Shown in pieces: positions 1 through 64,000 of a stretch of 64,000 nt of DNA (positions within the stretch are counted from its first letter, which is position 1; each line of letters opens with the position of its first letter). The position numbers and the translations under genes were made by a program. Under the pieces are notes generated by a model. It was given only the letters and a program-made list of their open reading frames with translations, searched no databases and was not told the origin of the DNA. Source of the DNA: Okamejei kenojei (taxonomy: Eukaryota); contig CM069142.1 in NCBI GenBank assembly GCA_035221665.1, positions 7,192,001-7,256,000 of the forward strand, given 5' to 3'.

Positions 1-254
1 GCGAGACGCTATTATATCATTTTTGTTATGCTGGGAAAATGCGGCCTGTACATATATTTTAAATCAGATTTGTTTGCATGGTAGGGAAATTTAATTAGTG
101 AGATTCCGTTTTCTAAATTGCTTCCGTGTAGTACTGATTTCTTTATGCACTTCATCATTTATAGCCAAATTATGAGAGGCACTTGAACCTGAAATTAGCT
201 TAAAGCATTTTTATAATTTTGTATTTATTTTCTCATACTCCTGCACATTAACAG

Positions 255-354
255 TCAAATAGGTACAGATGTTGTCCTAAAGACTCTTACCGTAATGAGC
301 AGAGTCAAACAGTTGGTGCCAAACATGGAAGCAAGCTTTTATAAGGTTTTGCAG
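255..354 (+). CDS. CIP2A: CIP2A internal exon (QIGTDVVLKTLTVMSRVKQLVPNMEASFYKVLQ)
   Basis: acag|...gcag|gt boundaries. Resembles the recalled human CIP2A segment ...LVPGMEVSFYKILQ. Upstream exons lie outside the window. Confidence 0.88.
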
Positions 355-1164
355 GTAAAAATTACGAGTGAATTTAAACATGTACTTTGAAATGTCTTGT
401 TAACTGTTTAATAACCAACTTAAAAGTAAAGTTTGCATTTAACATGATAATTCTTGAACTACTTTGAAAATGATTGTGATTTTCAGCAACCATTGTAGCA
501 GATAACAATATTGGCTCAGATGTTGTGACCATTGGTGAATTGATGCTGCTTATGCAATGGCAGCTAAGAGTCATCAGTAATCCGATGCAGCATCGTGTCC
601 TGTTAAGCGGGGGGTGGGACAACAGGGCATCAAATTGAGTGTTTCTATGAAGATTCATCAGACTAAGTGAGGAAATGCAAGTTAGAATATTTTATTCAAA
701 ATATGTGCAAACAATCAAACTAACAACACAATGTCAATTATGATTAACTTAGCCTTCTGCAGTCCACATTGCAGAGAGAGATGGATACTGGCCTGTTATG
801 TGGTAACCTGAACATGCATCACAACATGTGGTAGTCTGAATGCTCCAGTAGAGAATGATGTGGCCTAAGCTGGTGTGCTTCCACATACTGTACCTACAAT
901 GGAATAAATCTTGCAGGTCCCAGCACACAATTAGGGTGGCTGCAAATAAAACTATCATTGTATAAGCAGATGAATCATACAAGGAACAGTTAAAGGTCAA
1001 CTGTTGTAGCTAAAAGGCTCTCCCTAGCTGTGCATCTTTAATGTAGCAGAAATTCATTCAGGGATGAAACTTTGTATTCATGTATTTTCAGAGAAAACGT
1101 TTGAAATATTCCTTGTTTTTTTTTATAAAGTTTCTTGATATTCAAAAATGTTTTCTTTTCTGTA

Positions 1165-1445
1165 TAGAATAGAAACATAGATAATAGGTGCAGGAGGAGG
1201 CCATTCGGCCCTTCGAGCCAGCACCGCCATTCATTGTGATCATGGCTGATCGTCCCCTATCAATAACCCGTGCCTGCCTTCTCCCCGTATCCCATGACTC
1301 CACTAGCTCGAACTCTCTTAAATCCATCCAGTGACTTGGCCTCCACTGCCCTCTGTGGCAGGGAATTCCATAAATTCACAACTCTCTTGGTGACATTTTT
1401 TTTTCTCCCTTCAGTCTTAAATGACCTCCTCTTTATTCTAAGAAC
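1165..1445 (-). mobile_element. CR1 LINE 3' fragment
   Basis: Reverse complement of the CR1 3' end seen at 4300-4480 and 42600-42780. Confidence 0.75.
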
Positions 1446-1782
1446 TTATTCTTATAATGTCAGCGGTCTCTTAAACAGTTAATCTAATGCTCTTTCTTTC
1501 CCCAAGGGTTTTTTGTTCATTATCAAAGGTCACAGCCATCAATATGTTCTGATATTAGTATCTTGTCATTTTTCTCTGCTCCTATTCAGCTATTGCATAT
1601 GGTGATCATTTTAATAAGGAGGCACTTTTAAATTGTCAGTTACATTTTGCTATGATTATTTTGAATTCCTGCCTACTTTGCACTTCTTTGGAAGAAATGA
1701 AGAAAATTCTGAATTATTGATCAAAAATGGTACGAAGCTTTGGCTTGACTGCCTTTTATAGTTTTTCAAATGTTTTGCCCAG

Positions 1783-1901
1783 GACCAGCGGCTTACCTCA
1801 GCTTTGTCGTTTGCATTGTCGTCCGAGCACAGAGAGTACGTCCAGTTTGCGTTAAGGATTCTGTTCGAGGCAGCACCTTTGCCTGATTTTCCTGCAATGA
1901 T
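1783..1901 (+). CDS. CIP2A: CIP2A exon ([39 protein letters not shown])
   Basis: ccag|gac...at|gtaagt. [10 protein letters not shown] motif of CIP2A. Phases are compatible with the neighbouring exons. Confidence 0.93.
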
Positions 1902-2379
1902 GTAAGTGCTGCGATACCTCGTTTTATTCTTGGTTGCTAAGAATAGTTACTAACTGATACAAATACAGAGCATCAATATTGTAAGTACGGTGGATCAATA
2001 AATATATTGTTGAGGTAATTTTGTGAGATAATGCCCCCTTTAAACCCTCATTTGAACGGACCCCTTTATAACAGATTGTGGTTATAGCAGACGGACCCGC
2101 CCATGCCACCCCCGGCTCACACCGCCTCCCCAGCCGCTTCCAACCCCAGCTTTTGACCCCAGCCCTGGCTCGCAAGGTGCACCAGTGAACCCCTCTTCAC
2201 CCACCGCACGGTGCGTCTGGTTGGCACGGCTGTTGCTGCGGCTCACGTTGTAGCCAATGGTGACAGTGCTTCTGCAGGCTGCAGGTTGCCACCAGCGACA
2301 GGGTGCGCTCAGTCACTGCAGCTCCCTCCCTTCAAACCGGCTGCTGCTTCTTCCTGTCATCCGTCACTTTGTCCGCTCT

Positions 2380-2750
2380 CCATTCCACCACTGCCGCCTC
2401 CTCCTTCTCCCATCGCTCTTTTTGCCCCCCACTGCCACCTCCTCCTCCTCCCATAGCTCTCTTTGCTCCCCCGCCTCCTCCTCTTCCTCCCATCGCTCTC
2501 TCTGTCCCCGCCACCTCCCATTGCTCTCTTTGCCCCCCATTCCACCCCTTGCCACCTCCTCCTATTCCTCCCATCGCTCTCTCTGCCCCCCCGCCACTTC
2601 CTCCCATCGCTCTCTCTGCCCCCCCCCCCCCCCCCCCCCCCCCGCCACTTCTCCCATTGCTCTCTTTGCCCTCCACTCCCCCCCCCCCCCCACGCCACCT
2701 CTTCCTCCTCCTCCCATCACTCTCTCTTTGCCCCCGCCGCCTCCTCCATG
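2380..2750. repeat. C-rich degenerate tandem repeat (CCCATCGCTCTCTCTGCCCCC-like)
   Basis: Visible repeated units. It is the source of the spurious Pro/Gly-rich ORFs here. Confidence 0.8.
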
Positions 2751-3160
2751 GTCCCCCTGAGTTGCCGACATACTCCACCTTGGATGTTTGGGGAGATATA
2801 CATGGCAAGAAGGTTCTTGATTTATAGCTTGGGGGTATCAGTAATTGAAAAGAATGATCGGCCTGAGGAGGCACGTAGGTCATATTGATGAAGAGAATTT
2901 TTATTAAATAGAATACAAAAATATAATTAAAATTGAATTAAATCAATTTTCTGCAGTATATTACTTTCAACATTCACTTTCAATGTTTTTACTTCATCTT
3001 AACATGGTAAATTTTGGATGTTATAGCCATTCTGTTTGGTCAATTTTAAACATTATGTTTGGTCAATTTTGTAAATATTCTCATTGTGATTGGCTTTATA
3101 CACCCTCAGTAAAGAGCTGAGGGGATGGGTTTTGCATTGACGCTGTTGTGATTGTTTTAG

Positions 3161-3341
3161 GCTTGGAGAGAGCATTGCTGCCAATAACGCATGTAAGCAA
3201 CAAAATGGTGACCACATCATGAAGAAAATCCCTGTGCAACAGCATTCAGCAAACTTTGTAACACCAAAATGTTCAAGCACTGCCGATGCTAACAGATCAA
3301 ATATTCATGAATTGATAAATAAGTTGCAATTAGGAACAGAG
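3161..3341 (+). CDS. CIP2A: CIP2A exon (LGESIAANNACKQQ...IHELINKLQLGTE)
   Basis: ttttag|g...gag|gtctgt. LGESIAANNA motif. Confidence 0.92.
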
Positions 3342-3724
3342 GTCTGTATACACACAATATACAATTATGATTGCAATCAATGACGGGCATTTGATGGTAC
3401 TAATTGCTGATTGATATTGGCATGTTTACTGGGTTCAGCTCTCAGTATGCCAGAGAGCAAGTAGTGTGTGTCCAATGATTTCAACCATATGTTCTTCACA
3501 ATGTTGTGAACATTTGGAATAAGACTTTGTCATTTTTATTCCCAAATCTCTTGTGATAAAAGCTAGCCTAGTTCAGCAACCTTCTACGTGGAATTTTATT
3601 GAAATCATTTATTGAAGTTGCACATCCATTACTTTCGTATCCATACTGGCACTATCATCAAAAAACTACTTTAAATAAATTGTCAAACTCGATTTCCTTT
3701 ATGTAAGACCATATTGACCATATA

Positions 3725-4480
3725 AGAACAAGGCAGATTATTATCTGAATGGTGTCAGATTAGGAAAAGGGGAGGTGCAACGAGACCTGGGTGTCCCTGT
3801 ACATCAGTCACTGAAAGTAAGCATGCAGGTACAGCAGGCAGTGAAGAAAGCCAATGACATGTTGGCCTTCATAGCGAGAGGATTTGAGTATCGGAGCAAG
3901 GAGGTCCTACTGCAGTCGTACAGGGCCATGGTGAGGCTACACCTGGAGTATCGTCTTCTAATTTGGTCTTCTAATTTGAAGACTGACATTCTTGATATTG
4001 AGGGGGTGCAGCGTAGGTTCACCAGGTTAGTTCCCGGGATGGCGGGACTGACATATGATGAAATAATGGATCGACTGGGCTTATATTCACTGGAATTTAG
4101 AGAGGGGATCTTATAGAAACATATACAATTCTTATGGGATTGGACAGGCTAGATGCAGGAAAAGTGTTCCTGACGTTGGGAGAGTCCAGAAACCAGGGGT
4201 CACAGTTTAAGAATAAGGGGTAGGCCATTTAGGACAGAGATGAAGAAAAACCTTTTCACCCAGAGAGTTGCGAAACTGGAATTCTCTGCCACAGAAGGTA
4301 GTTCAATTCACGGGATGTTTTCGAAAAAGAGTTGGATATAGCTCTTAGGGCTAACGGAATCAAGGGATATGGGGAAAAAGCAGGAGCGGGGTACAGATTT
4401 TGGATGATCAACCATGATCATATTGAATGGCGGTGTTGCTCGAAGGGCCGAATAGCCTACTCCTGCACCTATTTTCTATG
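3725..4480 (+). mobile_element. 5'-truncated CR1 LINE
   Basis: ORF 3775-4116 (QRDLGV...KKANDMLAFI...EGVQRRFTRL) is the CR1 ORF2 C-terminus. Confidence 0.9.
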
Positions 4481-4487
4481 ATTCTGC

Positions 4488-4715
4488 AGGGCCTGTCCCA
4501 CTTATGTGATTTTTTTTCTGCGACTTACCGGCACCCGTCATGGTCGCAGCAGTCGCGGGGTGACGCCTGTATGGTTGTGAGTAGTCGCCCAAAGAGTCGT
4601 ACCTTTTTCTGGTTGCCCGCTGGATTTTCAACATGTTGAAAATTTTCGGCGACCTGCTGCGACTATAACGGGTGCCGGCAGTCGCCGAGAAAATTGCGTA
4701 AGTGGGGCAGGCCCT
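4488..4715. mobile_element. MITE with GGGCCTGTCCCAC TIRs (PIF/Harbinger-like)
   Basis: agggcctgtcccactta ... taagtggggcaggccct. Confidence 0.75.
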
Positions 4716-4871
4716 TGAGTCCTCCCTCTGTTTATGTGTTATGTTATTCTAACGTGAATCCTGATCACCTGTAACTTTTCCCCTTTATTTTCAACAATCT
4801 TGCTTTAATTGGATTGTTTTTGTAAAGCTGCTTAAAATGACATGTAGCAACATAAATGCATCTTTTCACAG

Positions 4872-4946
4872 CTGAAGGAACAAGTCAAGGATGTTAGGCT
4901 TTCAGATGTGATGGATGTCTATGAACAGAAGCTTTCTTCCCTTGCA
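4872..4946 (+). CDS. CIP2A: CIP2A exon (LKEQVKDVRLSDVMDVYEQKLSSLA)
   Basis: cacag|...gca|gtaagt. Matches recalled DVRISDIMDVYEMKLSTLA. Confidence 0.93.
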
Positions 4947-5874
4947 GTAAGTGCCATTGAAATGACACATAAGCTTAAAACTGTAACGCCAATGTGCCAC
5001 AAAATGATTAAAGACATTATCATATACTGTTGTATTAATTACATTTTTTTTTAATTCAAAAGCAGAATAATCATGGGAATTTTTTTATTGCAGTTACAAT
5101 CATTTGGGGAGATTATTCCACTGGTCTTTAAAGCAGACTCCAGATTTCATTTACACATAGATCCAATTTTAAGAATATGTAGTTTATCTGTAAAAATGCA
5201 ACTTAATCATTTTAATGTTTAAGAAAGAACTACAGATGCTAGTAAAATCGAAGGTAGACACAAAATGCTGGAGAAATTCAGCGGGTGAGGCAGCATCTAT
5301 GGAGAGATGTCTACCTACATTTGTGTCTACCTAATCATTTTAATTACTGTCCTCATGTATTTCTGATGTATTTCTGCAACCACCAATTTGTCTCTATACC
5401 TGATGACCGTTGCAACATGAGAGTTGAGATCCTAAAGGTGACATGCAAAGTAGAAAGGGCAGTTTTTTCCTTTGATGCAGGAAATGAACGTCAGTCTTTG
5501 ATACTTCCAAGATGAATATTTTATACAGTCTGCTCATTTAAGTGAACATGGGTTACAGCATTAATTTAAGAGCTACCTTTAAGAGCTCTATCTAACTCTC
5601 TCTTGAAAGCGTCCAGAGAATTGGTCTCCACTGCCTTCTGAGGCAGAGAATTCCACAGATTCACAACTCTCTGGGTAAAAAGTTTGCTATTGACATTATT
5701 AATGGACATAATAATGTGAAAAATACCAGTGAGTATGGCACTTCTGCCCTTGTGTAGAAGGCTTAGTGGCATTTCCCCTCAAAATTTGTCTCCTAAAACA
5801 GAAACATTGTCTTTTCTGTTTATTTATTTCCACATCTTTCTTCGCTGAAGACACCTTTACCTCACAATAGTGAT

Positions 5875-6048
5875 GGGCCTGTCCCACTTAGGCGATTTTT
5901 TTGGGGCGACTACAGGCGACTGGCGCAAAATTGTCAATGTGTTGGAAACATTTTGGCGACAGTGGTGACAATTTTGCAGTCGTAGGTGTTGTCGTAGGTG
6001 AATTCCATTGAAACTAGTCCCTGGCAGTTGCCTACGTGGGACAGGCCC
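5875..6048. mobile_element. MITE of the same TIR family
   Basis: gggcctgtcccac ... gtgggacaggccc. Confidence 0.75.
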
Positions 6049-6145
6049 ACGAGGGTCAGCATTTTTGGAGTTTGCAATGCTACAAGCAATCTTGTTGTGA
6101 AACGTGCTTCAATTTTGACAATATTTAATATGCCTCTTTGTTCAG

Positions 6146-6256
6146 TCCAAAGAAAATCGTTTACAAGATTTGTTGGAAGCTAAAGCGCTGGCCCTAGCAC
6201 AGGCTGACCGTTTGATTGCCCAGTATCGTTATCAGAGAGCCCATGCAGAGGCAGAG
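6146..6256 (+). CDS. CIP2A: CIP2A exon ([37 protein letters not shown])
   Basis: ttcag|...gag|gtatgt. Highly conserved [14 protein letters not shown]. Confidence 0.95.
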
Positions 6257-6672
6257 GTATGTTGATACGTAACTTTATCAGATACAACCTCACATTAGTT
6301 TAAGTTATCGTTTGCAATTCAAGTGATAAATTTAGCAGAAAAATTAACTTTGAACTGTCGGATTATAACTGCTGTATGTTTCAACCACAAATGGATTTTA
6401 AAAGTGATGCAGAGAAAGCTTTTTATTAGCTGTGGAGATCAAATCCATGGAATGGTTTCTAAAGCAACCAGGGTTTAATGAGGACAACTGAAAAAACTGA
6501 GATGGAAAGGCGGTTAATGATCTGGAAACTGAGAGTGACGAGTAGCAGTCGTGGAATGAGGCCGTATTTTAAAGTGCCATGTCTAGCATATAATGTACAA
6601 GGATCTGTCCTATACATTTATTCTGAACTGTTGCAATTTATAAATTATGATGTATTTGTTTTTGAGCTGTAG

Positions 6673-6869
6673 GCACGACAATTGGCCTCACTTCTGATGG
6701 AAGCAGAGAGAAAAAATGAAGAACTTGATGGAGTGCTGAAGACTCAGCTGCTGGAAGCTGACCGTGCCAAGGCTGATATTGAACAGCTTTATCATCACAA
6801 TTGTAAACTACAGACTGTAGCTGATGAGCACGAATCCTTAAAGATTACTTCAAAAAATCTTTCTCAAAA
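6673..6869 (+). CDS. CIP2A: CIP2A coiled-coil exon ([18 protein letters not shown]...KNLSQ)
   Basis: gtag|gca...aa|gtaggc. Overlaps ORF 6682-6873. ERKNEEL motif. Confidence 0.93.
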
Positions 6870-7311
6870 GTAGGCTTTGCTTATTTTTGCTTTATTGATC
6901 ATATATTCCAGCTGCCTTGAAGACGTTCATAGGTTTGGCATGGGAGTACATATGCAATAGTTGAGGGTTTTCTGCAAGGCACAGTTACGTAGGTTTGATT
7001 CCTTCATGTGGAAAGCAAACAGATGCTTGGAAGAAAATGGAATTGAGGGCGATTTCTCCCAGGCAACTCTTGTCCATCTCCTTGCGTCCTTTTTCAAAAT
7101 AGCAGTAATAAATACATTGGGCACCAAGCAACAAAAAGGGACTTCAAACAGCGAAGGAACATGAGGGGTAAAGTTACCTGTGGGAATATATTTAATACAC
7201 CTACTGTGAGAAAAGTTAGGCATTCCTGAGAACAATTGTATCAGTGTAACTATTCATAGTCTGCATATTTTTGATCAGTTAATCATTAATTCATAAATAT
7301 TTTCCTTCCAG

Positions 7312-7425
7312 TCTTGATAATGTTGAAAGGCAATTTAAAGAACTTCAGATTGAATATAAATCATTGGGCAAGCAATGTGAAATGTTCAAAAAGCAAGTTG
7401 ATTCACTTAAGCAACAGAATGACAG
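7312..7425 (+). CDS. CIP2A: CIP2A coiled-coil exon (LDNVERQFKELQIEY...LKQQND)
   Basis: ttccag|t...ag|gtaagc. Phase 2-2, open frame. Confidence 0.88.
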
Positions 7426-7532
7426 GTAAGCCCATCTTAGGATGTGTGTTTAGACATGGTATTCATACATCCTGGTGTCATGTTTGTCAGATGGGAAATA
7501 CAGCAACAAGTCTTTTCTGTTTTGGATCACAG

Positions 7533-7615
7533 ATGCCATGCTCAATTCGCGGAATTGGAAGCACAGAAAAATGAGATATGCATCCAGTTACAGGAAAAGG
7601 ACAATAAATTATTGG
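7533..7615 (+). CDS. CIP2A: CIP2A coiled-coil exon (CHAQFAELEAQKNEICIQLQEKDNKLL)
   Basis: cacag|a...g|gtttg. Phase-compatible. Confidence 0.85.
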
Positions 7616-8777
7616 GTTTGATATACATTTTATTTTATATCTTTTTTATAAAGGTTTATTTGGGGGAAAACTTGATAATTAGCATGAAAGCTACATTTAA
7701 TGTTTTTTCTAATTTTAGATTTAGAAAATATATGCCATAGAATATGAGGCATAGCACTGGATGTTTAGAATTTTATGTTATTTGCAGAAATATGCCGTAC
7801 ATCTTTTCTCCCACCTTTCTTATCCTTCACCTCATGTGACTCTTTCACGTTTGAGAAGTTGTTCCTATTATGGGATGGTGTGGAGGTCTGTAACCATATA
7901 GCAAGTTGATTGTTAGAATCACAGTCGAAATTGGGTTAAAAAACAAATTTGATCTACGAGTTATAAATAGTGTTCTTCTTTGCATACAAAAACCTGGAAC
8001 AAACAGCACATCCTCAAGAATCTCTCAGTTCAATTCATTGTACAGATAAAAAGTACCTAGATGCATAACGCACAGGTACACTCATACATGTGGTTCAATG
8101 TAATTTGCAGATTAATTTTAGTTCTTGTGCCCCCAGATCTTATACCATCTCAATGTTAATATATTTTTTATAAAACAAATATTAGATCAAGAAGAAATTC
8201 TTCTGAGGAAGATTTCTCGATTAAATTGAGTGACAAAGACAGCTTAATTTCTTTTCAGTTGCTTCTGCAATTTTGTTTGAATTCTTGTGGGGGAGCAAGT
8301 TTTGTCATGCCCCGTCTGCCCCGTATTCTTTAAGGTTCTTGACAGAAGGAATTACTGGAACACACTGTTCTACATTGGTATCCTGTGTTTTGACCAGCAG
8401 ATGATAATTGGAATGATTGAAGGAAATGACTGGGCAAAAATGAATTAAAAAGCCTGGGTCTGAGTTTTAACTTAAGGGGAAGATGTACAGAAAATTAGGA
8501 TTAAAAAAACCACATGCAAAATTACAGATGTCATTGCCATGTCTGAAATGGGAGATTGATATTTCAGACATTTCCGGAGTTTTGTCAAAAACCATCATGA
8601 TGAACTGGAAGGTTGAAGGACTGGCAATTTTCTGACCTGGTGAAACTGAAAATATTGCTGAAACGTAACGCAGTATGCAGTGGACGAGATATCCAATGCA
8701 AAATAATATGCTTGGTTATAACGTGATAATTATTCTCTCTGTGCGCCATTCTTAAACTGTCTTATAATGACTTGCAG

Positions 8778-8917
8778 ATTTACAACAAAGGTCCCAGGCA
8801 CAACACGAAAAAATAAAAACAATGGAAAAGGAGAAAGAGGACATGGAAGAAGCTATTAGTGCACTCCAAAGGGAGCTTAGCAAGATCGAGTTAGCACGGA
8901 AAGAACTCAGCATTAAG
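8778..8917 (+). CDS. CIP2A: CIP2A exon (LQQRSQAQHEKIKTMEKEKED...RKELSIK)
   Basis: ttgcag|at...aag|gtacac. RKELSIK motif. Confidence 0.92.
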
Positions 8918-9174
8918 GTACACAATCTGCTGCCTATTTGAACAGTATTGTTAATCAGTCTTCTCAGGATACTCAGTGTGTGAAGACTGTGATATGCAAT
9001 ATTGCTGCTGAATATTCTGTTAAATAGTTGCAGAGAGTAAACTGATTATGAGAGTTGTAATTCTGATTACGAGAGGGCAGTGAGCACTCCAGTTTGAGAG
9101 AAAATCTCGGGCATTTTTAATGCTTGGATTAGAAATCATAACTTCATAAACAGTTCAAAAATTGCCTGATCCTT

Positions 9175-9620
9175 TAGACAATAGACAATAGGTGCAGGAG
9201 TTGGACATTTGGTCCTTCTAGCCAGCACCGCCATTCACTGTGATCATGGCTGATCATCAACAATCAGTACCCCATTCCTGCCTTCTCCCCATATCCCTTA
9301 ACTCCGCTACTTTTAAGAGCTCTATCTAATTCTCTCTTGAAAGCGTCCAGAGAATTGATCTCCACTGCCTTCTGAGGCAGAGAATTCCACAGATTCACAA
9401 CTCTCTGGGTAAAAAGTTTTTCATCATCTCCGTTCTAAATGGCCTACCCCTTATTCCTAACTGGCCCTGGTTCTGGACTCCCCCAACATCGGGAACATGT
9501 TTCCTGCGTCTAGCGTGTCCAATCCTTTAATAATCTTATACGTTTCAATAAGAACCCCTCTCATCTTTCTAAATTCCAGTGTATACAAGCTCAGTCACTC
9601 CATTCTTTCAACAAATAACA
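9175..9620 (-). mobile_element. CR1 LINE 3' fragment
   Basis: Antisense CR1 3' end with a (tagacaa)n tail. Confidence 0.8.
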
Positions 9621-10151
9621 GTTTGGGATTTGTCAGAAGATAAATAAAATGTCCTATACACAGCTTGGTATTCCATGTACACAGCTGTGGCACTGCCTTT
9701 TTCTGTTCTCTCAGATAGGAGGGTAATTTTTAAGTTAGAGCATGCATATTGGTGGAGGTTGCCTATAAAAAGCATGGGGATTTGGTGGAATTCAATTCTG
9801 TTGTGCATTGAGTTTGTCAGTAATTATTTATTAAAAATTGTTTAAATCTATTGACATTCTTGAGAATTTTAAAGTCCACTTTACATATTTTGCTTATACT
9901 TAAAGTTCTCAAGTATTTATAATTCATAGGTAGACAAAAGTGCTGGAGAAACTCAGCAGGTGCTGCAGCATTTATGGAACAAAGGAAATAGGCAACGTTT
10001 CGGGCCGAAACCATTCTTCACCCGAAACGTTGCCTATTTCCTTCGCTCCATAGATGCTGCTGCACCCGCTGAGTTTCTCCAGCACTTTTGTCTACCTTCG
10101 ATTTTCCAGCATCTGCAGTTCCTTCTTAAACTATTTATAATTCATATTTGT

Positions 10152-10195
<44 letters not shown>

Positions 10196-11297
10196 TTAGT
10201 TGTGACATTCTGGAAAGTTCAAGTTCAAGTGAGTTTATTGTCATGTGTCCCTGATAGGACAATGAAATTCTTGCTTTGCATCAGCACACAGAACATAGAA
10301 GGCATTTACTACAAAACAGATCAGTGTGTCCATTTACCATATATAAATATTTACACACAAATGAATAAATAAACTAATTAAGTGCAAATAACAGATAATG
10401 GGTTATTAGTTATCAGAGTTTTGTCCGAGCCAGGTTTAATAGCATGATGGCTGTGGGGAAGCAGCTATTCCTGAACCTGCACGTTGCAGATTTCAGGCTC
10501 CTGTACCTTCTACCTGAAGGTAGCAGGGAGATGAGTGTGTGGCCAGGATGGTGTGGGTCCTTGATGATACTGCCAGCTTTTTTGAGGCAGCGACTGTGGT
10601 AAATCCCCCCCGATGGAAGGAAGGTCAGAGCCGTACAACAAATTTGGCTTCTAATATGCCTAATAATATTGGTATATTGGCATTTTCAATACAGATCACC
10701 CAAAATTAACAAAGTACCCAAAGTCCAATAAATTTTAAGTGGAAATTGTGGTCAGTATGAATAGAATTACTATGAACTTTTACATATACCTCCAGATATG
10801 TAGACAGCACTGGATCAAAGTTAATCACAACCGCTTGTTTGCTGCTTGCTTCCTGTAGACTTCAAGGAAGCACTTCATTTTTTCGCCAATCGGTTTTAAA
10901 CGTTCTTTTAAATATTCAGTCATAAAAATGCAATAATAAAAACTGATTTATATCCATAATGGAATTAGTTAAATACATCTTTAAAATTTTCAATTACTTT
11001 TTACTTAAAATCAAATTATGGGTTAATACTGAAATATTTTTTATGATTAAAAATCATTTTTCAACTGTATTAATTAAACTGCTCTAGGTTAGTTTTACAG
11101 TGACAAACATACTTTGGTTGATGATAGAATGTATGTTCAGTGATATATAAATCATTGGGCAGAACTAAGCCAAAAAAATCATTTGCAATTTGTGTACAGG
11201 TTTCTCATTGCAACCAAAGTAGAACGAAATGTAGCTTTGGGTGAACGTATTCATGTGATTTTATTCTGCCTCATGTATCTACTTTATATGTTCATAG

Positions 11298-11468
11298 TTG
11301 TCATCCTTCGAAGTACAGAAATCACAGCTGGAGGCCCGGTTACAACAACAGGAAGCGTTGGTCCATGCACAGCAGGAAGAACTCAGCAAGCATTCCCAGA
11401 TGATAGCAATGATTCATAGCCTCAGTAGCAGTAAATTACCGTCAAACACTGTCAATCTCAGTCTGTAG
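11298..11468 (+). CDS. CIP2A: CIP2A terminal coding exon ([12 protein letters not shown]...[32 protein letters not shown])
   Basis: ttcatag| acceptor and TAG stop. Matches the recalled CIP2A C-terminus ([19 protein letters not shown]...VNLSI). Confidence 0.95.
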
Positions 11469-12350
11469 CCTTGCTGCTTTCTGGCATTTTAATGTGAACA
11501 GAAATGGAGCTGAGATCAACTGTTACCTTTAAGTCCCTGTGGCTGGAAGATTACATGTTCTACTATGGGATTAAAGGTACAAATTATTTTAAAGTAAATT
11601 TTAAGCCATTAAATATGAGCAGCATTATTTAAAGTGCTGGCTTTGCAAGCAAGTATTTGATGCTACTTGAATTACAATGCTCTGGGCCTTATTATGTGCA
11701 AAAATACTGGCTTTGCAGGCTGTAGATTTGGTGTAGTCACATTTAGTCTTGACCGCATTTTCGTTCGTGATATAGTAAAATATTGCGAATAACCAAACAT
11801 TTCAGTAGTGTGTATATATCGAGGAGGTGTCCTTTAGATTTGGACAATAGTTCTTTCAAACTTGAACAAGCCTGTACCTAGTGATAGAGTAGTGGAATTT
11901 TACCAATATATTAATACTTGATATGGGTCGACCATTAAATCCTGCCCTGGATTCTAATATCCAAATCCAGTTATAATTATCCTTTATCAATTCTACATTT
12001 GATTTTATTGCAGTATTTAAGATGAGTAAATTCATCTTAATTGTGATGTTCATCGGCTCGTGCACAAAGAAAGTAGTTTGAAGTTATTTTTCAAACTTCT
12101 TATAACGATGTCTGACAGCTTGTACAACAAAACCCAGTCCACTGATTTAAAATTTAAGCTAATCAATGTCTTCAACTAATTACATTGCAAAAAATGACCA
12201 TGTGCACCTCTCACTGATTCGACTCATTTTCACAATAGTAAAGAGTTTTGACACTATATTGAATCGGGTGCTCGTTTTATTCATACTCAATTTTAGTTAG
12301 CAGGCTCATCCAAACATTCAGTGTACATCTTTCTTTCATCCTGTTGACAA

Positions 12351-12484
12351 AATAAACCTTTTAAATATGAATATGTTTTAAAATAGTGCAACTATAGTTT
12401 ATACAAAATGCAAGTCGACTAATATTTTGTTTCTTGCACAAAATATCAATGTTTTAAACTTTGTGTAAAATTACTATTAATAAA
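12351..12484 (+). terminator. Candidate CIP2A polyadenylation signals
   Basis: AATAAA at 12351-12356 and 12479-12484, at the end of an AT-rich 3' UTR-like region. Confidence 0.55.
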
Positions 12485-12788
12485 TTGCAAATGGATTGTT
12501 CATTCCTCCTGTTGACATGACTTTTAAAACATTGGCCAGAGAGCCCTCGCTGCCTAAAGATGGGGTAATTGACTGGGAAGGGTGCTCCCAATTCAACTAT
12601 TTAGAGACTGATGAAATTTAACATATGGTGGATGCTTTAAATCCAGATTGAAAAGTTAGTTCATATGACGTGGGGCAGAATTAGGCCATTTGGCCCATTG
12701 AGTGCTTTGTTATTCAATCATTCCTGATCTATCTTCCCCTCTCAACCCCATTCTCCTGCCTTCTCGCTATCACCTTTGACGCCCTCAA

Positions 12789-13089
12789 ACCCCTGTCCCA
12801 CGGTACGAGTTCATTCCAAGAGCTCTCCTGAGTTTGCCTTGATTCGAACTCGGAGATTTACGGTCATGGCCACTCGTCGGTACTCGGGGCTCTCGAGGAC
12901 ATTTTTCAACATGTTGAAAAATCTTCACGAGTTTTCCCGTGCTTACCTGCTGTTAGCGTTACAAGCCGCTAAGAGACATCCCCGAGCTCTGATGTACCCA
13001 CTACGTTCATTCTCTGTGCTTACCCCAAGTTTGATTTTTTTAAAACTCGGGAGAGCTCTTGGAATGAACTCATACCGTGGGACAGGGCT
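12789..13089. mobile_element. MITE with about 38-bp TIRs, inserted in a CR1 fragment
   Basis: ccctgtcccacggtacgagttcattccaagagctctc versus gagagctcttggaatgaactcataccgtgggacaggg. Confidence 0.8.
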
Positions 13090-13728
13090 ATTTTTTACTA
13101 ATCAATTAAAGTGACAAATTAAGTACCATTAAGCAAGGAAGCAGGCGATCTCTGCTTTAAAAATATCCATCGACGGGCTCCACCACTGTCTGTGGCAATG
13201 AATTCTACAGATTTGAGGTCCTCTGGCAAAGGAAATTCCTCCTCATCTCCATTCTAAAGATACGTCCATTTGCTCTGAGGCTGTGCTCTCTGGTCCTGGA
13301 CTCTCCCGCTTGTTTCTTGTCGATTAAGACCAAGTCTGGGTCGCTGCACTTCAAAATCAGTACCGGTAATGTAGCTCATCCAATCCTGGAGTCCGAAATC
13401 TGTTGTGAAGTGAGATCCTCCCCAAATGTGACTACTTATCTCAGTCTGGGTAACTGATCGAACTGCTCGGTGATTCAGATAGATAGACATTTAGCATGAT
13501 GGCACTGTTCCAGTGGATCAGGAAGTTACTCAGGTTGAAATAATCCTTGTTGCTGGAAATGGAGTTCAGAGGTACATGTAGGAGATAAAACCCAGTACTT
13601 GACTCCAGCACAAATATAAATGGAAAGACACTATCCACACCACATTTGTTCCAGGTTTGGTAATGCTATAATTGTAACTGCATGAACCCTTCTGTTGCAA
13701 AAGGTCCGAGCTAATGCCTGTGAGAATT

Positions 13729-13835
13729 TCAACACCAGATTGTGATTGGAATAAAGATGATCAGCAAAAACACAATTGCCAAGGCAGCAAGTCCATAATG
13801 CTTGTGGTTGGGACTTTCCTCAAATGATGCCGGGT
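13729..13835 (-). CDS. HHLA2: HHLA2-like terminal TM exon (DPASFEESPNHKHYGLAALAIVFLLIIFIPITIWC*)
   Basis: tttcag| phase-1 acceptor, in frame with the IgV2 exon. About 20 hydrophobic residues followed by TGA. Confidence 0.7.
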
Positions 13836-15108
13836 CTGAAATTTGAACAAAAGACATTCTTAGCACAGATCAGAGAATTTACATAAAAAGATCCAACAAT
13901 AGTAGAGAATTAAAAAAAAAATTTAAACTACAAATCAAGAATAAATGCAGCAAAACTACTTTAATGACTGAGCGTTCCCTCAAAACAAAACTTGGGCAGT
14001 TTGTGTTCCAGCTTTTCAATTATTATTATTTTTTTAATACACAGAATTTGGTTAGTTGTTCCTCAATAAATGGTTTTAAAATACATTTAATAACGTTCTC
14101 AGCTTATATTTTTGTAAGGCCATTATCGCCTGATGTAATCATTACTAATTACAATAATTTGTTTATTTAATACTGTCCATTCACCCAGTGAAAAAGACTG
14201 CAAACTGATGTTAGATTTTATGGATCTCCATTTGAATGTACTCTCTAGTCTTCGTGGGAATAAAGGAAAGCTTTATTAAGTGATAATTAAACTGAATAAT
14301 TATACTGAATCACCTTTGCATTGAAGATTGCTGAAGTGAATCTTCACTAAGCAGCGGGAGATCTGTGGGAGAATAAGGAAGTGGTTGAAAAGGGCCGGTC
14401 TAGCCAGGTTTGGTTGCCACCAGCAATAAATGTGAATCTCACCTGTACCCTTCACATCCCACTCCTAGAAGGGAAATGCAGAGGTGGGAAGTGATAGGGG
14501 GTGATATGGTTGAGCCAGAGTGGATGAGGAGCAAAGGTGAATCAGGAACGGATCAGGAGGTGGGATGGATCAGGAGAGAGGGTGGACACAATGCTGGAGT
14601 AACTCAGCGGGACAGGCAGCATGTCTGCAGAGAAGGAATTGGAGAAGGAATTGGAGACGGAATTTGCACTTCGGAAGGGTTTCGACCCGAAACGTCACCC
14701 ATTCCTTCTCTCCAGATATGCAGCCTGTCCCGCTGAATTACTCCAGCATTTTGTGTCCACCTTCGATTTAAAGCAGCATCTGCAGTTCTTTCCTGGGGTG
14801 GAAGATTACAACCTTCACATGGTCCGCCCTGTTTCAACCCGGCATGCACAATCAAATAAGAACAAGTTGTCCTATAACTTTAGGCTGTGCACGCCATACG
14901 CAAGAAGAAGAGGTTCTTTCCTACACAAGGAGTGAGAGTGGATCAGGAGTTATGGTGGATTAAGAGCAATAGTAGATCAGGAGCCAGAATGGTTCAGGAG
15001 TGGGGGTGGATCTTTTTTTATGCTTCCCAGATGGTAACAAGTTTCACTTTCTTCAACATAGCTGAGTATTCTGGAGCAGTGCTTGTTTTGTAGACAATTA
15101 GGGGCATA

Positions 15109-16577
15109 TCTATCTTTATCTTTATACTTATAAAACTCTGATCTTGTATGTGGATGCATTTGTGTGTGTGTGTGATGCTTGTCTGCGATTCTCATCTCCT
15201 CGAAAACACGACGTGCTAACCGTGAAATGTTTATATATTCCGATAAAGATTCATGCCATGATGTCAAAAATCACCTAATCTAAAAATGTGATGCTTTATT
15301 ACTTGAGTAATTTATTAAATTATTGAGCCATTTATCACAAATCTGAAATATTTTATAAATTTAATGAGCTGATGACGTCACAATGGCTCTGCTCCTCGCG
15401 GCCCACTGCGCACTGTTTTCAATGTACAGCTTGGTGGGGACGTTTTCCCATGCGCTGCGAGTTACGTCACCGCCCCCCCCCACCCCCCCCCCACCCCCCC
15501 CCCCCCCCCCGACTTGCAGTCATTTGGTCGGCGCCCACTCGCAGTTCACTCGCACTCAGCCGGCCGCAGCGCCCCCGCCCTGCTCGTAGCCCAGCCGACG
15601 CCCCCCCCCCCCCCAACCCGGCCTCTGGATTGAAGCCCCTGAACACACAGTAATTTGTTGGGCTTCCGAGGTCCTGAGCTCTCCCGAGGCCAGCCTCTCG
15701 CTCGCAGTTGGCCCCACCTGCTCAGTGTCCGTGCCACCCACTCGCCGAGTTCGTCCGCCCTCTCACTCTTTCTCTCCCCCTCCCCACCCTCCCCCCACCT
15801 CTCCCCCTCCTCTCCCACACTCCCTCTCCCACTACCCCCTCCCCCCTCCACTTCCTCCCCACTGCCCCTCCCCTTCCCCCCCTCCCCTCTCCCCTCCCTC
15901 ATTCCCTCACCCCCCCCTCTCTAACCCCCTCTCCCCCTGCCTCCAATCCCCCTCTATCTCTGTCCCTGCCCCTCCCTCTCTAGATGTGCCTGCAAGGTGG
16001 GGGCTATGCATCAGTGGATAGGGCGGGGATGGGGTAAAATGAGCCAATTAATAATATTAATATAATATCAAGGGGTGTGGTTAGTGTGGGGGGAGGGGGG
16101 GTTTAGTGTGCGGGGGTGGGGGGGGATGTTTAGTGTGTGTGTGTGATGCCGCAGGCTGCCCCTCCTCCCTCAACCGTCCGTTGAGTGGACGAGACCCAAC
16201 GGGTCCCCCTTGGTCTTGTATGCTTATGGAAAACTCTGATCTGGATGTTTGTGTATTTATTTGTATGTGTATTTGTGCGTGTGTGTGTGTATTTGTTCCA
16301 CTGCGTTTCGCATCTTGAAAACATGACGCGCTAACGGTGAAATGTTTACATATTCGGATAGAGATTTCCGCCATAAATGTTAAAACTCGCCTAATCTTAA
16401 AATTTGATGCATTATTTCCCGAGTTATTTATGAAAATGTGCACAAATGTGCTGAAACAGAAACAATAACTGCTTTTCCACCTGCTTTTCCATTGTTGCTA
16501 TCCAAGTACACGGAGTTCTGCTCGTGGGAGACCAGGCCTCCCGTGGGACAGGGACCAATGGGTCCCACTTGGTCTAG
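15109..16577 (+). mobile_element. Non-autonomous Helitron-like element (two tandem units)
   Basis: A|TC start and CTAG|T end with a subterminal gggacc/ggtccc hairpin, no TSD. Internal duplicated unit (aaaactctgatct at about 15132 and 16229). Confidence 0.7.
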
Positions 16578-16777
16578 TATCAATTAAAAATTGAGCTACA
16601 TTTGTCAACAATATTTTTCAATCAGTATAATCCCCTCATCTGTTTTTATTTTGTGAACCATTAATTTCTAATTTAGTCATAGAACAATGAAGCAGGTCCT
16701 TCGGCCCAACTCATCCATGCTGACCGTGATGCCCCATCTAAGCTCGTCCCATTTGCCCACTTTTGCCCCATATCCCT

Positions 16778-16911
16778 CTAATCCCTTCCTGTGTCCATAA
16801 AATGAACAACTAAAAAGTATAATATCAACAATGTTACAAATTCAAATGCTAAGAATGTGAATATCTGGCTTTTAACTGTTCCCAGGGGCTGGTTTGGTGC
16901 ACCAATGTGTA
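16778..16911 (-). CDS. Possible alternative HHLA2 terminal hydrophobic exon (VHIGAPNQPLGTVKSQIFTFLAFEFVTLLILYFLVVHFMDTGRD*)
   Basis: tttctataccag| phase-1 acceptor in frame. Hydrophobic stretch. The stop is supplied by an adjacent CR1-tail fragment. Confidence 0.3.
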
Positions 16912-16999
16912 CTGGTATAGAAACACTTCTGTTCTGGAGGATGAACAGCAAAGACTCAACCACCCACTAGCACTACTGCTCAGGACCAACTTCTACCCT

Positions 17000-17275
17000 T
17001 TAGTTTGTTTGGAGATAGGGCTGGAAAACAGGCCCTTCGGCCCATCGAATCCACGTTGACCGCCCATACACTAGCACTATCCTACACACTAGGGACGACT
17101 TACAGCAGCCGATTAACCTACAAACCTGCAGGTCTTTGGGATGGGGGAGGAAACCGGAGAAATCCCACAGGGGAGAATGTGCAAACTCCGTACAGGCAGC
17201 ACCCGAGATCAGAATCGATCCTGGGTCTATGGCGTTGTGAGGCAGCAGCTCTACCGCTGCGCCACTGTGTCGTCC
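17000..17275 (-). mobile_element. tRNA-derived V-SINE (HE1-like)
   Basis: Antisense copy of the SINE at 34728-35035. Confidence 0.65.
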
Positions 17276-17376
17276 TTGTTTCCCACGTTTTATCGTATCG
17301 TTACGTTTAGTTCAACTAAAGGTTCGGCGCTCCTTGAAATGTTGAGAATGAAGCACACAGACGTGTGACGGCCTAC

Positions 17377-17682
17377 CTATTTGTAGTACGTTGGTGAATA
17401 TTTGCAACACATCTCGGGTCCTGATTTCACAGATATATTCTCCAGCATCCTCCAGCCTTGCATGGCCCAGTTGAAGTGTGGAAGAGTTCTGGGTGTTTAT
17501 CACTTCCACTCGCTCCTCACAACCTGAATCACCAGCATGCTGGGGCGCTGATTCACACAGTACTGCCAAGGAAGAGGTTTCTGAGTTCCTAAAACTCCAT
17601 TTAATTGTCAAATCTTGATCATTGCTAGGGGGATATTGGCAATGAAAGGCAGCAGGATGAGTCTCATTTGCTTTCAATGTGT
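17377..17682 (-). CDS. HHLA2: HHLA2-like membrane-proximal IgV exon
   Basis: tttaag|...g|gtaggc, 306 nt, phase 1-1. C...W...LQL...LEDAGEYICEI V-set signature. Confidence 0.85.
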
Positions 17683-19004
17683 CTTAAAAAAAATAAACAA
17701 AAACATGTAATGTTTTACATGAAACACAGTAAACTCTTTGACGTGAGATCTCACAAGGACACAAAGTGGTGGAGTAACTCAGCGGGTGAGGCAGCATCTG
17801 TGGAGAACAGGGATAGGTCACGCTTCGGAGAGGGAATATTCGTTAGATTCTGTTCTCCAGAGATGCTGAGTTATTCCAGCGCTTTGTGTCCTTTTGTTTA
17901 TTAACCAGCATCTGCATTTCCTCGTTTCCAATACTTGGAATGGAATAGAATCTCTTTGTTTTCCTGAGCTGTGGAAGGGACTGGTACCACTTTGGGTGCT
18001 GGTGAATGTACATATAACAAAGCCAGTGATTGTTTAACACACAGGAAGCGATGCAGCTAGCCTGTATTCCAAAGCAGGGAAAATCCATCACTTGTATCTA
18101 CACATTATATGGTGTATTGAAATGTCCGACACATTCAGAATCATTTATACCATCTGCCAGGACCCGGGGGCCTGAGCTACAGGGAGAGGTTGGGCAGGCT
18201 AGGACTTTATTCCCTGGAGCGCAGGTGGCTGAGGGGTGATCTTATAGAGGTGTAAAAAAATCATGAGGGGAATAGATGGGATAAATGCACCTGTTTTACC
18301 CTGAGTAGCGGACTCAAGAACCCGAGGACCTGGGTTTAAGGTGAGAGGGCAACGATTTAATAGGAACCTGAGGGGCAACTTTTTCACCCACAGGAGGATA
18401 GGTATGTGGAACGAGCTGCCAGAGGAGGCAGGTACTATAACAACATTTAAAAGACATTTAGACGGGCATGGATGGGAAATGTTTAGAGGGATAAGGGCCA
18501 AACGGGTTGGTGGGACTAGTGTAGATGGCTTATCTGGGTCGGCATGGACAAGTTGGGCCTAAGGGCCTTTTTCCGTGCTGGATGAGTCTCAGAAGGGTTG
18601 GTGAAATGAACATAGACACCAGAAACTGCAGATGTTGGTTTACAAAAATAGACACAAAGTGCTCAGCAGGTCAGGCAGCAGCACCTCTGGGGAACATGGA
18701 TAGGTGACATTTCGGCTCTGAGGAAGTGACCTGAATTTTCTGGTGAAATTCCAACGTGGCAGACACTTTGGGGGGAAGTGTGGACAGAGAACTGCTGGCA
18801 TTTTATATCAAATTCTGGCCCAAATCACTTCATGTCATGGGTTTGCATGGTACTCCAGTCAGCAATGTAATAGACATCACCCTGCAGGAAATGATAGGAA
18901 TCAAAATAATCCAGGGGCCAGATCCAGCTCAGTTAAGGTGTTCTGTAGTAAAATCATCGAACAATGGGAATAGGTTAAGGTGGGAACTTGCGAACAAGTC
19001 TATC

Positions 19005-19935
19005 GGCATGTGTACAAAGGAACTGCAGATGCTGGTTTAAACCGAAGATAGACACAAAATGCTGGAGTAACTCAGCGGGACAGGCAGCATCTCTGGAGAG
19101 AAGGAATGGGTGTGGTGTCGGGTCGAAACCTGTCTTCAGACTGAGTCACGGGAAAGGGAATCGAGTGATATAGATGGTTTTGTGGAGAGATATAGAACAA
19201 TGAATGAAAGATATGCAAAAAAGTAGCGATGATAAAGGAAACAGGTCATTGTTGGCTGTTTGTTTGGTGAGAATAAATTACAGACAGTGAGACTCAGCAA
19301 GACGACTTTAAAGCTGGTACGACTTGGGTGGGGGAGGGATGGAGAGGGAGGGAATGCAGGGGTTACTTCAAGCTGGAGAAATCAATATTCATACCGAAGA
19401 TACACTCAAAATGCTAGAGTAACTGAGCGGGACAGGCAGCATCTATGGAGAGACGGAATGGGCGACCTTTCGGGTCGAGACCCTTCTTCAGGCTGATATC
19501 AGGGTAGGGACAGGGGTAGAATGTAGTCGGAGGCAGTAAGACTGGGAAGGGGGAGCAGATGGAGAGAGAGGGAAAGCAAGGGTTATTTGAAGTTAGATAA
19601 GTCAATATTCATACCGCTGGGTAAGCTACCCAAGCGAAATATGAGGTGCTGTTCCTCCAATTTGCGCTGGGCCTCTGACAATGGAGGAGGCCCAGGACAG
19701 AAAGGTCAGTTTGGGAATGGTAGGGGGGGTTAAAGTGCTGAGCCACTGGGAGATCAGGTAGGTTAAGGCGGACTGAGCGGAGGTGTTCAGCGAAACGATC
19801 ACCGAGCCTGCGCTTGGACTCGCTGATGTGCAGGAGTTGACACCTGGGACAGCGGATACAGTCGATGAGGTTGGAGGAGGTGCAAGTGAACCTCTGCCTC
19901 ACCTGGGAAGACTGTCGGGGTCCTTGGACGGACAT
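19005..19935 (-). mobile_element. Penelope-like element fragments (GIY-YIG region and tandem terminal repeats)
   Basis: ORF 19609-20022: FTCTSSNLIDCIRCPRC...KRRLGDRFAEHLRSV...VAQHFN. Confidence 0.85.
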
Positions 19936-20099
19936 CTTGGCATCATCACTTAATTTGACATGAGTTTGAATGACAGAAACTGCTACAGATGCAAGCACAG
20001 TATACAGTCTATCCAGTATCACCTTCTATCCAGTTAACCATGATCACAGACTGGAAGAAAGGATGGCCAGGTCTCCTGTAATTTATCCTTTATCATTAC

Positions 20100-20384
20100 C
20101 TTGCATTTTCCAGGATGCAGTCCAAGACTTTTGCAATCGTTCATTCCTTATGGTGCACTCGTACATTGTCCTTGACGTATTATCAGCCTTCAGAATGCTT
20201 TCCACGTTGTGAAGACCTTCCGAGTCAATAGTGTTACTTGATATTGCATTATTAGTTAGGTCGATCCCATTCTCATCGTGCCATGTTATTAACGGCTGTG
20301 GATAAACACCCATCACACCACAGGAGATGTTGACCTCAGCATGCAGCGTGTTTGGGGGCGAAAATGTCAGGTTCTTACTGTCAC
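20100..20384 (-). CDS. HHLA2: HHLA2-like IgC (B7-type) exon
   Basis: ttccag|...g|gtaatg, 285 nt, phase 1-1. ISCGVMGVYPQPLITW...YECTIRN...SWTASWKM is typical of the B7/HHLA2 C domain. Confidence 0.88.
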
Positions 20385-20734
20385 CTGGAAGGAAGCAATA
20401 ACCCACTCAATCCTTAGACAATGGAGCTGTCTCTAGATACACAGACGGCAATCAACATGTGGAGAGATAACAAGCTGCCACTTCACTTTCAGCTCCTTTA
20501 GTTTAGTTTAGTTTAGTTTAGTTTAGAGATACAGCATTGAAGCAGTTCCTTCGGCCCACCAAGTCCACACCAGTTCTATGTTATTCCACTTTCCCATCCA
20601 CTCTACACACTGGGGGCAACTTACAGAGGGCCAATGAACCTACAAACCCGCACCTCTTTGTGATGTGGGAGGAATCCGGACCCGGGGGAAATCCACAAGG
20701 TCACAGTTTAGCCTCACTCTGACTATGGAGGAGA

Positions 20735-22140
20735 TCGAGGACAGAAAGTGTCCAGCAACCGGGAGATCAGGTAGGTTCAGGCGGGCTGAGCGAAGGCGTT
20801 CCGCGAAACCATCGTCCAGTCTGCGTTTGGTCTCACCGATGTATAAGAGTCCACATCTTGAGCAACAGATACAGTAGATGAGGTTGGAGGAGGTGCAAGT
20901 GAACCTCTGCCTATCCTGAAAGGACAGTCAGGGTCCCTACACAGAGTCGAGGGAGGAGGTATCGCAACAGGTGTTGCATCTCCTGCGGTTGCAGGGGAAG
21001 GTACCTGGGGAGGGGGTGGTTTGGGTGGGAAGGGATGAGTTAACCAGGGAGTTGCGGAGGGAACGGTCTCTACGGAAGGCAGAAAGGGGTGGAGATGGGA
21101 AAATGTGGCTAGTGGTGGGATCCGACTGGAGGTGACGAAAATGTCGGAGGATTATGTATCTATGTGACGGCTGTTGGTGTGAAAGGTTAAGGGGACTCTG
21201 TTGTGACTAGGGGGAGGGGGAGCAAGGGCAGAGCTATGGGGTACCGAGGAGACATGAATGAGGGCCTCATCTATGATGGGAGAGGGGAATCCTAAAGAAT
21301 GAGGACATCTCGGATGTCCTGGTATGGAACACCTCATCTTGGGCACAGATGCTGCGTAGACGGAGGAATTTGGAGTAGGGGATAGAATCTTTGCAGGAAA
21401 CAAGGTGGGAAGAAGTGTAGTCAAGATAGTTGTGGGAGTCAGTGGGTTTGTAATAGACTTCAGTCGATAGTCTATCTCCTGTGATGGTGACTGTGAGATG
21501 AAGAAAGGGGAGGTAGGTGTCAGAAATCGGTGGTGCATGGGTGCAGGAGGTAGCACCGATGCAAGCATCAATTTAACGGAGATAGAGTTCGGGGATAGGG
21601 TCAGTGTACGTCTGGAACAGGGATTGTTCAACGTACCCTACAAAGAGGCAGGCATAGCTGGGGCCCATGCGGGTGCCCATAGCTACGCCTTGGGCTTGGA
21701 GGAAGTGGGAGGATCGAAGGAGTTGTTAAGGATGAGGACCAGCTCCGCTAGGCGGAGGAGAATGTTAGTAGAGGGAAATTTGCTGGTTCTGCTATCGAGG
21801 AAGACACGGAAGGCCTTAAGGCCTTCCTGGTGGGGGATGGAGGTGTAGAGTTACTGAAAGTCCGTAGTAAAGATGAGGGAGTGGGAACTCGGAAAGCAGA
21901 AGTAATTGAAGAGACAAAGACTGTGTGAGGTGTCTTGGACATAGGTCGGGATGGATTGGACCAGGGGGGGATAGGATGGAGTCGAGGTACGTGGAAATTA
22001 TTTCAGTGGGACAGGAGCAGGCAGAAACAATGGGTCTGCCAGGGCAGTTGTGTTTATGGATTTTGGGGAGAAGGTAAAACTGGGCCACGTGGGGCTGGGG
22101 AACGATAAGGTTGGAGGCTGTGGAAGGCAAACATCCAGAA
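20735..22140 (-). mobile_element. Penelope-like element, degenerate RT plus GIY-YIG
   Basis: [26 protein letters not shown] motif. Frameshifted RT continues into the endonuclease. Confidence 0.85.
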
Positions 22141-22459
22141 GGTTAGTAGAGGGAAATTGAATGAGGAGCCAACGGAGGGCTTTAAGGCCTTCCCTTTAGA
22201 TATAAATACAATCAAGTCTACCTCGAGTACAACAGGCAGAGCAAAGGTTCAGAATATAGTTCTCAGCATTGTAGCGCACCGTTCCAGAGACAAAGTCCAA
22301 CGTCCGCAATGGGGTAGAGGTGAATCGGACAGTGCCCTAGCTTATGGAAGGACCGTTCAGAAGCCTGATAGCAGAGGGGAAGAAGCTGTTTATTCAGAGG
22401 GGGTAGGGTGTGATAAATAAATAAAAGATTAAGGTGAGGCATTTTGAGAGCTGGATGGG

Positions 22460-22536
22460 CTGACATGGTACAATGTGTGCAGCAGTAACTGGATGTGGGG
22501 ATGCCAGTTACTGCTGCACACATTGTACCATGTCAG
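22460..22536. repeat. Perfect 33-bp inverted repeat with 11-nt spacer
   Basis: 22460-22492 is the exact reverse complement of 22504-22536. Confidence 0.95.
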
Positions 22537-24500
22537 GAGGAGGAAGTACTGACACTTTTGAAAAATATAAAAGTCTCCACCTGACAGGATATTCCCTAGG
22601 ACATCAGGACCGTGACAACGGAGGATTCATCGCATTGCGAAAAAGGACCTCGTTCCACGGATAAACTGGAAACATTGGGTAATCACAGTTGAGCCAGAAA
22701 GGCTCCAGTTTCGCAGCACTGACTCAATGTACATCCCTCGGCCCACTGAGTCGGCATTTGCTGAACTACATCTTGTCAAAATAGACATCCCCGTGGAACA
22801 GAGAGATCAGGAATAAACTGTGCACACTATCCTACACACACTAATTTTACATTTTTATACAATTGTTACACCAAGCCAATTAACCTACAAACCTATAAGT
22901 TTTTGGAGTGTGGGAGGAAACCGAAGATCTCGGAGAAAACCCACGGGGAGAACATACAAACTTCGTACATACCCCGTAAGGATCGGCAGCACCCGGGTGA
23001 CTCTACACACACACAGGTGCTGTAGTGTGGGAGGCCGAGCTCGGACACAACCCACGGGAAGAACATCTACCGCTAGTCAGGATCGAACACCCGACGCCAC
23101 CGAGCTACCGAAAAACCGCAAGGAAACGTCCTGCCACCAGGAAAGTAACACAGATGCACGAAAGGGATAGACTAGGGGGATGTTACTGTCTCCAGGGGCA
23201 TGTGCACAAATTGGTCATGGTTAAGATAATGAGAATGAGAACGGATAATGTGCTGGGATGAACGAGATAATACAAGTTGTCATCCACTTGTGGGGTCAGG
23301 GAAAGAGCGTTCACGTCGCGGCCCTGTCTCCACCAATCTGTCCAACCCACCACCACCAGCACACACAAGAAGCGACAACACTCTGGCTGAACAACTTCTA
23401 ATCTTGTGTGTGGACTCGATAAGAAGAGTCCGCACCCGTTTGTTCAGGGTTTAGGAGAAAATTAACCAAATAGAATGTGAAAGCTGGTAATGTTTGACTT
23501 TGATTTGTAAATTATTTTCCAATCTGTTTCAAGTACGATATGCATTATTGGCCCATTTCCGTAAAACAATGAGTCCCAGGGGAAAACAGTCAAGTCATTG
23601 CTTTGCAAATACATTTGCCCCTCCCTGTTTTATTTTGGTGCCAGACAGGAATGAAGAATTGTTACGATGCTTTTTAAATGTTTCACTTTGACAATCTATC
23701 CCCAACCCTTGTACTAACAGCCCACAATCTGTCGTGCCAACTTAATCCTCAAGGAAAGACACAGCTTCCCTGTCCTGGTCTCCCTGGATCTGCTTCCACC
23801 TTTCACGGGAGTAGCGTTGAAAGTTGCATCAGCGCAGCCTGCCTGCCCTTCCACACAACTGCATTGGTGAAGAGCAGCAAGCCAGACTGTGGTCAGTCAG
23901 CTCAGTCTGTGCTGGTCTGGCCCCTACATCTCCCTCCTCAGGGACAGGCAGCATCTCTGGAGAGAAGGAACGGGTGACAGTTTGGGTCGAGACCCTTCCT
24001 CAGACCTTGTTCAGAGCAGTGCTTGTTTTGTAGACAGGAAGGGGCACAAATCAATTAAAAACTTCAGTCTGAAGAAGGGTCTCGATCCGAAAGGTCAGCC
24101 ACTCCTTCTCTCGAGAGATGATGCCTGTCCCGCTGAGTTACTCCAGCATTGTGTGTCTATCTTCAGTGTATGAACCAATATCTGTAGTTCTTTCCTACAC
24201 AGGTACCAACTGAACCTCCCCTGTTCCAGACCCTGCCATATTTTTTATTTAGTTTTACTTTGCTCTGCATTTGGTTTTTTGATCCTTTGTTGAGTACTTA
24301 CAATGAGATTTGTTAACACTCGACTTGGCCGAATAACAGCATTTGACAGGCATTTGTCCAGGTACATGGATAGGAAAGGTTAAGAGGGATATGGGCCAAA
24401 CTCGGGCAGGTGGGATTGGTGTAGATGGGGCATGTTGGTCAGCACGGGCATGTTGGGCAGAAGGGCCTGTTCCCGTGCTGTGTGACGGGATGACTCGAAA

Positions 24501-25105
24501 GGGCCTGTCCCACTTGGCCGTCATTTACGCGTCAGATGTAAAATAGGTCGACGCGTAGTGACGCGTGGGGTGTGCGTGGGTGACACACGCATTGTGCATG
24601 GCGAGGCGTGGAATTGCATGCAGTGGCGTGCGATATCACGCAGCGCTCCAGCATGTCGTAGTGTAACTAAATCCTCGCGCGCCACCTGCGTGACATATCA
24701 CTGACGCATTGGTTGCGCACGCTGATGCATTGGCGTCACACGCTGTATCCCGTGGTGACGCATGGTTACGTCAACGTCCGTAAACATGCGACGCCCTGCG
24801 CCCCCCATACGCAGTCGGCCCGCCTTTTATGCGTCATGTAACCTCTAACCTGGTCCACACAGACCGCTTCCTGGGTTTCTTACTAGCCTTTCTTGTTGTA
24901 CTCCTGCCTGACTGATCTGTCAGTATGAGGGCTGCTGCTAACACAAGTCCCTGTTGTTGCTGTAGCAATAAAATCTGTAGTTCTTCCGTGATGGTCATGA
25001 TGCAGAATAGGGAAGCAGGGTGTTCTAATGACGTCACGACGCGTCCACCTATTTTACATATGACGCATAAATGGGGCGCAAATGACGGCCAAGTGGGACA
25101 GGCCC
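24501..25105 (-). mobile_element. PIF/Harbinger-like non-autonomous element
   Basis: 26-bp perfect TIR gggcctgtcccacttggccgtcattt. Internal remnant ...LAAALIL...KKPRKRSVWTR resembles Harbinger transposase N-termini. Confidence 0.75.
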
Positions 25106-25142
25106 TAAACAGGACTGACAGACATATAAATGAGGTTCTGAC

Positions 25143-25469
25143 CAGCCACTTGCAGGTCCGCGTTGGTCTCCACCTTCCCTCTCGAAGTACTGACGTAACA
25201 CCGGTACAATCTCTCGTCGCGGATGCTGACGGCCGTCAGATGGAGCGATGCATTCCCTCTCGCTATCTCACTGTGGAAGAGTCCCGTCCTTCCCTTGTAG
25301 TGTGGGTCCTGGTTACCCAGCTGATCTGCTCCTCGGTAAAAGCTGTGCACCACCTGGGTGCTTTGGCCCACACTGTACATCCAGTGCAGCACAATCTCCG
25401 GCAGAGGGGCCGGTGGGAATGTGCAGGGCAGCACCACGTCTCTGGAGACAACGGCTACCAAGCTCGGAC
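25143..25469 (-). CDS. HHLA2: HHLA2-like N-terminal IgV exon
   Basis: ttgcag|...g|gtcaga, 327 nt, phase 1-1. DVVLPCTF...VVHSFYRGADQLGNQDPHYKGRTGLFHSEIARGNASL...YRCYVST is the B7-H3/H4/HHLA2-type V signature. V-C-V order and CIP2A linkage point to HHLA2. Confidence 0.9.
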
Positions 25470-25688
25470 CTGCAAGCAAACCGCCACATTGACCGTTACT
25501 AATGGGAAACGTATCGTCCACATCTCCTGCATCAACGAGAGCACGATTCACAGCCATCCGCTTACTTTAGCTCAGAGATACAGCACGGAAACAGGCCCTT
25601 CAGCCCACTGAGCCCATTCCGACCATCGACCACCCATTCACACTCGTTCTATGTTATCCCACTTTCTCACCCACTCCCAACACACTAG

Positions 25689-26722
25689 GTTGGAGGCCGG
25701 TGACTAGTGGGGTGCCTCAGGGATCTGTGTTGGGTCCACTGTTGTTTGTCATGTACATCAATGATCTGGATGATGGGGTGGTAAATTGGATTAGTAAGTA
25801 TGCAGATGATACTAAGATAGGTGGTGTTGTGGATAATGAAGTAGATTTTCAAAGTTTACAGAGAGATTTAGGCCATTTGGAAGAGTGGGCTGAAAGATGG
25901 CAGATGGAGTTTAATGCTGATAAGTGTGAGGTGCTACATCTTGGCAGGACAAATCAAAATAGGACGTACATGGTAAATGGTAGGGAATTGAGGAATGCTG
26001 TGGAACAGAGGGATCTAGGAATAACTGTGCATAGTTCCATGAAGATGGAATCTCATGTAGATAGGGTGGTAAAGAAAGCTTTTGGTGTGCTGGCCTTTGT
26101 AAATCAGAGCATTGAGTATAGAAGTTGGGATGTAATGTTAAAATTGTGCAAGGCATTGGTGAGGCCAATTCTGGAGTATGGTGTACAATTTTGGTCGCCA
26201 AATTATAGGAAAGATGTCAAAATAGAGAGAGTGCAGAAGAGATTTACTAGAATGTTGCCAGGGTTCCAGCAACTATGTTACAGAGAAAGGTTGAACAAGT
26301 TAGGTCTTTATTCTTTGGAGCGCAGAAGGTTAAGTGGGGACTTGATAGAGGTCTTTAAAATTAGGAGGGATAGACAGAGTTGACATGGACAAGCTTTTTC
26401 CATTGAGAGTAGGGAAGATTCAAACAAGGGGACATAATTTGAGAATTAAGGGACACAAGTTTAGGGGCAACATGAGGGGGAACTTCTTTACTCAGAGAGT
26501 GGTAGCTGTGTGGAATGAGCTTCCAGTGGAACTGGTGCAGGAAGGTTCGTTTTTATCATTTAAAAATAAATTGGATAGATATATGGACGGGAAAGGAATG
26601 GAGGGTTATGGTCTGAGTGCAGGTAGATGGGACTAGGTAAGAGTAAGTGTTTGGCACGAACTAGAAGGGCTGAGGTGGCCTGTTTCCGTGCTGTAATTGT
26701 TATATGGTTATATGGTTATATG
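25689..26722 (+). mobile_element. 5'-truncated CR1 LINE
   Basis: SGVPQGSVLGPLLF..YINDL...KYADDTK RT motifs and a (TTATATGG)n tail. Confidence 0.93.
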
Positions 26723-27501
26723 TTGGGGGAGTCCAGAACCAGGGGGTCACAGTTTAAGAATAAGGGTAGGTAATTTAGGACTGAGATGAGGAAAAATGAG
26801 GTTTTCACCCAGAGAGTTGTGAATCTGTGGAATTCTCTGCCGCAGAAGTTAGTGGAGGCCAATTCACTGGATGTTTTCAAGAGAGTGTTAGATTTAGCTC
26901 ATCGGGCAAAAGGAATCAAGGGATATGGGGAAAAAGCAGGAACGGAGTAGTGATTTTGGATGATCAGCCATGGTTATATTGAATGGCGATGCTGGCTCGA
27001 AGGGCCAAAAGGCCTACTCCTGCACCTATTGTCTATGGATCAATATTTCCACAGATGCTGCCTGACCCACTGAGGTCCTCCAGCACTTTGCGTTTTCGTC
27101 AAGATACCTCTATAAGATCACCCCTCATCCTCCTGCTCTCCAAGGAATAAAGTTCCTTGCCAGCTCAACCTCTCCCTGTAGCTCAGGCTCTCGAGTCCTG
27201 GCAACATCCTGATAAATCTTCTCTGCACCCTTTGCAGTTTAACAACATCCTTCCTATAGCAGGGTGGCCAAAACTGAACACAATACTATACGTGCAGCGT
27301 AACCAACCATATAACCCTGTTTTAAACCCTTTAGCAATGTGCAAGTTTATCACTATTCACATTTACACCACCAACAAGGTAGGCTAAAGGGCCTGTTTCT
27401 GTGCTGTGTAATTCTCGCAATAGTTGTGAATCTGAACTATGATCCAGGTTCTGATAAAGTTAGCAATGTCTATACAAAACATCAGCAAAGTGGATTGTCA
27501 C

Positions 27502-27559
27502 CTGCTCTTATGAGTTGAAAAATGCCAAAAATACAGAAGGAGGCTGTCCATGGGAACAT
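27502..27559 (-). CDS. HHLA2: HHLA2-like signal-peptide coding part (MFPWTASFCIFGIFQLIRA); whole exon 27502-27671
   Basis: ATG with an in-frame upstream stop, 19 hydrophobic codons, phase-1 donor g|gtgac joining IgV1 in frame. Acceptor ttcttgcag| at 27671. Confidence 0.75.
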
Positions 27560-27839
27560 CTCTGTTGCTCTTCCAGTTCACAGCTGTCCGCATCTGAATG
27601 TGGCATCACTCATAAACGCGCATGTCATGCCGATCGCTAACTTCTTGCTCATGAGGCAATCCAGAAAAACTCTGCAAGAAAAACAGTTTAGATCAAACAA
27701 CGTTTAAAGTGGAATGCAGCACCACAGCATGTCAAAGGAACCCCGCATATCAGATCTTTACCCCCCCCCCAAGCAAAACACCCCACACAAGGCAAAAGAG
27801 GCAGTGCTGCCCTCTGTAACATTGACTGGACCTGTGTAC

Positions 27840-28380
27840 ACACAGAGTCACTCACACTCACACACACTCACACTCCCCCCACACTCGNNNNNNNNNNNNN
27901 NNNNNNNNNNNNNNNNNNNNNNNNNNNNNNNNNNNNNNNNNNNNNNNNNNNNNNNNNNNNNNNNNNNNNNNNNNNNNNNNNNNNNNNNNNNNNNNNNNNN
28001 NNNNNNNNNNNNNNNNNNNACATACACTCACTCACATTCACACTCACACTCTCCCCACACTCACACTCCCCCCACACTCACACTCCCCACACACACACAC
28101 TCCCATGCACACACACTCCCATGCACACACACTCGCATGCACACACATTCACACTCACACTCACACTCACTCACACTCACACTCCTCCCACACTCACACG
28201 CCCCACACACATACACTCCCATGAACACACACTCATACACACTTGCACTCACACACACTTACACTCACACACACTCACACATGCTCATGCACACTCACAT
28301 TCGCCTCAGACTCACACTTCCCTCACACTTACACCCATACCCACACTCACGATCAGACTCACACTCCACTCACACTCCAT
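27840..28380. repeat. (CA)/(CACACT)n low-complexity array containing an assembly gap (N at 27888-28019)
   Basis: Direct inspection. Confidence 0.95.
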
Positions 28381-29299
28381 GCAGGTACAGCAGGCAGTGA
28401 AGAAAGCTAATGGCATGTTGGCCTTCTGCAGTTGTAATGAATCTTGTGTAATGAGTCTTGAGTTTAGGAGCAAGGAGGTCCTTCTGCAGTTGTAATGAAT
28501 CTTGTGTAATGAGTCTTGAGTCTTGAGGAGCAAGAAGGTCCTTCTGCAGTTGTAATGGGCTTGTAATCACTGGAATTTAGGAGGTTGGGAGGGGATCTTA
28601 TAGAAACATATAAAATCATTAAGGAATTGGACACGCTAGAGGCAGGAAACATGTTCACGATTTTGGGGGAGTCCAGAACCAAGTTCCACAGTTTAAGATT
28701 AAGGAGGAGGCCATGAGGAAAACCTTTTTCACCCAGAGAGTTGTGAATCTGTGGAATTCTCTGCCTCAGAAGGCAGTGGAGGCCGATTCACTGGATGCTT
28801 TCAAAAAGAGAGAACTCCTAGGGTTAGCAGAGTCAAGGGATATGGGGAGAAGGCAGGAACGGGGCACTGATTGTGGATGTTCAGCCATGATCACAGTGAA
28901 TGGCGGTGCTGGCTCAAAAGGCCGAATGGCCTACTCCTGCACCTATTGTCTATGTATCCATGTACAGGAATCTATGCACACACACACACACACTCCACAC
29001 ATGTACACATACTCACACTCATACCCACTCCAGCCCACACCCACACTGGCATCCAGACACACTCACACTCCATGCACACACGCACACTCCACTCACATCC
29101 AGACTCACACTCACACTCTTATCCAGTCACACACTCACACAGACACTCACCGCAGATTCCAAATGTTTTCAGGTTATCTGTGATCTGACCTGCGTGTACA
29201 CATTGAGGTTAGCCATTAACGATAGGTCTCCAAAGCTGTATTTCAGTGTGGCTGCCAATTGTTAGAAATTAACAATTCACCAAATTAAATAGTCTCCTG

Positions 29300-31200
29300 A
29301 AAAGGTAAGTATAAGAAATAAAGTGGATGAGCTTGTGGCTCAGTTAGAAATTGGCAAATATGATGTTGTGGGAATTACAGAGACATGGCTGCAAGAGGGC
29401 CAGGGCTGGGAACTGAATATTCAAGGGTATACGTCCTATCGAAAAGACAGACAGGTGGGCAGAGGGGGTGGGGTAGCTCTCTTGGTGAGGAATTAAATTC
29501 AGTCCCTTCAGAGAAGGGTGACATAGAATCGGGAGATGCAGAGTCAGTATGGGTAGAGCAGAGGAATTGTAAGGGTAAAAAGACCCTAATGGGACTTATC
29601 TACAGGCCCCCAAACAGTGGCCTGGATATAGGGTGCAAATTAGCATGTAGTAAAGGTAATACTATGGTTGTTATGGGGGATTTCAACATGCAGGTAGACT
29701 GGGAACATCAGGTTGGTACTGGACCCCAAGAAAGGGAGTTTCTGGAGTGCCTCTGTGATGGATTCTTAGAGCAGCTTGTTCTGGAGCCTACCAGAGAGAA
29801 GGCAATTCTGGATTTAGTGTCGTGTAATGAACCAGATTTGATAAGAGCACTTGAAGTTAAGGAGCCATTAGGAGGTAGTCACCATGATATGATAAGTTTT
29901 AATCTACAATTTGAGAGGGAGAAGGGTTAAATCGGAGGTGTCAGTATTACACATGAACAAAGGGGACTATGGAGCCATGAGGGAGGAGCTGGCCAAAGTT
30001 GACTGGAATGACCCTAGCAGGGAGGACAGTGGAGCAACAATGGCAGGTATTTCTGGGAATAATACAGGAGGTGCAGGATCAGTTCATTCCAAAGAGGAAG
30101 AAAGATTCCAAGTGGAGTAAGGGGTGACCATGGCTGACAAGGGAAGTCAGGGGCAGTGTAAAAATAAATGAGTAGCAAAGAAGAGCGGGAAGCAAGAGGA
30201 TTGGGTAACGTTTAAAGAGCAACCGAAGATAACTAAAAAGGCAATACGGGGAGAAAAAAATGAGGTACGAAGGTAAGCTAGCCAAGAATATAGGAATGTG
30301 AAGAGGAAAACATTTGTTAAGACCAATATTGGACCCTTGAAGACTGAAGGTGAATTTATTATGGGGAACAAGGAAATGGCAGATGGGTTGAACAGGTACT
30401 TTGGATCCGTCTTCACTAAGGAAGACACAAACAGTCTTCCTAATGTACTAGTGGCCAGAGGATCTGGGGTGACGGAGGAACTGAAGGAAATCCACATTAA
30501 GCAGGAAATGGTGTTGGGAGACTGATGGGACTGAAGGCTGATAAATCCCCAGGGCCTGGTAGTCTGCATCCCACTTAAGGAAGTGGCTCTAGAAATCGTG
30601 GACACATTGGTAATCATTTTCCAATGTTCTATAGATTTAATCAGTTCCTGTGGATTGGAGGGTAGCTAATGTTATCCCACTTTTTAAGAAAGGCGGGGGA
30701 GAAAAAACAGGGATTATAGTTTATAATATTATAATATAATATATAGACTATAATAGAATTATAGACCAGTTAGCCTGACATCGGTGGTGGGGAAGATGCT
30801 GGAGTCAATAATGAAATATTATCAATCTCAAATATTTGAAATATCTCAAAGATGAAATAGCGGCACATTTGGATAGCAGTAACAGGATCGGTCCGAGTCA
30901 GCATGGATTTACGAAGGGGAAATCATGCTTGACTAATCTTCTGGAATTTTTTGAGGATGAAACTAGGAAAAAGGACAAGGGAGAGCCAGTAGATGTAGTG
31001 CACCTGGACTTTCAGAAAGCATTTGATAAGGTCCCACATAGGAAATTAGTGGGCAAAATTGGAGCACATGGTATTGGGGGTAGAGTTCTGACGTGGATGG
31101 AACATTGGTTGGCAGACAGGAAACAAAGAGTAGGGATTAACGGGTCCCTTTCAGAATGGCAGGCAGTGACTGGTGGGTACTGTAAGGCTCGATGCTGGGA
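29300..31200 (+). mobile_element. Degenerate CR1 LINE ORF2 (APE endonuclease to RT)
   Basis: YRPPN, VMGDFN, QHGFTKGKSCLTNLLEFFE and DFQKAFDKVPH motifs, with frameshifts. Confidence 0.9.
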
Positions 31201-31964
31201 CAATACACAATAGACAATAGGTGCAGGAGTAGGCCATTCGGCCCTTTGAGCCAGCACCGTCATTCAATCAATCATGGCTGATCATCCCCAATCAGTACCC
31301 CGTTCCTGCCTTTTCCCCAGATCCCCTGACTCCGCTATCTTTAAGAGCCCTAACCAGCTGTCTCTTGAAAGCATCCAGAGAACCAGCCTCCACCGCCCTC
31401 TGAGGCAGAGAATTCCACAGACTCACAACTCTCTGTGGGAAAAAGTGTTTCCTTGTCTCCGTTCTAAATGGCTTACCCCTTATTCTTAAACTGTGGCCCC
31501 TGGTTCTGGACTCCTCCCAACATCGGGAACATGTTTCCTGCCTCTTGCATGTCCAAGCCCTTAACAATCTTATATGTTTCAGATTGGAGGACGGGGGAGA
31601 GACGGGAGGGTGGGGGGAAACTTGAACTTGCGTTTGCAAAATGGTGGCAGTGACTCCAAGCTGCTGCGATTGCCACAGAGGCTTTTCGACATCATGTTTG
31701 TTCCCCATCAGATTTTAAGCCGAAAAACAATCTGACGTCGAACGCACACAAAGCCAAAATGATAAATAGGTATGAAACACTGAAACAACGAAAACTTGGA
31801 GTCACTGCCAGCATTCTACAAACGCAAGTTCAAGCTCCCGCCCACCCCCCCGTCTCCCCCCGGCCAGTGATCTGATTGACACGGGGGTCTGGAACAGTCA
31901 CTGACAAGGTCTCGGACAAATCCCGTCCCCAGAGCGTCATGTCCGTTCGGCGGCTTTTTGACGT

Positions 31965-32262
31965 CATGTCCGTTCTGCGTGGTGTCCGTTCTGCCTGGTG
32001 TCCGTTCTGTGTGGTGTCCGTTCTGCGTGGTGTCCGTTCTGCACGGTGCCCGTTCTGTGTGGTGTCCGTTCTGTGTGGTGTCTGTTCTGTGTGGTGTCCG
32101 TTCTGCGTGGTGTCCGTTCTGCCTGGTGTCCGTTCTGTGTGGTGTCCGTTCTGCGTGGTGTCCGTTCTGCCTGGTGTCCGTTCTGTGTGGTGTCTGTTCT
32201 GCGTGGTGTCCGTTCTGCGTGGTGTCTGTTCTGTGTGGTGTCCGTTCTGCGTGGTGTCCGTT
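31965..32262. repeat. 16-bp minisatellite (TGGTGTCCGTTCTGYG)n
   Basis: Direct inspection. Confidence 0.92.
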
Positions 32263-33886
32263 GGGCTTTGTGTCCTTTCGGCATCGTGACCGTTCGGTAT
32301 CTTGGCTTTTCGGCATGATGTTCGTTCGGCATCTTGGCTTCCACTTCATGGCTTTGGCTTCTCGTCCTTCGACGTCCTGTCCGCACAAGTACCAACATGT
32401 TGCCCAGTATTTTATGGTTATGAAAAATCAACAGTGTAAAGCACCATGGAAGTATGGATAGGAAAGGGTTTAGAGGGATATGGGCCAAATGCAGACGTGG
32501 GACTGGCCCAGTGTGTCAACATGGATGACTTGGACAAGATGGGCCAAAGGGCCTGATTCCATGCTGTGCAGTCCTATGACTTATAAGTTCATAAATGCAT
32601 AAGTCATCGGAGCAGAATTAGGCCATTCGGCCCATCGAGTCTACTCCGCCATTCAATCATGGCTGATCTATGCTACCCTCTCAAGCCCGTTCTCCTGCTT
32701 TCTCCCCATAGGCTCTGACAACCGTACTAATCAAGAACCTGTCAATCTCCACTTTAATAATACCCATTGACTTGGCCTCTTTGTGCCGTCTGGGGCAATG
32801 AAATCTGCAGATTCACCACCCTCTGACTAAAGATGACTCTCTGACTGTGACAGCTTGCAAAGTGGAACAGGGGGATGTGTCTTATCTTGCATCTATAACA
32901 CGAACACAAAACCTGATTCAGATTTTAGTCTTAAGCGGCATAAAGTGTAGGGAATTTCTTGAGGGAATTTCTGGAACATATTCACGAAGCTTTAGGGGTT
33001 GCAAGGATGGCTCAGTCCGTTTATCTGGCCACTTGTGAAAAGAGCCATGCTAAAAATATCAATTATTTGATGAGCAACTTGTATTCCGTAAGTTTGCTAA
33101 TTCCAATGTTTGTGTAAGTGTTGTGGAAGCCGTTGCTCTGTATTTTCATATGGTCGTCCACATTGGACAAGGTCCAGGGGAACCACCCACCATCGGAACT
33201 GGGGGTGAGAAGGCAAGTTTAGCAAGAGAGGAGAAACCCCAAGAGTCTGCACCCCGCCACTCTGCGGGTAGAGAACCGACAAGGTTTCCAGCCCACTGGA
33301 TGTTGCCCAACTCAACCCCCACACACTTATAATCTACCAGCGTTTTGTTCTTAAAATCTAAAGGATAATGGATTTTCCAGTGAACCAGGTGAGTTTATAG
33401 TAGGTGTTTAAGAAGGAACTGCAGATGCTGGAAAATCGAAGGTAAACAAAAGTGCTGGAGAAACTCAGTGGGTGCAGCAGCATCTATGGAGCGAAGGAAA
33501 TAGGCAACGTTTCGGGCCAAAACCCTTCTTCAGACTGATGTAGGGTGGGGGGGGGGGCAGGGAGAAGAAAGGAAAAAGGAAGAGGAGGAGCCCAAGGGCC
33601 GAGGGAGAGCTAGGAAGGGGAGGAGACAGCAAGGGCTAATGGAATTGGGAGAATTCAATGTTTATGCCACTAGGGTGCAGACTGCCCAAGCGGAATATGA
33701 GGTGCTGCTCCTCCAATTTCCGGTGGTCCTCACTCTGGCCATGGAGGAGGCCCAGGACAGAGAGGTCGGATATGGAATGGGAGGGGGAGTTGAAGTGCTG
33801 AGCCACCGGGAGGTCTGTTTTATAGTGGGAACGGGCTCGGCGAGGTTAGGGCAATGTGGGAATGGGGCCCTCACAGCGAGACACAG

Positions 33887-34100
33887 TCAGAGTGCATGGG
33901 GTCACGGAGAGGTCACCGTCAGTGTGCATGGGGTCACGGAGAGGTCACCGTCAGTGTGCATGGGGTCACGGAGAGGTCACCGTCAGTGTGCATGGGGTCA
34001 CGGAGAGGTCACCTTCAGTGTGCATGGGGTCACTGTGACGTCACCGTGAGTGTATGTGGGGGTCACGGAGAGGTCACCGTCAGTGTGCATGGGGTCACGG
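33887..34100. repeat. 32-bp minisatellite (CAGTGTGCATGGGGTCACGGAGAGGTCACCGT)n
   Basis: Unit spacing 33901 to 33933. Confidence 0.92.
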
Positions 34101-34727
34101 TGAGCCAGATACATAACCATAAGGATTTAAAAACAATAGGATCATAGGTTATTAGTTTCACTGTGAAAGATAACTTGTGAGTATCACACTCCAGTTTGAT
34201 TTGGTGGCATTGAGTCTTAGAGTCCAGAAACAGGCACTCGGGCCCAACTAGTCCATGCCGACCAAAATGCTCCATCTGTACTAGTCCCACCTGCCCGCCT
34301 GCCCGCGTTCCTATCCATGTATCCGTGGAAATGTCTTTCAAACGTTACAATACTAACTGCCTCAACTACCTCCTCTGGCAGCTCGTTCCATACACCCACA
34401 ACCCCCTGAGTGAAAGTGTTGCCCCTCAGGTTCCTATTATATCGCAGTCCCCTTAAACCTATGTCCTCCGTTCCTTGACTCCCCTAACCTGGGTAAAAGA
34501 CTCTGTGCATTCACCTCCCTATTCCCCTCATGATTTTTATACAAGATCACCCCTCATCCTCCTGCACTCCAAGGAATAAAGAGTGAGCCTGCTCTCTCTA
34601 GAGCTCAGCAGCTCGAGTCCTAGAAACAGCCTTATACATCTTCTCTGCACTCTTTCCAGTTTAACCACATTCTTCCGATAGAAGGGTGCCCAAAACTGAC
34701 CACAATACTCCAAGTGTGGCCAAATGG

Positions 34728-35035
34728 GGCAGCACAAGTGGTGCAGCGGTAGGGTCGCTGTCTTACAGCGCTGACATCGGCAGATTCCCGAGTTTGATCC
34801 CGACTGCGGGTGCTGTCTGTGCGAAGTTTGTTCATTCTCTCCGTGACCGCATGGATTTTCTCCGAGATCTTTGGTTTCCTCCCGCACTCCAAAGAGGTGC
34901 GGGTTTGCAGGTTACTGTAATTGGCTTGGTATATATGTAAATCGTCCCTAGTGTGTAAGAGAGTGTTACGGTGTGGGAATCGCTGGTTGGTGCTGGTCGA
35001 CTCGACGGGCTGTTTCCGCGCTGTATCTTTAAAAC
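34728..35035 (+). mobile_element. tRNA-derived V-SINE (HE1-like)
   Basis: A-box-like gtggtgcagcggtag, B-box-like gagtttgatcc, and V-SINE-type core ...ggtttcctcccgcactcc. Confidence 0.7.
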
Positions 35036-35190
35036 ACTAAAACCAAAAACTGGAACATAATGTCCCAACTTCATTTTCAATCAACTTCACAAAGATTCTT
35101 TCATGAATCAAAGTCCTAAACTGGGAATTAAATCACTGTTCGATCTCCATATGCCCGCACAGGTAATGCGTATCAAAAGAATGGACTTAC

Positions 35191-35455
35191 CGTACATTTT
35201 CTGCCTCCTCCCCGCATTCTTTATCCGGCAGTTTTATTTGCTTTCATCGGTTCGCAGCTTGTTGGAATGTTGTTAGCCCTCGTTGTTGACTGGAATATTT
35301 GCTACATGACTTATTCCTCCAGAGATTGCACTTCCAGCTGAGCGATCAGGTAAGACTGGCTGAACAGGGAAATGAACCGAAGGTAGGTCGGAGAGTGAAA
35401 CTCTTTGATTAGAGATTGGACAAAGCGACAGAGCCTAACTCCTGCCCCGCCTCTC
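35191..35455 (-). promoter_or_regulatory. Candidate HHLA2 non-coding first exon and promoter
   Basis: Strong minus-strand donor acg|gtaagt at 35191. CCAAT at 35415-35419, GC box at 35445-35451, ETS/IRF-like GGAAATGAAC at 35368-35377 and AGTGAAACT at 35394-35402, in non-repetitive DNA. Confidence 0.4.
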
Positions 35456-36863
35456 ATTTGTTTCTGTCGATGAAGGAATTTATTACATAGAAACAGTCCA
35501 GCAGAGGCGCAGGCCCTTCAGCTCACCTTGTCTGTACTCAACATGGTGCCAGGTTCAACTAATCTCCTCTGCCTGCAGGTGATCCCGATCCCTCCATTCC
35601 CTGCATATCCATGCACCTACCTAAAAGCCTCTTAAATGCCACTATGGTATCTGCCTCCACCACTGCCCCTGGCAGTGTGTTCCAGGCGCCCACCACCCTC
35701 TGTGTAAAATTCCCGCACTTGCATGGAATGCATCTTGCTGCATCGATGTGGACTACATGCGGTGCATGTATCTTGCATGACTTGTACCTTCCATGGAATG
35801 CATTTTGCATTGAATGCGTCTTGCTGCATCGATGTGGACAACTCGCGGTGCAAGCTGAGTTTGCGCTTGTTCCATGGGCCTGCGGCCGTGAAGGCTGCGA
35901 CGAGTTTTGTCCTTGGAGGAGGCAGCTTTGACCCTTCCCCCATGAGAGGCTGCTGCCCAGGCTCACTGCCTGGGGGTCAGGGGAGCGGGGCCCATCCTGT
36001 ACCCCCCTCCCACCTCCCCAGTGAGGGGAATGTGAGGGTCACCGCTGTCATGTTCACAAGTCCAGTGGACACCCACACGCCTCTGACATCTCTCTCTTTC
36101 TCACTTTCCTTCCCTCTCTCTTTCTCCCCTCTGCCCCCTCTCTCTCTCTCCATTTGTTTGTCTCTCCCTCTGTCTCTCTCTCTCTCATTCTCTCTCTCTC
36201 TCTCTCCCTCCCACATTCTCTCCTTCTCACTCTCTCTGTCCGCCAGTGAGGGAAGTTAAGAGTCTCTGTTCCCACATCCCCAGAAAATCAATCATTATGG
36301 GAAAATACATCATTGGTGAACGAGCTGGCAGTTTAATAGGTGCAAAGTCTACAGAACTAATCTATATGATGATAAAATGAATGTGTCAATCATCATTTGT
36401 GATGATTGTCACACATTTACTGTGATTTAGTGTGATTGTCACACATTTACTGTGAAGTTTTAACAGTAATAGCAAGCCCCCAAGATATTGTATTTGTTCA
36501 AGTCTTGCTATTTTGTTTTTTTATGAAACACAAACGTACGACTGCCCCGATCATGTACGGAATGACTGCTGAGGCTCACAAAATGAATTATCAAAGGCTT
36601 ATCTTAATGATCTCAAAGTCTACTCTGAGTTGAGTTGCATGTATTTCTTCATATTTCACAGTAAATGCTTTAACAAGAACCTGCTGTTTGTGCAATGGAC
36701 TTTTCCCCTGGGTGGGGGAATGGTTGAGAGGGAACCTGGAGACAATGTTATATTTCTTGGTTTTATTTCCATTTGCCGTGGCTGACTCCACCATCTCAGC
36801 ATAACGTGTCCTGTTTATCTCAGACCCAAAGATCATCGAGCGGAGAATGATCTTTGCTCAGAC

Positions 36864-37586
36864 CAGGCACGTGCTGTGAGTAATCAGCCAGAGTAGGCAG
36901 TGGCTTTTAAAAATCTTGAAAACCGTGCATGCGCACATTGTTCCCTCCCCGGTGAACTGCCAGTCGGCTATTTTTAAATCGTGGAAACCGCGCATGCGCA
37001 GATTGTTCTCTCGACTTTTATCATGTAATTTGTTTTCAACAGGTCCTATCTCTTAATAAAGTATTTAAAAACATATAGCTCAAAAAAAATTACTTACCAT
37101 ATTATTTGTGCACAAAATCCATTCTGCAGCAAAAATATCCATAAGGTTGCTTCGTGAAACGCTTCAGGTAATCACTATCCACCGTTGAAAAGCCCGCTAA
37201 GAAACTTGCGCACGCGCCTGCGCAGTATGCTGGTGAGCAACGCAGCACGTGCACGCAGTTGGTTCACAGTGTAATGGCAGAGTTACAACTGCCTTTACGG
37301 ACCGTTCCCACTGATGGCTTGAAGCAGCGTCGACGGCACGTGAGTAGCACATACTTCCACGTTTAAAACGTACTGCTGATGAAAGGCACGGGAGAATTAT
37401 GCCTCGCTAAGAGATCGATCTCTTAGGGAGGCATAATTCTCCCGTGACTTTACTATTTATGACCATTTTAAATATGTTTTATATATATTTTATGTATATT
37501 ATATTTATATATAAAATAATTACTATTTTATAATTTTAGTCAGGGTCGGCACTGCCTACCTTGCCTACCCTGACGGCACGTGCCTG
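36864..37586. mobile_element. hAT-type MITE
   Basis: TIR caggcacgtgc. Exact 8-bp TSD gctcagac at 36856-36863 and 37587-37594. Confidence 0.88.
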
Positions 37587-37954
37587 GCTCAGACCCTTCA
37601 TGTCACTGCACAGACACACCCTCTGGCATTCTGTTTGAAGAGAATGTACTAAAGGTCACGTGTAAACTAACAGGGCGGCGGGATGGGACCCAATGCAAGC
37701 AGGCAGAGGGCCATAGAAGGAGGGCAGAAGCACAAGGTGGAAGGGAGATAAGAAAAACTAACCTGAAAGCTTTGTGCCTTAATGTGAGGAGCATTCGTAT
37801 TAAGGTGAATGAATTGAATGCGCAGTTAGTAGTTAAGGGTTATAATATAGTTGGAATTATGGAGACATGGCTCCAGGGTGACCAAGGCTGGGAGCTAAAC
37901 ATGCAGGGGTCTTCGATATTCAGGAAGGATAGGCAGAAAGCAAGAGGGGTGGGG

Positions 37955-38410
37955 TGGACCATAGAAAGCAGTTTATCAGGATGCATCACAGCTTGGTTTG
38001 GGAACAGCTCCATCCAGGACAGCAAGAAATTGTAGCGAATTGTGGACGCAGCCCAGACCATCACACAAACCAACCTCACCCTTATATTGACTCCATTTAT
38101 ACCTCACGATGCCTCAGCAAGGCCAGCAGCACAATCAAGGATGAGTCACACCCTGGCCACTCCCTCTTCTCCCCTCTCCCATCGGGCAAAAAGTATAGAA
38201 GTGTGAAAACGCACACCTCCCGATTCAGGGACAGTTTCTTCCCAGCTGTTATCAGGCAACTGAATCATCCCACCACAACCAGAGAGCAGCGCTGAACTAC
38301 TATCTGCCTCATTGGTGACCCTCGGACTATCCTTGATCGGACTTTGCTGGCTTTACCTTGCGACAAAAGCTGTTCACTGAACCTCGTTACACGTGACAAT
38401 AAACTAATTC
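37955..38410 (+). mobile_element. Rex1/Babar-like LINE 3' fragment
   Basis: TIESSLSGCITAWFGN...SHPGHSLFSPLPSGKKYRS...RFRDSFFP motifs. Confidence 0.7.
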
Positions 38411-39739
38411 ACTGTTCAGCTTGTCCCACCCCCAGAAGATCGGCTCGAAATGCTGGAGCAACTCAGCGGGACAGGCAGCATCTCTGGAGAGAAGGAACTG
38501 GTGACGTTTTGGGTTGAGACCCTTCCTCATTATCCCACCCCCACCGCTCCTTTCTAGCTTCAGTCAGAAGAGGACCGGAAACGTTGTCTGTCCACTCTCT
38601 CCACAGATGCTGCCTGGCATGCTGAGGTCCTTCAGCAGTGTGGGATTTACTGAATTAACAGTGAGTGCTCGTTGACAATGTAGGGCAGTCTGTGGATTTT
38701 GCACTGAATCTGAACCGAGGTAATATGTGGGGAAAATGAGTCAAACTGATGATTCCAGTCCGCAGAAGAGTCTGCTGTTCTCCTTTCTGCAGGTTCATAG
38801 AAGGAGAGGCCTTGCTTTTTGCGCATTTTTCTCAAGACATTTATTCCCATATTTCACAAAGCAAAACATCAGGCAGCATGGATGTTACATCTGATCACGG
38901 GTGTGAGTGATGGGAAGATTGAAAGACGCTGCACGGAAACAGGCCCTTCAGCCCACCGAGTCCACACCGACCATCGACCACCCGCTCACACTAGTTCCAT
39001 GCTATCCCACTTTCTCGCCCACTCCCTACACACTAGGGGGCAATTTGCAGAGGGCCAATTAACCTACAAACCCGCACGTTTTTCCGATGTGGGAGGAAAC
39101 CGGAGCGCCTGGAGGAAACATTTGCGGTCACGGGGAAAACGTGCAAACTCCACAGAGACAGCACCCGAGGTCAGGATTGAACTCGGGTCTCTGGCGCTGT
39201 GAGGTAGCGGCTCTGCCACTGTGCCTCCCCTCACCTCCTGCTGGTTTTATTCCACAGAGCAGCACCAAATAGTGAGAGCAAAGACAGAGTGGGAAGTTTG
39301 AGATTGATGTCGTTATTGAGCGTTTCAGAGCTCAGGTACAGGGTTCCAAGCTTCAAGAAGCAACACCGTGCTTCACGGAGCTTCACAAACCCTACGCATT
39401 TACTAAAAACAAAGAAGGGCAGGTTAATACACAAAAAGACACAAAGTGCTGGAGTAACTCAGCAGGTCAGGCAGCATCTCTGGAGAACTTGAATCGGTGA
39501 CGTTTCGGGTCGGGACCCTTCTCCATACAGAAGGGGATTGTCCAAATTGCAGCATTAAACCAGTTGCCTGACATAGAATAGATATTTCATGAATAGTTCC
39601 CCAGAAGAATTTGCAGAGTAATATTGAATGAGTCACCAGCTGTAGACAACAAGAGAGGTGCCGGGTTTATAGAAGAACACTGTTTGGAGACTGGACGTTT
39701 CCGAAGCTCTGACTGTGGGGTGGCCTCTGGTGGGTGTGT

Positions 39740-39876
39740 TCACGATTCACGGGCACAGTTCTGTCCGAGCAGCAGGTAGATGGAATGTTCATTCCCATGG
39801 TGCTCCCTCCTGGCCGGCTCCACATTCTCTACACTCTCCACCCTGGACCACTTCACCGATCCCACCACCTTCTTCA
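39740..39876 (-). CDS. Candidate cytoplasmic/terminal exon of the V-C1 receptor (MKKVVGSVKWSRVESVENVEPARREHHGNEHSIYLLLGQNCARES*)
   Basis: Strong acceptor ttttcctctttggtttattgcag|, phase 1, in frame with the TM exon. KK follows the TM; SIYLLL fits the ITIM consensus. Confidence 0.55.
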
Positions 39877-40204
39877 CTGCAATAAACCAAAGAGGAAAAC
39901 TCTAAGCGGAACTCGGCCCAAAAGCTGCAGCGTGTAAGTCATGCTGACTACAGCAAGATGAATGGTTTAAAACCACGTTGGACACATTCAGCCATGGGGC
40001 ACTGAACTGCACTGCCGAAAATAATACTGGTGTCAGGGGTTATGGGGCGAAGGCAGGAGGGAGATATAGATCAGCCATGATAGAATAGCAGAGTTGACCT
40101 GATGGACCGAATGGCCAAAATCTGCTCCTATCACTTATGAACATGAACATAAGTTCATGATTTTCAACTGACTGAAACGTATTCAATAGTGAAAGGCTTG
40201 GATA

Positions 40205-42780
40205 GAGTGGCTGTGGAGTGGATGTTTTGCAAATTTGCAGATGACGCAAAGCTGGGTGGCAGTGTGAACTGTGAGGAGGATGCTATGAGGATGCAGGGTG
40301 ACTTGGACGGGTTGCAGATGCATGGCAGGTGCAGTTTAATGTGGATAAGTGTGAGGTTATCCACTTTGGTGGCAAAAACAGGAAGGCAGATTATTATCTG
40401 AATGGTGTCAAGTTGGGAAAAGGGGAAGTACAACGGGATCTGGGATCCTTGTTCATCAGTCACTGAAGGAAACATGCAGGTACAGCAGGCAGTGAAGAAC
40501 GCGAATAGCATGTTGGACTTCATAACAAGAGGAGTTGAGTATGAGAGGTGCTTCTGCAGGTGTATAGGGCCCTAGTGAGACAACACCCAAAGTATTGTGT
40601 GCAGTTTTGGTCTCCAAATTTGAGGAAGGACATTCTTGCTATTGTAGGTTCACCAGGTTGGCGGGACTGTCATATGTTGATAGAATGGTGCGGCTGGGCT
40701 TGTTTACTCTGGAATTTAGAAGGATGAGAGCGGATCTTGTTGAAACATAAGATTATTAAGGGATTGGACAAGCTAGTGGCAGGAAACATGTTCCCGATGT
40801 TGGGGGAGTCCAGAACCAGGGGCCACAGATAAGTCAGGGTAGGCCATTTAGAACGGAGATGAGGAAAAGCTTTTTCACACAGAGAGTTGCGAATCTGGGG
40901 AATTCTCTGCTTCAGAAGGCAGCGAGGCCAATTCTCTGGATGCTTTCAAGAGAGAGATAGATAAAGATAGGGGATATGGTGAGAAGGCAGGAACGGGGTA
41001 CTGAATGTGGATGATCAGCCATGATCACAGTGAATGGCTCGAAAGCAGTTACCAACTACTTTGGTTCCATCTTCACTAAGGAAGACATAAATAATCTGCC
41101 GGAAATAGCAGGGGACCGCGAGTCAAAGGAGGAATTGAGTGAAATCCAGGTTATTCGGGAAGTGGTGTTGGGTAAATTGAATGGATTAAAGGCCGATAAA
41201 TCCCCAGGGCCAGATAGGCTGCATCCCAGAGTACTTAAGGAAGTAGCTCCGGAAATAGTGGATGCATTAGTGATAATCTTTCAAAACTCTTTAGATTCTG
41301 GAGTAGTTCCTGAGGATTGGCGGGTAGCAAACGTAACCCCTCTTTTTAAGAAGGGAGGGAGAGAGAAAACGGGGAATTACAGACCAGTTAGTCTAACATC
41401 GGTAGTGGGGAAACTGCTAGGGTCAGTTATTAAAGATGGGATAGCAGCACATTTGGAAAGTGGTGAAATTATTGGACAAAGTCAGCATGGATTTACGAAA
41501 GGTAAATCATGTCTGACGAATCTTGTGGAATTTTTCGAGGATGTAACTAGTAGCGTGGATAGGGGAGAAGCAGTGGATGTGGTGTATCTGGATTTCCAGA
41601 AGGCTTTCGACAAGGTCCCACATAAGAGATTAGTATACAAACTTAAAGCATACGGCATTGGGGGTTCAGTATTGATGTGGATAGAGAACTGGCTGGCAAA
41701 CAGGAAGCAAAGAGTAGGAAGGAGTAAACGGGTCCTTTTCACAATGGCAGGCAGTGACTAGTGGGGTACCGCAGGGCTCAGTGCTGGGACCCCAGCTATT
41801 TACAATATATATTAATGATCTGGATGAGGGAATTGAAGGCAATATCTCCAAGTTTGCGGATGACACTAAGCTAGGGGGCAGTGTTAGCTGTGAGGAGGAT
41901 GCTAGGAGACTGCAAGGTGATTTGGATAGGCTGGGTGAGTGGGCAAATGTTTGGCAGATGCAGTATAATGTGGATAAATGTGAGGTTATCCACTTTGGTG
42001 GCAAAAACAGGAAAGCAGACTACTATCTAAATGGTGGCCGATTAGGAAAAGGGGAGATGCAGCGAGGCCTGGGTGTCATGGTACACCAGTCATTGAAAGT
42101 AGGCATGCAGGTGCAGCAGGCAGTGAAGAAAGCGAATGGTATGTTAGCTTTCATAGCAAAAGGATTTGAGTACAGGAGCAGGGAGGTTCTACTTCAGTTG
42201 TATAGGGTCTTGGTGAGGCCACACCTGGAGTATTGCGTACAGTTCTGGTCTCCAAATCTGAGGAAGGACATTATTGCCATAGAGGGAGTGCAGAGAAGGT
42301 TCACCAGACTGATTCCTGGGATGTCAGGACTGTCTTATGAAGAAAGACTGGATACTCAGTTTATACTCTCTAGAATTTAGGAGATTGAGAGGGGATCTTA
42401 TAGAAACTTACAAAATTCTTAAGGGTTGGACAGGCTAGATGCAGGAAGATTGTTCCCGATGTTGGGGAAGTCCAGGACAAGGGGTCACAGCTTAAGGATA
42501 AGGGGGAAATCCTTTAAGACCGAGATGAGAAATACTTTTTTCACACAGAGAGTGGTGAGTCTCTAGAACTCTCTGCCACAGAAGGTAGTTGAGGCCAGTT
42601 CATTGGCTATATTTAAGAGGGAGTTAGATGTGGCCCTTGTGGCTAAGGGGATCAGGGGGTATGGAGAGAAGGCAGGTACGGGATACTGAGTTGGATGATC
42701 AGCCACGAACATATTGAATGGCGGTGCAGGCTCGAAGGGCCGAAAGGCCTACTCCTGCACCTAATTTCTATGTTTCTATG
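40205..42780 (+). mobile_element. Two tandem CR1 LINE pieces (about 40205-41040 degraded; about 41050-42780 better preserved)
   Basis: RT ORFs 41021-41761 and 41754-42380 (KFADDTK), (TTTCTATG)n tail. Confidence 0.92.
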
Positions 42781-43939
42781 GTCTACTCCTGCACCTATTG
42801 TCTATTGTTAATTGTCTATAGTGGGAGAGTCTAGGACCAGAGGTCACAGCCTCAGAATTAAAGGATGTTCTTTTAGGAAGATGATGAGGAGGAATTTCTT
42901 TAGTCAGAGGGTGGTGAATCTGTGGAATTAATCGCCACAGAAGGCTATGGGGCCAAGTCAATGGATATTTTTCAGGCAGAGATAGATAGATTTGTGATTA
43001 GATATGGGGAGAAGGCAAGAGAATGGGGTTAGGAGGGAGAGATTGATCAGCCATGATAGAATGGTGTAGACTTGATGGGCCGAATGGCCTTATTCCCACA
43101 CTGACCCTTTTTGCTCCGATCACTTTGAACTCATGAACCAGCAGCCAACCATCTGAAACACCAAATGCTACAGCAATTTTAAATATATTTTATAAATAAA
43201 CTTCATTCAGAATAAAACATATATACTAAACAAATATCATACAGACACTCCTCACACATTCTCAGTCCCTCAGCAGTGGTAGGAGTTGTAGACACACCAA
43301 CCCTCTGCGTGTGTGAGAGGAACAGCAACGTCCCTGATGTCCTTCTCTCCCCCCAACGCTGGACACCAGGAGTGGCGCCAGGACCTCATTGAACGAGCCC
43401 ACGCCAAGGCAGACACTCACGAGGGAGAGTGAGGTGGAGGAGCCTTCCGTGATCCCAACCTGTGTGTCCCACAGAGTGAACAGAGCCCCAGAACCAGGGC
43501 AGAGGGGCTGAAGTCCAGGGGCAATTCTAGACAGACTGCAGGGCATTCACTGGTGGGATGTAAATGCACCCGGCACTGTTCTCTGATTCCATTGGTATGA
43601 ATGGAACTCGTTGCCACTGAGTCATTGACCAGTGAGCACGGACACAGGCCATTCGGGCCATCTCGTCCATTCCGACCATGTGGCCTTCCTGAGCTGGTCC
43701 CGCTCGCTTGCATTTGGCCCATATCCCTCTAAACCATTCCTATCCCTGTACCTGTCCAAGTGTCTTTCACACATTGAGCTGAACAACTCAACTAAGGATG
43801 TAATGCTGAGGGTACACAAAATGCTGGAGGAACTCAGCGGGTGCAGTAGCATCTATGGAGCGAAGGAGATAGGCAAAGTTTTGGGCCAAAACCCTTTTTC
43901 AGACTTCTTTGGCCCGAAACGGAATTATTACACAACATA

Positions 43940-46900
43940 ATTGAGAAATGCATTGACTTGGAGGGATGTCAAAGGCGTCAGAATTTGTGTATTGTTGGGT
44001 TGAGTGAAGGCCGAGAGGGAGATCAAGACCCTCGAAAATTTGCTGCAAAACTCCTAAAAGATATTCTGAACTTGGACCAAGAACCTCTGCTGGGCCGAGC
44101 ACACAGGGCATTGAGACGTACCCCTAGGAGGGATGCTCCCCCAAGACAGATGATTGTGAAGGTGGCTTACGATCATGTTTTTGAAGATATGATGAAGATA
44201 ATAATACGTAAGAAAAATCTCAAATATGAGGGAGACAACATCAGTATCTTCAGAGATTACCCTGCGGAAGTGGCCAAGAGAAGATCTTTATTTACAGAAA
44301 CAAGAGGTATCCTGAGGAACATAAAGAATCTGAGATATGGCCTGATGTACCCGGCAACATTAAGAGTAACTTATGATAACAAGGAGCACCACTTCACCAA
44401 ACATACAGAAGCTCTTGAATTCGCTCGAAATATTCAGAAGAAACTGGAAGAGGAAGAAGTAGAGGAAGAAGCAGATGAAGATGAAGGACACTGAATATTA
44501 TTGATCACTTACCTGATGATACTGCCCACCCACAGAAAAGGAGGAGGATTCACAATGAAGGAGGATCCGCAGGGAAGGAGGAGGAACAATGGACATGGAC
44601 TTTATCTTGGGGTTAAGGAGGGATGGATGGATTATTAATAAATATAGTTTTGTATTACCTACCCCTTAAAAATGTACGTTAGCTCTCCTAATATAGTGCT
44701 ATGATACTAATTATATTTGATATTAGTAGTATTATTAATTAATTATTAAGTATATAAATTTAATACCCCACCCTGACATATATAGCCCTTAAGGCAAAAA
44801 CGGAGCTGGAATTATTAACATCTTTTTTTTTCACGGAAGTCCGTAGATTAATAGCTTACACTAATACTAACTACACTAATTATAGTTGTAGTCACTTTTT
44901 TTCCCCTTACACTTTACTAACATCACTTACTTTACTCACATTTTTTATTATTACTTTTATATTATGTATTTTATTTCATATTATATATTATATGGATTTA
45001 AGTATGATTGTTATTATATAGTTAGTTCAAAGAGACGTGTGTATAAGACAATGATACAGAAATTAAATTTAATTGATCTGATGTTTGGGTATAGGATTGG
45101 GTTAGATGAGCTGAGACATCTACTCCATTATAAACCACCTTAATAATAACATGTATGACTTAAATACTAGGATTGGGGGTGATGGAATCACCTTCTGTAG
45201 TTGGAATGTTAAGGCAATTAACGAACCAATTAAAAGAGGTAAGGTTTTAGCTCAATTAAATCTGATATTATTTTTCTCCAAGAGACACACCTTAAAAAAG
45301 ACGCGCAGCATAGATTAACAGCAAAATGGATTTACAAAGTATATCACTCTTCATTTACACAAAAGTCTAGAGGGGTAGCAATAATTATTCGTAAAGGTAT
45401 GCCTTTTAAACAAAGCTCAATAATAGAAGATGTTGAGGGTAGATATATAATAATTACAGGTGAATTACATTCTAAAAAAGTAATCCTTATGAATATATAT
45501 GGTCCTAATTTTGATAACCCATTATTCTTCAAGAAAATATTTAACATTATCCCTATATCCACTCAACATAATCTAATAATTGGAGGTGATTTTAATTGTA
45601 CCTTAGATAATTATTTAGATAGATCATCAATGAAAAGGAAAACCACTTCTAAGTCAAGTACATTTATAAATTATTTTATTAACACAGCAAATGTGAAGGA
45701 TATCTGGAGAACAGATAACCCATCTGGTCGAGAATATTCATTTTTCTCCCCCTGTATTTGGAACCTATTCAAGGATAGACTATTTTTTAATAGATTCAAA
45801 ACTAATCCCATTTACGTATGACTCAAAATATCATAATATTATTATCTCGGATCGTGCTCCATTAACATTTAAGATAAAATGAAAAGACATAACTATTAAA
45901 ACCTCTACCTGGAGACTCAACCCCCAAATATTAAATGATAAGGCTTGTTATGATTACTTGGTAAAACAGATTAAACTCTTTTTTGAAACTAATGATAAAC
46001 CTGGAATCTCACCATCACTGCTTTGGGATACATTTAAAGCATTTATGCGTGGTGCGATAATATCAGCACACGCATACTTTAATAAGGAAAATCGAAAGAC
46101 TCAACAAAAGTTGGAAAATGAAACAAAACAATAAGATATTGAAAATGCAATATCCCCTTCAAAGGGGCTAAGTAATAAAATTGCATCATTAAAATATAAG
46201 CTAAATAAAATATATTCAAATCAGATTATTAAACCTTTTCAACAGACTAAACAAGTACACTTTGAATTTGGGGATAAACCACAATAATTACTGGCACGCC
46301 AGCTTAGAAAATTAGATGAGGAGAAAATGATACATAAAATTAGATCTGAACAAGGAGAAATATTGACTTTACCAAAAGATATCATTGATACATTTTTACA
46401 ATATTATCAAAATCTTTACTCATCTAAACTAGCAGGACAACCAGATGGAATGGAAACATTCCTACAAGAATGTCATATTAATAGTTTGGATCAGGAAGGT
46501 AGAGACTTGTTAAATGCTGATATATCAGTAAAAGATATTGAAGAATCAATTGGATCATTAAATAACGGAAAAGCCGCAGGCCCTGATGGCTTAAGTGTTA
46601 AATTTTATAAGAAGTTTTATGATCTGATCTCTCCACGTTTACATATAATATATAAATATGCTTATGAACAAGGAAAGTTACCAGAATCATAAAATTAATC
46701 TACAATTACACTTATCCCTAAAGCTGATAAAGATTTGGAAGACCCTGGGTCATACAGAGCAATAGCTCTTTTAAACACTGATCAAAAAATACTAACTAAA
46801 ATTTTATCTCGGAGGCTAAGTTTAGTGATTAATAATTTAATACATCATGACCAAACAGGTTTCATCCCAAAACGCTACTCATCTTATAATCTGAGACGTC

Positions 46901-49900
46901 TATTCAATATCATATACTCAAAAAAAGTGAATGATATTGAACTAGCTATCATATCCTTAGATGCTGAAAAAGCATTTGACCAGGTTGAATGGCCATATTT
47001 ATTTAAAATAGTGCAGAAATTTCAACTGGGGGATAGATTTTCCAAATGGGTAAAAATCATATACTCGAATCCAACTGCAAGAATATTAACAAATCAAATG
47101 CTATCAGCAAAATTTAATCTCTTTAGGGGTTGTAGACAAGGATGCCCGTTATCACCATTACTATTTGCTCTGGTAATAGAACCATTAGCCGAAATGATTA
47201 GATCAGAACCAGAAATATATGGATATAATACCAAAACTACAACAAATAAAATATCTCTATACGCAGATAACATCTTAATTTAATCACAAAACCGGAGATT
47301 AGTATTCCTAATCTACTTAATGTTTTAACTAAGTTTGGCACATTTTCTGGGTATAGAATTAACTGGAATAAAAGTGAAATTATGCCTATAACTGGAATAA
47401 AATTAAATATACTAGAACAATTCCCACTTAAAATAGTCACGGACAAATTTAAATATCTAGGAATTAATGTATCTATATCCCATAACTGTCTATTTAAATA
47501 TAATTATCCTCAATTGTTAAATAAACTAAAAAAATATATTTTATATTGGAAAACTCTACCTATTTCATTGATCGGTAGAATAAATGCTATAAAAATGATT
47601 TTTTTGCCACAACTGTTATGTTTATTTCAAGCCATCCCTTTATATCTCCCTAAAATGTTAAAAAAAAAAAGATACTTTGGTTAATAGTTTTATTTGGGAC
47701 TATAAAAATCATCGAATAAGTAAAAAACATCTATGTAAATCTAAAATAAATGGTGGACTAGCACAACCAAATTTCTTATATTATTTCTGGGCAGTTCAGA
47801 TTAAAAATATTAATTTTTGGCTGGTAAATTTATATTATGAGCCAAATTGGCTAAAGATGAAAAAGGAAGACTGTTTGCCTTTTGATGTAGGTTCGATTCT
47901 TTTTGCACCAAGGGAAGTACAAAAAAAAAGTATGGTGATAACCCTATAATGTATAATGATAACCCTATATGTGTCCAAAAGATTCTGATAAGGGAGGGCG
48001 AGGAGCCTGATGTTGTGGTACACATAGGTACCAATGACATAGGCAAAAAAAGTGACGAGGTCCTGAAGGGAGAATTTAGGGAGTTGGGGGGGAAAGTTAA
48101 GGAGAAGGACCAAAAGGGTAACGATTTCAGGATTACTGCCTGTGCCGCGTGACAGTGATAGTAGGAATGAAATGAGGTGGAGGATAAATGCGTGGCTGAG
48201 GGACTGGTGCAATGGGCAGGGATTCAAGTTTCTTGATCACTGGGACCTCTTTTGGGGAAGGCATGATCTGTACACAAAGGACGGGTTGCACTTGAACCCG
48301 AGGGGGACCAATATCCTGGCAGGGAGATTTGCAAAGGCTACTGGGGAGACTTTAAACTAGAAAGGCTTGGGGGAGGGACTCGGGTAGAGGGGGCTAGGGG
48401 TCAGGGTGTGGGGCAAGAGGCAGAGAAGGGAAGCACTCGGATCCAAAATGTAGGCGAGAAAGATGAAAAAGATAATAGACAGAGAATAAGGGATGGTGGG
48501 TTTCTAAAATGTGTATATTTTAATGCTAGGAGCATTGTAAGTAAGTTAGATGAACTTAGAGCCTGGATTGACACCTGGAAATATGATGTTGTGGCAATCA
48601 GTGAAACATGGTTGCAGGAGGGCTGTGATTGGAAACTAAATATTCCAGGATTTCGTTGCTTCAGGTGTGATAGAATTGGAGGGACCAGAGGGGGGGGGGG
48701 GGGGGGGGGTGTTGCATTGCTTGTCAGAGAAGATATTACAGCAGCAGTGCTTTGGCAGGATAGATTAGAGGGCTCATCTAGGGAGGCTATTTGGGTGGAA
48801 CTGAGAAGTGGGAACGGTGTAGCAACACTTTTAGGGGTGTATTATAGACCGCCAAATGGGAGCGAGAATTGGAAGAGCAAATATGTAAGGAGATAGCAGA
48901 GTAAGCACAAGGTAGTGATTGTGGGAGATTTCAATTTTCCAAAAATAGGCTGGGAAACACATTCTGTAAATGGGCTGGATGGTTTGGAGTTTGTAAAATA
49001 AAATGTGTGCAGGATAGTTTTTTGCAGCAGTACATAGAGGTATCGACCAGAGAAAGGCAGTGCTGGACCTCCTGTTAGGAAATAGGCAGGGCAGTGTGAC
49101 GGAGGTATGCCAGGGACCAGTGATCACAATACCATTAGTTTCAATATAATTATGGAGAGAGTCAGAACTGGACCATTAATTATGGAGAGAGTCAGAACTG
49201 GACCTAGGGTGGAGATTTTTGATTGGAGAAAAGGCTAACTTTTGTTTTTGGGACATGGGAAGGATGTAGAGAAATGGAGGACATTTAAAGGGGAAATTGT
49301 AAGAGTACAGAATCTTTATGTCCCTGTTAGGTTGAAAGGAAATAGTAAAAATTGGAAAGAGCCATGGTTTTCAAGGGAAATTGGACACTTGTTTCGAAAA
49401 AAGAGAGATATCTACAAAAGTGGATGTCTCCAGGTCCTGACAGGATATTCCCTAGGACATTGAGGGAAGTTAGTGTAGAAATAGCAGGAGCTATGACAGA
49501 AATATTTCAAATGTCATTAGAAACGGGAATAGTGCCGGAGGATTGGCGTACTGCGCATGTTGTTCCATTGTTTAAAAAGGGGTCAAAGAATAAACCTAGC
49601 AATTATAGACCTATTAGTTTGACGTCAGTGGTGGGCAAATTAATGGAAAGGATACTTAGAGATAATATATATATAAGCATCTGGATAAACAGGGTCTGAT
49701 CAGGAACAGTCAACATGGATTTGTGCCTGGAAGGTCATGTTTGACAAACCTTCTTGAATTTTTTGAAGCGGTAACTAGGGAAATTGATGAGGGTAAAGCA
49801 GTGGATGTTGTCTATATGGATTTCAGTAAGGCCTTTGACAAGGTTCCCCATGGAAGGTTGGTTAAGAAGGTTCAATCTTTGGGTGTTAATGGCGGAGTAG

Positions 49901-52397
49901 CAAGATGGATTCAACAGTGGCTGAATGGGAGATGTCAGAGAGTAATGGTGGATGGCTGTTTGTCAGGTTGGAAGCCGGTGACCAGTGGGGTGCCTCAGGG
50001 ATCTGTGTTGGGTCCACTGTTGTTTGTCATGTACATCAATGATCTGGATGATGGGGTGGAAAATTGGATAAGTAAGTATGCAGATGATACTAAGATAGGT
50101 GGTGTTGTGGATAATGAAGTAGATTTCAAAGTCTACAGAGAGATTTGGGCCATTTGGAAAAGTGGGCTGAAAGATGGCAGATGGAGTTTAATGCTGTTAA
50201 GTGTGAAGTGCTACATCTTGGCAGGACAAATCAAAATAGGACGTACATGGTAAATGGTAGGGAATTGAGGAATGCTGTGGAACAGAGGGATCTAGGAATA
50301 ACTGTGCATAGTTCCCTGAAGGTGGAATTGCATGTAGATAGGGTGGTAAAGAAAGCCTTTGGTGTGCTGGCCTTTATAAATCAGAGCATTGAATATAGGA
50401 GTAGGGAAGTAATGTTAAAATTGTACAAGGCATTGGTAAGACCAATTCTGGAGTAATGTGTACAATTTTGGTCGCCTAGTTATAGGAAGGATGTCAACAA
50501 AATAGAGAGAGTACAGAGGAGATTTACTAGAATGTTGCCAGGGTTCCAGCAACTATGTTACAGAGAAAGGTTGAACAAGTTAGGTCGTTATTCTTTGGAG
50601 CGCAGAAGGTTAAGGGGGACTTGATTGAGGTCTTTAAAATGATGAAAGGGATAGACAGAGTTGACGTGGATACGTTTTTCCCATTGAGGGTAGGGAAGAT
50701 TCAAACAAGAGGGCATGACATGAGAATTAAGGGACAGAAGTTTAGGGGTAACGTGAGGGGGAACTTCTTTACTCAGAGGGTGGTGGCTGTGTGGAATGAG
50801 CTTCCAGCAGAAGTGGTGGAGGCAGGATCGATTTTAACATTTAAGAGTAAAGTGGTAGGTATATGGACGTGAAGGGAATGGAGGGGTATGGTCTGAGTGC
50901 AGGTAGATGGGACTAGGGGAAAACTAATGGTCGGCACGGACTGGAAGGGCCGAGAGGGCCTGTTTCCGTGCTGTAATTGTTATATGGTTATATGGTTATA
51001 TGGTTATAATTCATAGCAATAGACGTATTTGGAAACAAATAGTTAAGACCCTACATATGGATAATTTGTCACTTTGTTTGCCAATTATGAATAATCCCTT
51101 GTTTAGGCCCTCTGTTTTGGACAAAGGGTTTAGACACTGGAATGATTTAGGAATTAAAAGGATAGAACGCCTTTACAAGAAAGGAAAATTTCTTTCATTT
51201 CAAGAGTTACAGGATATCTATGGATTGCAGTCAAATAACATATTTAGGTATTCACAAATTAGAAACTATATTAAGTCAAATACGCAAGACTATAAAAATA
51301 GAAAACCAGGATTATTAGATGAGTTGTTTAATAAACACCCAAATACAGAAAAATTAATAGCGTATATATACAATACTATCTTGGATAGGGAAATCCCAAC
51401 CGGAAATATATCGACAAACATGGGAAATTAAATAGGTTTATTTATAACGAAGGAAACTTGGGAAGAAAGCCTACAACGTATACACGTTGCTCATTAAATG
51501 CTAGACATATATTGATACAATTTAAGGTATTACACAGATTACATTATTCAAAAACGAAATTAAATAGAATATATCCTAACATTTCTTCTATTTGTAATAA
51601 ATGTCAGAACTTGGAAGCTAACTTAACGCATAGTTTTGTAACATGTATAAAACTCAACTATTATTGGACAGAAATCTTTAGAGTTATCTCTGAAGTTCTT
51701 AAAATTAAACTGGACCCAGATCCAAAATTAATAATATTAGGAGTTCCGGATTTAAATCTAATATTAACAGTAAACCAAAGAAATTTCTTGGATTACTGTT
51801 TGATAATAGGGAAAAAATTGACATTGAAATTTTGGAAGGGAACATTATCCCCCACAATTAAAATGTGGACAGTAGAAATGTTGGAGACATTGCATTTGGA
51901 AAGAATCAGATTTGTCCTAATGGACAAATACGAACTCTTTGAACAGATATGGTCTCCATATACAGAATATTTGAAGGGGTAGCTGTTCTTGGCATCACAA
52001 CTCAATGGGTACCCGGCAGGATTAGATGAAAATAATTCTTTTTTTTTTGGATTTGTATGCATGTCTCTATTGATATTGTTATTTGAAATTGTGTCATTCA
52101 CTATTAAGATGAATAATATATACTATAATCTTTTTTGTTTCTTTTTTCTTTTTTTTTCTCCTCTTTCTCTCCCTATATAATCAAAATTATTATTTAATCA
52201 CCATTCTTATTGATTAAAATCTATTCTTTTCTTTCTAAAAAATACTTTCTACTTTCTACTTTCTAAAAAATAGAAGTTTATAAGAATTATTTGTAACATC
52301 CGTATACTTATTGAAATAAGTTGGTTATGTATTTGAAAAGTTGTTATACCGTTGTTATGATGGATTACATCTAATAAAAATATTATTAAAAAAAAAG
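43940..52397 (+). mobile_element. Near full-length degenerate L1-clade LINE, interrupted by CR1
   Basis: ORF1 43958-44494 (RRQNLCIVGL..., RRM/CTD-like). ORF2 remnants include SWNV, GGDFN, GCRQGCPLSPLLF, LYADN and a C-terminal CxxC...H. Poly(A) at about 52388-52397. Confidence 0.92.
47951..51004 (+). mobile_element. CR1 LINE nested in L1 ORF2 (SGNH-esterase ORF1 part plus ORF2)
   Basis: VVHIGTND and DGLHLN esterase motifs, EN/RT motifs, (TTATATGG)n tail. tataat at both junctions. Confidence 0.9.
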
Positions 52398-54424
52398 AAG
52401 ATGGGAACTTGACCTTGCGAAGTCTACAGTGTGAGGAGGGATGTCGGTGAATAGAAAGATCTCCGCCTCTCACTGCCCCTCATAATCTGACCATTTCCCA
52501 CAGCATTTTAAAGGCCATCGATCGCGTATCCTTGAACTGTTCTCCTGCATGAACAGCAAGGTGACCACAACAATGTTGTGAGGAGGGGAATGTGATAATT
52601 AGTAGGTTTCGATGTGGGCCAGGCCACCGGGGACAAAACATCTCCTTCTCTTTGAAACGTTGTCATGAGAACCTTTGTGTTCTTGTAGAGGGCGGGTAAC
52701 AAATCAACAAGCAACAACCTGCTGGAAGGAAAAACAACAGAAACACTTTGGGTCGACACAAAGTGCTGGAGTAACTCAGCGGGACAGGCAGCATCTCTGG
52801 AGAACATGAAAAGGGGACGTTTCAGATCGGGATCTTTCTTCAGCCTGATGGGGGGGGGGGGTAGGGGGAGGGGAGTGCATGTAGAGGTCACCTAACATTG
52901 GAGAAATCCACGTTCATACCACTGGGGTGTAAGCTACTCAAGCAAAACATGAGGTGCTGTTCCCCCAATTTGTGCTGGGCCTCACTCTGGCAATGGAGGA
53001 GGCCCAGGACAGAAAGGCCAGTGTGGGAATGGGAGGGGGAGTTTAAATGGTTAGCAACCGGAAAATATGGGAGAGACAATCTCTTAGGGAAATGTATAAA
53101 ATTATGAGTGGTGAAATTATGGGTGACATTCAGAATTTATTTCCCAGGATGGTAAAATCAAAAGCTAGTGAGTCCATCTTTAAGGTGAGAGGGGCCTGGA
53201 ACGCAATGCCAGGGGTGGTGGTTGAGGCAGATACCACAGGAGAAACAAAGAACTGCAGATGCCAGTTTACACAAAAAGATACAAAGTGCTGGAGTAACTC
53301 AGCAGGTCAGGCAACATCCCTGGAGAACATGGATAGATGACGTTTCAGGTCAGTATGAAGAAGGGTCTTGACCCAAAACATCACTCAGCCGTGTTCCCCG
53401 GGATGCTGTCTGACCCGCTGAGTTAACTTGGCATTGTGTTCAGCACGGACATTGTGGGCTGAAGGGCCTGTTCCTGTGCGGTGCTGTGCTACAGTCTCTG
53501 TGTATCCCATCACCCCTCTAGCAGACGGCAGCAGTTGTCCCCTCGGGTGGGGCTGTCCCGGACTGTCCCAGAGCAATATTCCACAGGGAATGGATTCCAG
53601 CAGCAAACAGGAAAATAACAGGCTGAGGGTGCGGCTGTGTGCACAAGTACGTTACTGGAGGAGGAGAGGTCATGTACAGGGATAAAGGGACACACGTGAT
53701 GCTCTACCGTCCTTATCAGATGTGTTGGAAGGAACTGCAGATGCTGGGTTACACTGAAGATAGATACAAAATGCTGGAGTAACTCAACGGGACAGGAAGC
53801 ATCTCTGGAGAGAAGGAATGGGTGATGTTTCATGTCGAGACCCTTCTTCAGACTGAGAGTCGGGGAGAGGGAATCTAGAGATATGGAAGAGTAAGGTATG
53901 AAAACGGCAGATCAAAGCAGATGTCAGTTTACACAAAAAGATACAAAGTGCTGGAGTAACTCAGCAGGTCAGGCAACATCCCTGGATGATAAGGGAATGG
54001 TGACCGCTTCCCCTCAGCCAACAATGAACCATTCTACATTTCCTTATCATCGTCTGCTTTGATCTATCGTTTTCACACCTTACCCTTCCATATCTCTAGT
54101 TTCCCCCTCCCCACCTCTCAGTCTGAAGAAGGGTCTCGTTCCTTCTCTCCAGTGATGCTGCCTGACCCGCTGAGCTACTCCAGCATTTTGTGTCTACCTC
54201 CTGCCCTCATCAGAGCCAGAACTCAGCAGTGATTTGGAGAACTCAATATGTTTGTCAGGAATCTCAGTGAAATGCCTTTGGAAAGTCCCAGATCCATAGA
54301 TAGGGACGTGTTTACTCTGGCCACATCACTCCCAGCAACACAAAGCTCCCAGCATGCTTGCTGCCTGCTTCATTTAGGATTGAAGGTAACGTTAGATTGA
54401 AAGCTGGAGAACATCAGCACTCAC

Positions 54425-54517
54425 TGGACATTGAGCATGCACCGATTACAGCAGCCGTCAGCACTGTTAGACCGCACGAAGCCAGTATTATCCATGGCAG
54501 TTTGTCTCTGGAATGAC
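54425..54517 (-). CDS. TM exon of the V-C1 receptor (GHSRDKLPWIILASCGLTVLTAAVIGACSMS)
   Basis: ctgtgcag|...a|gtgagt, 93 nt, phase 1-1. Uncharged hydrophobic helix. Confidence 0.7.
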
Positions 54518-55674
54518 CTGCACAGATAATTTAGGAAACGCATTAGAAGTTGCAGCGCATAATATGCGTCAAAGTTTGACTTGAAGCTTCAGAGTTTAGT
54601 GTTCCTCTGCTTTACTCTTTATATACATTGACTTCTCAGCAGCCGGGAAGTGTTGCTTCTTTGGAGCAAGGGAAAGCGGAAGGTGGCATCGGGAGGCCCT
54701 GCAGCAGCCTGGGGCTCGCCTGGATTAGGACCCGCTCATGGGAGCTCGAGTGAGGACTGCGCTTTGGAAATGGTGCCAAACCCTGGCGTCCCTTGCAAGG
54801 GGCTCAGAGGGCTATTCCTGTACACTTTGCTATTTGGAGATTGGGCTTAGGTATCTCAATACTCTACTGGACTGTACGTAAGAAGAGAATTTCATTGTGC
54901 TAACAAATAAGAACCATTGAAGCCATTGCCATGCATTTGTACAGATGTGGCCCTCTCTTCCTACTGCCACTTCCTCCAATCTTACTGCACATTAAGTGGT
55001 GAGCAGCAAGATCTAATGCCCATTCTCAGTCCGGTTTGGTGTCAGGGATTTTACACCTCACACTCAGAATGAAGGGCGAACCTTCAGTAACAGTCGGGAG
55101 CTAAGGATGGTGGAAACTCCCAGCCTCTCTGGGCCTGTAGCAGGGAGGGACAATCTGTTGGACTTTTTGGCTGTGTCCCAAACTCTTGTTCAATTCCAGA
55201 CAATGGATGAACAACCGTGCTGGTTTGTGTGGCCGGGGAATCTGAATGAATCAGAGTGCCACGGAATATTGCCTTGTTTACACGCAGATTCCGTGCCGGC
55301 CACTCGTCCCCACGGTGCAGTGTGGTCCCCACCCACCGTCCCGTCCTCCCAGAGTGAGAACACCACCCAGGCAACGCTTCACAACATGGATCTCGCCTGA
55401 TCTCCAGTCCAATACCCTAGCAATTGTGAGACTACGCAGTGTACTGTGCGCATTCCGCTCACCCGGCCACAGGAAGGATGTCTTTCACTCGGAAAGGGTG
55501 TAGAAGAGATTCACCTGGGCCTGTGGGCTTGAGTTACAGGGAGAGGTTGGATCGGCTGGGACCTGTTTCTACACAGCAGAGGAGGCTGAGGGGGGCCCCC
55601 CTGAGGTGTACAAGACCATGTGTGGCTGGGATAAAGTGAACGCTCGCAGACTTTTCCCCAGGGTCGTAACTACA

Positions 55675-56222
55675 TACTGTGTGCAGGTTTGGTCCCCTAA
55701 TTTGAGGAAGGACATTCTTGTTATTGAGGGAGTGCAGCGTGGGTTTACAAGGTTAATTCCCGGGATGGCGGGACTGTCATATGCTGAGAGAATGGAGCGG
55801 CTGGGCTTGTACACTCTGGAGTTTAGAAGGATGAGAGGGGATCTTATTGAAACATATAAGATTGTTAAGGGTTTGGACATGCTAGAGGCAGGAAACATGT
55901 TCCCGATGTTGGGGGAGTCCAGAACCAGGGGCCACAGTTTAAGAATAAGGATTAAGCCATTTAGAACGGAGACAAGGAAACACTTTCTCTCACAGAGAGT
56001 GGTGAGTCTGTGGAATTCTCTGCCTCAGAGGGTGGTGGAGGCTGGTTCTCTGGATACTTTCAAGAGAGAGCTAGATAGGGCTCTTAAAGATAGCGGAATC
56101 AGGGGATATGGGGAGAAGGTAGGAACGGGGGTACTGATTGAGAATGATCAGCCATGATCACATTGAATGGCGGTGCTGGCTTGAAGGGCCGAATGGCCTA
56201 CTCCTGCTCCTATTGGCTATTG
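55675..56222 (+). mobile_element. CR1 LINE 3' fragment
   Basis: ORF 55606-56157 is CR1 ORF2 C-terminus. Confidence 0.88.
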
Positions 56223-57140
56223 TAAGCCAAGGCTTCTAGAGACCAGATGATTCACACCCCTGTGCACCTGAAAGCTCCTGGGATGTGCCGCGGTGGAGAG
56301 CAAGGATGGACCCGGCGGCTGCTGAGAACAAGAACACGGACTCACCCAGTGGGTTGCACTCAGCCAGGGGGGGCGGCAGGCCCAGTTCGCCGCTGCCAAG
56401 AAGGACCTGGTGGGCCGCTGCCTGCAGTGGAAGCTTGGAAGCCACTGAGCTCGGCCCCGAAGACCGGAGAGCCGAGGAGGAGGGAGCCACTGGCAGTGAC
56501 GGACGCAAGGAGTGGGCCGTGGTATTGCTTCCAGCGGCTGCAGGAGTTGTCCCCGGGACACAAAGGTGATCGGGCGAGGAGAGAGACGTCAGTACCAGGG
56601 CCAAGCTGTTCGAGGGTGACAGAGGCTCTGCGGCAGCCTGATGCTCACTTGGATCGGGGGTGCTCCAGCGCATCCAGAACATGGACCCAACTTTGGGCTT
56701 TGGACCTTTTTCTTTTGTAAATAGCGCCAAAATATGGCAACTGGGGCAAGAATTTCACTGTGCAGTGCACAGGTAACAATAAAGAACCAATGAACAGGTG
56801 AGCAGCGTGTGTCTCATCTGCACTGAGCAGTGTGTGTCTCACCGGTACACCTGCACAGTGCATATATCACTGCGCTGAGCAGTGTGCGTAGGGGCCAGTA
56901 GAGCGTCCCTTGTAGCCAGGGCCCGGAGGGCAAGGAGCACCGCCACTCCACCTAGGGTCCACAAGGGGAGGAGTGGCTCTGCTGTCAGTGACCGAAGGGA
57001 TCCAGGAAGTGTGCAGGGCTGAAGATGTCCTGGTTGGGTTGCTCCTCGGCCTGGCCAAACTAGCCATCCGCGGCGCCAGGCGGAAGAGAGTTTTGCCCGA
57101 GACAGATGACTGCTCCTTTACCCGGGTTACGTGCTTGCCC

Positions 57141-59862
57141 GGGTGGTGCTAGAGAGGGTGGTGTTAGAGAGGGTGGTGCTAGAGGGGGTGGTGCTAGAGA
57201 GGGTGGTGCTAGAGAGGGTGGTGCTAGAGAGGGTGTGTGCTAGAGAGGGGTGGTGCTAGAGAGGGTGGTGCTAGAGAGGGTGGTGCTAGAGAGGGTGGTG
57301 CTAGAGAGGGTGGTGCTAGAGGGGGTGGTGCTAGAGGGGGTGGTGCTAGAGAGGGTGGTGCTAGAGAGGGTGGTGCTAGAGAGGGTGGTGCTAGTAGAGG
57401 GTGGTGCTAGAGAGGGTGGTGCTAGAGGGGTGGTTGCTAGAGAGGGTGGTGCTAGAGAGGGTGGTGCTAGAGAGAGGGTGGTGCTAGAGAGGGTGGTGCT
57501 AGAGAGGGTGGTGCTAGAGAGGGTGGTGCTAGAGAGGGGTGGTGCTAGAGAGGTGGCTAGAGAGGGTGGTGCTAGAGAGGGTGTGCTAGAGGGGTGGTGC
57601 TAGAGGGGTGGTGTTAGAGAGGGTGGTGCTAGAGAGGGTGTGGAGGGGGGTGGTGCTAGAGAGAGGTGGTGCTTAGAGAGGGTGGTGCTAGAGGGGTTGA
57701 GAGGGTGTTGGCTAGAGAGGGGGTGGTTAGAGAGGGTGGTGCTAGAGAGGAGGGTGGTGCTAGAGAGGGTGGCTAGAGAGGGTGGTGCTAGAGAGGGTTG
57801 GTGCTAGAGAGGGTGGTGCTAGAGAGGGTGTGTTAGAGAGGGTGGTTGCTAGAGAGGGTGGTGCTAGAGAGGGTGGTTGCTAGAGAGGGTGGTGCTAGAG
57901 GGTGGTGCTAGAGAGGGGTGGTGCTAGAGAGGGTGGTGCTAGAGTGGGTGGTGCTAGAGAGGGTGGTGCTAGAGAGGGTGGTGCTAGAGAGGGTGGTGCT
58001 AGAGAGGAGGTGGTGCTAGAGGGGGTGGTACTAGAGGGTGGTGCTAGCTAGAGAGGGTGGTGCTAGAGAGGGTGGTGCTAGAGAGGGTGGTGCTAGAGGG
58101 AGTGGGTGCTAGAGAGAGGGTGGTGCTAGAGAGGGTGGTGCTAGAGAGGGTGGTGCTAGAGGGGGTGGTGCTAGAGGGGTGGTGCTAGAGAGGGTGGTGC
58201 TAGAGAGGGTGGTGCTAGAGAGGGTGGTGCTAGAGAGGGTGGTGCTAGAGAGGGTGGTGCTAGAGAGGGTGGTGCTAGAGAGGGTGGTGCTAGAGAGGGT
58301 GGTGCTTAGAGAGGGTGGTGCTAGAGAGGGTGGTGCTAGAGAGGGTGGTGCTAGAGGGTGGTGCTAGAGAGGGTGGTGCTAGAGAGGGTGGTGCTAGAGA
58401 GGGTGGTGCTAGAGAGGGTGGTGCTAGAGAGGGTGGTGCTAGAGAGGGTGTGCTAGAGAGGGTGGTGCTAGAGGGTGGTGCTAGAGAGGGTGGTGCTAGA
58501 GAGGGGTGGTGCTAGAGAGGGTGGTGCTAGAGAGGGTGGTGCTAGAGAGGGTGGTGCTAGAGGGTGTTGCTAGAGAGGGTGGTGCTAGAGAGGGTGGTGC
58601 TAGAGAGGGTGGTGCTAGAGAGGGTGGTGCTAGAGAGGGGTGGTGCTAGAGAGGGGTGGTGCTAGAGAGGGTGGTGCTAGAGAGGGTGGTTGCTAGAGAG
58701 GGTGGTGCTAGAGAGGGTGGTGCTAGAGAGGGTGGTCTAGAGAGGGTGGTGTTAGAGAGGGTGGTGCTAGAGAGGGTGGTGCTAGAGAGGGTGGTGCTAG
58801 AGAGGGTGGTGCTAGAGAGGGTGGTGCTAGAGAGGGTGGTGCTAGAGAGGGTGGTGCTAGAGGGGTGGTGCTAGAGAGGGGGTGCTAGAGGGTGGTGCTA
58901 GAGAGGGTGGTGCTAGAGGGGGTGGTGCTAGAGGGTGGTGCTAGGGGGTGGTGCTAGAGGTGGTGCTAGGGTGGTGCTAGAGAGGGTAGAGGGGGTGGTG
59001 CTAGAGGCGTGGTGCTAGAGAGGGTGGTGTAGAGAGGGTGGTGTGGTGCTAGAGAGGGTGGTGCTAGAGGGTGGTGTTAGAGGGGTGGTGCTAGCTAGAG
59101 GGGGTGGTGCTAGAGTGGTGCTAGAGAGGGTGGTGCTAGTGGGGGTGGTGCTAGAGGGGTGGTGCTAGAGAGGGTGGTTGCTAGAGAGGGTGGTGCTAGT
59201 GGTGCTAGAGGGGTGGTGCTAGAGGGGTGGTGCTAGAGAGGGTGGTGCTAGAGAGTGGTGCTAGAGAGGGTGGTGCTAGAGAGGGTGGTGCTAGAGGGTG
59301 GTGCTAGAGAGGGTGGTGCTAGAGAGGTGGTGCTAGAGAGGGTGGTGCTAGAGAGTGGTGCTAGAGAGGGTGGTGCTAGAGAGGGTGGTGCTAGAGAGGG
59401 TGGTGCTAGAGAGGGTGGTGCTAGAGGGGTGGTGCTAGTGCTAGAGAGAGAGAGGGTGGTGCTAGAGAGGGTGGTGCTAGAGAGGGTGCTAGAGGGTGGT
59501 GCTAGAGAGGGTGGTGCTAGAGAGGGGTGGTGCTAGAGAGGGTAGTGGAGGGTGGTGCTAGAGAGGGGTGGTGCTAGAGAGGGGTGGTGCTAGAGAGGGT
59601 GGGCTAGAGTGGTGGAGCTAGAGAGGGTGGTGCTAGAGAGGGTGTTGCCTAGAGAGGGTGGTGCTAGAGAGGTGGTGAGAGGGTGTTGCTAGAGAGAGGG
59701 TGTGCTAGAGAGGGTGGAGAGGGTGGTGCTAGAGGGTTGTTGCTAGAGAGGGTGGTGCTAGAGAGGGTGGTGCTAGAGAGGGTGGTGCTAGAGAGGGTGG
59801 TGCTAGAGAGGGTGGTGCTAGAGAGGGTGGTGCTAGAGAGGGTGGTGCTAGAGAGGGTGGTG
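57141..59862. repeat. About 2.7-kb 15-bp minisatellite (GAGAGGGTGGTGCTA)n
   Basis: Direct inspection. Confidence 0.97.
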
Positions 59863-59932
59863 TTATGTGTAACACAGTTGTTTGGAAATTGAGTGTCTGA
59901 CTAATTTGGTGATTTTGTAACATGGTGGTGGG

Positions 59933-60291
59933 TATGTCACCTGTATGTCACCTGTATGTCACCTGTATGTCACCTGTACGTCACCTGTACGTCACCTGTA
60001 CGTCACCTGTACGTCACCTGTATGTCACCTGAATGTCACCTGTACATCAGCTATGTGGCACCTTTATGTCACCTGCATGGCACCTGTACACCACCTGTAT
60101 GGTCCCTTATGTCACCTGTACACCACCTGTATGTCACCTGTATGTCACCTGTATGTCACCTGTATGCCACCTGTATGTCACCTATATGTCACCTGTACAT
60201 CAGCTGTGTGGCCCCTTATGTCACCTGTACACCACCTGTATGTCACCTGTATGTCAACTGTACGTCACCTGTACGTCACCTGTATGTCACC
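59933..60291. repeat. 11-bp minisatellite (ATGTCACCTGT)n
   Basis: Direct inspection. Confidence 0.95.
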
Positions 60292-60383
60292 ACGGATTTG
60301 TGTTTTTTTTGGATTTTGTATCGTGTTCGTAATCAAATAAATTATTTTTGTTACAAAAAAAAGAAAAGCAGTGTGAATCTCAC

Positions 60384-60689
60384 CTGTGCTGCTGGCGTGT
60401 GCTCGTTCAGTGATGGGTTTGTGGAGCGTGGAGTGGTTCACCTGGCAGGTGTAGTCTCCACCCTGGCCCCAGGCGGTGAGGGTGAGGTTGAGGAAGCTGG
60501 AGATGGAGAAGGAGCCATCGGGGTTGGGGGAGAGGGGCCCGGTCTCCGTCCCGTTGGTGAGCTGGTGTCCGTCTGTGAACCAGGACACCTGGATGGGGCC
60601 GGGGTAGAAGTCCAGCGACGTGCAGGTGAGCCGGACCCCCGGGGTGGGGCTGGACACGGGCTCCGCTCTCACCCAGACCCGCGGACGAG
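60384..60689 (-). CDS. C1-set Ig domain exon of the receptor
   Basis: cccacag|...g|gtgaga, 306 nt, phase 1-1. LTCTSLDFYPGPIQVSW...NPDGSFSISSFL...YTCQVNHSTL is a canonical C1 signature. Confidence 0.92.
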
Positions 60690-62264
60690 CTGTGGGTCAA
60701 GGGCGGTGAGTTAATGGACGGCGGTGGCTAGAGATGTCCCCACTGCACCCACACGGTAGATGACCCACCACTCTGTGCCCCCACAATATGATGAGCAGAT
60801 GTTGCCCACTGGTCTCCAGCCTCACTGACATTGGGGGTTCAGGCTTGTGCTCAGTAAAGTGCACAGGGCCATATTTTGCACGTGAACAAGCTTCTCCTCA
60901 ACCCACAGTCCATCTCTAGAATCGGACAAACAAGGACCAATTTTCACAAGTTCACACTATAGGAGTAGAATTAGGCCATTCGGCCCATCGAGTCAACTCC
61001 ACCATTCAATCATGGCTGATCTCTGCCTCCCAATCCCATTTTCCTGCCTTCTCCCTGTAACCCTTGACGCCCGTTCAAACCAAGGACGACCAGGGCCGTA
61101 ATCAAGTTTGAAGCACTGGCCATTGGCCATGTACGCAATAATAACTGGGCTGCCAGCATGGGGAGGCCTGGCTGGAGAGGTGGTGGTCACACGATTACTG
61201 TGTCATTCCACTCCCACCCAAACTCCGACCCTCCAAACAGTCGTGCTCCCACTGCCATGAACCCGGTGATGTAACCGTGGCGATGGGCACCGTGTCAGTG
61301 TTGTCCTCACCTGCATCCTCACAAACACAGTCTGCTGGCTCGCTGCTGCTGCTCAACGGAGGAACAGAACAACGCCAGTGCCCAATGATCCCACTCCATT
61401 CCCCACATGTCCCTGCAACTCTCTGTAACCCAATCCCCGGAAACACCACCTCACATTCATCTTGGGGAACCCACGACCCCTTGGTATCAACGATGGATTC
61501 TCCAATTTTACTTCCACAAACACTCCCCTCCCCTACACCCCCCCCCCTCCACAGCACCCCCACCCTCACCAAACCCCCTTCTGTTCCACATCGCCCCCTT
61601 CCCTGCCAACCCCCATCCCCAACCCCCCTTCCCACCCCTCCCCAAGCCACACTCTCCTCCCCCTCCCCCGCCCTCCACCCCATCCCCCCTCCCATCCCCA
61701 CTCCCCTCCCCTACCCATGCCCATCCCCCCCTCCCCTCCCCATCCGTCCCCCCCTCCCCTCCCCAACCTCCCATCCCCATCCCAGCCCGCCCAAGCCCGC
61801 CCAAGACCACAAGAAACTGCAGAGTTGTGGACACATCCCAGTCCATCACACAGACCAGACTCTCCACATCAACTCCACCTGCACCACACGGCCTCAGACA
61901 AATACCCTCAGCATAATCAAGGACCACTCAAACCCCGGTCATTCCTGCTTCTCCCCGCTCCCATCCGGCAGAAGGTACAAGAGCCTGAAGGCTCCTAGCA
62001 CAAGGTTTTTCCCCACTGTTATCAGACTTGTGAATAACCCTCCCATAAGCTACAGTATGGTCCCAATCTTCCAAACTACCTCTTTGCAGCCCTTGCACTT
62101 TTTTAATCTGCACTTTCTCTGTAGCTGTAATACTCTGCTCTGTTTATTTTCTCTTTGCATTACCTGTTGTACTCATGTGTGGGATGATTAGACCGGTCAG
62201 CACCCAAAACAATGTTTTTGCCTGTACCTCAGTACAAAATAAAGCATTTCTGACCCCCACTCAC

Positions 62265-62624
62265 CGTTCACTGTCAGCCTTGTACCTTCTCCTTTTGCTG
62301 TCAACATCGGGGGAGGTATTTCAACAGACAATTGACAAAAGTAAACGTCAGAGTCATTCAGGTGAACGTTATAGATGATTAAAGATGAGGAGTTGGCCGA
62401 GAGATCCAGAGTAACATTAAAACCACTCGTGCAGAACTGAAGCGAACCGGAGCTGTGTTTATTTTCCATACGCTGACACAATGCCCGTGCACTGGAGTTC
62501 CTCGTCCACACAATCCTCATCTGATCTCCATCTCCACTGCTGTAGGAACAGTTTATCCGAGCCATATCCCCCACCAGCACCTCCATCTCTGGTGTCTGCG
62601 ACACAGCCGGGGTCTTGCTCTTCA
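62265..62624 (-). CDS. TMIGD2/CD28H-like VJ-type IgV exon
   Basis: cttcctcag|...g|gtgagt, 360 nt, phase 1-1. RIVWTR..ALCQ...GSLQFC...VHLNDSDVYFCQLSVEIPPPMLTAKGEGTRLTV. Confidence 0.9.
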
Positions 62625-62669
62625 CTGAGGAAGGAAGAAGATGAACTGATTGGAATCTCCAGTGTATAA

Positions 62670-62967
62670 TGAAGATATGACGTGTTGAGATAGGATGAAG
62701 ATATGAGGATATGATGTATTGAGATATGATGTAGATATGAGGATATGACGTGTTGCGATATGATGTAGACATGAGGATATGATGTATTGAGATATGAAGA
62801 TATGAGGATATGATGTATTGAGATATGATGAAGAAGTGAAGATATAATGTATTGATATTTGATGGTTATGATGTAGATATGAGGACATGATGTATTGAGA
62901 TATGGTGAAGATATGAGGATATGATGTGTTGAGATATGAAGTAGATATGAGGATATGATGTGTTGAG
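62670..62967. repeat. GATAT-rich degenerate tandem repeat
   Basis: Direct inspection. Confidence 0.85.
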
Positions 62968-62972
62968 CGTAC

Positions 62973-63061
62973 AGTTGCGTTTGTAGTTCGGTGGAAGATG
63001 AGTGGCGCTAATCTGAATAAACACCAGTGTAAATATGTGCAGTGTTCACTGCCGGAGTCAT
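62973..63061 (-). other. Possible leader exon of the receptor, out of frame by 1 nt as assembled
   Basis: ATG at 63061. The hydrophobic frame LHIFTLVFIQISA ends in a phase-1 donor t|gtacgc at 62973, but the ATG is in a different frame. Confidence 0.3.
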
Positions 63062-63276
63062 GTTGTGTGGAGTTGTCCACCACCTCACTGTGTTCACAGC
63101 AGATCCCAGCTCTTGAAGAAGAGGAGAGGGTTCCTCTTCTGGGCTCGACACAAAATGCTGGAGTAACTCAGCATCTGGCATCAGCATCAGTAACAGGCAG
63201 CATCTCTGGAGAGAAGGAATGGGTGACGTTTTGGGTTAAGACCCTTCTTCACACTCTTCTGTCCTGACCGCAGTTA

Positions 63277-64000
63277 CAGTGCCCTCCATAATGTTGGGGA
63301 CAAAGACCCGTCATTTATTTATTTGCCTCTCTACTCCACACTTTGAGATTTGTAATAGAAAAAAAAATCACATGTGGTTAAAGTGCACATTTTAATAAAG
63401 GCAATTTTTAAACATTTTGGTTTCACCATGTAGAAATTACTGCAGTGTTTATACATAGTTCCCCCATTTCAGGGCACCATAATGTTTGGGACACAGCAAT
63501 GTCATGTAAATGAAAGTAGTCATGTTTAGTATTTTGTTGCATATCCTTTGCATGCAATGACTGCTTGAAGTCTGCGATTCATGGACATCACCAGTTGCTG
63601 GGTGTCTTCTCTGGTGATGCTCTGCCAGGCCTGTATTGCAGCCATCTTTAGCTTATGCTTGTTTTGGGGGCTAGTCCCCTTCAGTTTTCTCTTCAGCATA
63701 TAAAAGGCATGCTCATTGGGTTCAGATCGGTGATTAACTTGGCCACTCAAGAATTGACCATTTTCCAGCTTTGAAAAACTCCTTTGTTGCTTTAGCAGTG
63801 TGTTTGGGATCATTGTTATGCTGCAGAATAAACCGCCAATGAGTTTTGAACTTGAGCAGATAGGATGTGTCTATACACTTCAGAATTCATTGTGCTACTA
63901 CCATCAGCAGTTGTATCATCAATAATCATCATAAGTGAGCCAGTTCTTCAGCAGCCATACATGCCCAGGCCATAACACCCCCACCACCGTGTTTCACTGA
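63277..64000 (-). mobile_element. Tc1/mariner transposon end with transposase C-terminus
   Basis: TA|CAGTG terminus and an inner direct repeat at about 63470 (IR/DR type). ORF 63526-63813 ends EHAFYMLKRKL...LVMSMNRRLQAVIACKGYATKY. Confidence 0.9.

What the first reader, a model, noticed from the sequence alone, without database searches (positions are those of the whole stretch)
62290..62490. Hybrid ligand-binding loop VEIPPPM plus an extra cysteine pair
Seen: the FG loop (62305-62325) reads VEIPPPM, and two non-canonical Cys (ALCQ, QFCT) lie between the C-strand Trp and the E strand. Known: CD28 and CTLA4 bind B7 through MYPPPY and have a second intradomain disulfide in this region; TMIGD2 has VEIP (recalled). 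Inferred: the loop combines both signatures, which suggests an ancestral B7-binding state and possibly broader B7 specificity.
Basis: partly seen in the sequence, partly recalled or inferred. Interest (0 to 1): 0.7.

Follow-up and report, generated by a model that had tools for sequence, protein, structure and literature searches.

The report
Skate V-C1 receptor beside HHLA2
The flagged loop and cysteines are real but usual for shark and skate CD28H-type receptors; the gene itself carries an extra antibody-type constant domain, lies next to a B7 (HHLA2-like) gene, and is likely the inhibitory member of an apparently uncatalogued activating/inhibitory receptor pair.

Summary
PPP is kept in 22 of 22 aligned V domains and both Cys in 21 of 22.

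The 'hybrid' reading is not new. Quiniou 2024 already reports EIPPP in cartilaginous-fish CD28H and calls it primordial, and three other CD28H-type genes of this genome carry it. The second Cys is not at the CD28 position; it has the spacing of amniote TMIGD2.

The gene is not CD28H. It continues into a C1-set exon, a transmembrane exon and a tail with an ITIM-type motif (SIYLLL). A paralogue 143 kb away has an Arg in its transmembrane segment, and the two C1 exons are 97% identical while the V exons are 42%. V-C-V HHLA2-like genes lie beside and between them. The family occurs in 16 named cartilaginous fish and was not found in the supplements of the 2024 CD28-family survey.

Best reading: the likely inhibitory arm of a paired V-C1 receptor family, with HHLA2 as prime candidate ligand. 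Binding is untested, and three papers that catalogue VJ-C1 or B7 genes could not be read.

The parts
62265..62624 (-). IgV exon (germline-joined, J-like G strand), phase 1/1
62305..62325 (-). FG-loop motif VEIPPPM; IPPP invariant in 22 of 22, Met only here
62476..62478 (-). extra Cys49 (C' strand); aligns with CD28's first extra Cys
62431..62433 (-). extra Cys64 (end of C'' strand); TMIGD2-type spacing, not the CD28 position
60384..60689 (-). C1-set Ig constant exon, phase 1/1; 97.3% identical over 294 bp to the paralogue's C1 exon
   Evidence: (C1-set E=5e-20)
54425..54517 (-). transmembrane exon without a charged residue in the hydrophobic span, phase 1/1
39740..39876 (-). cytoplasmic exon to the stop; ITIM-type SIYLLL at 39784-39767
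13717..25473 (-). neighbouring B7-family gene, V1 (25473-25141), C (20391-20089), V2 (17683-17372), TM (13854-13717); HHLA2-like, candidate ligand; leader exon not found for this copy

Best explanation
The flagged exon is the V domain of a skate gene built leader-V-C1-transmembrane-tail, and the product is likely an inhibitory immune receptor that would bind a B7-family ligand through its EIPPP loop, with the neighbouring HHLA2-like protein as the predicted first candidate. Shown: the five-exon open frame, the fold, the conservation, the tail motif, a paralogue with a transmembrane Arg, the near-identical C1 exons and the physical linkage to HHLA2-like genes. Inferred: C49-C64 forms a C'-C'' disulfide that fixes the edge of the binding face; PPP shapes the FG loop as in CD28/CTLA-4; the C1 domain acts as a spacer or dimerisation unit; the tail Tyr recruits SHP-1/2; the Arg paralogue signals through an ITAM adaptor, as NKp30 does (recalled). 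The two genes would give opposite signals, comparable to human KIR3DL3 (inhibitory) and TMIGD2 (activating) on HHLA2.
For: Exons with intact phase-1 junctions; leader at G000:C12:7,257,515. The same V+C1 architecture in 22 database proteins from 16 named cartilaginous fish (one model lacks the V), including a Callorhinchus NP_/AFK cDNA-type record. A tail [A/V/G/T]-[I/V]-YxxL in 11 of 11 A-type models that have a tail; strict S/I/V/L-x-YxxL in 4 of these and in the window. A TM Arg in 7 of 7 B-type models with a called TM and in this genome's B gene. A and B have consecutive accessions in Carcharodon and Mustelus. Within-species A-vs-B identity is 84-100% for C1 but 44-61% for V in 5 of 5 species. 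The V domains form their own group apart from CD28H/HL1/HL2/X (SH-aLRT 98; 97/85). The neighbour's closest database relative is named HHLA2 in Amblyraja, on a chromosome of the same length as the receptor's. BBX lies about 250 kb away. Human TMIGD2 binds HHLA2 IgV1 (review passage).
Against: No binding, signalling or expression data for this species. Linkage does not prove a ligand: true CD28H, the known HHLA2 receptor, exists on another contig of this genome. Adjacency to HHLA2 is shown only in this genome, and IFT57 lies on another contig. The tail has one YxxL only, and 7 of 11 orthologue tails have A, G or T at the -2 position. One A-type protein (Carcharodon) also has an Arg near the start of its TM. 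Four models (P0014, P0016, P0017, P0020) have no usable TM and were left out of the TM counts. VIA-align ranks TCR V domains above CD28-family ones, and the trees do not resolve the sister group (43/27). The disulfide distance could not be measured.
Confidence: 0.58

Rival explanations
1. One reading: an ancestral CD28/CTLA4-TMIGD2 hybrid that binds a broad set of B7 ligands (CD80/86-like as well as HHLA2).
For: PPP invariant; the first extra Cys aligns with CD28's; Foldseek top ten are CTLA-4 or CD28; GxG in the G strand in 19 of 22.
Against: No flanking Tyr in 22 of 22; second Cys six residues off CD28's; EIPPP is common to this genome's CD28H, HL1 and HL2 and already in print; no specificity data.
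Confidence: 0.12
2. A non-rearranging antigen-receptor-like VJ-C1 gene (PRARP, VJC1 or UrIg kind) whose ligand is not a B7 protein; PPP is structural and the linkage to HHLA2 is incidental.
For: V-C1 layout with a J-like G strand; the C1 matches Ig constant domains; VIA-align top rows are TCR V domains, Z about 17, rmsd about 2; V-PPP-C1 proteins also occur in axolotl and a sucker fish.
Against: EIPPP and the TMIGD2-type Cys spacing tie the V domain to B7 receptors; the axolotl and turtle V domains do not group with this family; UrIg genes are MHC- or AgRC-linked and have several C domains.
Confidence: 0.22
3. It is the CD28H/TMIGD2 orthologue, or CD28HL1/2, or CD28X.
For: EIP motif, and extra Cys spacing like amniote TMIGD2.
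Against: Those four genes are present separately on contigs C28, C1, C1 and C6, with CDR3s matching the published ones. This gene has a C1 domain, no YxNx motif, and falls in a separate group.
Confidence: 0.03
4. A germline-joined Ig light-chain gene, as several database names suggest, or a pseudogene.
For: Source names such as 'immunoglobulin lambda-1 light chain-like'; V-C1 layout.
Against: TM and tail exons in frame, conserved across the models; no stop in any exon; a WTR/WKR C strand and GEG G strand instead of the light-chain motifs (motifs recalled).
Confidence: 0.03

Closest known systems
CD28H/TMIGD2 and CD28HL1-3, CD28X (Quiniou et al. 2024, PMC11599192)
   Same: IgV with EIP(PP) in CDR3 and GxG G strand; extra Cys pair spaced like amniote TMIGD2; type I membrane protein
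   Different: Extra C1 domain; YxxL tail instead of YxNx; own locus beside HHLA2-like genes and BBX; a paralogue with a TM Arg; four accession or gene numbers of this family and two further terms found nowhere in the paper's 9 supplements
CD28 / CTLA-4
   Same: Fold (TM-score 0.74-0.79), PPP in the FG loop, first extra Cys
   Different: No MY..Y around PPP, second Cys shifted six residues, C1 domain, different tail
NKp30 (NCR3) (recalled, not tested)
   Same: VJ-type V domain that binds a B7 ligand; TM Arg as in the B paralogue
   Different: NKp30 has a single V domain, is MHC-linked and has no inhibitory twin
Non-rearranging VJ-C1 genes: PRARP, VJC1, UrIg/UrIg2
   Same: Germline-joined VJ exon followed by a C1 exon
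   Different: UrIg is MHC- or AgRC-linked with several C domains; PRARP and VJC1 sequences could not be compared because the papers were not held
Human KIR3DL3 + TMIGD2 on HHLA2
   Same: Opposite signals on one B7 ligand, the logic proposed here
   Different: In human the two receptors are unrelated and not linked to HHLA2; here they would be paralogues beside it

Membership tests
CD28 family (definition of Quiniou 2024) | IgV domain with conserved CDR3 motif (PPP or EIP) | tested here: met
CD28 family (definition of Quiniou 2024) | single extracellular V domain (IgV-TM-IC) | tested here: not met
   C1 exon between V and TM, also in orthologues
CD28 family (definition of Quiniou 2024) | Tyr-based cytoplasmic motif | tested here: met
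   SIYLLL in the window; YxxL in 11 of 11 A-type tails
CD28 family (definition of Quiniou 2024) | binds a B7-family ligand | not tested
CD28H/TMIGD2 orthologue | EIP in CDR3 | tested here: met
   EIP in 20 of 22, QIP in 2
CD28H/TMIGD2 orthologue | YxNx tail motif | tested here: not met
   present only in the third (C-type) paralogue of bamboo sharks
CD28H/TMIGD2 orthologue | groups with chondrichthyan CD28H in a tree | tested here: not met
   this genome's CD28H is on C28
CD28H/TMIGD2 orthologue | FSD1/STAP2 synteny | not tested
   not searched directly; neighbours identified are an HHLA2-like gene and BBX
CD28/CTLA4 | [M/L/I]-[Y/F]-PPP-Y loop | tested here: not met
   I before PPP in 22 of 22, no Tyr after it
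CD28/CTLA4 | second disulfide with its distal Cys in the D strand | tested here: not met
   CD28's Cys aligns with V70, in strand 68-73 of the model
Paired immune receptors | linked paralogues, one with an ITIM and one with a charged TM residue | tested here: met
   143 kb apart on C12
Paired immune receptors | opposite signalling shown | not testable with these tools
   needs cell assays
PRARP / VJC1 genes | orthology by sequence and synteny | tested here: inconclusive
   reference papers not held; unnamed tetrapod V-C1 hits group apart

The most novel reading that the evidence does not exclude
Cartilaginous fish keep a receptor-ligand gene cassette in which HHLA2 sits among its own dedicated receptors: an ITIM-bearing and an Arg-bearing paralogue (and in some sharks a third, YxNx-bearing one), each made of a CD28H-type V domain joined to an antigen-receptor-type C1 domain. 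This would be a V-C1 link between the CD28/NKp30 costimulators and the pre-RAG antigen receptor, and an ancient counterpart of the human TMIGD2/KIR3DL3 dual control of HHLA2.
Probability: 0.3. Interest if true: 0.8.

Novelty: new variant of a known kind. Interest (0 to 1): 0.52.

Why it matters
The 2024 survey fixed the jawed-vertebrate CD28 family at nine single-V members and filtered on that architecture. A conserved V-C1 branch with an inhibitory/activating pair would extend it. It names a testable ligand from linkage, bears on how dual control of the checkpoint ligand HHLA2 arose, and adds a germline VJ-C1 membrane receptor to the candidates related to the antigen-receptor precursor. The motif that was flagged matters little by itself.

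Tried and rejected
Expression: no RNA holder listed. Three contig sets of uncertain kind laid on 60300-62700 gave no cover of the V exon and none over most of the C1 exon; this is no evidence either way.
A TM-like frame at 56980-56880 was my first guess; I rejected it because the orthologue-matching TM exon is at 54517-54425.
CD47 as a synteny marker: no match, and the control rang nowhere. IFT57 is on C2.
Third (C-type) paralogue: not found in this genome; best hits were A and B.
Bony-vertebrate orthologues: the one search of representatives (single V query) gave V-C1 proteins with PPP in axolotl and Myxocyprinus, but they do not group with the family, so orthology is not claimed.
No TMIGD2 or NKp30 chain appeared among the rows shown; that does not exclude them. 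ESM Atlas gave only generic V-C1 clusters.
The careful treekit tree did not finish (one search is the quick tree); for I dropped 10 of 50 rows (4 long branches, 6 redundant).
Earlier-findings look-ups returned nothing.
Papers not held: Flajnik 2012, Ohta and Flajnik 2015, Ohta 2019, Fu 2019.

Full report
1. Observation. The region encodes an IgV domain on the minus strand. The exon runs 62624-62265 between AG and GT in phase 1 and matches Pfam V-set (E=5e-12) and, more weakly, the ICOS V-set model (E=9e-7). An AlphaFold model built on a 22-row alignment (mean pLDDT 90.5) puts PPP (103-105) between the F and G strands, C49 in strand 47-54 and C64 at the end of strand 60-64. A cross-strand C'-C'' disulfide is inferred from this; no distance was measured. 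Foldseek's first ten matches are CTLA-4 or CD28 (TM-score 0.74-0.79). VIA-align ranks TCR V domains first (Z about 17, rmsd about 2 over about 110 residues).

2. Conservation. The organism is a skate, inferred from 92% and 88% identity to Amblyraja and Leucoraja proteins. A search with the sawfish protein gave 22 proteins, from 16 named sharks, rays, skates and a chimaera plus one unnamed record. The window and the 21 of these that have a V domain were aligned. I-P-P-P is invariant in 22 of 22, E precedes it in 20 of 22, each extra Cys is kept in 21 of 22 (Callorhinchus lacks both), GxG is kept in 19 of 22, and the Met is found in 1 of 22.

3. The hybrid reading. I read the whole main text of Quiniou et al. 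2024 (PMC11599192; parts 1-5 of 6), supplement S4 and parts 1 and 6 of S3. [quoted passage not shown] This genome's CD28H (C28), CD28HL1 and CD28HL2 (C1) V exons all read EIPPP, and CD28X (C6) reads PLPPP. In the HMMER alignment with human CD28, C49 matches CD28's first extra Cys, but CD28's second Cys aligns with V70, six residues after C64. [quoted passage not shown] So EIP and the Cys pair are both TMIGD2-type, PPP is the chondrichthyan norm, and the Tyr residues of MYPPPY, which contact CD80/86 (recalled), are missing. Nothing points to broader specificity.

4. What the gene is. It is none of the published members. Downstream lie a C1-set exon (60689-60384; E=5e-20; best matches are Ig constant domains), a transmembrane exon (54517-54425) and a tail exon (39876-39740) with SIYLLL; the leader is 1.5 kb beyond the window. 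All junctions are phase 1 and no exon has a stop. A Callorhinchus NP_/AFK record shows the same full layout. In two trees of V domains the family separates from CD28H, HL1, HL2 and CD28X (SH-aLRT 98 in the quick 50-row tree; 97/85 in the 40-row tree). Its sister group is unresolved, and the domain borders were set with a profile of the family itself. Labels of non-family rows in these trees are mine, from CDR3 motifs or source names. Four accession or gene numbers of family members, one further accession and a family motif were found in none of the paper's 9 supplements; its inclusion rule required V-TM-IC.

5. A pair. A second V-C1 gene lies at C12:7.39-7.40 Mb, 143 kb away, with 42% V identity, EIPPP and both Cys. 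Its TM exon carries an Arg near the start. Among database models, 11 of 11 A-type tails have a YxxL motif (4 fit the strict ITIM consensus, as does the window), and 7 of 7 B-type models with a called TM have the Arg. Four models had no usable TM, and one A-type protein also has an Arg there. A and B have consecutive accessions in two species. In 5 of 5 species with both, A-vs-B identity is 84-100% in C1 but 44-61% in V, while between-species C1 identity is 67-88%. In this genome the two C1 exons are 97.3% identical over 294 bp, with no V-exon match at DNA level. This points to gene conversion of the C1 exon (inference). Bamboo sharks have a third neighbour with PPP, both Cys, C1 and a YxNx tail; it was not found here.

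6. Neighbourhood. About 14 kb past the stop, on the same strand, is a V-C-V-TM B7-family gene. Its closest database relative (85%) is named HHLA2 in Amblyraja, on a record of the same length as the receptor's chromosome. Human HHLA2 has the same V-C-V layout, lies at 3q13.13 and binds TMIGD2 through V1 (passages of review PMC10173190). Between A and B lie a complete inverted copy (C12:7,343,855-7,358,083) and two further leader-V1 pieces; no leader was found for the window's copy. BBX, a neighbour of HHLA2 in human (recalled), is about 250 kb from the V exon; IFT57 is on another contig.

7. Mechanism. Most likely the V domain binds a B7 V domain through the FG loop, the C1 domain extends or dimerises the receptor, and the tail Tyr recruits SHP phosphatases; B would signal through an ITAM adaptor. 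Only the anatomy is shown. My odds: inhibitory tail about 0.7, a B7 ligand about 0.65, HHLA2 specifically about 0.4. The main doubt is that CD28H itself is present elsewhere, and linkage alone is weak evidence of a ligand.

8. Novelty. The flagged motif is already known. For the V-C1 pair, eight answered literature searches aimed at it or its relatives listed no description. I saw passages only of PMC10751288, PMC12227049 and PMC12151841 and a term search of the PMC3964593 supplement with no hits. Flajnik 2012, Ohta and Flajnik 2015, Ohta 2019 and Fu 2019 could not be read, and their text or supplements may list this locus; I put that at about 0.3. Verdict: new variant of a known kind, interest 0.52.

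Noticed in passing
L004 (G000:C1:171,876,853-171,877,149): A V exon whose CDR3 matches published CD28HL2 and groups with HL2-like proteins, although Quiniou 2024 reports CD28HL2 as absent from rays.
   Followed up: partly
window 17683-17372 (-): The second V domain of the HHLA2-like gene also has two extra Cys between the C-strand Trp and the E strand, kept in Amblyraja and Cetorhinus.
   Followed up: no
L035:2955-6446 and L046:629-1461 (G000:C12:7.449-7.457 Mb): An inverted, broken third copy: A-type leader and truncated V exon followed by B-type TM and tail exons; likely a chimeric pseudogene from a segmental duplication.
   Followed up: partly
window 56712-56332 (-): An open frame 81% identical to the segment that the Amblyraja gene model uses in place of the TM exon; either an annotation error or an alternative exon giving a TM-less form.
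   Followed up: no
L038:4213-8353 (G000:C12:7.166-7.170 Mb): Endogenous retrovirus-like stretch with protease, reverse transcriptase and envelope Pfam matches, about 40 kb beyond the HHLA2-like gene; observed only.
   Followed up: no
L043:1225-1554 (G000:C12:7,113,225): Exon for part of an SH2 domain resembling SHIP and SAP/EAT-2.
   Followed up: partly
L008 (C42) and L015 (C25): Further single-exon VJ-type V domains with P-rich CDR3; the L008 type has an extra Cys pair and tandem-V relatives with Tyr-bearing tails in Heterodontus. They do not match the motifs in S4 of Quiniou 2024.
   Followed up: partly
P0062 (axolotl), P0128 (Myxocyprinus), P0111 (Pelusios): V domains with PPP in bony vertebrates, the first two followed by C1 domains; relation to this family unresolved.
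   Followed up: partly
window 57150-59870: About 2.7 kb tandem array of a roughly 16-bp unit in the intron between the C1 and TM exons.
   Followed up: no
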